A stretch of DNA of 64,000 bases, from the NCBI GenBank assembly GCA_963700285.1, contig CAVOXA010000010.1, positions 1,216,001 to 1,280,000 of the forward strand, read 5' to 3'. Positions within the stretch are counted from its first letter, which is position 1, and every line of letters starts with the position of its first letter. Both the position numbers and the translations under genes were made by a program. Positions 1 to 64,000 of this stretch are shown one piece after another. The notes beneath the pieces were generated by a model. It did not search any database. It was not told where the DNA came from and worked only from the letters and a program-made list of their open reading frames with translations. Origin of the DNA: an uncultured Chloroflexia bacterium (GTDB taxonomy: Bacteria > Chloroflexota > Anaerolineae > JAAYZQ01).

Positions 1-2981
<2,981 letters not shown>

Positions 2982-3055
2982 ACAGGATTGGATATTAGGA
3001 ACCAGAGACTGGAGACTTGGAATTACCCACTCCCCAGTGTACAATAGCAACCACC

Positions 3056-4147
3056 ATGGCCTTGCTCGAAGTCACATCCGTCTCAAAAGCATACTCCGGC
3101 ACCGCTGTCCTGCACGACGTGTCCTTTCACGCGGACGAGGGCGAGATCGTCAGTCTGCTTGGCCCCAGCGGCTGTGGCAAGACGACGCTGTTGCGCATCG
3201 TCGCCGGGCTGGAAACTGCCGACAGCGGACAGGTCACCTTTGATGGCCGGGTGATGGACGGTGTGCCGGTCCACCACCGGGACTTTGGCCTGATGTTCCA
3301 GGACTATGCCCTCTTCCCCCACCAGGATGTGGTGGCCAATGTGGCCTTTGGCTTGCGGATGCAGGGCCTGCCCCGGGCACAAGTCGAGGCCCGTGTAGTC
3401 GAGATGCTGGATCTGGTTGGTCTGGCAGGCTACGAAGGCCGCCGCGTTTACGACCTTTCCGGTGGAGAGCAGCAGCGAGTGGCCCTGGCCCGCAGCCTGG
3501 CACCCGGGCCGCGCCTGTTGATGCTTGACGAACCGTTGGGATCCCTCGATCGTGCCCTGCGTGAGGAGCTGATGAACGAGTTGCGCAGTATCCTCAAAGG
3601 CGTGGGCCTGACGGCTGTCTATGTTACCCATGACCAACAGGAGGCCTTTGCCGTTGCCGACCGGGTGATTATCATGCACCAAGGGCGCATCGTCCAGCAG
3701 GGCACCCCCCAGGCCGTCTACCGCCAACCGGCCTCGCCCTGGGTGGCCCGGTTCTTGGGTCTGGGCAACTTGATCCCTGGTTGCGTTGCCGCCCTCGATC
3801 CACCCCGGATAGACACCGTCCTGGGCCCTCTTGCGCTTTGGGAAGCGCAGAACCTGGAGGTCGGCCGGGATGTGACCGTGCTTGTCCGCCCTCAGGCAGC
3901 CCACGTCGCGGAGGCAGACGCCGGTGAGGATGACATCATCCTTGAGGGCCAGGTACACGATTGCTCCTTCCGGGGAGGTTACTGCCGGTTGGTCGTAGAG
4001 CACGAGTCTGGTCTGACCCTGGCTTTTGATCTGCACTCCGACGTGACGCCCCTGCCCCAGCCCGGAGAGATGATCGCCCTGGCCCTGCGTTCAGAGGCCA
4101 TGAGTCTATTGCCGGAAGAGAGGGCCTCGGGAGGAGTTCTGCCGTGA
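3056..4147 (+). CDS. ABC transporter ATP-binding protein (ThiQ/PotA/FbpC type) with C-terminal TOBE domain
   Basis: Walker A GPSGCGKTT, signature LSGGEQQRV, Walker B LMLDEP, H-loop VTHD. Confidence 0.93.
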   Translation: MALLEVTSVSKAYSGTAVLHDVSFHADEGEIVSLLGPSGCGKTTLLRIVAGLETADSGQVTFDGRVMDGVPVHHRDFGLMFQDYALFPHQDVVANVAFGLRMQGLPRAQVEARVVEMLDLVGLAGYEGRRVYDLSGGEQQRVALARSLAPGPRLLMLDEPLGSLDRALREELMNELRSILKGVGLTAVYVTHDQQEAFAVADRVIIMHQGRIVQQGTPQAVYRQPASPWVARFLGLGNLIPGCVAALDPPRIDTVLGPLALWEAQNLEVGRDVTVLVRPQAAHVAEADAGEDDIILEGQVHDCSFRGGYCRLVVEHESGLTLAFDLHSDVTPLPQPGEMIALALRSEAMSLLPEERASGGVLP

Positions 4148-4704
4148 AGGGCCCATTGCCAGCAGGCTCTGGCGACGATCCCATCACAGTGGAGGTGGTC
4201 CGCGATGGTCGCCTGCAGACACGGATCCACTGGGAATGGCACGGAGACCACATTCGCATCCGTGCTCCCCGCCGCATATCACAGCGTGACCTGGACCGCA
4301 ACGTGGCCCAGATTCTGGAGGAGGTCAAGCGCCGCCGCTCCCAGGTCCGCTCCCGGGCGGACGCCGACCTGGAGGCAATGGCGAGGCGCATCAACAGGTC
4401 GTATTTTGATGGCCAGATCGACTGGCACTCTGTCCGGTGGGTGGGCAACATGCGCAAGAGGTTGGGCAGTTGTAGCACCGGCGGCCCCACCGATGGCGAC
4501 ATCCGCATCAGCGACCGCATCAAGGGCTGGCCCCCATGGGTTATAGAGTACGTCGTCGCCCACGAGATGGTCCACCGCAAGCACCCCAACCATAGCAAAG
4601 AGTTCTGGACCTACTTGAGCCGCTACCCCAAGGCCGAGCGGGCTCGGGGCTTTATTCAAGGCGCGGCCTTCCAATTGGAGAAAGATCCTGAGGATTGGCT
4701 GTGA
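4144..4704 (+). CDS. M48/YgjP-like (DUF45) zinc metalloprotease-family protein
   Basis: YVVAHEMVH (HExxH) followed by HPNHSKEFW; RLGSCS motif; overlaps the upstream stop (GTGA). Confidence 0.85.
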   Translation: MKGPLPAGSGDDPITVEVVRDGRLQTRIHWEWHGDHIRIRAPRRISQRDLDRNVAQILEEVKRRRSQVRSRADADLEAMARRINRSYFDGQIDWHSVRWVGNMRKRLGSCSTGGPTDGDIRISDRIKGWPPWVIEYVVAHEMVHRKHPNHSKEFWTYLSRYPKAERARGFIQGAAFQLEKDPEDWL

Positions 4705-4788
4705 TCGCCCTGGCGCTCAGGGCCATTGCTGATGAGGGTCAGGCGAGTCCATAGAATCCTGCCAACGAGAGTTAGGCTCTTTCGCGGA

Positions 4789-7221
4789 TCATCGGGTTGG
4801 CGGGACTTGATAGATCAAGTATCGCTCGGGGATCCAGCCCAATCGTCCCCTGGGATCGATGACCTGGATCCAGGAGTAGCCATCGGCCTCGACCGGCCCG
4901 CCGGCAACGGCCAGCACTGTGCCATCACGCCATGCAGTAATCTTGGTTCCGCCCAAGCCTGGCTCGAGATACATCCACACGCCTTGTCCTCCCGTGCCGC
5001 CGACCCAGGCCGGGGCCGGCGTGGCGGTGGGCGTGGCTGTGGCTGTAGGCGTGGCCGTAAAGGTGGGGGTGGGGCTGTTGGTGTGTGTGGGCGTGGCGGT
5101 AGGGGTGACTGAGGGTGTTGGGCTTGGGGTCCAGGTAGACGTGAAGGTTGGGGTGGGAGTGGCGGTCTCTGTCACTCCCGGCAGTGGCGTCGCGGTGTGG
5201 GTAGGGCTTGGCGTGGCGGTCGGGGTGGCAGAGGGAGTAGGCGGTGCCAGTGCGTGTAGGTGCGTAGTCGGGATCACGGATAGTTGCAGCTCGACGGTCC
5301 TGCCCAGGCGGCTGGCCAATCCCTCCTGTAGCTCGACGACCTCCCGGTATGAGATGGCCCACGGTGAGCGCAGCCACAAATGCAGGCGGACAGTCTCGTC
5401 ATCGCTGTCCAACTGTTGCCAATTATCCAGCTCCACGCGGCCCAGGCGTTCCACGCCATCAAGGTTCATGGTCGTCACCTCCGCCTGAATCGCTTGGCTT
5501 AGTTCTTCATGAAAAATGGATCCACGTACTACCTGGCTGGAGAGGAGGGCCAGGGGGATCGTTACGGCTACCAGCAACAAGATCGTTCCAAGCATTCCTC
5601 CCCGAAAGATCATGGCCCGGGCCTGCCGGCCGGGAATGGGCCGGAAGCCCAGCCACAAGAAGACCATACCTCCTGCTGCGGCGATGGCCACCAGGTTGGT
5701 TAGGAATAGCAGCATCGCTCCGCTGGCAATCTTTTCCCCGCCGACGGTGGCCTGCCATAATGCTTCGCTGCCGATGCGGATCCCGGTGATCTGTACCAGC
5801 CACAGCCCCAGGCCGATGCCCACAGTTGCCAGGGGAGGCACCAAGGCCGCGGCGATAGCCACTCCCGGCAGCGAGGCCGATACTTCTTTGCGACACAGGG
5901 CGTACGCACCCGCGGCCCCTGAGGCCAGGGCCACGCCCAGGTCCAGCAAGTTGGGCTGTATGCGGCCCAGAATCTCGCTGGAAAGGTTGGCCCTCGGTAC
6001 CAGCATCCCATACAGAATGCCTGCCAGAAGGCCGATAACGATGGCCAGCAGCATCCCCTGCAGGGTCGCGGTAGCTGATCTCTTTAACATGCGCAGGTCT
6101 CCCCGCACCACCCCCAGGCTCAGCCCAAAGATAGTGGCCATCAGCGGGGCAACGAGCATCGCACCGATGATCACCGCCGGGCTGTTCAGCAGCAGGCCAA
6201 AGGAAGCGATGGCTGACGAAAGCGCCATCATTACAAAGAAATCGGCATCAGGCTGCGCTCCATCCCGGAGCGCCTTGTAGATCCCCGTCTGCTCGTGAAG
6301 GTCCAGCTTGGGCAGGATGTCAAAGATCCGCCACCCTGCCCGGCGCAGCCATTTGCCCATGCGCAAGCGGGGGGTTCGTCGCCTGACGATGATGGCTGGC
6401 GCGGGGCTGCGGGCCGCCACTGTTTGAGGAATATTGCCAAAAAGTACCCTGTCCACATAGCTTTCATGGCTGGCCCCAACCATCACCAGATCGTAGCCTT
6501 TGGCTGCCTCAGTCAGGATTCCCTTGATGGGCGTGGAAGATTGGACTACTTTGCCCTGGACCCGGGGCTCATCAATCCAAGGCTCCAGGATGTCCTCCAG
6601 TCGCTGCCTGCTCAGCGATAGGGCAACTTCCCCCTGGACATCGCGGGCCACGTTTATCGCCGTGACCTGTACCTGGGGGGAGAGGCAGAGAGCCAGGTCG
6701 ATGGCCATCGCCGCGTTGGGGCCGCCGCCCACCGGTACCAGGACGCGTTCAAAGGCCCCGGACGAATCCTCCAACGAGTGCTGGCCCCCCTCGGCTCGAA
6801 CCACAGCCACGTCACAAGGCGCATACTGGACAACCGGATCCAAGGTCCGGCCCAGCAGGTATCGCCCCCGCCCCCGGGCCCCGCGCCAGCCCAGCAGGAT
6901 CAGGTCAGGAAGAAGCTCGCGCGCCGCAGCCAGGATCTCGGTACCCGGGTCGCGCCCGGTCCGGACGAGGACATCCAGAGGGATGCCAGCGCATTGCTCT
7001 GGCGGTAAGAATCCCGCGGGTTGTTCTGTTTCGACTGATGTCTCTGGCTTGGCCCCGAGCCAGCTCGGGTGTTGCCCGTTCGTCGTCACGCTCAGGATCG
7101 TCACCCGGCCGCCACGGACCCCGGCCAACGCACAGCCTATCTCCAGCAGTGGGTGCAGTTGGTTCTCCGCACCCACTGCGGCCAGGATATGGTACCCGTT
7201 GTCTGTCTGATCTCGTGCCAT
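4789..7221 (-). CDS. Tandem USP domains + DUF389 membrane domain + PT linker + C-terminal SH3b-like domain
   Basis: USP motifs ([25 protein letters not shown]; [14 protein letters not shown]); DUF389 motifs [16 protein letters not shown] and [14 protein letters not shown]; PT repeats; WIQV...GWIPERYL. Confidence 0.85.
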
Positions 7222-7232
7222 TTAGAGTTTGC

Positions 7233-7658
7233 TCAGAGGATATAGCTCTTGATGCCCGTGTCCTCTTCGATCCGTGCCGTCAGATCCTCCAGATCCGTCA
7301 TGGTGAAAGAGCTGTCGGGGCCCACTGGCCGGCCAAAGGCGATGGCGTCGGCCCCTTCGTCACGGGCAGCAGATTCCAGTGCCTCGATCAGAGGACCGTG
7401 GCGCAAAACACCTTGGGCCTGAACATCTTTGGCGGCTGCTCGTTCGCAGGCCAAGGCCAGGAGGAATTCCCCCATATGCTCCATCTCTGTGATCACCACG
7501 TCAGGGCGCACTCCTCGGGCCGTCAGCCTGAGGAACTCTACGTCCACGATGTAGAGAAAGAGAATGCTGGCCCCAGCTTTTTTGGCCATGGCAATGACCT
7601 CGTCCTGGGTCCTAGTACTTGCCTCGCCACCCCGAGTGGCACACAAGATCTTTTTCAT
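7233..7658 (-). CDS. Universal stress protein
   Basis: MKKILCATRGGEAS..., ILFLYIVD, ADAIAFG; ~140 aa. Confidence 0.85.
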   Translation of the reverse strand: MKKILCATRGGEASTRTQDEVIAMAKKAGASILFLYIVDVEFLRLTARGVRPDVVITEMEHMGEFLLALACERAAAKDVQAQGVLRHGPLIEALESAARDEGADAIAFGRPVGPDSSFTMTDLEDLTARIEEDTGIKSYIL

Positions 7659-7740
7659 GATACGCTCCCAAACGAGGCACAAGCCTCAAAGATTAGAGCA
7701 CATTCCCCGATATTCCAATCTCCAATCTCCCTGTCCCTGG

Positions 7741-9480
7741 TCAAAAGCGAATGAACAACCAAATCGTACCAATGGTCACGGTGATCAGCATGATTGGTAG
7801 CCCAACCTTCAACCAGCTCATGTAGGATATCTTGTAGCCAGCTCGCTCAGAGATACCAGCAGTAACCAGGTTCGGTGAGGAGCCGATCAGTGTACTGTTG
7901 CCGCCCATGGCCGAGCCGATGGACAATCCGTACCACAGCACGTTGTTGCCAGCGCCGGGTATGGTGAGACTCAGGTAATCGATTACAGGCAACATGGTTG
8001 CTGTGAATGGGATGTTGTCGATCACTCCTGACAACAAGGCCGCCGACCAGACCACGACCAGCGTGGCCAGCGTCAGGTTGCTACCCACCAGGTTGCTGAT
8101 GCCCGTGGCGATAAGGCTGATCAGTCCCACCTCCTGTAGTGCGCCAACAGAGATAAACAGTGCGATGAAAAACACCAACGTCGTCCAATCCACAACCTTG
8201 AGCATCTCTTCGACGTCGGGAGTCACCAAGATGAGCATGGCCACCGCGCCCAAGATGGCCGTCACAGCAGGGTCCAGGCCAATGGCATCGCCGGCGACAA
8301 ACAGCACCAGCATCGCGCCAAAGATGATCCCCGCTTTGCGCAATCGATTCGGCTGGGTGATACGCCCAGCCTCCTTCAGCCGCTCGCGCATGGCCTCAGA
8401 AAGCCGGCTGCCTGCTTCCCTGTACGCCTTGCGATAGCGCAGAACCACATACAGGGTGAGTGCGATCAGGGCGGCCACCACGCCGGGAGTCAGATTGACG
8501 AGGAAATCGTTAAAGCCCAGCCCTGCGTAGGCGCCGATAAGGATGTTCGTTGGCGTACCGATCAGGGTACTAATGCCTCCGACGTTGGAGGCCAGCGCTT
8601 CGGGGATAAGCAATGCCAGGGGATTGAGCCCCACCGTGAGGGCAATCTGGATGGTGATGGGCGCCATGAGCAGCATGGTGGTTACATTGTCCAGCAGCGC
8701 CGAGGCTATGGAGGTTATGGCCATCAAGATGGTGACCAGAAGCCACAGCCTGCCCGCCGACAGGCGGTAGGCCTGGTAGGCCATCCACTGAAAGATGCCG
8801 GTCTCTTCGATCACGGCTATGACGATCATCATGCCCATCACCAAAAAGATTACGTCAAAGTCCACGTACGACAGCGCCTGTTCGAAGGAAAAGATATAGA
8901 AACTGGGGTTGAAAGCGCCGCCAATCAGGCTGATGCCCAGCACCATGGCCACTCCCAGGAGCGCCGCCGTGGTTTTGTGCAGTTTCTCCAGGGCAATGAG
9001 GACCAGGACCAGGACAAAGGAGAAGGTTGCTACCCAAAAGCCAATAGAAAAGGCTCTCTCCATTTGGATGTCGTCCAGGCGGACAGAGCCGCCGATATTG
9101 AGCTGAGCGATCTCTTCCGGTGGAAGGTGTATCTCTGTGGTCTTGTAGTGAGGCCGAGTGATTTCGACGATCACGCTTTGATAGCCAGCCTGAGGCAGGT
9201 CTAGCAAAAAGCTACCATCCTCCTGGCTGGAGGTCTTGGCTGCAGGTTCATGAGCCCCGTTTACCAGGGCCGCTATCTCGGCCTCGTAGACTGCTTCGCC
9301 TAGTGGATCCACCAGCCGGCCAGACACGCTCGCGCCGTCTGGATCAGACTCGACCTTGGCTTCTGCCCGAATCAGGGGGGGGAGATAATCAGTACACAAG
9401 AACAGCCCCAGAACCAGGACCAGAAGGACCAGAATCAGCCGGCGCAAGCCTCTTGCCTGCCTTGCCAATCGCTTGAACAT
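7741..9480 (-). CDS. ArsB/NhaD (ion transporter superfamily, SLC13-like) permease with N-terminal carboxypeptidase-regulatory-like domain
   Basis: SALLDNVTT, SNVGGISTLIGTPTNILI, SGVIDNIPF and GGNSTLIGSSPNLV motifs; N-terminal VSGRLVDPLGEAV...DGSFLL beta domain. Confidence 0.88.
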   Translation of the reverse strand: MFKRLARQARGLRRLILVLLVLVLGLFLCTDYLPPLIRAEAKVESDPDGASVSGRLVDPLGEAVYEAEIAALVNGAHEPAAKTSSQEDGSFLLDLPQAGYQSVIVEITRPHYKTTEIHLPPEEIAQLNIGGSVRLDDIQMERAFSIGFWVATFSFVLVLVLIALEKLHKTTAALLGVAMVLGISLIGGAFNPSFYIFSFEQALSYVDFDVIFLVMGMMIVIAVIEETGIFQWMAYQAYRLSAGRLWLLVTILMAITSIASALLDNVTTMLLMAPITIQIALTVGLNPLALLIPEALASNVGGISTLIGTPTNILIGAYAGLGFNDFLVNLTPGVVAALIALTLYVVLRYRKAYREAGSRLSEAMRERLKEAGRITQPNRLRKAGIIFGAMLVLFVAGDAIGLDPAVTAILGAVAMLILVTPDVEEMLKVVDWTTLVFFIALFISVGALQEVGLISLIATGISNLVGSNLTLATLVVVWSAALLSGVIDNIPFTATMLPVIDYLSLTIPGAGNNVLWYGLSIGSAMGGNSTLIGSSPNLVTAGISERAGYKISYMSWLKVGLPIMLITVTIGTIWLFIRF

Positions 9481-9571
9481 CAATACCTCTGCTTTCAGAA
9501 GAACCCAGTGCAAGAGAATACGGACTTTGACGCCCACTTCTGGCTTCCTGGTCGATATTCGATCTCCGCCA

Positions 9572-9637
9572 CTATAGGTCTATGATGAGAACCCCAGCGC
9601 GCAAGATGGCTAGGCCATACAGCTTGCGTTGCTTCAT
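9572..9637 (-). CDS. Candidate 21-aa leader/small peptide MKQRKLYGLAILRAGVLIIDL
   Basis: AGGAGG SD just upstream of ATG and a sigma70-like promoter upstream; lies in the transporter 5' leader; not in the ORF track. Confidence 0.45.
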   Translation of the reverse strand: MKQRKLYGLAILRAGVLIIDL

Positions 9638-9675
9638 AGAGTGCCTCCTGGCAACTCATTCAGCCTGCGCGGGCC

Positions 9676-9704
9676 AGTATACCCCAACAGACTGATCTGG
9701 GCAA
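9676..9704 (-). promoter_or_regulatory. Sigma70-type promoter for the transporter/USP operon
   Basis: TTGCCC-17 nt-TATACT on the minus strand. Confidence 0.55.
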
Positions 9705-9855
9705 TGCGGCGCTGTCCATTGTATCATAGTTCGACTACCGGTCCAAGCATTGGATCTGACCGCAAATCCATGGTTCTTACCCCATGGCGCCAAGACCGCA
9801 GTTCCGTTTCGGCCGAAAGTGGTGAACTTCTGATCCAGTCCGTCCAATCTACCAC

Positions 9856-9884
9856 TTGCGATTTCTCACGCTTTCTGGTAAAAT
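9856..9884 (+). promoter_or_regulatory. Sigma70-type promoter for the VanW gene
   Basis: TTGCGA-17 nt-TAAAAT with TG extension. Confidence 0.5.
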
Positions 9885-10014
9885 ACAAGGCGAAGCGAGG
9901 ATTTTGGGGGTACCGGCTTACATACACCAGCCAGGTTTTCCTCCAAAATGCCGAGTAAGAATCCAAGACTGTTCGGTGACTTGCGACATCTAGAAAGAGA
10001 TGTGACGACGAGAG

Positions 10015-11973
10015 ATGGAACAGCAATCTGGATGGGCCGGGCAGCGCCCGGCAACTGAGCCGCAGGTAGAAGATCGATCCCCCCAGTCAGTCTCCTGGGC
10101 CCCGTTGCCGCGGCCACCTTCCTGGTACGCCAGACCAAAGAATGGTGTTGCTTGGGAGCTGACCTTTGCCCTGCTGCTCGTAGCGGTCCTCATCAGTGTG
10201 ATAGCTGGTTTGTTCATGTTAGAGTTGTGGTGGGCTGACCGGATAGTGCCTGGCGTCCGTGTCCTGGATGTGGATCTGGGCGGGTTGACCCGTGACCAGG
10301 CAAGGGAGCGCTTGGCAACCAGCTTCTACTATCCGCCTGACCGGATCCCGACCCTCCGCTATGGCAACCTGTCCTGGTCTGTAGATCCGGCGGAGCTGGG
10401 CGTCCAACTGGACGTCAATACAACGGCGGATGCTGCCCTGGCCGTGGGCCATCGTGGCGATCTGACGATGCACTTTCGGGAGCAGATCGAGATCCTGCGC
10501 AACGGACACGATGTGGACCCTGTCCTTTCCGCAGCTCCTGGTGCTGGGGCCATGTTCCTCAGCCGCATTGCCCGGGAGATCAACCATCCGTCTCGGAATG
10601 CGACCCTCCAGATGGACGACGCTCTGAGGGTGGAGGTCATTCCCGCTCAAATGGGGCGTGAAGTCGATGAGGCCACCACGCAGCAGGCCCTGGTCCAGCG
10701 CGTCATCGATATGGAGGGCGGCGATGTGGAGTTGGTCATCCACGAGAGCCAGCCCCTGCTGACAGATCTGATCGCTACCGAGGACAAGGTAAATCTTATC
10801 CTCAGCGAGCCTCTTATCCTGACGGCGCCCGAGTTCGAGCCGTGGACCATCGAGCCGGAGGATCTGGCCGACTGGCTGATCTTTCAGCCCTCGGTCGACC
10901 AAGAGGGGCAGGCTACTCTGGAGGTCAGCCTGGATCTCGGGCCGGCTTTTTCCCTTGTAGAGGAGATTGCCGCCCAGGTAGCGCGCAATCCCAAGGACGC
11001 CCGTTTCCGCTACGATGTGGCCAACGACCGGGTGACCCCCGTCGTCCAGAGTATCGTCGGCCAGACGTTGGATGTTACGACGACCGTGTCCCTGATCGAG
11101 CGTGCTGCCACCAGTGAGCAGCGCGTCGTTCCCCTTCCACTGGTGGCCATTCCACCGTCGATTGCCACCACAGATGTACCCGATGTGGCCAGCTTTGATC
11201 TGATCGGTGAAGGGACAAGCAACTTTGCCGGGTCAACGGCGGCGAGGATTCAAAACATCGGCGTCGGAGCTGCCCAGTTCGATGGGGTGCTCGTCGCCCC
11301 GGGCCAGACTTTTTCCTTCAATCGCTATCTTGGTGAAGTGAGTGCCGAGAAGGGCTATGCGGAGAGCATTATCATCTGGGGCAACGAGACCCGGACAGAC
11401 GTTGGCGGGGGTCTATGCCAGGTATCGTCCACCGCCTTCCGGGCCGCCTTTTGGGCCGGTGTACCCATTACAGAACGTACGCCCCACCTGTTTCGTGTAA
11501 GCTACTACGAGCCGCCCAGGGGTATGGATGCTACTATCTACTCGCCCTACACCGACTTCAAGTGGGTCAATGACACAGAAGAGTTTATCCTCATCCGGAC
11601 TTTTATGGACAACGCCAACAAGAATCTGACCTTCCGTTTCTTTGGCGCGGACTCGGGTCGTACCGTCGAGATGGATGGCCCCCACGAGAGCCGGATCATA
11701 AAACCGCCCCCGCCGCTCAATCGACCCACCTCGACGCTGTTCCAGGGCCAGAAGAGGCAGATCGAGTGGGGCAAAGACGGCATGGACGTGACGGTCTATC
11801 GCACTGTCAAGGAGAACGGCAAGGAGGTGCGGCAGGACGAGTTCTTTAGCCGCTACAAACCCTGGCAGGCGGTTTACCTGGTGGGGACAAAGGAAGTGCC
11901 AACCCCGGTTCCGACTCCGGCGCTACCCCCAGAGCCCACACCAGAGCCCACTGAAGCGTCCACAGGGGGATAG
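10015..11973 (+). CDS. VanW family protein with peptidoglycan-binding (PG_binding_4-like) repeats and a G5-like C-terminus
   Basis: N-terminal TM; VDLGGLTRDQA; PGQTFSFN, GGGLCQVSSTAFRAA and GMDATIY motifs; C-terminal PT/PE tail. Confidence 0.9.
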   Translation: MEQQSGWAGQRPATEPQVEDRSPQSVSWAPLPRPPSWYARPKNGVAWELTFALLLVAVLISVIAGLFMLELWWADRIVPGVRVLDVDLGGLTRDQARERLATSFYYPPDRIPTLRYGNLSWSVDPAELGVQLDVNTTADAALAVGHRGDLTMHFREQIEILRNGHDVDPVLSAAPGAGAMFLSRIAREINHPSRNATLQMDDALRVEVIPAQMGREVDEATTQQALVQRVIDMEGGDVELVIHESQPLLTDLIATEDKVNLILSEPLILTAPEFEPWTIEPEDLADWLIFQPSVDQEGQATLEVSLDLGPAFSLVEEIAAQVARNPKDARFRYDVANDRVTPVVQSIVGQTLDVTTTVSLIERAATSEQRVVPLPLVAIPPSIATTDVPDVASFDLIGEGTSNFAGSTAARIQNIGVGAAQFDGVLVAPGQTFSFNRYLGEVSAEKGYAESIIIWGNETRTDVGGGLCQVSSTAFRAAFWAGVPITERTPHLFRVSYYEPPRGMDATIYSPYTDFKWVNDTEEFILIRTFMDNANKNLTFRFFGADSGRTVEMDGPHESRIIKPPPPLNRPTSTLFQGQKRQIEWGKDGMDVTVYRTVKENGKEVRQDEFFSRYKPWQAVYLVGTKEVPTPVPTPALPPEPTPEPTEASTGG

Positions 11974-11990
11974 GATCCCAGAACACAGCC

Positions 11991-12026
11991 AGAGCGCCTT
12001 GCTTGAGATGAGCAAGGCGCTCTTTT
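11991..12026 (+). terminator. Rho-independent terminator
   Basis: AGAGCGCCTTGCT-7 nt-AGCAAGGCGCTCT perfect 13-bp stem followed by TTT. Confidence 0.8.
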
Positions 12027-12137
12027 GTCACCAACAAGGCCATCGATTGTCGCGTGACCCCGATCTCTCGCCCTACCTGTCCCGAGTTTATCCCAGGCCC
12101 GCGAGGGACCTGCGGGGCAAAGTGATGTCAAAGGAGC

Positions 12138-12725
12138 CTATTGCGCGACTTGCAGGCTCCGGCGCCGCACCACGAGACCCGCAGCCAGGAGCGCTGCCCC
12201 GATTAGGAACAAGCCGCCGATGATGATCGGTGTTGGCAGGTCAATGCCCGTGCCGGGGGGCAGGCCTTCGTAGCAGCCGGGGTTGTCCGGGTCAATGGGG
12301 CAGGTCCCGTCCTGATGCAACAGGCGGACGCGGTACTTCCAATTGCCCTCCTCGCTCTCCAGACAATCGCAGCACATCTGGTACACGATCTCAGTCTGCC
12401 CATTGTCCTGCCAATCTACTTCCACTGCCAGGGCGGGACATACGTTCTGCTCGACATCGGCTTCTGCGAGCAGGCATGCATCGTCTTGGCCACAGCAATC
12501 CGTGCAGTCGCTATGCTCCAGGATGATGGGCTGGCAGCCGGTGCCGGCCCGGTTGAGATCTTCCAAGGAACGGTTGATGATCACGTAGAAAGGTGGCGCC
12601 TCGGGGATGCAATCCTTGGACATCTCTGGGTCATCGGGGCATGGACCGCTGGCCTGTACGGTCAATGGTATGAGTAACAGAACAAGCACCAGGACCAACG
12701 CTGAGATCCTCAATGTGGAACGCAT
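12138..12725 (-). CDS. Secreted cysteine-rich protein with C-terminal sorting-signal-like anchor
   Basis: Signal peptide (VQA/SG); 13 Cys; LPPGTG + TM helix + RRR tail; AAGGAGG SD. Confidence 0.75.
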   Translation of the reverse strand: MRSTLRISALVLVLVLLLIPLTVQASGPCPDDPEMSKDCIPEAPPFYVIINRSLEDLNRAGTGCQPIILEHSDCTDCCGQDDACLLAEADVEQNVCPALAVEVDWQDNGQTEIVYQMCCDCLESEEGNWKYRVRLLHQDGTCPIDPDNPGCYEGLPPGTGIDLPTPIIIGGLFLIGAALLAAGLVVRRRSLQVAQ

Positions 12726-12776
12726 CGGATTACCTCCTTGTTCGGGATGCCTGGCCCCTGCACAAGGCCGTTCTCC

Positions 12777-14045
12777 CTACTTGCCCGTCTCGTCGAGATC
12801 CGCCAGATAACGCCGGATTTCGGAGCGCATCTCCTCGTCCTCAGCGGTGGCCAGGGCCTGTTCAAGTGCGGCTATGGCCTCCACTGGTTGGTCCAGTACC
12901 CTATAGGCCAAGCCCAGGTAAAAGTGCGCCTGGCTATAGCTGCCATCCAGTGCAACCGCCCGGCTCAAGTGTGCCAGCGCTAGGCGAAATTGACGCGCCT
13001 CCAACTCTACAGCTCCCAGCACTGTGTAGGCCGGTGCTGAGGTATCATCGTAGCGCAGAACCTGCTGGGCCGCTGCCGCGGCCTTGGCCGACTGGCCCGT
13101 CTCATAATAGCCGATAGCCATGTTGACCAGTGTGCTGGGCTGCGGCTCCCCAAAGGCCACAGCCTGGCGGTAGTGGGTCAGCGCTTCGTCGGTCTCATGA
13201 ATGGCCTGCAGGCTCAGTCCAAGGTTGTGCTCGATAGCACTCGTACCCGGCTCCAGTGCCAATGCTTGTCGAAAGGCGGCGATGGCCTTTTCGTGATCCC
13301 CTTGCTCGGCATGGACCAGACCCAGATTGTTGTGTATCTCGGCCCAGTCGGGTGCAAGGGTCCTGGCTGCCTCAAAAGACTGCTCCGCAAGCTCCATCTG
13401 TCCCTGTCCGAAATAGAAGGTACCGAGGGCGAGAGGGGGGTTGGCGTCGTCCGGGGCCAGGTCGCTGGCCCATGTCCAAGCCTGGACTGCGCATGGGCCA
13501 TAGGTCTGCGCCCCCACATCTCCCCTGGCCCACTGGCTGCATAACTGTCCAAGCCCCATGGGTGCAAGCGAAAGCACCCTCCGGACAGGGGATAAGCTCA
13601 GGGCCAGGCTGGCTGCCAAACACAGCAGCAATACAATGGCGCTCAACCCTGCCAGCTTTGCCAGGACTTTCTGGTATCCCTGAGATCGACGCTGGCTGGA
13701 CACTTTTTGGAGGTCGGCGCGACGCAAGAACCTGACTTCACAGCGGCTGAGCGCTTTCAAGGTCACATCACTGGGGCGATTTTCACCCAGCATGTCATCA
13801 CCAAAAGTGCTGCCTGGATTCAGAACTGCCACCTGCTGGCCGGTTCTCCACGAGTCAGCATAAGCGCCTGCCTGGCCTTTTGTGATCAGTCCCCAAAAAA
13901 CGGCACGGGCCCGAAGTGGCAGGATAACCTCGCCTGGGGAGTAGGTGTGGGTGCGTATCTGGCCCGTTAGGTAGGATAAATCAGCTGATTTCAGGCCCCA
14001 AGGGATGGCCAGCCGGTCCAACTGCTGGCGAATGACATCCTGCAT
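12777..14045 (-). CDS. cNMP-binding-domain + TM + TPR repeat protein (start uncertain)
   Basis: YSPGEVI...LNPGSTFGD...DVTLKALS cNMP-like fold; one TM; TPRs (AEIHNNLGLV, QAHFYLGLAY). Confidence 0.8.
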   Translation of the reverse strand: MQDVIRQQLDRLAIPWGLKSADLSYLTGQIRTHTYSPGEVILPLRARAVFWGLITKGQAGAYADSWRTGQQVAVLNPGSTFGDDMLGENRPSDVTLKALSRCEVRFLRRADLQKVSSQRRSQGYQKVLAKLAGLSAIVLLLCLAASLALSLSPVRRVLSLAPMGLGQLCSQWARGDVGAQTYGPCAVQAWTWASDLAPDDANPPLALGTFYFGQGQMELAEQSFEAARTLAPDWAEIHNNLGLVHAEQGDHEKAIAAFRQALALEPGTSAIEHNLGLSLQAIHETDEALTHYRQAVAFGEPQPSTLVNMAIGYYETGQSAKAAAAAQQVLRYDDTSAPAYTVLGAVELEARQFRLALAHLSRAVALDGSYSQAHFYLGLAYRVLDQPVEAIAALEQALATAEDEEMRSEIRRYLADLDETGK

Positions 14046-14408
14046 CACATCCGAACGCAGACCACCTTCCACAACTTGGTCGCCGCTCAAGCCTTGTTTG
14101 TTCACCCAACGTTCTCCTACCGTCGCTCCCGTGACTTGCCAACACCACCAGTTTACCACGTTTCTCCAAGGCTGTCAACATGGACGCGGGAGCCCTCCCA
14201 TCCCACTTGATTTCTGGTGAATACTATTGTTTTCAGTCATAAAGCGCAAAAGTGTTTTGACTGGGCGATCCTCCCTCAGGTTCGCGCTGGCTACTGCCCT
14301 GCTACTGATAGATTTTGCCATGCGGCTGGGCACCAGAACAAGGCAGAAACCTGCGGCAGGGCGCCGCGCGCGACTTTTCTCCAACCCCAGATCCACCAAG
14401 TTGTCTAT

Positions 14409-14437
14409 TTTACAAATATCGGATCTTGGTGTATAAT
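14409..14437 (+). promoter_or_regulatory. Sigma70-type promoter
   Basis: TTTACA-17 nt-TATAAT upstream of the 14482 CDS. Confidence 0.6.
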
Positions 14438-14481
14438 AAATGTACTTATCGGTTGATATGCGCTGAAAAAGGGGGTATGCT

Positions 14482-16690
14482 ATGGTAAAGAGAAAAAAGA
14501 TGGACATTCCAGTAGAAGTGAGCGGTCGACTGGTGACGAACCGGGGAGTACACCTGCAACCCTTTGGACACCATGGAGATTGGCTAAACAACGCCTCCTA
14601 CTGGGTGGACCTACTGGTGAGTATGGGAATGTCCTGGGTTGTGCTTCTCACCGACAGCGATGCTGTGCGGCAGACGCACTATGGCTTGAACCCTCTGAAG
14701 GTACTGCTGGACGCAGGCATCATCCCCATCATCCGCGAACAGCGGGATTTCCCCAGGCCCTTTACTGATCACGATACCTTCCGGTGGACGGTGGATCTGT
14801 ATGGGCAGTATGGCCTCAAACCGTTTTGGATCATCCGCAATGAGCCCTTTGACGATCGAGAATGGGCCAAACATCGCGTGCCGCCCGACGCCTGGGACAT
14901 CATTATGAGCGTCTGGACCCAAGCGGCCAGCTTTATCGCCGCCAATGGCGGCTATGTCGGATTTCCCGATGGTCCCTGCTATGACTTTAACCCCTTTGAA
15001 AGCATAAAGGCCTTTGACTGCCGGTGGATCTTTGATGAGGGTCTTGGCTTCTACACCGGCCATCACTATGGCAAGAACCGGCCCCGTGATTATCCTTACG
15101 ACGCCGTTACTCGCCATGGCGCGCAGTTGACCGAGGAGGCATATCAGCGGATCCTGGACGACTATGCCGGCGATAGTACCTGGCGGGAAGAACCCATTGA
15201 GCTGCTTAACCAGCGGCGCAGCGAGTTGCAATCTGCCACGCTGACGGCCCTTGAGGACGATACCTGCTGGCGAGGCTGGGAAAAGATCGCCCGCTGGTCC
15301 CTGGAAACGCTTGGGTATGCGGCGCCCATGGCCATGACAGAAGGCGGCTGGGTACCGCGAGATCGCCCGGGTACAGGACACAACACGGACATCCGCATGC
15401 CATACACCACGCCCAAGATGGTGGCAAAAAAGACGCTGCAGATCTTTGATACGCCTTCCCCCTTCTTTGCCATCTGTCCCTGGCTGTTGGCCGACGAAGA
15501 CATGGGGGGCAGCGGTTGGCCTTTCGATGCCTGGCACGGCTGGGCTTACAGCGAAAAGTACGGACGCAAAAAGCCGGTCATTACCACCCTCCAGCAAAAC
15601 CCTCCTAAGGAGATCCAACCCCGAACCGAGCCAATGGTCATTGATGTGGATGGTGATACCCGAGACTGGAATTGGGTGGACCAGACTTATGGAACCAGCT
15701 ACCGCCGGGGCAAGACCTCTCTGCGGCTTATCGAAGTCCATGAAAGTGAGGGGCCTGCAACCCTGGATGTGTGGGTGGTGGACGCCGCTGGCCTGCCTGT
15801 CAGTGGGGCCCAATTCTACTACTATCACCCCGACGCACCCACCATTGAGGTGGGAGAGTGGTACAGCCAGGGTGATCTCAAAACCACGGGCCCCGATGGC
15901 AGGCTGCGATTCGCACTACCGGCCAGCAGCATCCCGTGCGCGCCGGGCGGGTGCCAGGGTGCCATTTGGCCCAAGGGCCAGGGCGATGTGCTGGAGAAGC
16001 TGGGAATGCTGGCCGGTACGCGAAACCGTCACTTGAACGGCATGTGGCAGATGGTAGAGCCGGGTACTCCATTCCTGCCCAATCCGGAGCCCGATCCGGA
16101 ACCCACTCCAGTACCGGAACCCACCCCGGATCCGCAACCGCAACCCCAGGAAACAGGTTGGGAGATGTCAGTGGCGTACCAGGCCGGCCCACAGGTCATA
16201 GCTGGAACATTCCCCTACCCTGGCATCGACTTGACGGTTGCCGATCCATGGAACAATGCCAGCATTGTGACCAGTGGATCCAAGCCAGAGCACGGGGAGG
16301 GTGGCTTTGAGGTGCTCGCTCCACACCAGGTTGCCTACACCTTGGCTTTCCTGGGTGAGACCTTTGAAGTGCAGGTCAGAGAGGGAACCACGCTGGTTAC
16401 TTTCGACCGCATAGAGCCGCCTGCGCCCGTACCTGAGCCGGTACCTGTACCTGAGCCTGAGCCTGTACCTGAGCCCGAGCCTGTACCTGGACCTGCACCT
16501 GAGCCGGACCTGACCTGTACCTGTACCTGTACCCGGACCTGCCCCTGAGCCTGAACCCGAGCCTGAACCCGAGCCTGAACCCGAATCTGAAGTGGAAGCT
16601 GATCCCGGCCCACCAGGCGCGCGCTGGACAGCAATTCTTGAAAAGCTTGAGCAGATTGAATCCCTGATTGCCAGGCTGCCTGAAGAGTAG
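14482..16690 (+). CDS. Hypothetical protein: glycoside-hydrolase-like N-terminal domain, beta domains and PE-rich linkers (frameshift ~16510; C-terminus ...LIARLPEE*)
   Basis: RNEP and MTEGGW (GH clan-A-like acid/base and nucleophile motifs); PEP repeats continue in another frame to TAG at 16688-16690. Confidence 0.6.
16420..16585 (+). repeat. Hexanucleotide tandem repeats (CCTGAR/CCTGTA/CCCGAG) encoding a P-E/P-V linker
   Basis: Directly visible 6-nt periodicity. Confidence 0.85.
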
Positions 16691-16751
16691 CACTGAACCA
16701 GATACTCGGCTGGCTTCTGCTCTCTGTCTGCGGCATTCCTCTACCCATGAA

Positions 16752-16780
16752 AATCCCCCCTCCAATTCGGAGGGGGGATT
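16752..16780. terminator. GC hairpin between convergent genes (terminator or REP-like)
   Basis: AATCCCCCCTCC-AATTC-GGAGGGGGGATT. Confidence 0.6.
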
Positions 16781-16891
16781 GTGCCTGTCGGTGCTCGGCT
16801 TCAGGCAGTGCTACCCACAGGGTTGCCCAAGGCCAGATCTCACGGGCGCCGCTGCTCTGCAACAAGCGTTGGCCAGCGACGAACCATGGCC

Positions 16892-17653
16892 CTAGCCCAG
16901 GTCACCCAATTCATACAGGATGGCGGCTGCGGCTACAATGCCCGCGGTCTCGGCCCGCAGGATGCGAGGTCCCAGTGTCACGGGAATGAGACCATAGCGC
17001 CGGCCCTGGGCTACTTCTTCCGGCGTGAACCCACCTTCAGGCCCTACAAAGAGGTTGATGGTCAAGGGTGGCCGGCCTCGTTCCTGTCCGGCAGGGGCAT
17101 CGCGGAGTACTTGATGCAACCCCGGTAAAGATCCTTCCTCCCACGGAATCAGTGAGAGCCCGCTCGAACTCCGCGCTTGATCGCATGCCTGAAGGAAAAA
17201 AGTGGCGGGACGGAGGGCAGGTTTCCGGCCTCGCCGGCACTGTTCAGCGGCTTCCTGAATGATCCATTCCCAGCGACGGTTCTTTTTCTCCACAGCGTCC
17301 AGGTCGCGGACGACGCACCTCTCGGCTACGACCGGGGTGAATTCCACGACCCCGACCTCGGTTCCCTTTTGCAGGCACAACTCGAAGCGGTTGCTCTTGA
17401 GCACTCCCTGGTAGAGGCTGATCTTGGTCCGGGGTTCGGCAGCGGACAGTCGCCGGCGGATCACTTCTCCAGTCACGGCATTCTGTTCCACACGAGTCAG
17501 TCGCGCGTGGATCTCCCATCCCGAGTTATCGAGTACGATCACCTTGTCGCCTGGGCGCATTCGCAGGACGCGGGCGATCTGGTGGGCCTGCGGGCCGCTA
17601 ATTGATACCTCGTTGCCTCTGACCCAGGAAGATGGGATGAAAAAGCGGTGCAT
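16892..17653 (-). CDS. rsmE: 16S rRNA (uracil1498-N3)-methyltransferase
   Basis: HQIARVLRM, QKGTEVGV, EAAEQC, VGPEGGF, LGPRILRAETA. Confidence 0.95.
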   Translation of the reverse strand: MHRFFIPSSWVRGNEVSISGPQAHQIARVLRMRPGDKVIVLDNSGWEIHARLTRVEQNAVTGEVIRRRLSAAEPRTKISLYQGVLKSNRFELCLQKGTEVGVVEFTPVVAERCVVRDLDAVEKKNRRWEWIIQEAAEQCRRGRKPALRPATFFLQACDQARSSSGLSLIPWEEGSLPGLHQVLRDAPAGQERGRPPLTINLFVGPEGGFTPEEVAQGRRYGLIPVTLGPRILRAETAGIVAAAAILYELGDLG

Positions 17654-17659
17654 GGGCTC

Positions 17660-18634
17660 CTACCTTCTCTGGGCTACCAGGCATACCCAGTCCTGCTCCT
17701 GAGCCCGGCCAACGATCTGAAGGCCCGCATCCTGAAGGGCATCCCTGACATCCCCTTCCTGGTCATCTATCAGTCCGGCCGCGATCATGCGCCCGCCTGG
17801 GCCAAGCCGTGCCGCCAGAGAGGGAGCCATGCCAATGACCACTCTGGCCAGGATGTTGACCAGTACCAGGTCAAATTGGCCGGCCTCGAGGATGCCTACT
17901 GTGCGGTCCTCGCCGCCTTCCCTCAGCCCCCATCCAGCCGTCGTTCCTCCGGGCAGAGAGCCGTGCTGAAGCGTAACGCCGTGGGCTACTCCGTTCAGCG
18001 CGACGTTCTCACGAGCGACAGATATGGCCACAGGGTCGGCATCCAGAGCTAGCACAGAGCCCGCACCCAGTTTGATGGCGGCGATGGCCAGCACGCCCGA
18101 GCCAGTCCCCACGTCCAGGACTGTACAGCCAGGTGTCAGGCTTGTCTCCAGAGCCTCCAGGCACAGACGGGTCGTAGGGTGGAGGCCGGTACCGAAGGCC
18201 ATCCCCGGTTCCATGTGGATGACGGCCTCACCCGGCGCCGGTGTGTACGCTTCCCAGGCAGGCACAATGACGGTGCGCCGGCCCACGCGCAGCATATGGT
18301 AGTGCTGCTTCCAGGCTTCAACCCAGTCCTCCTCCGCCCGGGGCACGACGACCGGATCGGGGATAGGATAGATCTGTCCCAGATGCCATAGGCCCTCTCT
18401 CAGACATTGCTGTGCCTCCTCCGCAGTGCCATCCAGGGGCAGATACGCCTTGACGATGACCTCTGAGGGCGGTGGGGCGGTCGCCAGATCGGGTTCAAAA
18501 CAATCTACGGGCACTTCGATGACGGCGCCGCCCTGGCCATAGCGGTTGAACAGCTCGGCCACGGCTTCGGCCGCTTCACTATCTGTCGTTACACTGAACT
18601 CAAGCCATTCCAACTCGGCCCCCACACGTGCCAA
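17660..18634 (-). CDS. prmA: Ribosomal protein L11 methyltransferase
   Basis: EPGMAFGTGLHPTT, VLDVGTGSGVLAI, VLVNILA; lies downstream of dnaJ. Confidence 0.95.
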   Translation of the reverse strand: MARVGAELEWLEFSVTTDSEAAEAVAELFNRYGQGGAVIEVPVDCFEPDLATAPPPSEVIVKAYLPLDGTAEEAQQCLREGLWHLGQIYPIPDPVVVPRAEEDWVEAWKQHYHMLRVGRRTVIVPAWEAYTPAPGEAVIHMEPGMAFGTGLHPTTRLCLEALETSLTPGCTVLDVGTGSGVLAIAAIKLGAGSVLALDADPVAISVARENVALNGVAHGVTLQHGSLPGGTTAGWGLREGGEDRTVGILEAGQFDLVLVNILARVVIGMAPSLAARLGPGGRMIAAGLIDDQEGDVRDALQDAGLQIVGRAQEQDWVCLVAQRR

Positions 18635-18637
18635 ACG

Positions 18638-18664
18638 TCAGACGAGGCCCGCGGCCTCGTCTGA
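18638..18664. promoter_or_regulatory. Perfect 12-bp hairpin between the prmA SD and its start codon
   Basis: TCAGACGAGGCC-CGC-GGCCTCGTCTGA. Confidence 0.6.
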
Positions 18665-18670
18665 ACCTCC

Positions 18671-19792
18671 CTATATGCCCAATGCCTCTCTGAGCTTACT
18701 GAGCAGGCCCTTCTCCGGTTGGTGAACGACCTCCCTGCCCAGGGTCGCGCCCAACTCCTGGAACAATTCCCGTTGTCGCGGTGTTAGCCGCGAAGGGGTC
18801 CGAACGTGAACGATGATCACCTGGTCTCCGCGACCGTTGCGCCGCAGATAGGGCACGCCTTTGCCCCGCAGCCTGAAGGTCTCGCCTGTCTGCGTACCGG
18901 CCGGAATGGTCAGATCTTCGTCTCCATCCAGCGTGGGTACCGAAACCGCGTCGCCCAGCGCAGCCTGAGCAATATTGATATCCAATTCCAACATGACGTT
19001 GTTTTCGTCACGGCGAAAGGTGGGATGGGGCTGGACGCTCAGCACGACGTAGAGATTGCCCGTTGGGCCGCCACCCGTGCCCGGTTCGCCCTCTCCGGCC
19101 AAACGGATGCGCGTCCCATTGTCAACGCCCGCCGGGATCCTGACCGAGATGGTCCGCTCCACCTGGACAACCTTCTGGCCGTGGCAGCTCGTGCAGGGCG
19201 TGGTTACGATCTCCCGCTCCCCCTGACAGCGGGGACAGGTGGCTACCTGTACAAAAGAACCCAGGATGGTCTGCTGCTGGCGGCGGACCTCGCCGGTACC
19301 ATTGCATTGGGGGCAGCGGATCGGGTGCGTTCCCGGTTCAGCCCCGCTTCCCTGACAATGGGGACAGGTCTCGTGGCGGAGAACGAGAATCTCCTTTTCG
19401 GCGCCAAAGACTGCTTCTTCGAACTCGATGGTGAGATCGTAACGCAGGTCGGTTCCCCGGGTGGGCCCTCGGCGTGACGTCCCTGTCCGCATGCCACCGA
19501 AAAAGCTCTCAAAGATGTCCTCGATGCCGCCAAAGCCGCTGAAATCGCCCTGGCCACCAAAACCGCTCTGGGGGCCGGCATGACCAAAGCGATCATACAT
19601 GGCTCGTTTTTCAGGGTCCGACAGCACCTCATATGCTTCGTTGATCTCCTTGAAGCGTGTCTCGGCGTTGCCGTCCTTGTTCACATCCGGGTGATATTGG
19701 CGGGCCAGGCGACGAAAGGCTTTCTTGATCCCCTCTTGGGTTGCCTGCCGGTCTATCCCCAGTACCTGGTAGTAATCGCGTTTGGCACTCAT
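18671..19792 (-). CDS. dnaJ: Chaperone DnaJ
   Basis: J domain with HPD, G/F region, four CxxCxGxG-type repeats. Confidence 0.97.
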   Translation of the reverse strand: MSAKRDYYQVLGIDRQATQEGIKKAFRRLARQYHPDVNKDGNAETRFKEINEAYEVLSDPEKRAMYDRFGHAGPQSGFGGQGDFSGFGGIEDIFESFFGGMRTGTSRRGPTRGTDLRYDLTIEFEEAVFGAEKEILVLRHETCPHCQGSGAEPGTHPIRCPQCNGTGEVRRQQQTILGSFVQVATCPRCQGEREIVTTPCTSCHGQKVVQVERTISVRIPAGVDNGTRIRLAGEGEPGTGGGPTGNLYVVLSVQPHPTFRRDENNVMLELDINIAQAALGDAVSVPTLDGDEDLTIPAGTQTGETFRLRGKGVPYLRRNGRGDQVIIVHVRTPSRLTPRQRELFQELGATLGREVVHQPEKGLLSKLREALGI

Positions 19793-19799
19793 AGTTTAG

Positions 19800-19902
19800 G
19801 TTCAAAGTTCGAGGTTCGAAGTTCAATGTTCGAAGTTTAATGTTCGACGTTCAAAGTCCGAAAGACCTCGATGATCGAACGTCGAACCCAAAACCTCGAA
19901 CT
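19800..19902. repeat. Heptamer repeat array (9x GTTCRAN, then 4 inverted copies) in the dnaK-dnaJ spacer
   Basis: GTTCAAA GTTCGAG GTTCGAA GTTCAAT GTTCGAA GTTTAAT GTTCGAC GTTCAAA GTCCGAA ... TCGAACG TCGAACC CAAAACC TCGAACT. Confidence 0.85.
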
Positions 19903-19905
19903 CTC

Positions 19906-21798
19906 CTATGCCTCGCTAAACTCCCCCTCGACTACATCCTCATCGTCATCCGCAGGCGCGGCAGTGTCCTCCCCTTCAGGGGGCGGCGAGCCAGGCTGCT
20001 GGTACATCGAAGCGCCCATCTTCTGCACGGACTCTGAGAGTTCCTGGACCGCGCGCTGAATGGCCGCAACGTCCGACCCCTGCAATGCCGAGCGACAGGC
20101 TGTGACTTTTTCATTCACCTCGCCCTTAATGCCGTCGGGCATTTGCTCTCCCTGCTCGCGGATCAGCTTTTCGGCCTGGTAGATAAGCGAGTCGGCGTTG
20201 TTGCGAACCTCCACTTCCTCCCGCCGTTTCTGGTCTTCCTGTCCATAGCGCTCGGATTCTTGCACCATGCGATCGACTTCCTCACTGCTCAACCCGCTGG
20301 ATGCTGTGATGGTGATCGACTGCTCGCGCCCGGTGGCTTTGTCCTGGGCCGAAACGTGCAGGATGCCGTCGGCGTCGATGTCAAAGGTCACCTCGACCTG
20401 GGGAATCCCTCTGGGGGCCGGGGGAATGCCATCCAGGATGAACTTGCCCAGCGTCTTGTTGTTGACTGCCATGGGGCGCTCGCCTTGGAGTACGTGGATC
20501 TCGACGCTGGTCTGGCCATCGGCGGCGGTGGAAAAAATCTGGCTTTTTTTGGTGGGAATTGTAGCGTTGCGCTCGATGAGCGGCGTCGATACGCCTCCCA
20601 GCGTCTCGATGCTCAGGGTCAGGGGCGTCACGTCCAGCAGGAGCACGTCCTTGACTTCCCCCCCCAGGACCCCAGCCTGGATCGCCGCCCCCAGGGCCAC
20701 GACCTCATCGGGGTTGACACCCTTGTGCGGCACCCTGCCAAAGAACTTTTGCACAGCCTCCTGGATGGCCGGCATGCGAGTCATGCCACCTACCAGCAGG
20801 ACCTCGTCAATCTCGTCCGCAGACTTCTTGGCATCACTCAGCGCTTGCCGGCAGGGGCCGAGTGACTTTTCGATCAGATCCTCCACCAACTGTTCCAGTT
20901 TGGCTCGGGTCAAGGTCATCTGCAGGTGCTTGGGGCCGCTGGCGTCGGCGGTGATGAACGGGAGGTTGATCTCGCTCTGCATCGTCGTCGAGAGTTCGAT
21001 TTTGGCCTTTTCGGCAGCCTCTTTGAGGCGTTGCAAGGCCATCCGATCCCCTCGCAGGTCGATCCCCTGCTCTTTGCGGAATTCGTCGGCGACCCAGTTG
21101 ATGACGCGCTGATCAAAGTCATCCCCGCCCAGGAAGGTGTCGCCATTGGTCGAAAGCACCTCGAATACCTCGTCGCCCACGTCGAGGATACTGATGTCAA
21201 AGGTACCGCCACCCAGGTCATACACGGCAACCCTTTGATCGACCCCTTTGCCCAACCCATAGGCCAGGGATGAAGCGGTGGGCTCGTTGATGATGCGCAA
21301 TACATTCAGCCCAGCGATTCTGCCTGCATCCTTGGTTGCCTGGCGCTGGCTGTCGTTAAAATAGGCCGGAACAGTAATGACCGCATCTACCACCGACTGG
21401 CCCAGGTATGCCTCTGCATCCTGCTTGATCTTTTGCAGGATCATGGCCGAGATCTCGGGCGGCGAATAGTCCTTGCCCCCCATCGTCACCCAGGCATCAC
21501 CGTTGGGCTGATTGCTGATGCTGTAGGGCAATATCTCACGTGCCTTGGCGACCTCGGGCTCGCTGTATTTCCGCCCCATCAGCCGCTTGATGGAAGAAAT
21601 GGTGTTCTCGGGGTTGGTGATGGCCTGCCGTCGGGCAACCTGCCCGACCATCCGCTCGCCGGTTTTGGGATTGACCGCTACCACCGAAGGGAACAGGCGC
21701 CCCCCCTCCGAGCTGGAGATGATGGTTGGTTCACCGCCCTCCATGACAGCGCACACAGAGTTGGTTGTACCCAGGTCAATGCCGATGGTTTTTGCCAT
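19906..21798 (-). CDS. dnaK: Chaperone DnaK (Hsp70)
   Basis: [48 protein letters not shown]. Confidence 0.98.
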
Positions 21799-21932
21799 GA
21801 TTCTACTCCTTGGTTCTGTCCCAGACCCTCAGGGTCTTTGGTTGTAGTGCGTAGCCTTGCTAGCACTGAACGTTTTTGGTGTTTCCGTATCGCCGGCCTT
21901 TACCAGAGGTCCCAAGGGTCCTCCGGTACGGA

Positions 21933-22622
21933 CTAGGCCTGCTCCTCATTCTCAGGTTCGGGGTCGGGCGGTATTCCTGCCGAGACGCGAACCACGCTGG
22001 GGCGCAACACACGGTCTCCCATCCGGTAGCCTTTTTGCAGTTCGGCGATAACCTGTCCTGCCGGCACGGTTTCTGAGGGCTCGTGTGTGAGAGCCTCGTG
22101 CAAGAAGGGATCGAATTCCTGGCCTACCGCCTCGATGACCGTCACACCAGATTGCGCCAGCAGCCGCTCCAGGTTGCGCCGGATCAACACGATCCCCTCG
22201 ATCCAGGGTAGGTCCGAAAGGTTCTCAGGCATCGTCTCCAGTGCTCGCTGGAAATCATCGACGATAGGCAGTACCCTGGCCAGTGCATCGCCCTTGGCGT
22301 TGGCATAGGTCTGTTCTTGCTCGCGCTGGAACCGCTTGCGGGCATTGGAAAGTTCAGCCCTGGCGCGCTGCCAACCATCCAGGTATTCGGCCTCTTTGGC
22401 TTTGGTTTCGGCCAGCTCCTGACGGAGGGCAGTCAGCTCATCAGTTTCCGTCTCCCTGCTGGGCGATTCCTCCCCTTCTCCAACTGGTTGCTCGCTCTGA
22501 TCCTCTTGAAGCCCCTGTCTCGAGGCATCCCCCCAGCCAGCGGAGGGGTCCGTCGAAGGCATCGATCCCCCTTGGTCCTGCTCTTCTATCGTTTCGGCTG
22601 CTTTTTGCTTTTTGTTAGACAT
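21933..22622 (-). CDS. grpE: Nucleotide exchange factor GrpE
   Basis: QRARAELSNARKR, FDPFLHEA, KGYRMGDRVLRPSVV. Confidence 0.95.
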   Translation of the reverse strand: MSNKKQKAAETIEEQDQGGSMPSTDPSAGWGDASRQGLQEDQSEQPVGEGEESPSRETETDELTALRQELAETKAKEAEYLDGWQRARAELSNARKRFQREQEQTYANAKGDALARVLPIVDDFQRALETMPENLSDLPWIEGIVLIRRNLERLLAQSGVTVIEAVGQEFDPFLHEALTHEPSETVPAGQVIAELQKGYRMGDRVLRPSVVRVSAGIPPDPEPENEEQA

Positions 22623-23670
22623 GTTGTTCCTCGTTCGCTCGCGGTTCTTCGATCCCGCCATATAGTTCGCGGAACAGGTCGCTCATCAGCCTGGCCACGT
22701 AGCGCACCGTCGAGATGGCCCGGCTGTAGGGCATTCGCATCGGCCCCATCACTCCCAGCGCGCCAATGGCCTCGCCGCTGACGCCATAGGGAGAAACTAC
22801 CAGGCTGCATTCGCTCAGCTCATTCCAACGCCCCTCGCCACCAATGACCACCTGGACACCGCCAACCTCCAGCATGTCGGTAAGCAGATCCTCCATGAGG
22901 GTTCGATCTTCAAACAGGTGGACGATGCTCCTGGCGCTCTCGGGCACGGAGAACTCGGGCTGGTACAAGATGTTGCTCAGCCCATCCCGGTATAGGTGGA
23001 GACCGGCCTGATTATCCACCCGTGTCATTACCTGCACTACGACATCCAGAACCTGCTGCTCAAAGGCTCCCAATTGCCCGCGGCAGGCCTTCACCCGTTG
23101 GACAGATGCTCCCACACACAGGTCATTCAACCGGTTGGCGATCTGGCTCAGCGAGTCCTGCTGGACCGGCTCATCCAGAGACAGCATCTGCTGGCGCACG
23201 ATGCCACCCTCCAGCACGGCGATGAGCATGCCCATGGTGTCATGGATGGAAATCAACTGCAAGTGCCTGAGACGGCAACCTTCGGTCTTGAGGCTGGTCA
23301 CAACGGAGGCAGATTGGGCTGTGCGGGCCAGCACCGAGGCCGCTAGCCTCATCCACTGTTCCAGGTCGACCCCCACCTGGTGAAACTGGTGGCGGATGGT
23401 CCTTTGCTCGTCCGGCGACAGTTGCGACTCCTGCATAAGGCGTTCCACAAAGTAGCGGTAGCCCCGCTCCGTGGGTACGCGCCCCGCCGAGGTGTGTGGC
23501 TGAATCAAATAGCCCGATTCTTCCAGGACAACCATCTCGTTGCGGATAGTAGCCGAGCTGACTCCCAAGCCATAGCTCTCAATGGTCTTGGAGCCAATGG
23601 GCTGCGCGGCCGAGACATACTCCCGGATCACGAGAGCCAGGATCAATTGTTGACGCGGCGTAATCTCCAT
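22615..23670 (-). CDS. hrcA: Heat-inducible transcription repressor HrcA
   Basis: SSATIRNEM, QPHTSAGRVPT, GVMGPMRMPY. Confidence 0.97.
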   Translation of the reverse strand: MEITPRQQLILALVIREYVSAAQPIGSKTIESYGLGVSSATIRNEMVVLEESGYLIQPHTSAGRVPTERGYRYFVERLMQESQLSPDEQRTIRHQFHQVGVDLEQWMRLAASVLARTAQSASVVTSLKTEGCRLRHLQLISIHDTMGMLIAVLEGGIVRQQMLSLDEPVQQDSLSQIANRLNDLCVGASVQRVKACRGQLGAFEQQVLDVVVQVMTRVDNQAGLHLYRDGLSNILYQPEFSVPESARSIVHLFEDRTLMEDLLTDMLEVGGVQVVIGGEGRWNELSECSLVVSPYGVSGEAIGALGVMGPMRMPYSRAISTVRYVARLMSDLFRELYGGIEEPRANEEQHV

Positions 23671-23724
23671 CTTTTCCCCAAATCATCCATACCGGCACAA
23701 ACACTGACCTATTTGAATAGATCG

Positions 23725-23751
23725 TTAGCACTCAAGGGCAGAGAGTGCTAA
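23725..23751. promoter_or_regulatory. CIRCE operator (HrcA site)
   Basis: Perfect TTAGCACTC-N9-GAGTGCTAA; the inverted repeat extends a further 6 bp (AGATCG/CGATCT). Confidence 0.97.
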
Positions 23752-23766
23752 CGATCTCCTTTTCAG

Positions 23767-23795
23767 ATAATACCACGAACCACACTTGCTGTCAA
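23767..23795 (-). promoter_or_regulatory. Sigma70 promoter of the hrcA operon
   Basis: TTGACA-17 nt-TATTAT with extended -10 TG. Confidence 0.8.
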
Positions 23796-23945
23796 GAAGT
23801 GGAGCGCACAAGTCTGGGAGAATTGCATTTGACTGAAGACAGGCGTCTCTCCCGGTGGCGTCCCGGGCAGGCAGGCACGCCTTCTGGATCGTGGACCGGG
23901 TGAACCACCCTCAAGACAAGGGCTGGAGATCCTTCGGATAGGTGC

Positions 23946-25355
23946 TCAGTATGCGTGGCGATCGCCAAAGATGGCAAAAAAGGTGCGGAGCATGATCCGG
24001 AAGTCAAGCCAGAGAGACCAGTTCTCGATGTACCATAGGTCGTACTTTGTTCGTTCGGCGATAGAAGTATCACCGCGCAGACCGTTCACCTGGGCCCAGC
24101 CGGTCATTCCTGCCTTTTCCCGGTGGCGGTCCATGTAGCGGGGGATGCTGTGCCGGAATTGCTCGACGTATACCGGGCGCTCCGGGCGTGGCCCAACCAG
24201 GCTCATTTCACCCAAAAAAACGTTGATGAACTGGGGCAGCTCGTCGATGGAGAGCCTTCGGATCAAGCTGCCCAGGCGAGTAACCCGTGGGTCACCCTCC
24301 GTCGTCCAGCCTGGCCCGTCCTTCTCGGCGTCCGTTCGCATGGATCGAAACTTGAGGCACCAGAATGGCCGGGCATCCAGTCCCATCCGCTCTTGAGCGT
24401 AAAACACCGAACCGGGTGAATCGAGCTTGATGGCAGCGGCAACCAGCATCAAGATGGGTGAGAGCAACACCAGCGCCAGGGCGCTGCCCACCAGGTCGAC
24501 CACTCTCTTCAGGGTCAGCTTCCAGCCCCGAAGGGCCACGTCGCGCACGCTGAGCAGGGGCAAGCCTCCCAGGTCGCCGATGCTCAGCTCGGTGGCAATG
24601 ATCTGGAACAGATCGGGAAAGATCTTGACGCCAACCTGTCCTTGCTCGCAGCGCGAGATGATGGCCAGCGCCTCCTGGTGCGTCAGTTCTGAACGGCCAA
24701 TGATCACTTCTTCAACTTGGTGCTCTGTGATAAGATCGGGCAGATCGTCTACCCCGCCTAGTATCGGAATTCCCATGATCTGCTGGCCATGCGCGGCTTC
24801 TCCGTCTACAAATCCGACAACACGGTAGCCCAGTTGAGGTGACTGTCTGACCTTTTGCAGGATCATCCGGCCCACATCGCCTGTGCCGACGATAAGGAGC
24901 CGGTCGGCCCATACACCCCGCTTCCGGAGCCAATTGCGCAGCCAGGCCAGCGCGGAACGGCCAACGGCTACCAGCAGGACCGTCAGCACCCAGGCATAGA
25001 TGACCATCACCCGGGGAAAATCTACCTGTAACCTGCTGTTTTTGAATAGAAAGGTGGTAGCGGCGATGGTGACGATGGTGCCAATGGAGGTGGCGGCAAA
25101 AATCCGGTAGAATTCATCCAGGCGGAGCATGCTGCGCTTGACATCGTACAGCCGCGAGAAAAAATAGACCGTCAGCATCGTGACCACCTGTACGACCATC
25201 ATCAGCAGGTAATCGCGATAGGGGCCGATGTTGACCGGTGGGGGCACGGCCACCAGACGGCGCAGCCCATAGGCCAAGTAGAAAGCCATAGCGACCATCG
25301 CCATGTCATTGACCACCAACAGCATGGTGTATAGCGCATCGGTCTTGCGTCTCAT
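23946..25355 (-). CDS. Undecaprenyl-phosphate glycosylphosphotransferase (WcaJ/CpsE-like priming transferase)
   Basis: KFRSM, DPRVTRLG, SIDELPQF, GEMSLVGPRPE, GMTGWAQVNG; N-terminal TMs. Confidence 0.93.
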   Translation of the reverse strand: MRRKTDALYTMLLVVNDMAMVAMAFYLAYGLRRLVAVPPPVNIGPYRDYLLMMVVQVVTMLTVYFFSRLYDVKRSMLRLDEFYRIFAATSIGTIVTIAATTFLFKNSRLQVDFPRVMVIYAWVLTVLLVAVGRSALAWLRNWLRKRGVWADRLLIVGTGDVGRMILQKVRQSPQLGYRVVGFVDGEAAHGQQIMGIPILGGVDDLPDLITEHQVEEVIIGRSELTHQEALAIISRCEQGQVGVKIFPDLFQIIATELSIGDLGGLPLLSVRDVALRGWKLTLKRVVDLVGSALALVLLSPILMLVAAAIKLDSPGSVFYAQERMGLDARPFWCLKFRSMRTDAEKDGPGWTTEGDPRVTRLGSLIRRLSIDELPQFINVFLGEMSLVGPRPERPVYVEQFRHSIPRYMDRHREKAGMTGWAQVNGLRGDTSIAERTKYDLWYIENWSLWLDFRIMLRTFFAIFGDRHAY

Positions 25356-26305
25356 GGTCCCGACTCCTTGCTCTGGACCGGTACCGCGGAAGCGACCCCC
25401 CGCTGCTCGGCCGGCCGCAAGCGGTCTTGCAGCACCGCCCGGCCGCCCATCAGAGCGACCGCGGCATAGATAAGCCAATTCAGCAGGAAAAAGGTCTGGT
25501 CCTTAAAGTGTTTGTCGTGGAACAAGCGCATCGTCTCATAGAACTGTACATTGGCAAAATGGCTCCGCTGTTTGCTCGACTGGCCCTTATAGTGGAGCAC
25601 CGTCACCGCTGCGTTGTACCACACCTGCCAGTTCCGCTGCTTGACGCGGTAGCAGAGGTCCAGGTCTTCGGCGTACATAAAGTACTGCTCATCCAGCAAG
25701 CCAACCTGTTCCAGCACCTCCCCCCGCATGAGCATAAAGGCGCCTACCACCGAATCTACTTCCGTGGTGACGTCGGGTGGCAGATAGGTGAGGTTATAGC
25801 GCCCAAAGCGCTTGCTGCCGGGGAAGAGCCGGCTCAAGCCGGACATGCGGTAGGCGGCTACTTGTGGCGTCGGAAAACTGCGCCGGCATGCCTTGTCCAG
25901 GCTGCCATCCACCCGGACCAATCGCGGACCGGCCACACCGGCCTGGGGATGCGCCTCCATAAAGGCCAGCATGTCCGCCAGCGCCGAGGGCGGCAGAACC
26001 GTGTCCGGGTTCAACAGCATGGCATAGCAGGGCCGGTCGGGACCGGCGGCGCCTTCATCGTCGGAGAAACCAAAGGCCCTCAGCCCCAGGTTGTTGCCGG
26101 CGGCGTAGCCGCTGTTCTCTGTGCGGATGAGCCGCACCTGGGGGTACTCGGCCGCGACCATGTCGGCGCTGCCATCGTCAGAATCGTTGTCGACGACGCA
26201 GACCGAAAAAGCAAACTCTCCCCGGCTATCATACACCGAGGCCAGGCAGTCCCGCAACAGGTCGCGGACGTTATAGTTTACGATGACGATCCCCAGATCG
26301 AGCAT
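25352..26305 (-). CDS. Glycosyltransferase family 2 (WbbL-like)
   Basis: VIVNYN, VVDNDSDDGS, GYAAGNN, LLNPDT, FMYAEDLDLC. Confidence 0.92.
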   Translation of the reverse strand: MLDLGIVIVNYNVRDLLRDCLASVYDSRGEFAFSVCVVDNDSDDGSADMVAAEYPQVRLIRTENSGYAAGNNLGLRAFGFSDDEGAAGPDRPCYAMLLNPDTVLPPSALADMLAFMEAHPQAGVAGPRLVRVDGSLDKACRRSFPTPQVAAYRMSGLSRLFPGSKRFGRYNLTYLPPDVTTEVDSVVGAFMLMRGEVLEQVGLLDEQYFMYAEDLDLCYRVKQRNWQVWYNAAVTVLHYKGQSSKQRSHFANVQFYETMRLFHDKHFKDQTFFLLNWLIYAAVALMGGRAVLQDRLRPAEQRGVASAVPVQSKESGP

Positions 26306-26309
26306 AAGT

Positions 26310-27467
26310 CTATGCCAGGATACTCCGAGCAATCACCACCCGCTGGATCTCGCTGGTGCCCTCATAGATTTCGGTGATCTTGGCGTCGCGGAAATGGCGC
26401 TCCACCGGGTATTCTTTGCTGTAGCCATTGCCGCCATAGATCTGGACCGCCTTGGTCGTGACCCACATGGCCGTCTCCGCGGCGTAGAGCTTGGCCATGG
26501 CCGCCGGCAGCGTGTAGCGCGCCCCGGTCGCCTTGGCCTCCTCCTTGGCCAGGGCCGCCTGGTAGGTCAACAACCGAGCGGCTTCCAGTCGCGTCTTCAT
26601 GTCGGCCAGCATCCACTGAATGCCCTGAAACTGGGCGATGGGCTGTCCAAACTGCTCCCGCTCTTTGGCATAGTCGCGGGCCGCCTCGTAGGCCGCCTCG
26701 GCGATGCCCACCGCCTGGGCCGCGATGCCGATCCGGCCCGCATCTAGAATGGCCAGGCCGATCTTGAAGCCCGCGCCCTCGTCGCCCAACCGGTGCCAGG
26801 CGGGCAGGCGGTAGTTCTCGAAAACCAACTCTGACGTATGAGACGCCCGGATACCCAGTTTGGGTTCCACTTTTCCGGGGGAAAAGCCCGGAAAGGTCGT
26901 GTCCACGACAAAGGCCGAGATGCCCCGGTGACCCAGGCCCCGGTCCGTCATGGCAAACAGAATCACATAATCCGCATTGGGGCCGCTGGTCACCCACGCC
27001 TTCAGGCCGTTGATCACGTACTCGTCCGCCGCCGGGTCGTATTCGGCGGTGCAGCGCATGTTCGCCGGGTCGGAGCCAGCCTGGGCCTCGGTCAGCGAAT
27101 AGGCGCCCAGCTTCTCGCCACTGGCCAGGGGGCGCAGAAACGCCTCCTTCTGGCGCTCGGTACCAAAGACATAGAGCCCGTGGCAGACCAGCGAGTTGTT
27201 GACCGACATGATGACCCCATGGGAGGCACAGGCTTTGGAGATTTCGATCATGGACAGCACGTAGCTGAGGGTGTCCAGACCCGTGCCATCGTACTCTTCT
27301 GGGATCTCGATGCCCATGAAGCCCAGATCACCCATCTTTTGGACCGTCTCGACAGGAAAGCGGCCCTCCTCGTCGATCTCGGCGGCGATGGGCGCGATCT
27401 CTTTCTGGGCAAAATCCCGCGCCATGTCCTGGATCATCCTGTGTTCTTCGGTCAGCTTTAGGTCCAT
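26310..27467 (-). CDS. Acyl-CoA dehydrogenase (butyryl/short-chain type)
   Basis: AYSLTEAQAGSD, GLKAWVTSG, KLGIRAS, QIYGGNGY, EIYEGTSEIQR. Confidence 0.95.
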   Translation of the reverse strand: MDLKLTEEHRMIQDMARDFAQKEIAPIAAEIDEEGRFPVETVQKMGDLGFMGIEIPEEYDGTGLDTLSYVLSMIEISKACASHGVIMSVNNSLVCHGLYVFGTERQKEAFLRPLASGEKLGAYSLTEAQAGSDPANMRCTAEYDPAADEYVINGLKAWVTSGPNADYVILFAMTDRGLGHRGISAFVVDTTFPGFSPGKVEPKLGIRASHTSELVFENYRLPAWHRLGDEGAGFKIGLAILDAGRIGIAAQAVGIAEAAYEAARDYAKEREQFGQPIAQFQGIQWMLADMKTRLEAARLLTYQAALAKEEAKATGARYTLPAAMAKLYAAETAMWVTTKAVQIYGGNGYSKEYPVERHFRDAKITEIYEGTSEIQRVVIARSILA

Positions 27468-27645
27468 TCAGGCCTCCTCAGTGCCCATTCCGCTAGATTA
27501 TACTACAGAAGCGCTTCCAGGAAAAGCGCAGTGGTTTGGCAGGACTGGCAGTCCTACAGTGGAGATTCCCAGTCCCCAAGCAGCGCTTCAGACGCTTCAG
27601 GGGATTGGTGCACCAACTTTTCATCTTTCCGAGATCCGCGTCCCA

Positions 27646-27691
27646 TGAAGCGTCAGGGGAAGCGGATGTGAGGCGCCCCTTGGTATATACT
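27646..27691 (+). promoter_or_regulatory. Activator-type promoter, copy A: three heptamer direct repeats + -10 TATACT
   Basis: TGAAGCG (27646), GGAAGCG (27658), TGAGGCG (27669), then TATACT at 27686; spacing is conserved in copy B. Confidence 0.55.
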
Positions 27692-27738
27692 ACCCTCAGA
27701 ACAAGGGTACGGCTATCACAGGAAAGGAGAATTGTCAG

Positions 27739-28308
27739 ATGTCTGAGGAACAAAAGACTGCGGCGAAAGAGGAACAGGCGGTTGGTCTGGTATCCGGGGA
27801 GCCGGTTCAGGTGCCCAAGCGGCGGAGGGCAGAGCCTCCCATCCGGACGGGCGAGATGTCCAAGGCTGGCTCTCAACTTTTCACGGTGCGCATGTGGCCA
27901 GAACCTCTGGATGATGGCCAGGTTGAGTGGCGGGGCAAGGTCGATCATGTGGCCAGTGGCGAGGGTTATGCCTTCCGTGACTGGGCCAGGTTGGCAACCT
28001 GCATCGAAAAGATGCTGCAAGGGGTCTTTCGGCGCCAGGGAAAAGCCATCACAGCCAGCGGCTTCCACCGCCCAATTATACTACAGAACTGTTCCAGGGA
28101 AAAGCATCGTAGACTGCCCGGACGAGCAAGTGCCCGCCTGGTGCCTGAGGGGACGGACAGGCGCCGAGCGAACCGCTATCTATCGCATGGGGCGAGGTTG
28201 CGACTGGCTTTCCCCTATTCAGCGCTTCAGAAGCTTCGTTTGGTTGGCACTCCAACATCATCTTTCCGAGATCCGCTCTCGATGAAGCGCTTCGCGAAAC
28301 GGATGTGA
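27739..28308 (+). CDS. Small conserved hypothetical protein, copy A (homologous core ~93 aa; extension past ~28020 probably spurious)
   Basis: AAGGAG SD; SQLFTVRMWPE...EWRGKVDHVASGEGYAFRDW core nearly identical to copy B. Confidence 0.7.
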   Translation: MSEEQKTAAKEEQAVGLVSGEPVQVPKRRRAEPPIRTGEMSKAGSQLFTVRMWPEPLDDGQVEWRGKVDHVASGEGYAFRDWARLATCIEKMLQGVFRRQGKAITASGFHRPIILQNCSREKHRRLPGRASARLVPEGTDRRRANRYLSHGARLRLAFPYSALQKLRLVGTPTSSFRDPLSMKRFAKRM

Positions 28309-28328
28309 AGCGGCCACTGGTGTATACT
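28283..28328 (+). promoter_or_regulatory. Activator-type promoter, copy B
   Basis: TGAAGCG (28283), CGAAACG (28295), TGAAGCG (28306), TATACT (28323). Confidence 0.55.
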
Positions 28329-28381
28329 GTCCTCAGAACGGTGGCAAAACCAACACAGGAAAGAACAAAGGAGGGCGTCAG

Positions 28382-28696
28382 ATGTCTGAGGAGCAAAAGG
28401 CCGTGGCGAAAGAGGAACAAACGGTTGGCCTGGTATCCGGAACACCGGTCCAGGTACGCAAACGGCGGGCAGCGGAGCCGCCCATCCGGACGGGAGGGGC
28501 GACCAAAAGTGGCTCACAGCTCTTTACGGTGCGCATGTGGCCGGAGCCGATGGACGATGGCCAGGTCGAATGGCGGGGCAAGGTCGATCACGTGGCCAGC
28601 GGCGAGGGCTATGCCTTCCGCGACTGGGCCTGGCTGACAACCTGCATCGAAAAGATGCTGCTGGGGGGCTGGCGCAGGGGAGTCGGTGTGGGCTAA
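28382..28696 (+). CDS. Small conserved hypothetical protein, copy B (104 aa)
   Basis: AAGGAGG SD; paralog of the 27739 ORF. Confidence 0.75.
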   Translation: MSEEQKAVAKEEQTVGLVSGTPVQVRKRRAAEPPIRTGGATKSGSQLFTVRMWPEPMDDGQVEWRGKVDHVASGEGYAFRDWAWLTTCIEKMLLGGWRRGVGVG

Positions 28697-28791
28697 CGTG
28701 CCTTCATTGCGATGAGTGCAGCGGAAATGGAACGGGTATTCGAGGCAGCTGGCAGGAGCCAGCTGCTTCGAATACGTATGTCAACCTAAAT

Positions 28792-28820
28792 TTGCCCCCC
28801 AGCTCTGAATGTGATATAAT
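28792..28820 (+). promoter_or_regulatory. Sigma70 promoter of the AfsR-like regulator
   Basis: TTGCCC-17 nt-TATAAT with TG extension. Confidence 0.6.
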
Positions 28821-28992
28821 AGTTCGCGACCGGACCATGGAATCCTGCCCTGCATCGTAGTCCTTCCCCAAAGCTCTCACCAGGGCAGCCGTCAACCGAC
28901 GCAGTAGCGGGCCGGATCGGGCCCTCTGGCGGAGTGTCGTCGTAGCCCGTAGCACGCCTTCCCTATGCTCACGCAGCACAAGGAGGTCGAAG

Positions 28993-30278
28993 TTGGCGCC
29001 TGTCTTGCACATTCGCCTGCTGGGGGATTGCTCTCTCTGTTATGATGGTGCGCCGGCCGTAACGGAGGTCAATACCCCCCGTCTGCAATCCTTACTCGCC
29101 TATCTCCTCCTGCACCGCGCCGCCCCCCAATCGCGCTCCCACGTTGCCTTCCAGTTCTGGCCCGACTCGACCGAGGCCCAGGCCCACAGCAACCTGCGCA
29201 CGCTGCTGCACCGCCTGCGCCAGGCGCTGCCCGATGCGGACCAGTTCCTATCGGTCGAGGGGCAGACGGTGCAGTGGCGGCAGGATGCGCCCTATACCCT
29301 GGATGTGGCCGGTTTTGAGCAGGCGGTGAGCCGAGCAGAACGGACCGGGGAAGAAGCGGCTCGAAGAGCCGCCTTGGAGCGGGCTATCGAGCTGTATGGC
29401 GGCGAGCTGCTGCCCAGTTGTTACGACGATTGGATCCTGCCCCAGCGGGAGCGGCTGCACCAGGCCTACATCCGGGCCATGGAGCAGTTGATCCGACTGC
29501 TGGAAGAGGAGCGCGAGTACGATCAGGCGCTGCGCTACGCCCAGCGCCTGCTGCGAGACGACCCGCTGCACGAGGCGGGCTACCGGCGGCTGATGCGGCT
29601 GCGGGCCCTGAGCGGCGACCGCGCCGGGGCGCTGCGCGTCTACCACGACTGCGAGTCACATCCTCCAGCGCGAGCTGGGCGTGGAGCCCAGTGCGGCCAC
29701 GCAGCGGGCCTACGAAGAGTTGTTGCAGGCCGAATCCCGGCCCGTAGCTGCCAGCGGGCCCATGCCTGGTGTGTCACCCCTTGTCGGGCGCGAAGAGGAG
29801 TGGACTCGCCTGCAGACTGCCTGGTGGCGGTCGGCCCGTGGGCCGCGCTTCGTTTTACTGCAAGGCGAAGCCGGCATTGGCAAAACGCGACTGGTGGAGG
29901 AGTTGCTCCATTGGGCGAAACGGCAGGGGATCGAGTGCGCCTACGCCCGTAGCTACGCCGCCGAGGGCGAACTGGCCTACGCCCCGGTGACCGCCCTGCT
30001 GCAGGCCCGTCCCCTGCCGCCCCTGGAGGACGTCTGGCTCAGTGAAGTGGCCCGCTTGCTGCCCGAGGTGCTGGCCGAACGGCCGGGCCTGCCGCCGCCA
30101 CAGCCCATGACCGAAGCCTGGCAGCGCCAGCGGCTCTTTCAGGCCCTGGCCCGGGCGGTGCTGGGCAACGGCTCGCCGCCAGAGCCCCTGTTGCTGGCTA
30201 TAGAGGACCTGCAGTGGTGTGACCGCGAGAGCCTGGATTGGCTGCACTACCTGCTGCGATTCGATCCGCGGCGCGCAT
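28993..30278 (+). pseudogene. AfsR/SARP-type regulator copy 1: wHTH + BTAD + start of AAA ATPase, truncated (frameshift ~29655)
   Basis: LHIRLLG, LLAYLLLH, FWPDSTEAQAHSNLRTLL, DPLHEAGYRRLM, GEAGIGKTRL, AIEDLQWCD; breaks off at ~30278. Confidence 0.75.
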
Positions 30279-30280
30279 TA

Positions 30281-33200
30281 CCCAGGCCCACAGCAACCTG
30301 CGCACGCTGCTGCACCGCCTGCGCCAGGCGCTGCCCGATGCGGACCAGTTCATATCGGTCGAGGGACAGACGCTGCAGTGGCGCCAGGAGGCGCCCTACA
30401 CCCTGGATGTGGCCGCTTTTGAGCAGGCAGTGAGCCGAGCAGAACGGACCGGGGAAGAAGCGGCTCGAAGAGCCGCCTTGGAGCGGGCATCGAGCTGTAT
30501 GCGCGGCGAGCTGCTGCCCAGTTGTTACGACGATTGGATCCTGCCCGAGCGGGAGCGGCTGCACCAGGCCTACGTCCGGGCCATGGAGCAGTTGATCCAA
30601 CTGCTGGAAGAGGAACGCGAGTACGATCAGGCGCTGCGCTACGCCCAACGCCTGCTGCGAGACGACCCATTGCACGAGGCGGGCTACCGGCGGCTGATGC
30701 GCCTTCGGGCCTTGAGCGGCGACCGGGCCGGGGCGCTGCGCGTCTACCATGACTGTGTCACCGTCCTCCAGCGCGAACTGGGCGTGGAGCCTAGTCCAGC
30801 CACCCAGCGGGCCTACGAGCGGGTGCTGCGTGTCGAGCCTGGCCCCGAATCCGAAACAAGGACAACCCCTATGGTCTCGCCGCTGGTGGGGCGGGAAGAC
30901 GGAGTGGGCCGGGTTGCGGAGCGCCTGGCGGCGGTCGGCTCGCGGGCCGCGCTTTGCGCTGGTGCTGGGCGAGGCAGGCATCGGCAAGACGCGGCTGGTG
31001 GAGGAACTGCTGCATTGGGCACAGCGGCGGGGGATCGAGTGCGCCTACGCCCGCTGCTACGCCGCCGAGGGCGAGCTGGCCTACGCCCCGGTGTCCGTCC
31101 TGCTGAGGGCCCGGCCCCTGCCAGCCCTGGACGACGTCTGGCTCAGCGAGGTGGCCCGCCTGCTGCCCGAGGTGCTGGGCGAGCGGCCGGACCTGCCCGC
31201 TCCCCAGCCCATGACCGAGAGATGGCAGCGCCTGCGGTTGTTCGAGGCCCTGGCCAGGGCTGTGCTGAGAGAGGGACAGCCAACCCTGCTGGTCATCGAC
31301 GACCTGCACTGGTGTGATCCGGAAACGCTGGACTGGCTGCATTTCTTGTTGCGCTTTGATGTGCGAGCACGGTTGCTGGTGGTGGGCACCTGCCGGCCGG
31401 AGGAGCTGGACGAGGACTGCCCCTTTGCCGCCGCGCTGCCCGTGCTGCACCGTGACGTGCGGCTGACCGAGATCAAAGTGGGCCCGCTGAATAATGAAGA
31501 GACGGCGGCCCTGGCCTCCAACGTGGCCCGGGAGGAACTGGATCCGGCGGCAGCGGGAAATCTCTACCGAGAGACGGAAGGCAACCCCCTCTTCGTCGTC
31601 GAAACGGTGCGGGCGGCTCTGCGCAGTGAAGGGCGGGGGCTGATCCTTGGAGATGGCGAACTGGAGGACGGGCAGCCAGCACTTCGCGAGCGAGGTCTTG
31701 CCCCCACGGGTGCAGGCGGTGCTGGCCACGCGCCTGGCGCAGCTCTCGCCTCCGGCCCGCGAGCTGGCTGGGCTGGCGGCCATCATCGGCCGGGCTTTTA
31801 CCGTCCCCGTGCTGCAGGCGGCGGGCAACGGGGACGAGGATGCCCTGGTGCGCGGGCTGGACGAACTGTGGCAGCGGCGCATCGTGCGCGAGCGGGGCGT
31901 CGACGCCTACGACTTTTCCCACGACAAGCTGCGGGAGGCGGCCTACGACGCCTTGAGCCCGGCCCGGCGCAGATTGCTCCACCGCCAGGTGGCCCGGGTC
32001 CTGGAGACCACCTACGCCTCGGACCCGGATGCCGTCGCCCGGCGGCTGGCGGTCCACTATGAGCGGGCAGGCCTGGCGGAGAAGGCGGTTCCCTGCTACC
32101 TGCGGGCCGGTCGAGGCGGCCAACCGGATCTTTGCCAGCGACGAGGCCGAGGCCTCCTTCCGGCGGGGACTGGTCCTGCTGGCAGGAGGATCCTGGTCCC
32201 CGATCTCAGGAAGCCTGGCGTCGGGAGATGGCGGCCGGGCTCTATGAGGGCCTGGGTGACGCACTGAGGGTGGTCCGGGCTGATGAGGCATGGAAGGCCT
32301 ACCAGGACGCGCTCGCAGGCTACTGGCGAGGAAGAGCGGCTGGCACGGGCGCGTCTCCAGCGCAAGATTGGCTTCAACTGGGTGGGGCAGGGGCAGTTCG
32401 ACCGGGCCGTGCAAGCCTTCGATCTGGCCGAAGTCTCTCCTGGGCCAGGAACCATTCCAGCCTATTGCCAATTGGTGGCAAGAATGGGGGGACGTACAGG
32501 GTCATCGGTTGCACGCCTACTACTGTATGGGCCGCTGGCGCGAGATGGCCCGAGTGTTGGACGAAGCTGCGGCCGACCGTGGAACAATATGGAACAGTCC
32601 GGCTTCGTGGCTTCTATCTTTGGCAACCGCGTCGATCATGGCCATGAGGCGGGATCGCTAGTCATCTCTGACGAGACCCTGGCTGATGCCCGGGCTGGCT
32701 GGCGACAACACTGGAGCTGGGGATCGATTCTGGATCGAGTGGTCCCACTACCAGTTGGGTTGGCTCCTCGTGCTGCGTGGCGAATTTGAGGAAGCCGAGG
32801 AATACTTGCTCAAGGGCCTAACCATGGTCAAGCAGACGCGGAATCTGTGGGTGGAGACCTACATGTTGAACTGGCTAGCCGTGCTCTGGCGCAAGCGCGG
32901 GCAGGTACGGGAAGCACGCCGCTACGCCGAGCAAGGTCTGATGACGGCACCTACTGGTGCACCAACTGGAGCAGGTGGCTCTAGCCCAGGCAAATCTGGC
33001 CTGGGTCGCCTGGCGCGAAGGGGACATGGACGAGGCGCAGACCCTGGCCCAGGCTGCGCTGGACTCGTGGCAGCGATCCCAATTGGTCCACGCCTTCCAC
33101 TGGACGGGGCGCTGGCCGCTGTTGGCCATGGCCCTGGACGCGGACAGGCTCTCGGAGGCCCTGGATCACGCGCGGGCGATGCTGGATCCCATGCAGCAGA

Positions 33201-33342
33201 AGCTGCCCCGGCCCATGGAATCTGCCCTGGAAGGCGGCCATTCAGGCCGGTGAGGCGGGCCAGCCGGAAGTGGTTCGAGCATGGCTCCAGCAGGCCGTCG
33301 AGGTGGCCCAGGAGGCAGGGGTACTCTGGTAGCAGCTCATGA
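30281..33342 (+). CDS. AfsR/SARP-type STAND regulator copy 2: BTAD + AAA ATPase + TPR-like repeats (lacks extreme N-terminus; multiple frameshifts)
   Basis: Restarts at QAHSNLRTLL; GEAGIGKTRL, DDLHWCD, ETEGNPLFVVE, YDFSHDKLREAAY; helical repeats in pieces to ~33340. Confidence 0.75.
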
Positions 33343-33621
33343 CCCTGAGCACAGAAGAAATTGTCCCGAGCGGCCAAGGAGGATCTGTCTCTGGGCCGGT
33401 GGAGCGATTCTTCGCTCCTTTCAGTCGCGTCGAGAATGATCATTGAGTGCTAGGCGGTTGGATTTCTGTACATCCAGACAGAGTGCTGGTATTGGCAGTC
33501 CTCAGGAGGTGATGCCTATGCATAACCGGGGGCAGGCTCCCAGGCCCGGGGCCGGGGCGGGAGCTGGCTCGTTCTGTCCAACGGCCCAGCAGATCCACCA
33601 AGAAGAAAGGAGTATAGCATT

Positions 33622-33918
33622 ATGGGTCGCTATCTGGTTATTTGGGAGATTAACAACGCCAGGCTGTCCGATGATCCGCAGGAGAGGGCTGCGGCCGCCA
33701 AAGCGTCCATGCAGGCCGTCCAGCAGGGGATTGAATCGGGTATGATCAAGGAGTGGGGAGCATTCCTGGGCCTGGAGAAAGGTTTTGGCGTCTATGAGGG
33801 GTCTGAGGTGGAGGTGGCTGCCTTCCTGCAGCAATTTGCACCGTGGGCCAGCGACAAAGTCCTACCCTATGTCACGGCGCATGAACTCAGCGCCATGGTA
33901 GACGCCATGATGGCTTGA
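33622..33918 (+). CDS. Small ferredoxin-fold protein (DUF3303/muconolactone-isomerase-like)
   Basis: AAGGAG SD; MGRYLVIWE...SGMIKEWGAF..G.GVYEG pattern. Confidence 0.65.
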   Translation: MGRYLVIWEINNARLSDDPQERAAAAKASMQAVQQGIESGMIKEWGAFLGLEKGFGVYEGSEVEVAAFLQQFAPWASDKVLPYVTAHELSAMVDAMMA

Positions 33919-33996
33919 TCGCCCGAAAAGCGGGCGCAGGAGCCGGGCTGGCAGCCGTGGAACCCAGCGTCCCGTTGGATTGCCAGCCCTTTTTGT

Positions 33997-35322
33997 CTAC
34001 AAGCTTAACCGCCCCGACCCCTTGCAGACGGGGCAGTTCAGGCCGCCCAGGACCTTGCCGTCGCCACCGCAGAGGGGGCAGCCAATGCCCGACTGCTTGC
34101 CGCTGCTGGCTTGCACAGGCTTGGAGGCTGAGGGCGGCGCGGCCTGCTGGGCCGTCTTGCCTTTCTGCTGCTCGCTCTGTCCAAAGAGCATCCGCACAAA
34201 GGTCACCAGCGCCGTGCCCAGGATCTCGCCCAGGGTGGGACTCCAGCGCTGGACCGTCTCAAAGAACTTGCTGCCCGTGGGCGCCAGCCGGTCCAGCTCG
34301 ATCTTGAGCTGGCTGGCCGAGGGACGTCGCCGCGGGTCAGGATCCAAGCAGCGGTTCACGATTCCGACCACCGCCGGACTGAGGTCGGGCCGCAGCTCAG
34401 AGAGCGGCTGAAAGGTCGCGAAGGAACGCAACAGCTCCATGTCCAGCTCGGGGAAGGCCGTAAAGCGGTCGCGGGGATCCCGCGCCGTGAGCAGGTGGTG
34501 CATGGTCGCGCCCAGGGCATAGATGTCCGACCGGGTGGAGGGCTGCATCTGCCACTGCTCCAAAGGGGTATAGCCGGGCGTGCCGGCGGCCACGGTCTTG
34601 CCCCCGGCGACCATCACCCGTGCCCCGCTGCTGACGGCGGCCCGGGCCAGGCCAAAGTCCACCAGCCATATCCGCTCCTCAGGATCGATGATGATGTTGG
34701 CTGGCTTGATATCGCGGTGGACGACCGGCTCGGGCTTGCGGCTGTGGAGATAGGTCAGCGCGCCCACAACTTCTGTGGCGCAAGAGACGACTTCTGCCTC
34801 CGAAAGGGGGCGCTTGAGCCGTTCCAGCCGCCGCTCGAGGCTTTCGCCCTCGATGTACTTCATCACCAGGTACTGGTCCAGGCCCTCGACGAAATAGCCA
34901 TACACCTCCGGGATGCGGGGATGGCCGGGATGGTTGAGCCGGGCCAGCACCTCGGCCTCGCGCTTGAAATCCTCCTCCGCTTTGCGCCGTTCGCTCTGCG
35001 TGGCGAAAAAGGGGCGCATCTGCTTGACCACGCACAATCGGCCAAAGAGTTCCTCGTCCTTGGCCAGGTAGACGGCGCCCATGCCCCCCTGTCCCAACTG
35101 GCCCATGATCTGGTAGCGGCCGCCCTGAAGCGACTTGCCTGTGGGCAAGGGAGTGGTTCCCCCATCTTCGCTCGGAGCATTTTCCCGGGATTGTTGCTCG
35201 CCAGCCGGTAGGACGCTATCGCTGGCTCTCTGCAGACCGGCGGCCGCGAATCGCACGCCGCACTTGGTGCAGAATCGCGCCTTGGGATCCGCGGGCGCCC
35301 CACACTGCGGACAGTTAGCCAT
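33997..35322 (-). CDS. Hanks-type Ser/Thr kinase with N-terminal zinc ribbon and C-terminal DnaJ-type CxxCxGxG pair
   Basis: CPQCG..FCTKCG; LGQGGMGAVY, HRDIKPAN, DFG, GTPGY; CPLCGGDG and CPVCKGSG. Confidence 0.93.
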   Translation of the reverse strand: MANCPQCGAPADPKARFCTKCGVRFAAAGLQRASDSVLPAGEQQSRENAPSEDGGTTPLPTGKSLQGGRYQIMGQLGQGGMGAVYLAKDEELFGRLCVVKQMRPFFATQSERRKAEEDFKREAEVLARLNHPGHPRIPEVYGYFVEGLDQYLVMKYIEGESLERRLERLKRPLSEAEVVSCATEVVGALTYLHSRKPEPVVHRDIKPANIIIDPEERIWLVDFGLARAAVSSGARVMVAGGKTVAAGTPGYTPLEQWQMQPSTRSDIYALGATMHHLLTARDPRDRFTAFPELDMELLRSFATFQPLSELRPDLSPAVVGIVNRCLDPDPRRRPSASQLKIELDRLAPTGSKFFETVQRWSPTLGEILGTALVTFVRMLFGQSEQQKGKTAQQAAPPSASKPVQASSGKQSGIGCPLCGGDGKVLGGLNCPVCKGSGRLSL

Positions 35323-36160
35323 GGCGCTCCTCCACCCGCACCAGCACAACGGTGATATTGTCCTCGCCGCCGGCCTCGTTGGCCGCGTCCACCAACCGGC
35401 GGCAGATCTGGGACGGAGAGCCGCCGCCAGTCAAAAACTCTGCCAGCCAGGCTATTGGCTGGACCATGTCCCACAACCCGTCCGAACAGAGCAGCAACGC
35501 ATCGCCTGGGTACAGTGCAAAAGAGGGATAGATATCCACCTCCAGGTCAGGCTTGAGGCCCAGGCAGCGGTAGAGAACGTTGCGGTGGGGATGGCTTTGA
35601 ACTTCTGCTGGTGTGATCCTGCCCTGCTTGAGCAGCGCCCCTGGCACCGAGTGGTCCTCGGTCAGTTGGCGCAGCCCGCCGTCGCGCCACAGGTAGGCCC
35701 GGCTGTCTCCCACGTGGGCCACGGTAGCCTGGCCGTCCTCCACGACAGCCAGCGTCAGCGTGGTCCCCATGTCCCCGGCCTCTCCCGGGTGGGTACGCGC
35801 ATAGCCCAACAGCACCTGATTGGCCCGTTCCACCGCGTGTTCCAGCAATCGGGCGCGATCGGTCTCCTCCAGACGCACGGTGAACCCGCTGCCCACGGCG
35901 GCCAAGGCTTCGGCATCCAGGCGCCGCGTGGCCGAGGGGTCTTGGGGGCGAAAGAGCGGCGCCAGTTCCCGCTTGAGGGTTTGAACGGTCCACTCGCTGG
36001 CCACCTCGCCTGCCAGGTGGCCGCCCATGCCGTCTGCCACGACAAAGAGGCCGAGAGGCTCCTCGTCGGAAGCCTGGACGACCCGGTAGTAGAAGCGATC
36101 CTCATTCAGTTCTCGCTCGCGGCCAACGTCCGTCAGCCCGGCGACAGAAAGCCAAGTCAT
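35315..36160 (-). CDS. PP2C-family Ser/Thr phosphatase (PrpC/PstP-like)
   Basis: TDVGRERELNED, VADGMGGH, HVGDSRAY, LCSDGL, GGEDNIT. Confidence 0.95.
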   Translation of the reverse strand: MTWLSVAGLTDVGRERELNEDRFYYRVVQASDEEPLGLFVVADGMGGHLAGEVASEWTVQTLKRELAPLFRPQDPSATRRLDAEALAAVGSGFTVRLEETDRARLLEHAVERANQVLLGYARTHPGEAGDMGTTLTLAVVEDGQATVAHVGDSRAYLWRDGGLRQLTEDHSVPGALLKQGRITPAEVQSHPHRNVLYRCLGLKPDLEVDIYPSFALYPGDALLLCSDGLWDMVQPIAWLAEFLTGGGSPSQICRRLVDAANEAGGEDNITVVLVRVEERHG

Positions 36161-36203
36161 AGATGCTACCTTTTGCCAACCCTTGCCCCCTTCGTCGGGG
36201 CGA

Positions 36204-38033
36204 TCAGCCAAACAAACCACTCTTCACACGGAGCCTGACCTCTACCCGCTGGCCCTGCCCGCCGTCGAGCGTAAAGGTCAGGGCGGCTTGCTGTTTCCGC
36301 CCCTGGATCTTGGCCATACGCCCGACCAATTCTACGCTCTGCCGGACGCCAGGTTGCAGGCCAAACTGCTCCGGCTTGACCAGCAGCCACGCCGGAGCGC
36401 CTACGACCCGGCACTGGGCCGCGGCCCGGCTGATGTTGGTCACCGTCACGGTCCTCCGGGGGGTGCTCAACGCTCCCCGGGACACGCGGCCAAAGTCCAC
36501 GATCACAGGTTCAACGCGGATGGCTGCCGTGGTGACGGTGATCTGCACCGACAGGACTTTGGGTGCACCCCCCTCGGGTTCCAGGGTGACGGCAGCCAGG
36601 TGAGCCTGGTTTGGAGCAAGCCCCGTGGTGTCGATCTCGACCAGCACCCGGGCAGCCTGGCCCGGCGGGCAGCCGAACCTGTCGCTGCCTACCTTGAGCC
36701 AGGGCTGGTTGCTCCAAACTTCGCCGCGCAGGTAACCCCCGCCCAGATTGCTGATCTCGATCTGTTGCGGAATCCTCTGGCCCACGCCCACTTGTGGAAG
36801 CCGCAGGATCTCTGTACTCAGTTGCAGCACCCCCGGTGGCAGGGCGGAGGGATCGAGTTGCCGGATAAAGGTGTCCAGGGCGGCATCGGGGTCTTGGGGC
36901 CACTGCACCACCGCTGCCTCCGCTGCCTGGGCGGCTGCCGCATCGTGCAGCGTCCCGCGCAACCAACGGGCCAAGGTCCCATCCTGGAGGATGCTGGCCG
37001 CATAGCGCCAGTGCTCGACCGCCAGGGCCAGGAGGCTGGCGCGGCTGTTGGCCGCATCGCCGTCGGGAAAGGTCAGCGCCCGCAAGGGGGCGTTTCGACC
37101 GCCCACATAACCCTCTAATCGCTGGCGGAACTGGGCTGCTGTCAGGCGCTTGTCGATCTCTTCAGCCAGCGCCGCGCGCAGAATGCCAGCCAGGGCCTGA
37201 GGCAGTGCGGAAAGCTGCGGGTATTGGAAAGGATGATCGCGGGGATCGTCGTCGGTAAGCAGGTGGTAGGCCGTGGCGGCCAGGGAGTAGACATCGGAAC
37301 GGGGTTCCGACTGGCCCCGGTAGAGTTCCGGCGCGGCATAGCCCACGGTGCCGTAGAGGCTGTCCCTGTCGCCATCAGGCTGCCCGGCCGAGTGCAAATA
37401 GCGGGTCTTGGCTGTGCCAAAGTCCACCAGCACCGCCCGCCCGCTGTGCTCGTCGATGATGATGTTGCCCGGCTTGATGTCGTTGTGGATGACGGGCGGC
37501 TGGCGGCCGGCCAGATACTCCAGGACCTTGCAGATCTCGCTGGTATAGTGCAATACCTGTTCCGCCGGGGTAGGACCCCCAGTGATGAGCTGGCCTGTGG
37601 CGCTGTCCTCTCGGGTCAGGCCCTTGCGCAGGTCAGGCCCTTCGATATACTCCATCACCAGGTAGTTGTGCCCGCCCTCGGAGAAAAAGGCGTACAGGTC
37701 GGGCACCCCCGGGTGTTTCAGATCGCCCAGGGTGCGGGCCTCGGCCTCGAAGCGCTGGTCGGCCTTCTGTCGCGCCGCGGCGTCGGAGGGGTCGAAATAG
37801 TCAATGACCTCCTTGATCACGGCCAGCCGGTCGAAGGCTTTGGTCTGGGCCACGAGCCACACGGCGCCCATGCCCCCCTTGCCCAGGGGGCGCACAACGC
37901 GATAGCTGCCGCCGTCCAGCAATTGTCCGGGCTGGAGTGGGGCAGCAGCGGTGGCCAGCGGCGTCTGGCACGAGGCGCAGTAGCGCGCGCCGGGCCGGTT
38001 CACACGCCCGCAATTGGGACAGGTCACGCTCAA
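36204..38033 (-). CDS. Hanks-type Ser/Thr kinase with zinc ribbon and C-terminal BACON/Ig-like domains (TTG start after AAGGAG)
   Basis: CPNCG..YCASC; LGKGGMGAVW, HNDIKPGN, DFG, GTVGYAAPE; beta-rich repeats with PWL/AWL motifs. Confidence 0.9.
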   Translation of the reverse strand: MSVTCPNCGRVNRPGARYCASCQTPLATAAAPLQPGQLLDGGSYRVVRPLGKGGMGAVWLVAQTKAFDRLAVIKEVIDYFDPSDAAARQKADQRFEAEARTLGDLKHPGVPDLYAFFSEGGHNYLVMEYIEGPDLRKGLTREDSATGQLITGGPTPAEQVLHYTSEICKVLEYLAGRQPPVIHNDIKPGNIIIDEHSGRAVLVDFGTAKTRYLHSAGQPDGDRDSLYGTVGYAAPELYRGQSEPRSDVYSLAATAYHLLTDDDPRDHPFQYPQLSALPQALAGILRAALAEEIDKRLTAAQFRQRLEGYVGGRNAPLRALTFPDGDAANSRASLLALAVEHWRYAASILQDGTLARWLRGTLHDAAAAQAAEAAVVQWPQDPDAALDTFIRQLDPSALPPGVLQLSTEILRLPQVGVGQRIPQQIEISNLGGGYLRGEVWSNQPWLKVGSDRFGCPPGQAARVLVEIDTTGLAPNQAHLAAVTLEPEGGAPKVLSVQITVTTAAIRVEPVIVDFGRVSRGALSTPRRTVTVTNISRAAAQCRVVGAPAWLLVKPEQFGLQPGVRQSVELVGRMAKIQGRKQQAALTFTLDGGQGQRVEVRLRVKSGLFG

Positions 38034-38112
38034 TACCTGCTCCTTTGCCACGCCAGGTCGATGGCGAACATGGTGCTCCTTTTCCAAGATTTCACGCACG
38101 AATTCGCGACCC

Positions 38113-38141
38113 ATTATAGCCCGGCCCGGGCGATTTGGCAA
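38113..38141 (-). promoter_or_regulatory. Sigma70 promoter of the kinase-phosphatase-kinase operon
   Basis: TTGCCA-17 nt-TATAAT. Confidence 0.7.
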
Positions 38142-38287
38142 AGCGCTTGCAGGATGTAGGGTGCGATGGATCCCGTATCAATGATCAGGGACGACGCACC
38201 ATAGCGACAGATGAAGGATGCTCTTACACAGAATCGCGCAGAGGAGAGAGGTCGACAGAGGGGAGAATCACACCGATCTCAGTCCAT

Positions 38288-38323
38288 AAAAAAACTGCGG
38301 CGGGCCTCAAAACCCACCGCAGT
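38288..38323 (-). terminator. Rho-independent terminator after the small protein gene
   Basis: ACTGCGGTGGG...CCCGCCGCAGT followed by a T6 run on the minus strand. Confidence 0.85.
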
Positions 38324-38343
38324 CCGGTCTCCATGCTTCCGAA

Positions 38344-38490
38344 TCAGCTAAAGCGCGCCAACAGCCCCTTCAGAGTCCAATGCGAACCTTGGTTCTTCCT
38401 GTAGAGCGCTGCCTTGCGGGCGTCTTCTGATCGGCGAACCCGTAGCTCGGTCTCTATCCTCGTTGCATCCATATACATCCAGTTGGTCAT
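38344..38490 (-). CDS. 48-aa small protein MTNWMYMDATRIETELRVRRSEDARKAALYRKNQGSHWTLKGLLARFS, under c-di-AMP riboswitch control
   Basis: AGGAGG 6 nt before ATG; only SD-led ORF seen between the riboswitch and the terminator; below the ORF-track cutoff. Confidence 0.8.
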   Translation of the reverse strand: MTNWMYMDATRIETELRVRRSEDARKAALYRKNQGSHWTLKGLLARFS

Positions 38491-38555
38491 TGTGTACCTC
38501 CTCGTCTTGAACGGTGGGTATATGGTTTACCCAGCCTGTGAGGTACCCTTGCACG

Positions 38556-38593
38556 AAAAAGAAGGGCACCCAATCTAATATCGGATGACCTTC
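38556..38593 (-). terminator. Riboswitch expression-platform terminator
   Basis: GAAGGTCATCCGAT-ATTAG-ATTGGGTGCCCTTC-TTTTT immediately 3' of the aptamer. Confidence 0.75.
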
Positions 38594-38597
38594 TCCC

Positions 38598-38706
38598 ACG
38601 CCTACGGGGTTAGCTGACGGGCTCGGGCCGAAGAAGATGGCCCTGCGGATAAGACTACCGGTTCGCCCCCTGACTTGGATCCCCCGCTGTATGTGCATTC
38701 GGCGGT
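38598..38706 (-). ncRNA. Cyclic di-AMP riboswitch (ydaO/yuaA class)
   Basis: Minus strand CGCCGAAT...CGGGGGATCCA...GGGGCGAAC...GCAGGGCC...GGCCCGAGCCCGTCAGCTAACCCCGTAGGC matches the ydaO consensus blocks. Confidence 0.92.
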
Positions 38707-38733
38707 ATCAACTATGCAGTTGTTACAGCAGTC

Positions 38734-38762
38734 CTTGTACCATAGGTTGCAGGGTCTGTCAA
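38734..38762 (-). promoter_or_regulatory. Promoter of the riboswitch transcript
   Basis: TTGACA-17 nt-TACAAG with TG extension. Confidence 0.6.
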
Positions 38763-38845
38763 GCTCGGACACCAGAGTGACTAGATTTGACGCGCTCAAT
38801 GCGAACAGCGTAGACGGCTGGAGTTTGTAGAACATTTGAGCGACT

Positions 38846-38874
38846 TTGACGGAGTAGCCATCCCGTGTTAGAAT
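38846..38874 (+). promoter_or_regulatory. Sigma70 promoter for the SH3-lhr operon (probably leaderless)
   Basis: TTGACG-17 nt-TAGAAT; ATG is 7 nt downstream. Confidence 0.65.
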
Positions 38875-38880
38875 GGAGCG

Positions 38881-39288
38881 ATGGACAAGGGACGACAGGG
38901 GAATTGCGAAGAGCCACAGAGTGACAGCCGGCGCATGTGCAAGGTGGTCACCGGCTACCGGTCGGCCTACCCTGAACCCTTTGTAGTGCAGGCAGGAGAA
39001 TCCTTGACCGCCGGCGAAAGGGAGAGCGAGTGGCCCGGCTGGATATGGTGCACGAATCGGGAGGGCGAGAGTCGATGGGTACCGGAAACCTACGTGCAGA
39101 GGCAGGGTGAGACGTGCATCGCCCTCCGCGACTATGACGCCACCGAGCTGACCGTCCGGCCCGGCCAAGAGATCATCCCCGGCGAAGAGGCGAGCGGCTG
39201 GATCTGGTGCACAGATCGAGAGGGACAAAGCGGCTGGGTGCCAGCAGAGTACCTGGTCTGCAATCCAGCCGCGGAGCATAACGAATGA
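38881..39288 (+). CDS. Tandem SH3-domain protein
   Basis: Two repeats WIWCTNREGESRWVP / WIWCTDREGQSGWVP; ALRDYDATEL. Confidence 0.85.
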   Translation: MDKGRQGNCEEPQSDSRRMCKVVTGYRSAYPEPFVVQAGESLTAGERESEWPGWIWCTNREGESRWVPETYVQRQGETCIALRDYDATELTVRPGQEIIPGEEASGWIWCTDREGQSGWVPAEYLVCNPAAEHNE

Positions 39289-42200
39289 CGAATGATGGAC
39301 CACGAATGACCAACAACGAAACTAGTTCTCCCCTGGACGCCTTTCTGCCAGCCGTACAAACCTGGTTCTACGAGACCTTTGGCGAGCCCACGCCGCCCCA
39401 GGCTATGGGCTGGCCGGCCATCCAGCGCGGCGAGCACACCCTGATCCTGTCGCCCACCGGGTCGGGCAAGACGCTGGCCGCTTTCCTGTGGGGCATCGAC
39501 CAATTGTACCGCGAGACCTTGGAGCAAGAAAGCCAGGAAACAGGCGAAAGCCGTGAGGAGGGGGTACGCCTGCTCTACGTGTCGCCGCTGAAGGCGCTGA
39601 ACAACGACGTGGAGCGCAACCTGCGCGCGCCGCTGGCCGGCATCCGCCGCGTGGCCGAGGAGCAGGGCTCACACCTGCCCCGCCTGTCGGTGCTGGTCCG
39701 CACCGGCGACACCCCCCAATCGGTCCGGCGGCAGATGGTCAAGCACCCGCCCCACATTCTGATCACCACACCCGAGTCACTGTACCTGATCCTGACCAGT
39801 CCCGTGGCCCGCGAGATGTTTCGCACTGTGCGGACCCTGATCGTGGACGAGATCCACACCCTGGTCGGCAACAAGCGCGGCGTGCACCTGGCCGTCTCCC
39901 TGGAGCGCGTCGTCGAGCTGGCCGGGCGTCCCATCCAGCGCATCGGCCTCTCGGCCACCCAGCGCCCGCTGGATGAGGTTGCCCGCTTTCTGGGCGGCTA
40001 CGAGTCCCAGGTCAACGCAGAACGCGGTACGCCGTCCGGCGGCCTCGGGGATCCCGTCCCCCGGCCCGTCACCATCGTCGACGCCGGCATGGTCAAACCG
40101 ATGGACCTGAAGGTCATCACCGCCGTGGAGGATTTCAGCGACCTGCCCGGCGGCAGCATCTGGCCGGCCATCATCCCCCAGGTGATGGACCTCATCGAGG
40201 CCCACCGCACGACGCTCGTCTTTGCCAACAGCCGCCGCCAGGCCGAGCGCGCCGCCGACCGGCTCAACGACCTGTACCTGGCCCGACAGGCGGGGCGGGC
40301 CGGCGGCCCCGAGGCAATGATGGAAGGCGGCGCCGTCAAGGGCCTCGGCATCCAGGGCACCGGCGCCGCCGGCGGGCCCTTCCGCGCCCACCACGGCAGC
40401 GTCAGCCGCGAGGCGCGCCTGCAACTGGAGCAGGCGCTGAAGGACGGGCCGGCTGCCGGCGCTGGTGGGCACCTCGTCGCTGGAGCTGGGCATCGACATC
40501 GGCGCCGTGGACCTGGTCGTGCAGCTCCAGTCGCCCAAGGGGGTGGCCCGGGGCCTGCAGCGGGTGGGACGCTCCGGCCACCTGGTGGGCCAGACCAGCG
40601 CGGGCCGCTTTTTCCCCACCCACCGCGAGGACCTGCTCGAGATCGGCGGCCATCGCCCGGGCCATGCTCGAGGGCGACGTGGAGCCGACCTACGCGCCTC
40701 AGAACAGCCTCGATGTGCTGGCCCAACAGATCGTGGCCATGGTCAGCGTGCAGGACTGGGACGTGCCGGCCCTGCTGGACCTGATGCGCCGCGCCTACCC
40801 CTACCACAAGCTGACGCTCCGAGCTCTACCGCGCCGTGCTGGACATGCTGACGGGCCGCTATCCCAGCACCGCCTTCCGCGAGCTGCGGCCGCGCATCGC
40901 CTGGGACCGGGTCCACGACCGGCTCACGGCCCTGCCCGGCAGCCGCCTGCTGGCCATCCGCAACGGCGGCACCATCCCCGACCGGGGCACTTTTGCCGCC
41001 TATCTGCCCGACCGCAAGACGCGGCTGGGCGAACTGGACGAGGAGTTTGTCTTCGAGACGCGTCCCGGCGACGTGTTCACCCTGGGGGCCAGCACCTGGC
41101 GCGTGCAGGAGGTCACCGACGACCGGGTCATCGTCACCCCGGCGCCCGGCTACCTGCCGCGCATGCCCTTCTGGAAGGGGGACGCGCCCCGGCGGGACTA
41201 TCACCTGGGCGAGATCTATGGCCGCTTCCGCCGCGAGCTGGCCGAGCGCATAGCGCAAGGGACCAGGGAGCGGATGGCAGCGGACGGGGCGCACGAGGTC
41301 GTGGACGAAGGGCTTTCGAAGCAGAGGATGCCCAGGCGGAAGCCTGCATTACAGACTGGCTCCAGGAAGACTATCGTCTCGACATCCACTCGGCGCGGAA
41401 CGCGGTCCGCTACGTGGCCCGCCAGATGGACGTACTGGGCACCATCTCGTCCGACCGGACCGTCATCGCCGAGATGTTCACCGATCCCCTGGGCGACCTG
41501 CGGCTGGTGATCCACTCCTGCTTTGGCGCCCGGGTGAACAGCCCCTGGGCGCTGGCCCTGTCCCAGGCCTTTCGCGAGGCCATGGGCCGACCCGGCGCGC
41601 TGGGACCCAGGCCCGAGGTCATGGTCAGCGACGATGGCATCCTCTTCCGCTTCCTGGAGACCGACCAGGAACCGCCCCTGGACCTGATCCGCGAGATGGG
41701 GCCGGCCGAGGCCCGGGAGCGGCTCCTGGTCGAGCTGCCCAACTCGGCCGTGTTTGGCGCCCAGTTTCGCATGAACGCCGCCCGCGCCCTGCTGCTGCCC
41801 GCCGCCAAAGGCGCCCAGAAACGCACGCCTTTCTGGCTGCAGCGCCTGCGGGCCAAGGACCTGCTGTCGGTGGCCAAGGGGTTTGAGGATTTCCCCATCG
41901 TCGCCGAGACCTACCGCGATTGCCTGCGCGACGTGCTGGACCTGGCACACCTGGAGGAGGTACTGCGCGGCATCCAGGGCGGCGAGATCGAGGTGGTGAT
42001 CAACGAGACGATGGTGCCCAGCCCCGTGGCCGGCAGCCTGCTCTACGACATGATCGCCAAGTACATGTACGAGTGGGACCAGCCCAAGGCCGAGCGCCAG
42101 ATGCAGGCCCTGATGGTGGGCCGCGAGCTGCTGTCCCAGCTCCTGGACGACGCCTCGGCGAGGGCTCGCTGCCCGACCTGCTGCGTCCGGAGGCGGTGCG

Positions 42201-44155
42201 CGACGTGGACGCCCGCCTGCAGTACCTGGCCGACGGCAGCCGGGCCCGCACGCCCGAGGAACTGGCCACCATCTTTCTGGCCCTGGGTGACCTGTCGGCC
42301 GAGGAGGCGGCCGCCCGCAGCGACGGCGATGGCGCGGCCTGGGTCGAGGACCTGGCAGCCGAGGGCCGCCTCGCTGCCTCTGGATCTAGCCGGCGACCGC
42401 CGCTACGTCCTGCCGGAGCAGGCGGACGCCTACCGGGCAGCCTTTGGCCCCGCGTCGCCCGAAGGCATGGTGTCAGACGAATCCCGCCGGGCCATCCTGC
42501 GCCGCGTCCTGAGCACCCACGGCCCGCTGACCCGCGGCTGGCTCCTGGCCCGCTATCCCTGGCCGCCCGAGTGGCTCGACGCCGCCCTGGAGGCCCTCGT
42601 CGAAAACGGCGAGGTCGTGACCGGCCAAATCACGCCCAGAGATCCGTCCGGTCCCCAAATTGCCGGCACAGTGGCGAACGAAGCTGAAGCAGTCCGAGCC
42701 CGGATCCCCGGCCCCCAGAATATTGCGACCGCCGCAACCTGGAGCGCATCCACCGCCAGACACTGGCACTGCTGCGCAAAGAGGTCGAGCCGGTGTCCAT
42801 CTATGCCTACGCCGATTTCCTGGCCCGCTGGCAGCACCTCCATCCCGCCGAGCGGCTGTCCGGGCCCGGGGCACTGGTCCGCCTGCTGCAGCAGATGCGC
42901 GGCGTGCCAGCCCCAGGGCTCATCTGGGAGCGGGACCTGCTGCCCTTGCGCCTGGAGGCCTTTGACGCCAGGCGAGCTGGAGGATCTGTGCGGGCAAGGC
43001 GACGTGGTCTGGGTCGGCTCCGGAGGCAAGGACCCGCGACGGGCCCGGGTACGTTTTCTCTTCCGCGGCGAGGGCAACCTGTTTCTGCCTGCCGAGCCGG
43101 ATGAACCCGATCTATCGCCCCCCGCCGCCCAGGTGCTGGCCTTCCTCAGGTCGGAGGGGGCCTGTTTCTTTGCCGACCTGGAAGCGGGGACCGACCTGTC
43201 TAGCAACGAGCTTGAGCGCGGCCCTGGTCGAGCTGGTCATGGCTAGCCTGGTGACCAACGACTCGCTCCAGGCGCTGCGGCAGGTACTGGCCTGGAGCGA
43301 GCTGAGGAGCTTGCGCCCGGCGCAAGCCCCTCAGCTCGCTGGAGGCCGAGCTGTCCGCCTGGCGCAAGACCTCGCCACCCGTTTTGGGAGCGCGCGACCC
43401 GCCCCAGCCGGGCGCGGATCTGCAGCGCGCCCAGCGCACCGCCGGCCGCCGCGTGGAACGGGCGACGGCGCCCCGCTGGCCCGGTCGCTGGAGCCTGGTG
43501 CACCGCATCGGCGTCTGGGGCAGGGAAGTGCCCTTCGAGGAGCGGATCGAGCGCCAGGCGCGGCAGTTGCTGCAGTGCTACGGCATCGTCACCCGGCAGA
43601 GCCTGGAGGGCGACCCCGAGGGCGGGCTGGGATTGGCGCGCGCTCTACCCCCAGTTCCAGTTGATGGAGATGCGGGGCGAGGTACGGCGCGGCTACTTTG
43701 TGCAGGGCCTGCCCGGCGTGCAGTTCGCCCTGCCCGAGGCGGTGGAGCGCCTGCGCGACTGGACTCGCCCCGATGCGGCGGATATCGAGGAACTCGTGCT
43801 GCTCAACGCCAGCGATCCGGCCAACCTCTTTGGCCCGGCCCTGCCGGGCGAGCCGGAGGTGGAGCACGACCCGGCCCGCTTCCTGCGCATCCCGGGCAAC
43901 TATGTCGTGCTGCTCCGCGGCCGGCCGGTGCTGCTGCTGGAAACCGGCGGCGAGCGGCTGACGGTGCTGCCTGGCCATGCGGGCGGCGCGCTCAAGCAGG
44001 CGCTCAAGGTGGCCGTCGAGCACGCGGGCCGCTGGCAGCGGCGCCTGACCCTGAGCGAGTGGAACGGCCAGCCGATCCTGGAGAACCCCCTGGCCCCGCT
44101 GTTGGAAGAAGTGGGCTTCCGCCGCGAGGCACTGGTCTATGTCTGGGATGGATGA
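39285..44155 (+). CDS. lhr: Lhr-family large SF2 helicase (multiple frameshifts)
   Basis: [54 protein letters not shown]; C-terminal [23 protein letters not shown]. Confidence 0.9.
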
Positions 44156-44184
44156 GGGGGATTGGTCGTTCGCCACAGAACAGC

Positions 44185-44213
44185 TTGCATTTGTGCCCAG
44201 GGTGTGCTATACT
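44185..44213 (+). promoter_or_regulatory. tRNA promoter
   Basis: TTGCAT-17 nt-TATACT. Confidence 0.7.
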
Positions 44214-44231
44214 GGCCCTAGTTCAGCCCAT

Positions 44232-44304
44232 GGTGGATGTAGCTCAAAGGCAGAGCACCGGTCTGTGGAACCGGTGGTTGCGGGTTCAACCCCCGTCATC
44301 CACC
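44232..44304 (+). tRNA. tRNA-His (GTG)
   Basis: G-1; acceptor GTGGATG/CATCCAC; D arm GCTC/GAGC; anticodon arm CCGGT-CTGTGGA-ACCGG; T arm GCGGG-TTCAACC-CCCGT; C73. Confidence 0.96.
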
Positions 44305-44314
44305 CAGTGGACAT

Positions 44315-44351
44315 AAACAGGGAGGGGTTACTAACTGCCTCTCCCTGTTTT
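44315..44351. terminator. Terminator after tRNA-His (possibly bidirectional)
   Basis: AAACAGGGAGGGG...CCTCTCCCTGTTTT. Confidence 0.75.
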
Positions 44352-44372
44352 GATTTGTCTGCGCTCTGGTCT

Positions 44373-45177
44373 CTAGTCGAGGACGTGCTTCAGGTTCTCC
44401 GCTGTCAAGAGTCCCGCGTCCCCACTCGAGTCCAGAAATGGCCGTACATCGTCCACGACTTGCTCCCAGGCGACAGCTTGAAGCCGACGGCTGCACGGTC
44501 TGTCGCCAGTTGTCCTCTGTCAACGGTTCGGCTTCCCAGCCTGTCTGTCGCAAGGCATTGTTCAGCAAGGTCAGGTTGGGTGCCGGCCAACCGGGATCGC
44601 TCAGATACCACAACAGGTCGTAGAGGTCGCGCCCCTTGAGATAAGGACGCTGCAAGACGGCGTGCAGTTTGCCTGCCAGAAGCGATGCCCGGTCGTGGTG
44701 ATGAAGCTGCAAGGGTACATGACGGCGGATGACGGTCGTTGCCAGTCCTGCCCCGGCCGGCGGATTGGTGTCCACTTCGATCTTGACGGCCAGCACCTCG
44801 TCCCGGTGAGGCGAAAGCTCCAGCTCGTAGAGCAAGCCGCGAAAGCGGACAAAGGCACTGTGCACTGTTTTCTGATCGCTGACCTTCAGGTCGAGGGTGT
44901 AGCCTTCGGCGGTGAACGTGGATTGGATGGCGCGTAGATAGGCACGAAAGTCATACTGAGATTGGCCTTGCTCCAGGGCAAAGTCCAGGTCTTCCGAGTA
45001 GCGAGCGCTGGCATAGAGGAAACGGAGGGCCGTTCCGCCATGAAAGGCCAGAGGGATCATGGCGCCAGCACGTTGGAGTGTGCCCAGGATTCTGGCCTGC
45101 AAGTATTCCCGAGCCAGGTTTCGTCCGTGGATGGGAGTAGGAGCAGTACGGACAAGGGTAATCAGGTATTCTTTCAT
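44373..45177 (-). CDS. AbiEii-family nucleotidyltransferase toxin (type IV TA); frameshift near C-terminus, end ...ENLKHVLD*
   Basis: FHGGTALR, RYSEDLDF, VKIEVD, GKLHA, KGRDLYDL. Confidence 0.9.
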
Positions 45178-45811
45178 AGGGTTTCGTACGCCCTTTCGGC
45201 TGCGCCAGTTTGATGACAAAGGCTGCTGCCCGTCTCAGTTTCTGGCTTGACGCCAGTTCAGCTTGATGCTGCAACTCTTCCAGGTCAAGTCGCTCCATAC
45301 CTTGCAGGCGTAACTCTTGCAGGTATTCGGCGGAATCCCCACCTGGCTGCAGGTGGACCAGATCCAACAATGCCTTTTCCGGTGTGGCCACAAATGCCTG
45401 CTGGTTGCCCCCCAGGTCGACCAACCGGTACCCAACGAACCACTCGGTCTTGATGTGTCGAAACGTGTAGACACCCAACGGCGTCTGCCATTGACCGGGC
45501 CGGCCGGTGGTGATGCTGGTCGTCACAGGCACGACATCTGGAATCAGTCCATAGTACCCGAGTGCCGATTGCAGGCTGACGTAGGAACTACGCATCATGC
45601 GGTTGGCTACGACAAAGGGATGGGGCTTGACCTTCTGGAAGGGTGGGGCCAGGGCGTATAGGCCCCGGCGCAGTTGGTAGAGACGCCCGGCTTTGGTCCA
45701 GCGGGACAACTGGCGGCGCACATCTTTCGAGTCTACTGCACCCGCCAGCAGCAGCCCGGTCTCGAAAACCGGCTCATCGCCGACGATGTCAAGCAAATGT
45801 GTGAATTCCAT
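45174..45811 (-). CDS. AbiEi-family antitoxin (wHTH + C-terminal domain); frameshift near 3' end
   Basis: QLSRW...LRRGLY, SYVSLQSALGYYGLIP, ATPEKALLD; ATGA overlap with the toxin. Confidence 0.88.
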
Positions 45812-45817
45812 GCGCAT

Positions 45818-45846
45818 ATTATACCATGAATGGCATATTACTGCAA
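45818..45846 (-). promoter_or_regulatory. AbiE operon promoter (probably leaderless)
   Basis: TTGCAG-17 nt-TATAAT; ATG is 7 nt downstream. Confidence 0.65.
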
Positions 45847-45895
45847 CAGAACGTCGATGCTGTCTGTAGCGTGGTGCCATTGTTTTGGTAACCGG

Positions 45896-45919
45896 GGGTC
45901 TAACCCCCGTCATCCACCC
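45896..45919 (+). repeat. Internal att copy (tRNA-His 3' fragment)
   Basis: GGGTCTAACCCCCGTCATCCACCC. Confidence 0.85.
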
Positions 45920-45947
45920 TGTGCGCAACAAAGCGGAGTCACCCCTT

Positions 45948-45982
45948 GAGGGCCTCGTCAGCGGCGAGGCTCTTTTCTTTCT
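45948..45982 (+). terminator. Terminator-like hairpin after the internal att
   Basis: GAGGGCCTCGTC-AGC-GGCGAGGCTCTTTTCTTT. Confidence 0.6.
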
Positions 45983-46559
45983 TGCCTCTCTCCACAATCT
46001 TACTATTGATTGTACTGACTGGACAGTGAGACCAACTGACTGCCGATGTGACCCCGGTCCTCAGAGATCAGGGCTGGGGTCTTTTTGCGTTTCTTGGCTT
46101 CTTTATGGAATGGGTATATAATAAACGAGACAAGATACGAGCACCGATTTGCATCCAACTGCTGCGGGCCGCCCCCAACCGATTGTAGACAGTTCGGCCC
46201 GTTGTGGGTCGGGCGCGTGCGGTGCGAGTGGTGGAGCGGTGGGGCGAAAACGGTAACAGGAGACAGGGATCCTGGCAAAGACAACCTGCCCATGTGGCGC
46301 GACCCCGGATTCTGGACCGCACGAGGCTGCGTCATGACCGGCGGCGCGTTTCTGTCGGTGTTGGGCATTGCGGCGGCAGTGTACTAGGCCATAGAGGGGT
46401 ACACCGAAGGGCGGCTGCTGGTGATCGCGATCCTGCTGGCGACGGTCCTGCTTGTGGTGGCCACGAAAGGGTGACTATTTTGCGCAATCAACCCGGTGTC
46501 CGAAGGCGCGGAGGGTCGGAATGGGCGACGTAGCACACTGACGACTCAAGGGGGCTACT

Positions 46560-47471
46560 ATGAGGAACCTGCTAACAGTGGCAATGATTGCTCTGGCGAG
46601 TCTCGTGGTTTTGATCATGGCATGTATCTGTATGTACTTGGCCTTTGGCAGGGATCTTGTTGAATGGCCGTCGACCAGTTCAACCGGCGTCCCTGCAACC
46701 TCCACACCCAATCCCACCAACACCCCAGTAGCTGTCCCATCCACCGCCAGCGCCGGCGACATCTGGATCCGCCCTGCTGACGGCGCGGTGATGGTTTACG
46801 TTCCAGCCGGTGAGTTTCTGATGGGCAGCCCTGATGATGACCCTGACGCCGCTGACGACGAAAAGCCTCAGCACACCGTCTACCTGGATGCCTTCTGGAT
46901 CGACAGGACCGAAGTGACCAACGCCCAATACCGCCAGTGTGTGGAGTGGGGAGCTTGCTGGGAGCCGCGATACTGGGACGATGACAGTCTGCACGCCCCG
47001 GATGAGCCAGTGCTGTGGGTGAGCTGGAATGATGCGGAATCCTACGCGCAGTGGGTTGGGGGCCGGTTGCCCACGGAGGCCGAATGGGAGAAGGCAGCAC
47101 GGGGCACAGATGGGCGTAGCTATCCGTGGGGGAACAGCCCGCCAGCTTGCTCCAAGGCCAACTATGCGGGTTGTGCGGGTAGCCCGCTCCCTGTAGGCTC
47201 CCATCCTGAGGGAGCCAGCCCCTACGGAGCGCTGGAGATGGCGGGCAATGCACGGGAGTGGGTGGCCGATTGGTATGATGAGGACTATTACGGCCGTTCT
47301 GTTTTCCGCAATCCCAATGGACCGGATTCCGGCACCTTCCGGGTGTTGCGTGGCGGTTCGTACCTCCATGATCAGTCTGTCGGCCGCTGCGCCTATCGCG
47401 ATGGGGGCTATCCTATCAGTAGGAACGGGATCGCCGGGTTTCGGGTGGTGGTGGCCCCTGGCGACCACTGA
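46560..47471 (+). CDS. Membrane-anchored FGE-sulfatase (SUMF1/CLec fold) domain protein
   Basis: N-terminal TM, PT linker, VPAGEFLMGS, DEKPQH, TEVTNAQY, RLPTEAEWEKAARG, MAGNAREW, GFRVV. Confidence 0.92.
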   Translation: MRNLLTVAMIALASLVVLIMACICMYLAFGRDLVEWPSTSSTGVPATSTPNPTNTPVAVPSTASAGDIWIRPADGAVMVYVPAGEFLMGSPDDDPDAADDEKPQHTVYLDAFWIDRTEVTNAQYRQCVEWGACWEPRYWDDDSLHAPDEPVLWVSWNDAESYAQWVGGRLPTEAEWEKAARGTDGRSYPWGNSPPACSKANYAGCAGSPLPVGSHPEGASPYGALEMAGNAREWVADWYDEDYYGRSVFRNPNGPDSGTFRVLRGGSYLHDQSVGRCAYRDGGYPISRNGIAGFRVVVAPGDH

Positions 47472-47472
47472 T

Positions 47473-47540
47473 CCCTTCGGCTTTGCTCAGGGCAGGCTCT
47501 GTCCCTCTGGTCCCTTCGGCCTTGCTCAGGGCAGGCTCTG
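47473..47540 (+). repeat. Two tandem REP-like units CCCTTCGGCYTTGCTCAGGGCAGGCTCTG; inverted copy at 49879-49905
   Basis: Direct sequence comparison. Confidence 0.8.
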
Positions 47541-47761
47541 GATTCCTGATCCGCTGGGCACTCGGTGACGGGTAGCGGACTCACTGGGCTGCTGAGTGCT
47601 GCCAGAGGACGAGCAAGCGATATGAGGATTTACAACGAGCCAGTATGTGGTACTCGGAGGCATTGTAGCGAGGATTGGGAATCACGCAAGCAAGGGAGAT
47701 CAGTCGCCTTGGGAGCAAGCCTGGCGGGTGATCGGTCTCTTGTTTACCGGGGAGGAAACAA

Positions 47762-49320
47762 ATGAGCTACTCAGAGACCCATTTCGTCAAGCAGTACGAG
47801 CCGGGTAGCCAGGCTCGTGTGGAACTGGCAAACGCCCGGATCGTGGACGTGGTTAACGGCCGCTACTATGATACAGGAACGAGCATTATTCTGCAAGGTG
47901 GCAAAAGATCGCGTCCATGCCGGGCCTTGCGGGCGCGCCCCGAGTCCCGGTCGACTTTACGATTGACCTGAAGGGCAAGACCGTACTTCCCAGTCTGTAC
48001 AACACCCACGTTCACCTGCCGGGGACTGGGGCTACGATGGTTCCTGGCCTGCGTGACATGTTGCGTGCGAAAAGACACAGTGAGGAGCAGCTCGTCAAGG
48101 ATCTGGCTGACTGCCTGACCCATGGTGTCACCAACGTCAGGCACGCCGGGTTTGTCGCGGATCTGCGCGCGAATTGGACGCTCAAGGAACGGATCAAGAC
48201 GGGCGAACTGCCGGGCCCGCGCATCTTGCAGGCCGTTGTTGTGGGCCCCACGGGTTCCTATATGCAGGAGAAGCTACCCGCGTGGATGAAGCTTATGGGG
48301 GGTATGCCCCAGGTCGATCCCTCACAAGACTATGCCGGCGCTGTGGCCTTCCCCATAGACGCGCCGGAAGACCAAGTCAGGGATGCCGTTGACATCGCCA
48401 TTGATGAGCGCGGCGCGGAGGTGATCAAGATCGGGGACGATCCCTTCAGCATGATAGGTGGCAAGCCTGTACCGGTGATGAGCATCGAACAGCTCGGCAT
48501 CCTGGCCGATCAGGCGCGCTACCGGGGCGTGCAGTCCACGATGCACCACTCATCCGTCGAGTCCTTTCGGCGCGGGGTAAAGGCCGGCGTGTCATCACTG
48601 GAGCACGTTCCCTGGGATGCCCCGCTCACCCGACAGGATGTAGAGGCTTTCAAGGCATCGGGGTGTCTCAATGATCCGACAATCTCTGCATTCTACGCAA
48701 TCTTTTCCTGGAAGTTGGCGGGAGCTCGTTCGAACGACCATCCGGAGCTCGACAGGTTGACGGCCTTCAGGGACAGGACCTATACCTTTGCGACCATTGC
48801 CGATGAATACTATGTCCCGGAATTGAGGGCCAGCGTGATGAATGGCTACAGGCGGTGCGCCAGCGGCAAACCCAAATCGATGGGCCTCATCGATATGTCC
48901 GGGATGTTTGCTTGGGACACCAAAACGGCCACCGCATTCGAGAACTTTTGTCTGCTCTACAAACATGGCGTTCCTATGGCGACAGGAAACGATACCAAGC
49001 CTCCATGTACACCGGCTATGGTGGGGCTTGAGCTGCGTATGTTTGATCACGTCTTGGAGGGGGATGCGGACAAGGTGCAGTTCAGCGGTGCCGACGCAGT
49101 CAAGATCGCCACCATCAACAGCGCCCGCTCCCTCGGACTGGAGGAGGAGTTCGGCTCGATCGAAAGCGGCAAAACAGCCGACCTGGTGATCCTGGACGGC
49201 GACCCGCTGGATGATTTCCGCGTGATCGGCAGCCGGGTGGCCGCTCTGTTCATGGATGGCAAGCTGGTCATAAACAACTGCGGCCTCGAGGTGGAATCCA
49301 ACGACAAAGCGCAAGGCTGA
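47762..49320 (+). CDS. Amidohydrolase family protein (frameshift ~47905)
   Basis: ELANARIVD, DLKGKTVLPSLYNTHVH (HxH), SLEH, ATGND, GSIESGKTADLVILDGDPL. Confidence 0.88.
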
Positions 49321-49474
49321 TATGAGTATCGGCAGCAAATTCAACTGCTCCACGCGCATTTTGGTTGCTTACTTGGCGAAGGTATCACCCCGCAACCGCG
49401 CAGCGGGTGAAGCCAGCCGTTGGACGGCAAAGAAATGTAGTGGTTCGTTCAAAGTCGGAAGGGAGCTTCTCAAA

Positions 49475-49807
49475 ATGGGAGAGCCTACGAAAACGAATAC
49501 TGAACAACCCAAACGCCGCACCGGCCTGTTGATCTGGCTGATCGTCTCGCAATTGCTGGCCGTAGGCTCGCTCTGGTTCTGGGTCGTTTTTGCAGGACTA
49601 TCCGTGATGGCTTTCGACGAAGGCGGAAGCCCTACAGCTTGGGCAATTGTGATCGGCGCTTGGGCTTATCCGCTATTCCCGTTGACCATGGCCATCAGCG
49701 CATGGCTCGCCTTTGCCTTGCGCAAGAACCGGCTGGCAGCCGTGCTCACAGGGCTGACCTTCGCGCCGGCTTGGCTTTTTATTTTGGCTATGATGATCGG
49801 GCCGTGA
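49475..49807 (+). CDS. Small membrane protein (about 3 TM), unknown function
   Basis: GGAG SD; hydrophobic helices. Confidence 0.7.
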   Translation: MGEPTKTNTEQPKRRTGLLIWLIVSQLLAVGSLWFWVVFAGLSVMAFDEGGSPTAWAIVIGAWAYPLFPLTMAISAWLAFALRKNRLAAVLTGLTFAPAWLFILAMMIGP

Positions 49808-49878
49808 TTTGGATTCAACACCCCGACATGAGACGGGCGTGACACTCGCCAGATCCTACTTCTCTGAGGCATAGTCAT

Positions 49879-49905
49879 CCCTGAGCAAGGCCGAAGGGAC
49901 CAGAG
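49879..49905 (-). repeat. 27-bp inverted copy of 47505-47531
   Basis: CCCTGAGCAAGGCCGAAGGGACCAGAG. Confidence 0.85.
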
Positions 49906-49914
49906 TGTCAGTGA

Positions 49915-50664
49915 TCAGAGGTCACCGGGATCCACCACCACCCGAAACCCAGTGTAGGTGACATGGAGGTTCGGATAGCTCCCGTCGCGGAAGGCGCAGC
50001 GCACGTCGCGTAAGGCGCAGCGCACGTCCCCCAGATTGAGGCTGAGCGCCCCGTCTCGCACCACACGATAATCCCCAGACTCTGGTCCCTGGGGGTTCCG
50101 GAATGGAGACCGGGAATAGTAATCATCGTCATACCAGTCGGCCACCCACTCCCTGATATTTGCTGCCATGTCCAACGCGCCGTGTGGGCTGGCTCCGCCA
50201 GTCCCCCGCGCCGCCTTCTCCCACTCCGCTTCCGTCGGCAGCCGGCCGCCAACCCAGGCGGCATAGGCCCTGGCCTCCTCCCAGCTCACGCCCACCACCG
50301 GCTTGTCAGGAGCGTTGTAGACCTCATCACCCCAGTAGCGCGGCTCGTTACAGGCCCCCGCCTCCATGCACTTGCGATACTGGTCGTTGGTCACCTCCGT
50401 TCTATCTATCCAGAAAGCATCCAGATAGACGGCGTGCTGGGGTTTTTCGTCCTGGCCGGCATCTGGATCATCATCGGCGCTGCCCATCCGAAACTCACCA
50501 GCCGGCACATAGAACATCACTGCGCCGTCCTTGGAGCGGGTCAAGGGTTCATCAGCGACAGGTTCGTCCTTGGGGCGGGTCAAGGGTTCATCAGCGACAG
50601 GTTCGCCATTGCAGCCAACCAAGTGAAAGCACAACACGAAAACGAGACCCAAATATCGCTTCAC
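49915..50664 (-). CDS. FGE-sulfatase (CLec) domain lipoprotein, paralog of 46560, with internal duplications and a deletion
   Basis: Lipobox LVGC; RLPTEAEWEKAARG; GFRVV; AAGGAGG SD before GTG. Confidence 0.88.
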   Translation of the reverse strand: MKRYLGLVFVLCFHLVGCNGEPVADEPLTRPKDEPVADEPLTRSKDGAVMFYVPAGEFRMGSADDDPDAGQDEKPQHAVYLDAFWIDRTEVTNDQYRKCMEAGACNEPRYWGDEVYNAPDKPVVGVSWEEARAYAAWVGGRLPTEAEWEKAARGTGGASPHGALDMAANIREWVADWYDDDYYSRSPFRNPQGPESGDYRVVRDGALSLNLGDVRCALRDVRCAFRDGSYPNLHVTYTGFRVVVDPGDL

Positions 50665-51131
50665 CTGTCCCCTCCTTCGTGAGTGGCGATTCCGCTCACC
50701 GCCGCCCGGGTTGTGTTATGGCATTTGTGCTGCCATAAGGATTCTAACATTGATTGGCGGAAGTGGCAAAGGGGGATGAACGCGCACAGTTCTCGAGAGG
50801 AGGATGGCATCCCTTCGACGAGATCCCCTCGGCTTGGCTCGGGACAGACAGGACAGGAGCGAACACTTTGGCAATGCTCAGTGCAGGCCTGGTCGAGCGG
50901 TTTTCTGCCAGTAGGTGCCATCGTGTCGCTCCAGAACGTATTGCCTTCTTGTGAACTCTGTAGTACAATGTGCCTGCCTGGCAACCACAACAAGATCCCG
51001 CAGAAGAGATGTAATGAGGGTTTTCACTCCAAGAATCCACCATTGTCCTGCAAAGCCCCCAAAAGCCATTGGCTTTAAGGGTTTTTCTAGCCGCGAGTAA
51101 GCGGAATCGGGACGAACCAGGAGGGAATACC

Positions 51132-51704
51132 ATGCTAACCAACCGTATCATTGGCGCGTTCACGTTCCGCAAGGGCGTGTACGCCGAGGTTGAGAAAGAC
51201 ACGTCATTCACCACAACCGCCTGGGTTCTGGTGGTCGTGGTCGCATTCCTCAACCGACTCGGCTCATTCTCACCTTCTATCGACTGGCTGATCGGCGCCA
51301 TCGTGAGCACGATCTTTTCCATCCTCGGCTTCGCCGTGGGTGTCCTGGTCATCAACTGGCTGGGGCGCACCGTCTTTAACGCCGACGTCAGTTTCGATGA
51401 ACTGATCCGGACGCTGGGTCTGGCCTACGTCTGGCAGGTGATCGGCGTCCTGGGTATCCTGGCCGCCTTCTCCGAAGCTCTGTCCTGCGTGTTGGCTCCG
51501 GTCCAGATCATTGCCATGATCTTGATGATCATCGCCTGGTTCATCGCAGCCAGGGAGGCACTGGACCTGGAGTGGGTGCAGACCATCGTCACGGTCATCC
51601 TGGGCTGGCTGGCCCAGTTCGTGATCACCACATTCATCACCGGCCTGGTGCTGGGCCTATTTGAGCTGGGCGCTGCTGCGATGGGAGGACTGTTTGGCTC
51701 TTAG
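51132..51704 (+). CDS. Yip1-like membrane protein
   Basis: AGGAGG SD; five hydrophobic helices; LIRTLGLAY; AREALDL. Confidence 0.7.
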   Translation: MLTNRIIGAFTFRKGVYAEVEKDTSFTTTAWVLVVVVAFLNRLGSFSPSIDWLIGAIVSTIFSILGFAVGVLVINWLGRTVFNADVSFDELIRTLGLAYVWQVIGVLGILAAFSEALSCVLAPVQIIAMILMIIAWFIAAREALDLEWVQTIVTVILGWLAQFVITTFITGLVLGLFELGAAAMGGLFGS

Positions 51705-52000
51705 AAGGTGAAGGAATAGCAACCACGCGACGGTACGTCCCAATCGAGGATGGACGCATGGCCTATATCAGAAGCGATGGGGTCCGCTGACGAAGCACTG
51801 AGCTATGCTCTGGTGGCCACTGGCTACTCGGCCAAGTATGCTCCCGAGGACTATCGGCTTGCAGTCTCGGACATTTGCGACCCGGGGCCTGAGCACTATG
51901 ATTATTACACCTATGCTCTTGAGGGTACACACGTGGCCGAGGTCGCAAATGGTTATCACATCAACCTGTCACAAGAAAGCAGAAGGAGACTGATTCCAGA

Positions 52001-52630
52001 ATGGCAAAAGCGACGCAAACCCACCGTTGCCTGGCTATCCTACTGCTCCTCCTTTGCCTGTTCGCTCTCTTGGGATGTATGCCGGTGGTTGTGGTCCGGG
52101 AAGTCGTCTACCGCCCTTCCCCGAGCGATCCCTACGAGCTCTGGCGGGCCCTAATCACCGACTCCGGATTGCTCCTCCTTTGCGGTTCCGTCGATAATGG
52201 CCGCGAGTCAATGGAAGGGATCGTCCGGTACTATAACTTGGCACTTCGCCTTGATGAGACGCTAGATCCCCAGGCCTCCGATGAGATCCAGGTCGTCCAG
52301 ATCAACGATCACCCGTCGCTGGAAATGATCAAGGGGTATCCCTCGGACCTCTGCCAGTTCGACAAGAAACGAGCGACAAAGAGGCCGGAAGAGACAGGTT
52401 GGACCGAGATCTTTCTGGACAACTGGGACGATGGGTACGTCAAGGTTACCCAGTCTGACCTTGACGCGGGAAACTTCCCAATTCCTCCCGCAGAACCCCG
52501 CATAGTAATCTATCAAGTCTATGACAGCGATCCTCCCGCCTATCTCCTGATGGGGCGGCTCCGAGAGGAAGGGCCGGAGCAGGCGGTGCTCCTTATCCTC
52601 GGATCCGAGCACATTGAGGCGATGTGGTGA
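52001..52630 (+). CDS. Hypothetical lipoprotein
   Basis: AAGGAG SD; signal peptide with LLGC lipobox. Confidence 0.6.
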   Translation: MAKATQTHRCLAILLLLLCLFALLGCMPVVVVREVVYRPSPSDPYELWRALITDSGLLLLCGSVDNGRESMEGIVRYYNLALRLDETLDPQASDEIQVVQINDHPSLEMIKGYPSDLCQFDKKRATKRPEETGWTEIFLDNWDDGYVKVTQSDLDAGNFPIPPAEPRIVIYQVYDSDPPAYLLMGRLREEGPEQAVLLILGSEHIEAMW

Positions 52631-52902
52631 GGGCTCGTGTGTGCCTTCAGTCGCAATGCCCACATCCTGTCAGTATTGCACGCCGCAGTGCGGTCCGGGT
52701 CATCACTCAACAGAAACACCCAGCCACGGCATGTCCCGCTCTGCTGTTCACAGCCCCGGTACGAGCTAGAGTCAGCCTCTCATGTCATCGCCATCTTATC
52801 CGTTGAGGCTGCCTCTGGAGGCATTCAGACTTCATCTTCGAACTGATGACAGAGCCAAACCGGCTCATTTCTCGTTGCTCCCAATACCTCAGGAATACAC
52901 GT

Positions 52903-52931
52903 TTGACAATACTCATAGTCTGTGCCATAAT
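52903..52931 (+). promoter_or_regulatory. Sigma70 promoter of the GntR/MttB operon; adjacent palindrome TATGA-T-TCATA (52931-52941) is a candidate operator
   Basis: TTGACA-17 nt-CATAAT with TG extension. Confidence 0.65.
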
Positions 52932-53078
52932 ATGATTCATAGACATATTCAAGAAGACAGGCGGCCGCGGCAGCCATAGCCGCCGAAAGTCGTGAGCTGG
53001 AAAGCATCGTAGGCTGGGTGGATGACCCCTTGTGGTGGGCACCCGAGCCTGGCTTCCAGCAGAAAGCCGGAGGAAACC

Positions 53079-53726
53079 GTGACTGCCAATAGCAAGACAA
53101 GCATACTGTACCAGCAGATACGAGACAAGATTGTCTACGGCGAACTCCAGCCTGGGGCAATACTGACGGAAGCCGGCCTGGCCGATGAGTATGGTGTTAG
53201 CAAGGCTCCCGTGCGAGAAGCCCTCGTTCTGCTGGGACACGAGGGACTTGTCGAACCCATGCCCCGGGTAGGACACGTGGTCGCGAGTTTCACTGTGCAG
53301 GATGTGCTAGAGACCTTTCATCTTCGGTCCGTACTGGAGGCTGAGGCGGCAGGCCTGGCTGCGGAGCGGATCTCTCGGGAAGGAATTGCTACGCTCCTAA
53401 AGATCGTAGATGAGGAATCTGGACTATCAAAGATGGCGCTGGAAGATGGTTTCGATGAGAGAGCGTCCGACGAGAGAGCGTATGCGCTAAACACCGAATT
53501 CCATCACCTGATAGCTCGGGCCTCTGGCAATGGCCGGCTGGCTGACCTCATCAAACAGTTGGTGGAGGACATGCAGCGAATGCTGGCTTACGATCCTCGT
53601 CCTACGACACCGCGACAGCACATGGCCATCGTCGAGGCGCTACAGCATGGGGACAGAGCCAGCGCCGAGCAAGCCATGAAAAGACACATGGAGGAAACCA
53701 AATCCCTTGTGTTGGATCGCTTCTAG
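53079..53726 (+). CDS. GntR family transcriptional regulator (FCD domain)
   Basis: LQPGAILTEAGLADEYGVSKAPVREAL; FHHLIARASGN; GGAGG SD before GTG. Confidence 0.92.
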   Translation: MTANSKTSILYQQIRDKIVYGELQPGAILTEAGLADEYGVSKAPVREALVLLGHEGLVEPMPRVGHVVASFTVQDVLETFHLRSVLEAEAAGLAAERISREGIATLLKIVDEESGLSKMALEDGFDERASDERAYALNTEFHHLIARASGNGRLADLIKQLVEDMQRMLAYDPRPTTPRQHMAIVEALQHGDRASAEQAMKRHMEETKSLVLDRF

Positions 53727-53742
53727 CCAAAGAGGAGAAATC

Positions 53743-55188
53743 ATGTATTCCCAGACCCCAGACATTGTACCGTTTCCCACATCTTTCAGGGGCGAACTGC
53801 TGTCAAAAGCGGAGCTTGAAACGCTTAAGGGCGGCACGCTGCGCCTGCTGGACGAGGTCGGTGTCCATTTTCCATCCCGCCAGGCGCTGGAGATCATGGC
53901 CGACCACGGCGCCCGGGTGGACATGGAGACAGAGATCGTGCGCATCCCGCCCGATCTGGTGCAAAAGGCCATGTCCACGGCGCCGCGTTCCTTTGTCCTG
54001 GCCGGGCGTGAGCAGCGCTTTGACCTGCTGCTGGACGGGAACAACTCCTACCTGGCCACCGACGGAACCGGGGTACACGTCATCGACCTGGAGACCCGCG
54101 AAATGCGGGCCTCGCGCAAAGAGGACGTGGCCATGATGGCCCGGATATGCGATGCGCTGCCCATGATCAGCTTCTACTGGCCTATGGTCAGCGCGCAGGA
54201 CTATGGCGTGACCGCGCCTCTGCACCAGTGTCACGCCGGGCTGACGAATACGCTCAAGCACGTGCGCGGCGGGATGACAGTGCCCCCGGAATTGGCTCCC
54301 TACGCCGTCGAGATGGTGACGGCGGTGGCCGGCAGCGCCGAGGCGCTGCGAAAGCGACCCCCCATCTGCGCCAACTTCTGTACCATTTCCCCGCTGTCGC
54401 AGGACGGCCACAGCCTCGACACCGCGCTGGCCTATGCCGAGGCGGGCATCCCCATGAGCTTCATGGCCATGCCGACGATGGGTTCGACCGCCCCGGCCAC
54501 GCCCCTGGGCGCCTTGGTCATGGGCGATGCCGAAGTGGTCAGTGCCATGGTCCTGGTACAACTGGCCTATCCTGGCGCGCCTGTACTCTACTCGAACATC
54601 ATCTCGATGATGCACCCCCGCACCGGTGGCTATATCGCCCACTATCCGATAGCCATGAGGTGGATGGTGGTTCAAATGGCCCACGCCTGGGGGGTCCCCA
54701 ACCTGGGCGGCGGCAGTGTGAGCGTCGACGCCACCGGGATTGGCTGGAGCGCGGGCCTGGACACTGCCTCGGGAGCGATGACGATTCCGCTCTATGGCGG
54801 CGAGATCTGCGGCTTCTTGGGGCTGACGGGCAGTTCCATGGTCCTCCAGCCGGAACACATGATTCTGCAGCACGAGGCCTGCCAGTACGCCCACGACCTG
54901 TTGTACGGATTCAAGTTCGATGAAGCGGATATGGCGCTGGACGTGATCGCCGGCGTGGGCCCGCGCAGCCACTTCCTGCTGGAAAGGCACACCGTCAAAC
55001 ACATGCGCGACTTTCCTCTGTCTGCAGCGCAGCGAGAGGACGCGGGTGGCGGCCCCGGAGACGCGCTGGAGGTAGCTCTGAAGGAGCTCAAGCGGCTCAA
55101 CGAGACGCACCGTCCAGAGCCCTTGCCTGACGAGGTACTGGTGGAGCTGGACCGCATCCTGGCAGCGGCAGACTGCGAGGCGGAGTAG
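53743..55188 (+). CDS. MttB-superfamily (trimethylamine methyltransferase-like, non-pyrrolysine) corrinoid methyltransferase 1
   Basis: LLDEVGVHF, ISPL, GSTAPATPLGALV..AEV, QLAYPGAPV, VGPRSHFL; no in-frame TAG. Confidence 0.9.
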   Translation: MYSQTPDIVPFPTSFRGELLSKAELETLKGGTLRLLDEVGVHFPSRQALEIMADHGARVDMETEIVRIPPDLVQKAMSTAPRSFVLAGREQRFDLLLDGNNSYLATDGTGVHVIDLETREMRASRKEDVAMMARICDALPMISFYWPMVSAQDYGVTAPLHQCHAGLTNTLKHVRGGMTVPPELAPYAVEMVTAVAGSAEALRKRPPICANFCTISPLSQDGHSLDTALAYAEAGIPMSFMAMPTMGSTAPATPLGALVMGDAEVVSAMVLVQLAYPGAPVLYSNIISMMHPRTGGYIAHYPIAMRWMVVQMAHAWGVPNLGGGSVSVDATGIGWSAGLDTASGAMTIPLYGGEICGFLGLTGSSMVLQPEHMILQHEACQYAHDLLYGFKFDEADMALDVIAGVGPRSHFLLERHTVKHMRDFPLSAAQREDAGGGPGDALEVALKELKRLNETHRPEPLPDEVLVELDRILAAADCEAE

Positions 55189-55235
55189 ATCTGTCTTCCC
55201 CGGACATGCCAGCTCTACAGAAATGGAGATTAGGG

Positions 55236-57599
55236 ATGCCCAACTCGAACTGTGACCGATATCAAGACGGCATATTGGAGACTCAATCCCCGAGCTTCAC
55301 CATCGAACAAGTTCGAGATATCGCCAACAAGCTATATGGGCTTACTGGTGATTTGTTACCGCTCGCCAGTGAGCGAGACCAGAATTTCCGGTTCAGCACT
55401 GAGGCAGGGGATCAGTTTGTCATCAAGATTGCCAACAGCGCTGAGGATCCAGCGATCATTGATATGCAACTCAAGGCCTTGGAGCATATCGCCGCAGTTG
55501 ATCCTACATTACCTGTACCTGAAGTACTGGTCTCTCGCAACGGACGCGCTATCGAGCAGATTCAAGCTGAGAACGGCACAAATCACAGTATGCGCGTACT
55601 GACCTACTTGTCTGGCGCTCCTCCGAAGGATGATCCCACCGACCACGCGCTGCTCCGTCCGATGGGAACGTGCCTGGCTAGACTCGTTCTGGCTCTGCGA
55701 GGGTTCTTTCATCCTATAGCGAACTATGAACTGCTGTGGGACCTGAAGCATACTTCAAAGCTCAGACGGTATTTGCCCTATATTACCGATGCAGATCATC
55801 ACGAACTGGTCAGCTACTTTCTGGATCGCTTCGATCGGAATGTGCTCCCCCTGATCCCAAAGCTGCGGGCACAGGTGGTTCACAATGACTTTGTGCTCGA
55901 AAATATCCTTGTTGCAGAGAATGATCCTGGACGCATTGTCGGTATTATTGACTTTGGGGACATGACGCATACACCCCTGATCAATGATTTGGCCACTACC
56001 ATCGCACCCATGCTTCTTGAGCAGACTGACCCTGTAGGAGTAGCTGCGGAAATCGTCGCCGGTTACCACGAACTGGTTCCGCTTGAAGAGGCCGAACTGC
56101 GGATACTATACGACCTGATAGCAGCGCGACTGGCAATGCTGAATGTAATTGCATCCTGGCGAGCAACAATCCACCCGTACAATCGAGACTACATTATGGG
56201 GGGAGTCAATGAGACATGGTCCCTTCTTGAGGCATGGCGTGCACAGGATCCGGCAGATGTCACAAAGAAATTCTTCCGGGTCTGTGGTTTATGGGAACTG
56301 GATGAAGGGCATTCGATGCAAGAAGGGGCGAAGGAAACCCTTCAATCTCATCTGGCACGCAGGGCTCGTCTGCTAGGCCCCTGCGCTTACCTGTTCTACG
56401 ATCGCCCATTACATATCGTGCGCGGCGAAGGTGTCTGGTTATATGATGATGATGGCGCGCGATACCTGGATGCATACAATAATGTCGCCCATGTTGGCCA
56501 TTGTCACCCACATGTGGTGAACGCAATTGCCAAGCAGGCGCGGCGACTGAATACCAGCACGCGCTATCTGCACGGGTACATTCTTGAGCTGGCAGAGCAG
56601 ATCACCAAACGGATGCCGGAATCGCTGAGTGTCTGCACGTTTGTGTGTACCGGCTCTGAAGCCAACGAGCTTGCCTGGCAGATGTCGAAGCTGGTATCGG
56701 GCAACAGTGGCGCTCTGATAACCAAATTCTCGTATCATGGTGGCACTGCTGCTACCACACAGTTTAGCACCGAATCCATTCCTGAAGGTAAACTGTCATC
56801 ACACGTGCAAACTCTATTCGCGCCTACCTCGAATTCCACGTTCCGCAAGCCAGATTCTGGCTCAAGTAGCGCGATCTCGGCCTTGGACAAGCACGGGCAC
56901 CAGCCGGCAATGCTGATCTTGGACACAGCTTTTGTCAGCGACGGGATCTACACCTCGCCCAAGGGTTATCTCCAAACTCTCTTTGCAAAGACACATGCTG
57001 CGGGAGGGCTCTGTGTTGCCGACGAAGTCCAGGGCGGTTTTGGACGCCTCGGTCAGCATTTCTGGGGCTTTCAGTTCGATGATGCCATACCCGACATCGT
57101 AACCTTGGGAAAGCCAATGGGCAACGGGCATCCACTCGCTGCTGTAGTAACCCGCCCAGAGATCGCCGAAACCCTCGCCAATGAAACGGGTTACTTTAAT
57201 ACATTCGGCGGTAACCCCGTTTCCTGTGCCGCTGGACTGGCTGTGCTTGAAGTGATCGAAAGAGAAGCGTTGCAGCATAATGCGCTTCAAGTCGGCCAAT
57301 ATCTGAAACAACGTTTGGCCATGCTTCAGCGGGATTATCCTGTGATTGGTGGTTTACACGGTTCGGGACTGCTCCTGGGCATAGATATCATCAAGCCCGA
57401 TGGCGCACCTAACCCGGAAATGGCTGCCCACATCGTGAATCACATGCGCGAGAATGGCGTTCTTATTGGGACCACCGGGCAGAACTACGCAACCCTCAAA
57501 GTCCGCCCACCGATTGTGTTTCAGGAGGAACATGCGGAGATATTGCTTGTGGCCATGACAAAGGTGCTGGACGATGTCTTGAGCCTCAAGTCTGCATGA
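55236..57599 (+). CDS. Fusion of APH-type aminoalcohol kinase and class III PLP enzyme (hydroxylysine kinase / phospho-lyase-like)
   Basis: [23 protein letters not shown]; [49 protein letters not shown]. Confidence 0.88.
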
Positions 57600-57670
57600 G
57601 ACGGATAGTCCAAAGTGCACAGCGACGATAATTCCGGTGAGTCGCAATCAAAATCCAAAAGGAGGCGATC

Positions 57671-58813
57671 ATGAAAGTACTAGTTCTGGGAGGTGCAGGC
57701 GCTGTCTGTAGCGAGACCACCCGCGACCTGGCACAATACAGCAAGTTCGACGAAATCGTGGTTGCAGACTACAACCTTGATGCCGCCAGCCAGCTCATCC
57801 AGGAGATCGACGACCCAAGGTTGCGAGCTGTCCAATTTGATGCAAACGATTACGACTCAATGCTTAGGCTATTTCCAGGTCATGATGTCGTGATCAGTGG
57901 TTTGCCCTGTGCATATGACCCGGTCGTCACCAAGGCCTGTGTTGAGGCGGGTGTGAATGGATTGGATGTGGCCACAGAAGAAGACCAGTGGAGCCACAAT
58001 GCCGCTGCCAAAGCCAAAGATCTGGTCTATATCCCGGGAGTGGGGGCGACACCCGGCATCACCAATGCTATGGTCAAACATGCGGCAAACCAAATGGATC
58101 GAGTTGACGAAATCCAGATCAATTTCGCCGCCTTCCGCTGCCCTGCACCAGCTCCTGGCTTGTTAGTAACGTTTCTGTGGGAATTCGATCCTAACACGGA
58201 CACCAGGTTCTATTATGAAAACGGAGAGTATCATCGGGTTGGACCTTTTGAAGGACTAAAAACGGTGGACTATGGGGGAGAAATCGGAGTTCAGGAAGTC
58301 TGTTATATCCCTCATCCTGAAACACGAACCATGCCCAAAAGCCTGGGCGTCAAGAATGTCTCCGTGCACGGATGTTTCCCGCCCCAGGCCATGAATCTTG
58401 CCAAGACTCTGCTGGAATGGGGTTTGTTTGACGAGGAACCGTTCACCTACAAGGGTGCTGAGACCAATTCCCAGGAAATGATGTACGAACTTTTGCTTCG
58501 CTCTCCCCGGACCAAGGAAACACCAGTCTGGGGTTATGGATTGGTCGCAGAGGTATTTGGCAAGAAAGACGGTAAAGACTTGAAGATTAAGCTTTGGAAC
58601 GAACACCCACCCATGGCAGAGTGGGGTGGGAAAGCTGCCTATTACAAGAATATCGGCATCCCATTGAGCATCGGTGCGCAGATGATCGCCCGCGGCGATG
58701 TGGGGGTGCGCGGCGTCGTGCCCCCGGAGACAGCCATCGACCCCTTGATCTTTTTCGATGAACTGAAGCTGCGGGGCATCACGATCAGAGAAGAAGTAGA
58801 GTGGCTTGAGTAG
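57671..58813 (+). CDS. Saccharopine dehydrogenase / lysine 6-dehydrogenase family oxidoreductase
   Basis: KVLVLGGAG Rossmann motif, GVGATPGITN, HPETRTMP, GVVPPE. Confidence 0.85.
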   Translation: MKVLVLGGAGAVCSETTRDLAQYSKFDEIVVADYNLDAASQLIQEIDDPRLRAVQFDANDYDSMLRLFPGHDVVISGLPCAYDPVVTKACVEAGVNGLDVATEEDQWSHNAAAKAKDLVYIPGVGATPGITNAMVKHAANQMDRVDEIQINFAAFRCPAPAPGLLVTFLWEFDPNTDTRFYYENGEYHRVGPFEGLKTVDYGGEIGVQEVCYIPHPETRTMPKSLGVKNVSVHGCFPPQAMNLAKTLLEWGLFDEEPFTYKGAETNSQEMMYELLLRSPRTKETPVWGYGLVAEVFGKKDGKDLKIKLWNEHPPMAEWGGKAAYYKNIGIPLSIGAQMIARGDVGVRGVVPPETAIDPLIFFDELKLRGITIREEVEWLE

Positions 58814-58833
58814 TTGCCACTAATTACACTGAT

Positions 58834-58932
58834 CCTGTCACTGCGAGGCCCGTCGTTTTGGCCGTGGCAGTCCCCGACTCTATCGCAAGGGGGGATTGCT
58901 TCGCCGCAAACGGCGCGACTCGCAATGACAGG
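58834..58932. repeat. Palindromic REP-like element (GTCAYTGCGAG...GATTGCTTC...CTCGCAATGAC type)
   Basis: Terminal inverted repeats CCTGTCACTGCGAG / CTCGCAATGACAGG plus inner arms GGCAGTCCCC / GGGGATTGCT. Confidence 0.75.
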
Positions 58933-58949
58933 GTTGAATGGGAGGAAAC

Positions 58950-60394
58950 ATGGACGGTCAAACACCCCAAATAGAACCGATTGTTCCAGCCTATCGGGTT
59001 CGTATCCTCAGCGATGAGAAGCTGGAGACGTTCAAATCAAACACCTTCACAATCCTCGACGAGACAGGTTTTCACTGTCCTTCGGAGAGGGCGCTGAAAG
59101 ATCTATGCAGAACATGGTGCTGTGGTAGATTTTGACACGCAGAGGGTAAAACTGTCGCCGGATCTGATCCTGGATGCCCTTTCTCACGCGCCGCGCTACT
59201 ACACCATGGGGGCGCGAACTGAGGCCTTCGATCTTGATCTGTCAAGGGCGGTCACTTATGTAGGTACGGATGGCACCGGGACCCGGACCATCGACTATGT
59301 GACGCGAGAACTGCGCTCTTCCACCAAGGATGATGTGGCCAAATCGGCCCGGATTTCCGATTACCTGGCTTGCATCAGTTTCTATTGGCCCATGGTCAGT
59401 GCCCAAGATCACCCTATTTCCCCCTCACTGCACGAGTTGGATGCTTCCTTCAACAATACCCTCAAGCACGTCCAGACTCCGACCGTGGTGGAGGAGATTA
59501 CCGCACGCTACGCAGTGGAAATGGCAAAGGTGGTGGCGGGGAGTGAGGAGGAAATGCGGAAACGCCCCCCTCTCTCATTGCTGATCTGCACGATTGCCCC
59601 ACTGGCTATGGATGCTGAAAGTATGGACGCAGCGCTGGTGGCGGCCGAGGCGGGCATACCGGTGGGCTTTATGGCCATGCCCAACACCGGCTCCACGGCG
59701 CCCGCCACATTGGCAGGAACCCTATCTCTTGGCGACGCAGAGATCGTCTCGGCCATGGTGCTGGTTCAGATGGCCTATCCCGGTGCACCGATATACCACT
59801 CCTTGATGCCCGGAATGACTCACCCCCGCACGGGTGCGTACTATGGTCATGACAGCCACGTCTATGCCATTGGTGTCGAGTTGGCTCACATGTGGGGCGT
59901 TCCAACTCTGGCCGGAATGGGTGGCACGGACGCACACGGGCTGGGCTGGGAGAGCGGTATGGGTGGCGGCAAGAGTTCGTTGCTGAGCGCGCTATGTGGC
60001 GCGGAAACTGGCAACGGAATGGGACTGCTGCGAGGAAGCACCTTGTTGTACCCGGAGGCCCTGGTTTTGGATAGGGAAATCTATGACAATGTTCGCGATG
60101 CTGTGGCGGGATTGGATACCAGCCCCGACCATATGGCTCTGGATGTCATTCAGAGCGGTGGGGCCGCGCGGCCATTTCCTCAGGGAAAGGCACACTCGAG
60201 ACCATTTCCGCAAATTGGGTTTTTCAGAGATTGTGTATATTGCAGACACAGGTGGCAGTTACCGGGACCCACTTGAAGTTGCCAAAGAAAAAACCGACTG
60301 GATTCTGGAGAATCACCACCCGGAGCCGTTGGACGAAGCGCAGCAGGCGGAATTCAAGCGCATTCTCCAGGCGGCAGAGCGGGAATTGGCGTAG
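58950..60394 (+). CDS. MttB-superfamily methyltransferase 2 (frameshifts ~59100 and ~60155)
   Basis: Paralog of 53743: ISFYWPMVSAQD, NTLKHV, GSTAPATLAG, VGPRGHFL. Confidence 0.88.
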
Positions 60395-60436
60395 AGACTG
60401 GCGCGCAGTGAGATACTTATGCAGGAGGCGAAATCG

Positions 60437-62890
60437 ATGACTGAACGATCTTTTCCGACACAGGCACAGGTGGTTATCATTGGCGGCGGCGTGATTGGTT
60501 GCAGCGTGGCCTATCATCTGACGAAACTGGGTTGGCGAGACGTCGTGCTTTTGGAACGCAAAGATCTGACCTGCGGCACCACGTGGCACGCGGCCGGGTT
60601 GGCCGAGAGCGGGCTGTTTGCCTCGGCGGTCAAGAGCGACATGGCGAAATACACGCAGGAGCTCTTCCAAAGATTGGGAGAAGAAACCGGCCAGGATACC
60701 GGTTTCCGCAGGGTTGGCTTCCTCGAACTGGCATCTACCGAAGAGTGGGTGGAAGGGTTACGGCGCGTGGCGGACTTTGGCCGCTACAGCGGTCACGTGA
60801 TCGAAGAACTATCCCCTTCCGAGATCGCAAAGATGTGGCCGCTGCTCAGAACCGATGATTTGCTGGCCGGGTTCTACTGCCCGGACGATGCTCGCGTCAA
60901 CCCGGTGGATGTGACCATGGCTCTTGCAAAGGGCGCTCGCATGGGCGGCGCACTCATTTTCGAGGATACCAAGGTTACGGCGATCAAGCAGAAGAATGGC
61001 CGGGTGACCGGTGTAGTTACTGAAAAGGGAGAAATCACGGCCGAGTACGTGGTCAATTGCGGCGGGATGTGGGGGCGCGAGCTGGGCCAGATGGCGGGTG
61101 TCAATGTGCCCTTGTATGCCGCCGAGCATTATTACCTGATCACCGAGCCGATAGAGGGAATCCATCCGGACTTGCCGATTCTGGATGACGCGGCCCGCTT
61201 TGCCTACTATCGAGAGGAGACTGGCGGGCTGATGATCGGTCTCTTCGAGCCAGTGGCGGCTCCCTGGGGCATGAAGGGCATACCGGAAGGTTTCAAATTC
61301 GACGAACTGACGCCGGATTGGGATCGTATGATCCCGCATCTCGAGCTCGCGATGGAACGTATCCCGGTGTCGAAAACGGCCGGGGTGCACAAGTTCTTCT
61401 GTGGGCCGGAGAGTTTCACGCCGGACCAGGAGCCGTTGATGGGCGAAGCGCCCGAGTTGAAGAATTTCTACGTGGCTGCGGGATTCAACTCGCTGGGCAT
61501 TCTGCTTGGCGGCGGTGTTGGGCAGGTGATGGCCCAGTGGATCGTGGACGGCCTGCCGCCGATTGACATCACTGAGCTGGACATCGCGCGTATGTCCCCG
61601 TTCCAGAACAATCCTCGCTATCTGCGCGACCGGACTGTTGAAGCTCTCGGGCTGCTGTACGCTCAGGACTATTTCAATCTCCAGGCGGAGACGGCTCGCA
61701 ACGTTCGCAAATCACCATTCTACGACCGGCTGGCCGAGGCGGGAGCCTATTTTGGCGCCTATGCCGGCTGGGAGTATGCGGATTGGTTCGCCCCAGAGGG
61801 GGTCGAGCCCAAAGTAGCGTATACCTGGGGGCGGCAGAATTGGTTCGAGTATACCGCCGCCGAGCATCGAGCCGCGCGCGAAGGCGTGATATTGATGGAC
61901 TACTCTGTGATGGGAAAACTGCTGGTGCAGGGGCGGGATGCGGAACAAGCCCTCAACTGGATCTGCGCCAACAATGTGGCGGTACCTGCCGGACAGTGCG
62001 TCTATACCACATGGTTGAACGAACGCGGCCGGATCGAGGCCGACCTGACCGTCACGCGCCTGGCGCAAGATCAATACCTCATCCTCACCGGGGATGGGAC
62101 CATCACCGCGGTCCAGGCCTGGCTGAAGCGGAATATCCCTGCCGGTGCGCACGTAGTTGTGACCAACGTCACCTCTGCCTACAGCGTGCTGAATATCCAG
62201 GGGCCGAAATCCCGCGACCTGTTGGCCGGCGTGACGAATGCTGACATGTCAAACGGTGCGTTTCCGTTTCTAGCCTTGCAGGAGATTGACATCGGCTACG
62301 CCCCAGTCCTCGCCTTGCGGGTGAGCTACGTGGGTGAATTGGGCTGGGAGCTCTATATCCCCACCGAGTTCTCACTCCACGTCTTTGACACCCTCGTAGA
62401 GGCGGGCCAGGACGTCGGACTGGTGTTTGCCGGGCTGCAGGCGCTGGAAACGTTGCGTTTGGAGAAGGCGTATCGTGACTATGGGAACGACGTCGACAAC
62501 TTGGATACGCCGCTGGAGGTAGGATTGAGCCGCTTTGTAGATTTCGACAAGCCTGGCGGGTTCATCGGCAAGGAGGCGCTCTTGCGGCACAAGCAGGCTG
62601 GCGTCAAGCACCGCCTGGTACAGTTCCTGCTGGAGGACCCCGAGCCGCTGCTGTACTACAACGAGATCATCTACCGTGACGGAGAGCCTGTTGGCCGCAT
62701 CCTGGCAGGCGGTTATGGGCACACGCTGGGGGCGTCGGTGGGGCTAGGTTACGTGGAGAATGAAGGTGGAGTCACCGTCGATTATATCAAGAGTGGGAGC
62801 TACGAGATCAAGATAGCGGGCACGCGCTATCCGGCAAAAGCGTCAGTGCAGCCATTGTACGATCCGAAAGGAGAAAGAATCCGTTCCTGA
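60437..62890 (+). CDS. FAD-dependent dimethylglycine/sarcosine dehydrogenase-like protein with GcvT (THF-binding) domain
   Basis: VVIIGGGVIG, GTTWHAAG, GPESFTPD, SYVGELGWEL, LRLEKAY, YDPKGERIR. Confidence 0.92.
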   Translation: MTERSFPTQAQVVIIGGGVIGCSVAYHLTKLGWRDVVLLERKDLTCGTTWHAAGLAESGLFASAVKSDMAKYTQELFQRLGEETGQDTGFRRVGFLELASTEEWVEGLRRVADFGRYSGHVIEELSPSEIAKMWPLLRTDDLLAGFYCPDDARVNPVDVTMALAKGARMGGALIFEDTKVTAIKQKNGRVTGVVTEKGEITAEYVVNCGGMWGRELGQMAGVNVPLYAAEHYYLITEPIEGIHPDLPILDDAARFAYYREETGGLMIGLFEPVAAPWGMKGIPEGFKFDELTPDWDRMIPHLELAMERIPVSKTAGVHKFFCGPESFTPDQEPLMGEAPELKNFYVAAGFNSLGILLGGGVGQVMAQWIVDGLPPIDITELDIARMSPFQNNPRYLRDRTVEALGLLYAQDYFNLQAETARNVRKSPFYDRLAEAGAYFGAYAGWEYADWFAPEGVEPKVAYTWGRQNWFEYTAAEHRAAREGVILMDYSVMGKLLVQGRDAEQALNWICANNVAVPAGQCVYTTWLNERGRIEADLTVTRLAQDQYLILTGDGTITAVQAWLKRNIPAGAHVVVTNVTSAYSVLNIQGPKSRDLLAGVTNADMSNGAFPFLALQEIDIGYAPVLALRVSYVGELGWELYIPTEFSLHVFDTLVEAGQDVGLVFAGLQALETLRLEKAYRDYGNDVDNLDTPLEVGLSRFVDFDKPGGFIGKEALLRHKQAGVKHRLVQFLLEDPEPLLYYNEIIYRDGEPVGRILAGGYGHTLGASVGLGYVENEGGVTVDYIKSGSYEIKIAGTRYPAKASVQPLYDPKGERIRS

Positions 62891-62995
62891 TTACGAAAAA
62901 CGCACCTGCCGAGGCTGGTTTCTACATGCCGGCCGAATGGGAAAAGCACGAAAGCGCCTAGCTGAGGACAGACATCCGCGTTTGTTGGTAACTGA

Positions 62996-63022
62996 GGGTT
63001 CAACCCCCGTCATCCACCCAGT
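62996..63022 (+). repeat. Distal att copy (tRNA-His 3' fragment)
   Basis: 27-bp exact match to 44282-44308. Confidence 0.92.
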
Positions 63023-63051
63023 TTTCCCCGCAAGGGGGAAAATCCTCTACC

Positions 63052-63084
63052 AGAGGCTCGTTCCCGACGGGCCTCTTTTCTTTT
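63052..63084 (+). terminator. Terminator hairpin after the distal att (probable original tRNA terminator)
   Basis: AGAGGCTCGT-TCCCG-ACGGGCCTCT-TTTCTTTT. Confidence 0.7.
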
Positions 63085-63286
63085 CCCCATACAGTCGCCG
63101 CTGGGCCTTCCGGCGGAGGTCACAAACGGAACGGCCGAGGAGCCGGTGCTCGAACGCCGGACCCCGGCCTACCGTACCCACCGGGAATACCACGGATAGG
63201 ATCTGACTGTCCGTTTCGTTGCCTACCCTGCCCCGAGCGAGCCAGACACCCAGCAGCGAGTGCCTTTGCACAAAAGGCAGTTCCGG

Positions 63287-64000
63287 CTACGAGGCCAGAA
63301 GCAGACCGATGGCCATCAAGACGGGCGTCGTGATATTGAGCAGTACGTTGAAGCCCATATACTTGAGCAACCTGGGCAGGTCTTCCCCATAGCGGTATAC
63401 ACCCACAGATGCCATGACCGCCAGGGGAAGGGTCAGAAGCCCCAGCAAACTGGCTGCCGGCAGATAGCCAAGCCAGACGCCTATCCCGATCGACAGGTAG
63501 GTCGCCAGCAGGAACAGGCCGTAGATGATGCTGCAGCGTCGCTTGCCGATCAGGATGGGCAGATTCCGCCTGCCCACAGCCTGGTCCACTTCCACATCGG
63601 GGAATTGATTCAGCAGTAACAGGTCGTTGCCCAGGAAGAAGGGAGGGAGTGCGGCAAAGAGGGCGGTCACCGTGTACTCTCCAGTCAGGACATAGTAGGT
63701 ACCCGTGACCATGAGCAGTCCAAACCCCAGTCCGGTGACGATCAGCGAGATCAGGGGTTTGCGAGTGATCCAGCTTGTGTAGGCCACGATGACCAACAGC
63801 CCAAGCAGACCCAAGGGCAGAATGGGCCAACCCCGGACAATTAGGAAGTAGAGCCCGATCAGGGCCGTAACTCCCAGGCATGCCACCGCCACACCCAGCG
63901 CAAAAGGCGCCAGGTCGGGCCTCTCGCGCAAGGTGCCACTGCCACCGCTGAAAGGCGTCGGATCACTCTGCAGGTCGAGACCGCTCTTGAAGTCGAGGTA
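63287..64000 (-). CDS. UbiA/MenA-family prenyltransferase (5' end beyond window)
   Basis: YLDFKSGLD...TPFSGGSG; LLLNQFPDVEVDQAVGRRNL; multiple TMs. Confidence 0.85.
   Translation of the reverse strand, partial: YLDFKSGLDLQSDPTPFSGGSGTLRERPDLAPFALGVAVACLGVTALIGLYFLIVRGWPILPLGLLGLLVIVAYTSWITRKPLISLIVTGLGFGLLMVTGTYYVLTGEYTVTALFAALPPFFLGNDLLLLNQFPDVEVDQAVGRRNLPILIGKRRCSIIYGLFLLATYLSIGIGVWLGYLPAASLLGLLTLPLAVMASVGVYRYGEDLPRLLKYMGFNVLLNITTPVLMAIGLLLAS

Follow-up and report, generated by a model that had tools for sequence, protein, structure and literature searches.

A c-di-AMP riboswitch standing before a single ORF of 48 codons raises the questions of whether the ORF is a gene, in which direction the switch acts and what the product might do. 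Here we consider such a locus on the minus strand of a 64,000-nucleotide stretch of an uncultured Chloroflexia genome (contig CAVOXA010000010.1), which as a whole we call the window. The sequence-only reading had described a promoter, an aptamer, two terminators, an AGGAGG and the ORF as one monocistronic unit, and all of these parts are present on the minus strand at the positions assigned to them. The account that we favour, and consider reasonably likely, is that of an ON riboswitch for c-di-AMP controlling a conserved 48-aa protein, a product likely to act on a membrane transporter.

The unit begins with a sigma-70-type promoter with an extended -10 TG (38734..38762), composed of TTGACA at 38762-38757, a 17-nt spacer and TG-n-TACAAG at 38739-38734. 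Its TTGACA is invariant across 12 of 12 aligned family loci; the site is absent from the output of a consensus promoter scan because its -10 hexamer lacks the final T. The RF00379 aptamer follows at 38584..38714, and its P7 loop CUUCUUC (38630..38636), complementary to 38596-38590, is the predicted 5' strand of a pseudoknot. The predicted 3' strand, GGAGAAG (38590..38596), serves by folding as the 5' side of the leader terminator's base as well, and so forms the switching overlap. This intrinsic terminator (38556..38597) consists of an upper stem, a conserved 1x1 mismatch, two G-C pairs and the tract UUCUUUUU, its hairpin spanning 38597-38557 with a tract reading TTCTTTTT. Between it and the gene lies what we call the relay strand, AAGGGUACCUC (38540..38550), whose 5' part faces the terminator 3' arm and whose 3' part faces the ribosome site. 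The latter (38494..38502) comprises the Shine-Dalgarno AGGAGG, at 38502-38497, and further bases that the relay strand would pair; 6 nt then lead to the ATG at 38490. The ORF (38344..38490) runs for 48 codons to a TGA ending at 38344 and, by sequence, homologs and selection, encodes a basic two-helix protein of a 42-54-aa family. A closing intrinsic terminator (38284..38325), with a hairpin of 15 pairs at 38325-38292 and a T run, ends the unit.

Behind the closing terminator lies a kinase - PP2C phosphatase - kinase operon (33997-38141, minus strand), in which a zinc ribbon starts both kinases, and which has a promoter-like site of its own at 38141-38113 (11/12 matches). This arrangement gives no support to the earlier suggestion that the peptide acts on the adjacent kinase operon; the operon adjoins the peptide in the same-genus ortholog as well, and was matched at none of the 62 other peptide loci searched, of which only 13 have at least 900 nt downstream. 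The gap from the kinase promoter to the gene for the zinc-ribbon Ser/Thr kinase holds an ORF of 13 codons (38030-38071, minus strand) that has a good ribosome site. A 135-aa protein with two SH3 domains is encoded divergently from the riboswitch (38881-39288, plus strand) and is found upstream in L153 too. Regulator-ATPase genes and an Lhr-like helicase gene (29681-33342 and 39285-44155, plus strand) are broken across several frames, which suggests assembly indels.

The identity of the riboswitch was examined with the RF00379 covariance model, which matched at full length (model positions 1-134) with 84.1 bits and an E value of 4e-18, above the gathering score of 38, in agreement with the class originally proposed. 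Complementarity between the P7 loop and the 3' strand amounts to 7-9 bp in the window and a mean of 7.2 bp over 63 peptide loci. The genome contains one DAC gene (150 bits, with a CdaA N-terminal domain), and its presence suggests that the host makes c-di-AMP. There are two RF00379 matches in the genome, both upstream of homologous ORFs (36% identity, E 1.3e-5), so that the peptide family forms the entire c-di-AMP riboswitch regulon of this genome (2/2). The second unit (G000:C10:2050423-2050805; L002:1500-1890) joins a riboswitch to a 50-aa paralog in the same promoter, terminator and relay layout, and is flanked by genes that we take to be purB-like and glycosyltransferase-like.

Of the 23 genomes of the family, the riboswitch was present in 14, in 16 copies; 13 of these stand upstream of the peptide, 12 of them intact and 1 frameshifted, and the remaining 3 stand upstream of a PstS-like gene. 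The frameshifted gene (L017, genome G020) has an intact near-copy in L158, and the shift could reflect misassembly. Searching with a 33-letter pattern drawn from the 3' end of the riboswitch yielded 45 genome and 101 metagenome stretches, all 45 of the former from Chloroflexota and mostly Anaerolineae by their record titles; pattern matches and earlier loci together made 160 rows and 122 distinct loci. The cargo of these was the peptide in 64, an ABC transporter in 27, an MFS-like transporter in 18, an ORF-less CU-rich hairpin in 4, something else in 6 and cut off in 3, counts that are not independent because the pattern contains the overlap strand and the loci are related. The ABC label reflects Pfam ABC_membrane found for examples, and the MFS label is our presumption from the sequence of L051. 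Peptide scores of at least 15 bits were obtained in 64 of the 122 loci and in 0 of 1700 shuffles. The riboswitch-peptide linkage on which the sequence-only reading depended is thus borne out, by conserved homologs at these loci and by the paralog under the second riboswitch of the genome.

Protein searches placed the family in 66 clusters at 90% identity and 37 at 50% identity. Among 401 genomes of the class, 28 have a peptide match at E <=0.01, and of 20 loci scanned in those 28 genomes 2 have the riboswitch and 18 are without it. About a dozen of the 18 are small ORFs that have only the N-terminal helix motif in common, several of them beside regulators; the riboswitch-linked peptides are therefore probably one branch of a wider unnamed group. 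Riboswitch-free ORFs of 46-89 aa with the same N-terminal helix motif (L265-L283) are often divergent from, or beside, regulators. In this genome, a profile of such look-alikes placed only the paralog above shuffles, and an HH-align match of that profile to the family (97.7%) was discounted as circular, since the look-alike seeds came from the family profile.

At most loci the peptide gene stands alone. A downstream terminator was found at 31 of 53 peptide loci by a strict test run without a control; a first test gave 20 of 55 peptide loci against 11 of 38 controls, with no separation. Other arrangements occur. In one lineage the peptide gene runs into what is presumably an amidohydrolase-like gene, L106 holds two riboswitch-peptide units in tandem, and in L101 a second family-like ORF follows the first behind a promoter-like site. 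A different small ORF comes after the peptide in L076, L130, L136, L147 and L154 (58 aa in L076 and L136).

Sequence comparison shows the ORF to be a genuine small protein-coding gene under purifying selection. Substitutions number 171, 132 and 243 at the three codon positions, the third being highest, and 22 disjoint pairs pooled give a dN/dS of 0.42, the coding-type conservation that a gene of this kind was expected to have; dN/dS of the window against L153 is 0.14, and against the same-genus ortholog there are 10 synonymous and 7 non-synonymous codons. Of 63 distinct peptides, 59 measure 47-54 aa and 4 measure 42 aa, with ATG as the start codon in 59 and GTG in 4. Conserved and basic, the protein matches no Pfam or NCBIfam family (scattered hits among 70 members all have E above 0.003) and no fitting PDB family (best E 0.063), and it can fairly be called, as before, an undescribed small protein under a c-di-AMP riboswitch. 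The description "unannotated" holds in part: those relatives that bear a name are called "hypothetical protein", but the exact protein is already in a public protein collection. In the Atlas, unnamed clusters at 0.87 offer a lead only.

AlphaFold2 predicts helices at residues 3-35 and 37-47 with a pLDDT of 69. The conserved positions 8, 11, 19, 21, 22 and 25 mostly share one helix face, and net charge across the family averages about +4. A conserved hydrophobic tail is present in 59 of 63 members, the 4 without it being those of 42 aa; its amphipathic moment has a family mean of 0.57 and a window value of 0.31. Of the earlier portrait of a basic, helical peptide with an amphipathic tail, the basic and helical parts agree with these results, and the tail in the window is modestly amphipathic.

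Two other explanations of the ORF bear on this evidence. That it is the truncation remnant of a longer gene is extremely unlikely: the N-terminal helix motif does also open a 251-aa membrane protein at L283, but the stop position is constant throughout the family, the closing terminators counted above follow the ORF, and the two longer forms that a search recovered among its best 7990 candidates both keep the same C-terminus and differ in starting further upstream, their frame extending across the riboswitch. Conserved length and selection thus largely refute the truncation that the earlier reading had named as its own weak point. The RNA itself could be the working output, as an sRNA or a dual-function RNA in which the ORF is incidental, and the platform does head ORF-less CU-rich hairpin RNAs at 4 of 122 loci, family members share little protein identity, and the L017 copy is frameshifted. 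We regard this as improbable, though less so than truncation, since the excess of third-position changes, the pooled dN/dS, the 47-54 aa kept in 59 of 63 members and a conserved ribosome site whose pairing strand covaries with it all argue for a translated product.

The direction of the switch turns on the strand GGAGAAG. According to PMC9337991, an aptamer that overlaps its terminator is predicted to be ON and one that stands apart OFF, both having been confirmed in vitro; PMC11963983 shows the P7-loop pseudoknot to be the ligand-sensitive regulatory element of the class. In our locus the lowest G-C pair of the terminator draws on the pseudoknot strand, as do the pairs with the U tract; all of these lie past the 1x1 mismatch, which is conserved in 59 of 63 peptide loci. 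The terminator of a canonical OFF switch lies apart from the aptamer, whereas the bottom G-C pair here starts inside the pseudoknot strand or where that strand ends. Because a ligand-stabilised pseudoknot strand doubles as the terminator base, the model predicts an ON switch, and we consider it probable that the peptide is expressed at high c-di-AMP; the earlier statement that it is made when c-di-AMP is low is probably wrong, as the shared strand predicts the opposite. Without ligand, GGAGAAG would probably zip into the terminator base and transcription would stop; with c-di-AMP present, the pseudoknot would, with similar probability, keep GGAGAAG, leaving the hairpin open beside the U tract so that polymerase reads through.

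Comparison across loci is consistent with this layout. In 63 of 63 peptide loci, selected by a pattern that includes the strand itself, 5-8 bases of the pseudoknot 3' strand are paired in the terminator fold, and the overlap was also present in 4 of 4 peptide loci of an Rfam-selected sample. Blocking the pseudoknot strand weakens the folded terminator: in the window it goes from -19.2 to -7.4 kcal/mol, and the mean over 63 loci goes from -17.1 to -8.2 kcal/mol. Within the U tract, C is found at 21 of the 161 positions that face G and at 8 of the 429 that face A, an enrichment that is expected if the long hairpin forms. Since earlier automatic terminator finders were blind to the overlapping type, we measured the distance from P1 instead, over 63 Rfam-selected loci (10 without a call, 7 of unassigned cargo excluded): the bottom G-C pair of the terminator lies 9-12 nt from P1 at 4 of 4 peptide and 9 of 9 ABC exporter loci, and at least 18 nt away (detached) in 26 of 32 loci with other cargos, including nucleotidyltransferase, PstS, amino-acid permease, P-type ATPase, DarA and LCP, with cargo labels scanned for examples and otherwise given by likeness, and with the placement off for some loci (by 3 nt for L209 and the window itself). 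Several detached terminators hold the complement of the P1 3' strand.

Ensemble folding, in a model that leaves out pseudoknots and kinetics, gave results that hinge on a single assumption, the number of U free to pair. With 1-3 U free, the terminator base in the window is closed at 0.79-0.99 without ligand and at 0.30 with the aptamer held, and of 58 peptide loci 36-47 favour ON and 5-12 OFF; with no U free the same test reverses, 0 of 58 favouring ON and 32 OFF. The whole leader folds no better than its shuffles (z -0.94).

The relay strand suggests a second layer of control. Its pairing with the 3' arm of the terminator beats that of shuffles at 48 of 63 peptide, 16 of 25 ABC and 0 of 18 MFS loci. 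The 3' half of the relay strand matches the ribosome site as GUACCUC/GAGGUAC in the window and as GCGCCUC/GAGGUGC in the same-genus ortholog, a U-A to C-G compensatory double change, and among the 13 loci with GAGGC in the ribosome site, 12 have G as the partner base. From this pairing it follows that a folded terminator means a blocked ribosome site and a captured arm a free one. Once the RNA is full length, the relay strand would, somewhat more probably than not, catch the terminator arm that has been freed, and would in doing so release the ribosome site. By folding, the ribosome site of the window opens from 0.14 to 0.41, but the overall gain is small, with a mean of 0.31 rising to 0.33 (15 up, 10 down of 64), against 0-4 up and 17-25 down when spacers are shuffled. 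The relay couples the transcription and translation layers and does not fix the direction of the switch.

Transcription and read-through of the unit have a modest sign in RNA libraries. Sixteen runs hold part of the stretch, 15 of them recorded as RNA, and in 4 of 4 runs examined contigs with 0 differences cover 38329-38658, with no contig elsewhere in 37700-39300 in the same four runs; this very sequence had selected the runs, the strand is unassignable at a depth of 2-5, and DNA carry-over is possible. Contigs bridge the leader terminator in 3 of the 4 runs, and those of four studies end at 38329-38338, just before the second hairpin. The paralog region played no part in choosing the runs, and its uncovered parts carry no weight: among the pieces listed for the 19.9 kb around the paralog, cover is sparse overall, with one contig on the paralog ORF (X1, among five near-identical pieces) and nothing in X2.

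What might the protein do? The small proteins SgrT, MgtS and AcrZ, which regulate transporters, and tails that target the membrane, MinD's for one, are likewise shorter than 55 aa and helical, with an amphipathic or hydrophobic C-terminal segment; no homology between them and the peptide was found, and the resemblance is one of anatomy only. We know of no SgrT/MgtS/AcrZ-type regulator under a c-di-AMP riboswitch. The simplest role for a trans-acting product made at high c-di-AMP would be to damp uptake; a regulator of transporters would suit both the size and the tail of the peptide, and action on a transporter is a plausible guess. As a tentative proposal, less likely than not in its particulars, the C-terminal LxxLLxxF/L helix would hold the protein at the membrane, the long N-terminal helix face (D8, K/R11, R19, A21, E22, R25) would damp a solute importer, and the damping would occur at high c-di-AMP and hence high turgor. 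Close orthologs of the ON-type ABC exporter (best 28%) and of the MFS protein are lacking in this genome, so neither is an obvious target. The peptide is a likely new output of the c-di-AMP signal.

Both the direction of the switch and the target could be otherwise. An OFF switch, in which an antiterminator breaks the hairpin without ligand, ligand restores the upper stem and the peptide is made at low c-di-AMP, has the precedent of the class in PMC11963983, PMC9960051 and PMC6488665. It is also favoured by the upper stem (about 0.91 with the aptamer held, 0.58-0.74 free), by base closure when no U may pair, and by the paralog L002, which folds an alternative terminator-breaking structure without ligand. 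At the 18 MFS loci with the same overlap the stem stays formed (0.99) with the aptamer held, a result that we count against ON. Even so, we think the OFF reading rather unlikely, as no conserved antiterminator was found (only 1-2 of 58 peptide loci have a P7-strand candidate above 0.5, and the window has none, although the paralog folds one), the stem with the aptamer held stops up to three C short of the U tract, and detached-terminator controls, which differ in layout, do act as OFF in the same kind of fold test (9 rise and 2 fall of 26). If the switch is ON, the peptide might instead feed back on a soluble or signalling protein, such as the single CdaA, DarA or a metabolic enzyme, in the manner of IF17. 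The genome has one DAC and one DarA, most family loci inspected have no long same-strand gene directly after cdaA, the peptide is basic, helical and Arg-conserved, and a ligand-ON riboswitch before an enzyme inhibitor has a precedent in PMC6212724. Against such feedback, all 23 genomes of the family have DAC and 20 of them DarA, so that neither tracks the peptide, the hydrophobic tail points to a membrane or a hydrophobic groove, and known inhibitors showed no sequence match in Pfam, NCBIfam or PDB; we hold it to be unlikely, a shade more so than the OFF switch.

ABC exporters stand behind the overlapping, predicted-ON platform at L013, L020, L202, L204, L213, L224, L234, L235 and L236 and at 27 pattern loci, and most of them carry some 180 aa of additional domain at the N-terminus. 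At L051:1575-3008 and 17 loci like it, the platform comes without the mismatch and relay strand and precedes an MFS-like transporter whose N-terminus is extended by a long stretch rich in Arg and Trp. At L087, L089, L111, L112 and L176 the same platform is followed by a CU-rich stretch and a hairpin, with no ORF. DarA genes (PF06153), some two-domain, lie behind c-di-AMP riboswitches in other Anaerolineae (L194, L200, L214, L218), and PstS-like phosphate-binding genes behind a c-di-AMP riboswitch with a detached terminator (L005, L014, L021, L022). According to PMC10636490, importers are inhibited and exporters stimulated by c-di-AMP; the ON layout with ABC exporters and the detached layout with uptake and osmolyte genes match this import-off, export-on logic, which the ON platform, if true, would write into RNA. 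We lean slightly towards the view that Anaerolineae evolved a natural ON c-di-AMP riboswitch, by pseudoknot-terminator contest and relay, for an "efflux and shut-down" regulon of ABC exporters, MFS proteins, small RNAs and ~50-aa effectors, with the OFF form kept for uptake and osmolyte genes. The peptide family would then be a new candidate c-di-AMP effector in an abundant, mostly uncultured class.

Known members of the RF00379 class (kimA and ktrAB of B. subtilis, kdp of B. thuringiensis, a tandem in Dehalobacter, Thermoanaerobacter, and nlpC of C. glutamicum) share with this locus the aptamer, the P7-loop pseudoknot and a leader terminator. They are OFF switches that work by a detached terminator with an antiterminator (PMC9337991) or by a pseudoknot hiding the ribosome site (PMC11963983), whereas here the pseudoknot strand is the terminator base, ON is predicted and the cargo is a lone 48-aa protein. 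All natural c-di-AMP switches described in PMC11963983, PMC9960051, PMC6488665 and PMC9337991 are OFF, and the literature consulted gave neither a natural ON example nor this protein, although the primary papers on the class and their supplements may hold ON switches; a keyword search found nothing on c-di-AMP riboswitches in Anaerolineae. The fluoride riboswitch of B. cereus and the Na+ riboswitch, both transcriptional ON switches (bioRxiv 10.1101/2023.12.05.570056; PMC9337991), are alike in that the aptamer overlaps the terminator and ligand prevents completion of the hairpin; they differ in ligand and aptamer, and the overlap in our locus consists of one G-C pair and U-tract pairs behind a conserved mismatch. 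The cyanobacterial glutamine riboswitch-gifB system (PMC6212724) is similarly ligand-ON before a small protein, IF17, that acts by protein-protein contact and closes the glutamine loop, but it has another ligand and no sequence match to our unit was found. In the engineered ON-riboCdA sensor of PMC11963983 a stem-loop likewise contends with the pseudoknot, and ligand leads through the pseudoknot to expression. That device is artificial and translational only, whereas the present arrangement is natural and combines a terminator with a ribosome-site relay. By the same account an ON sensor for c-di-AMP previously had to be engineered; the natural platform, if truly ON, would be a ready biosensor part.
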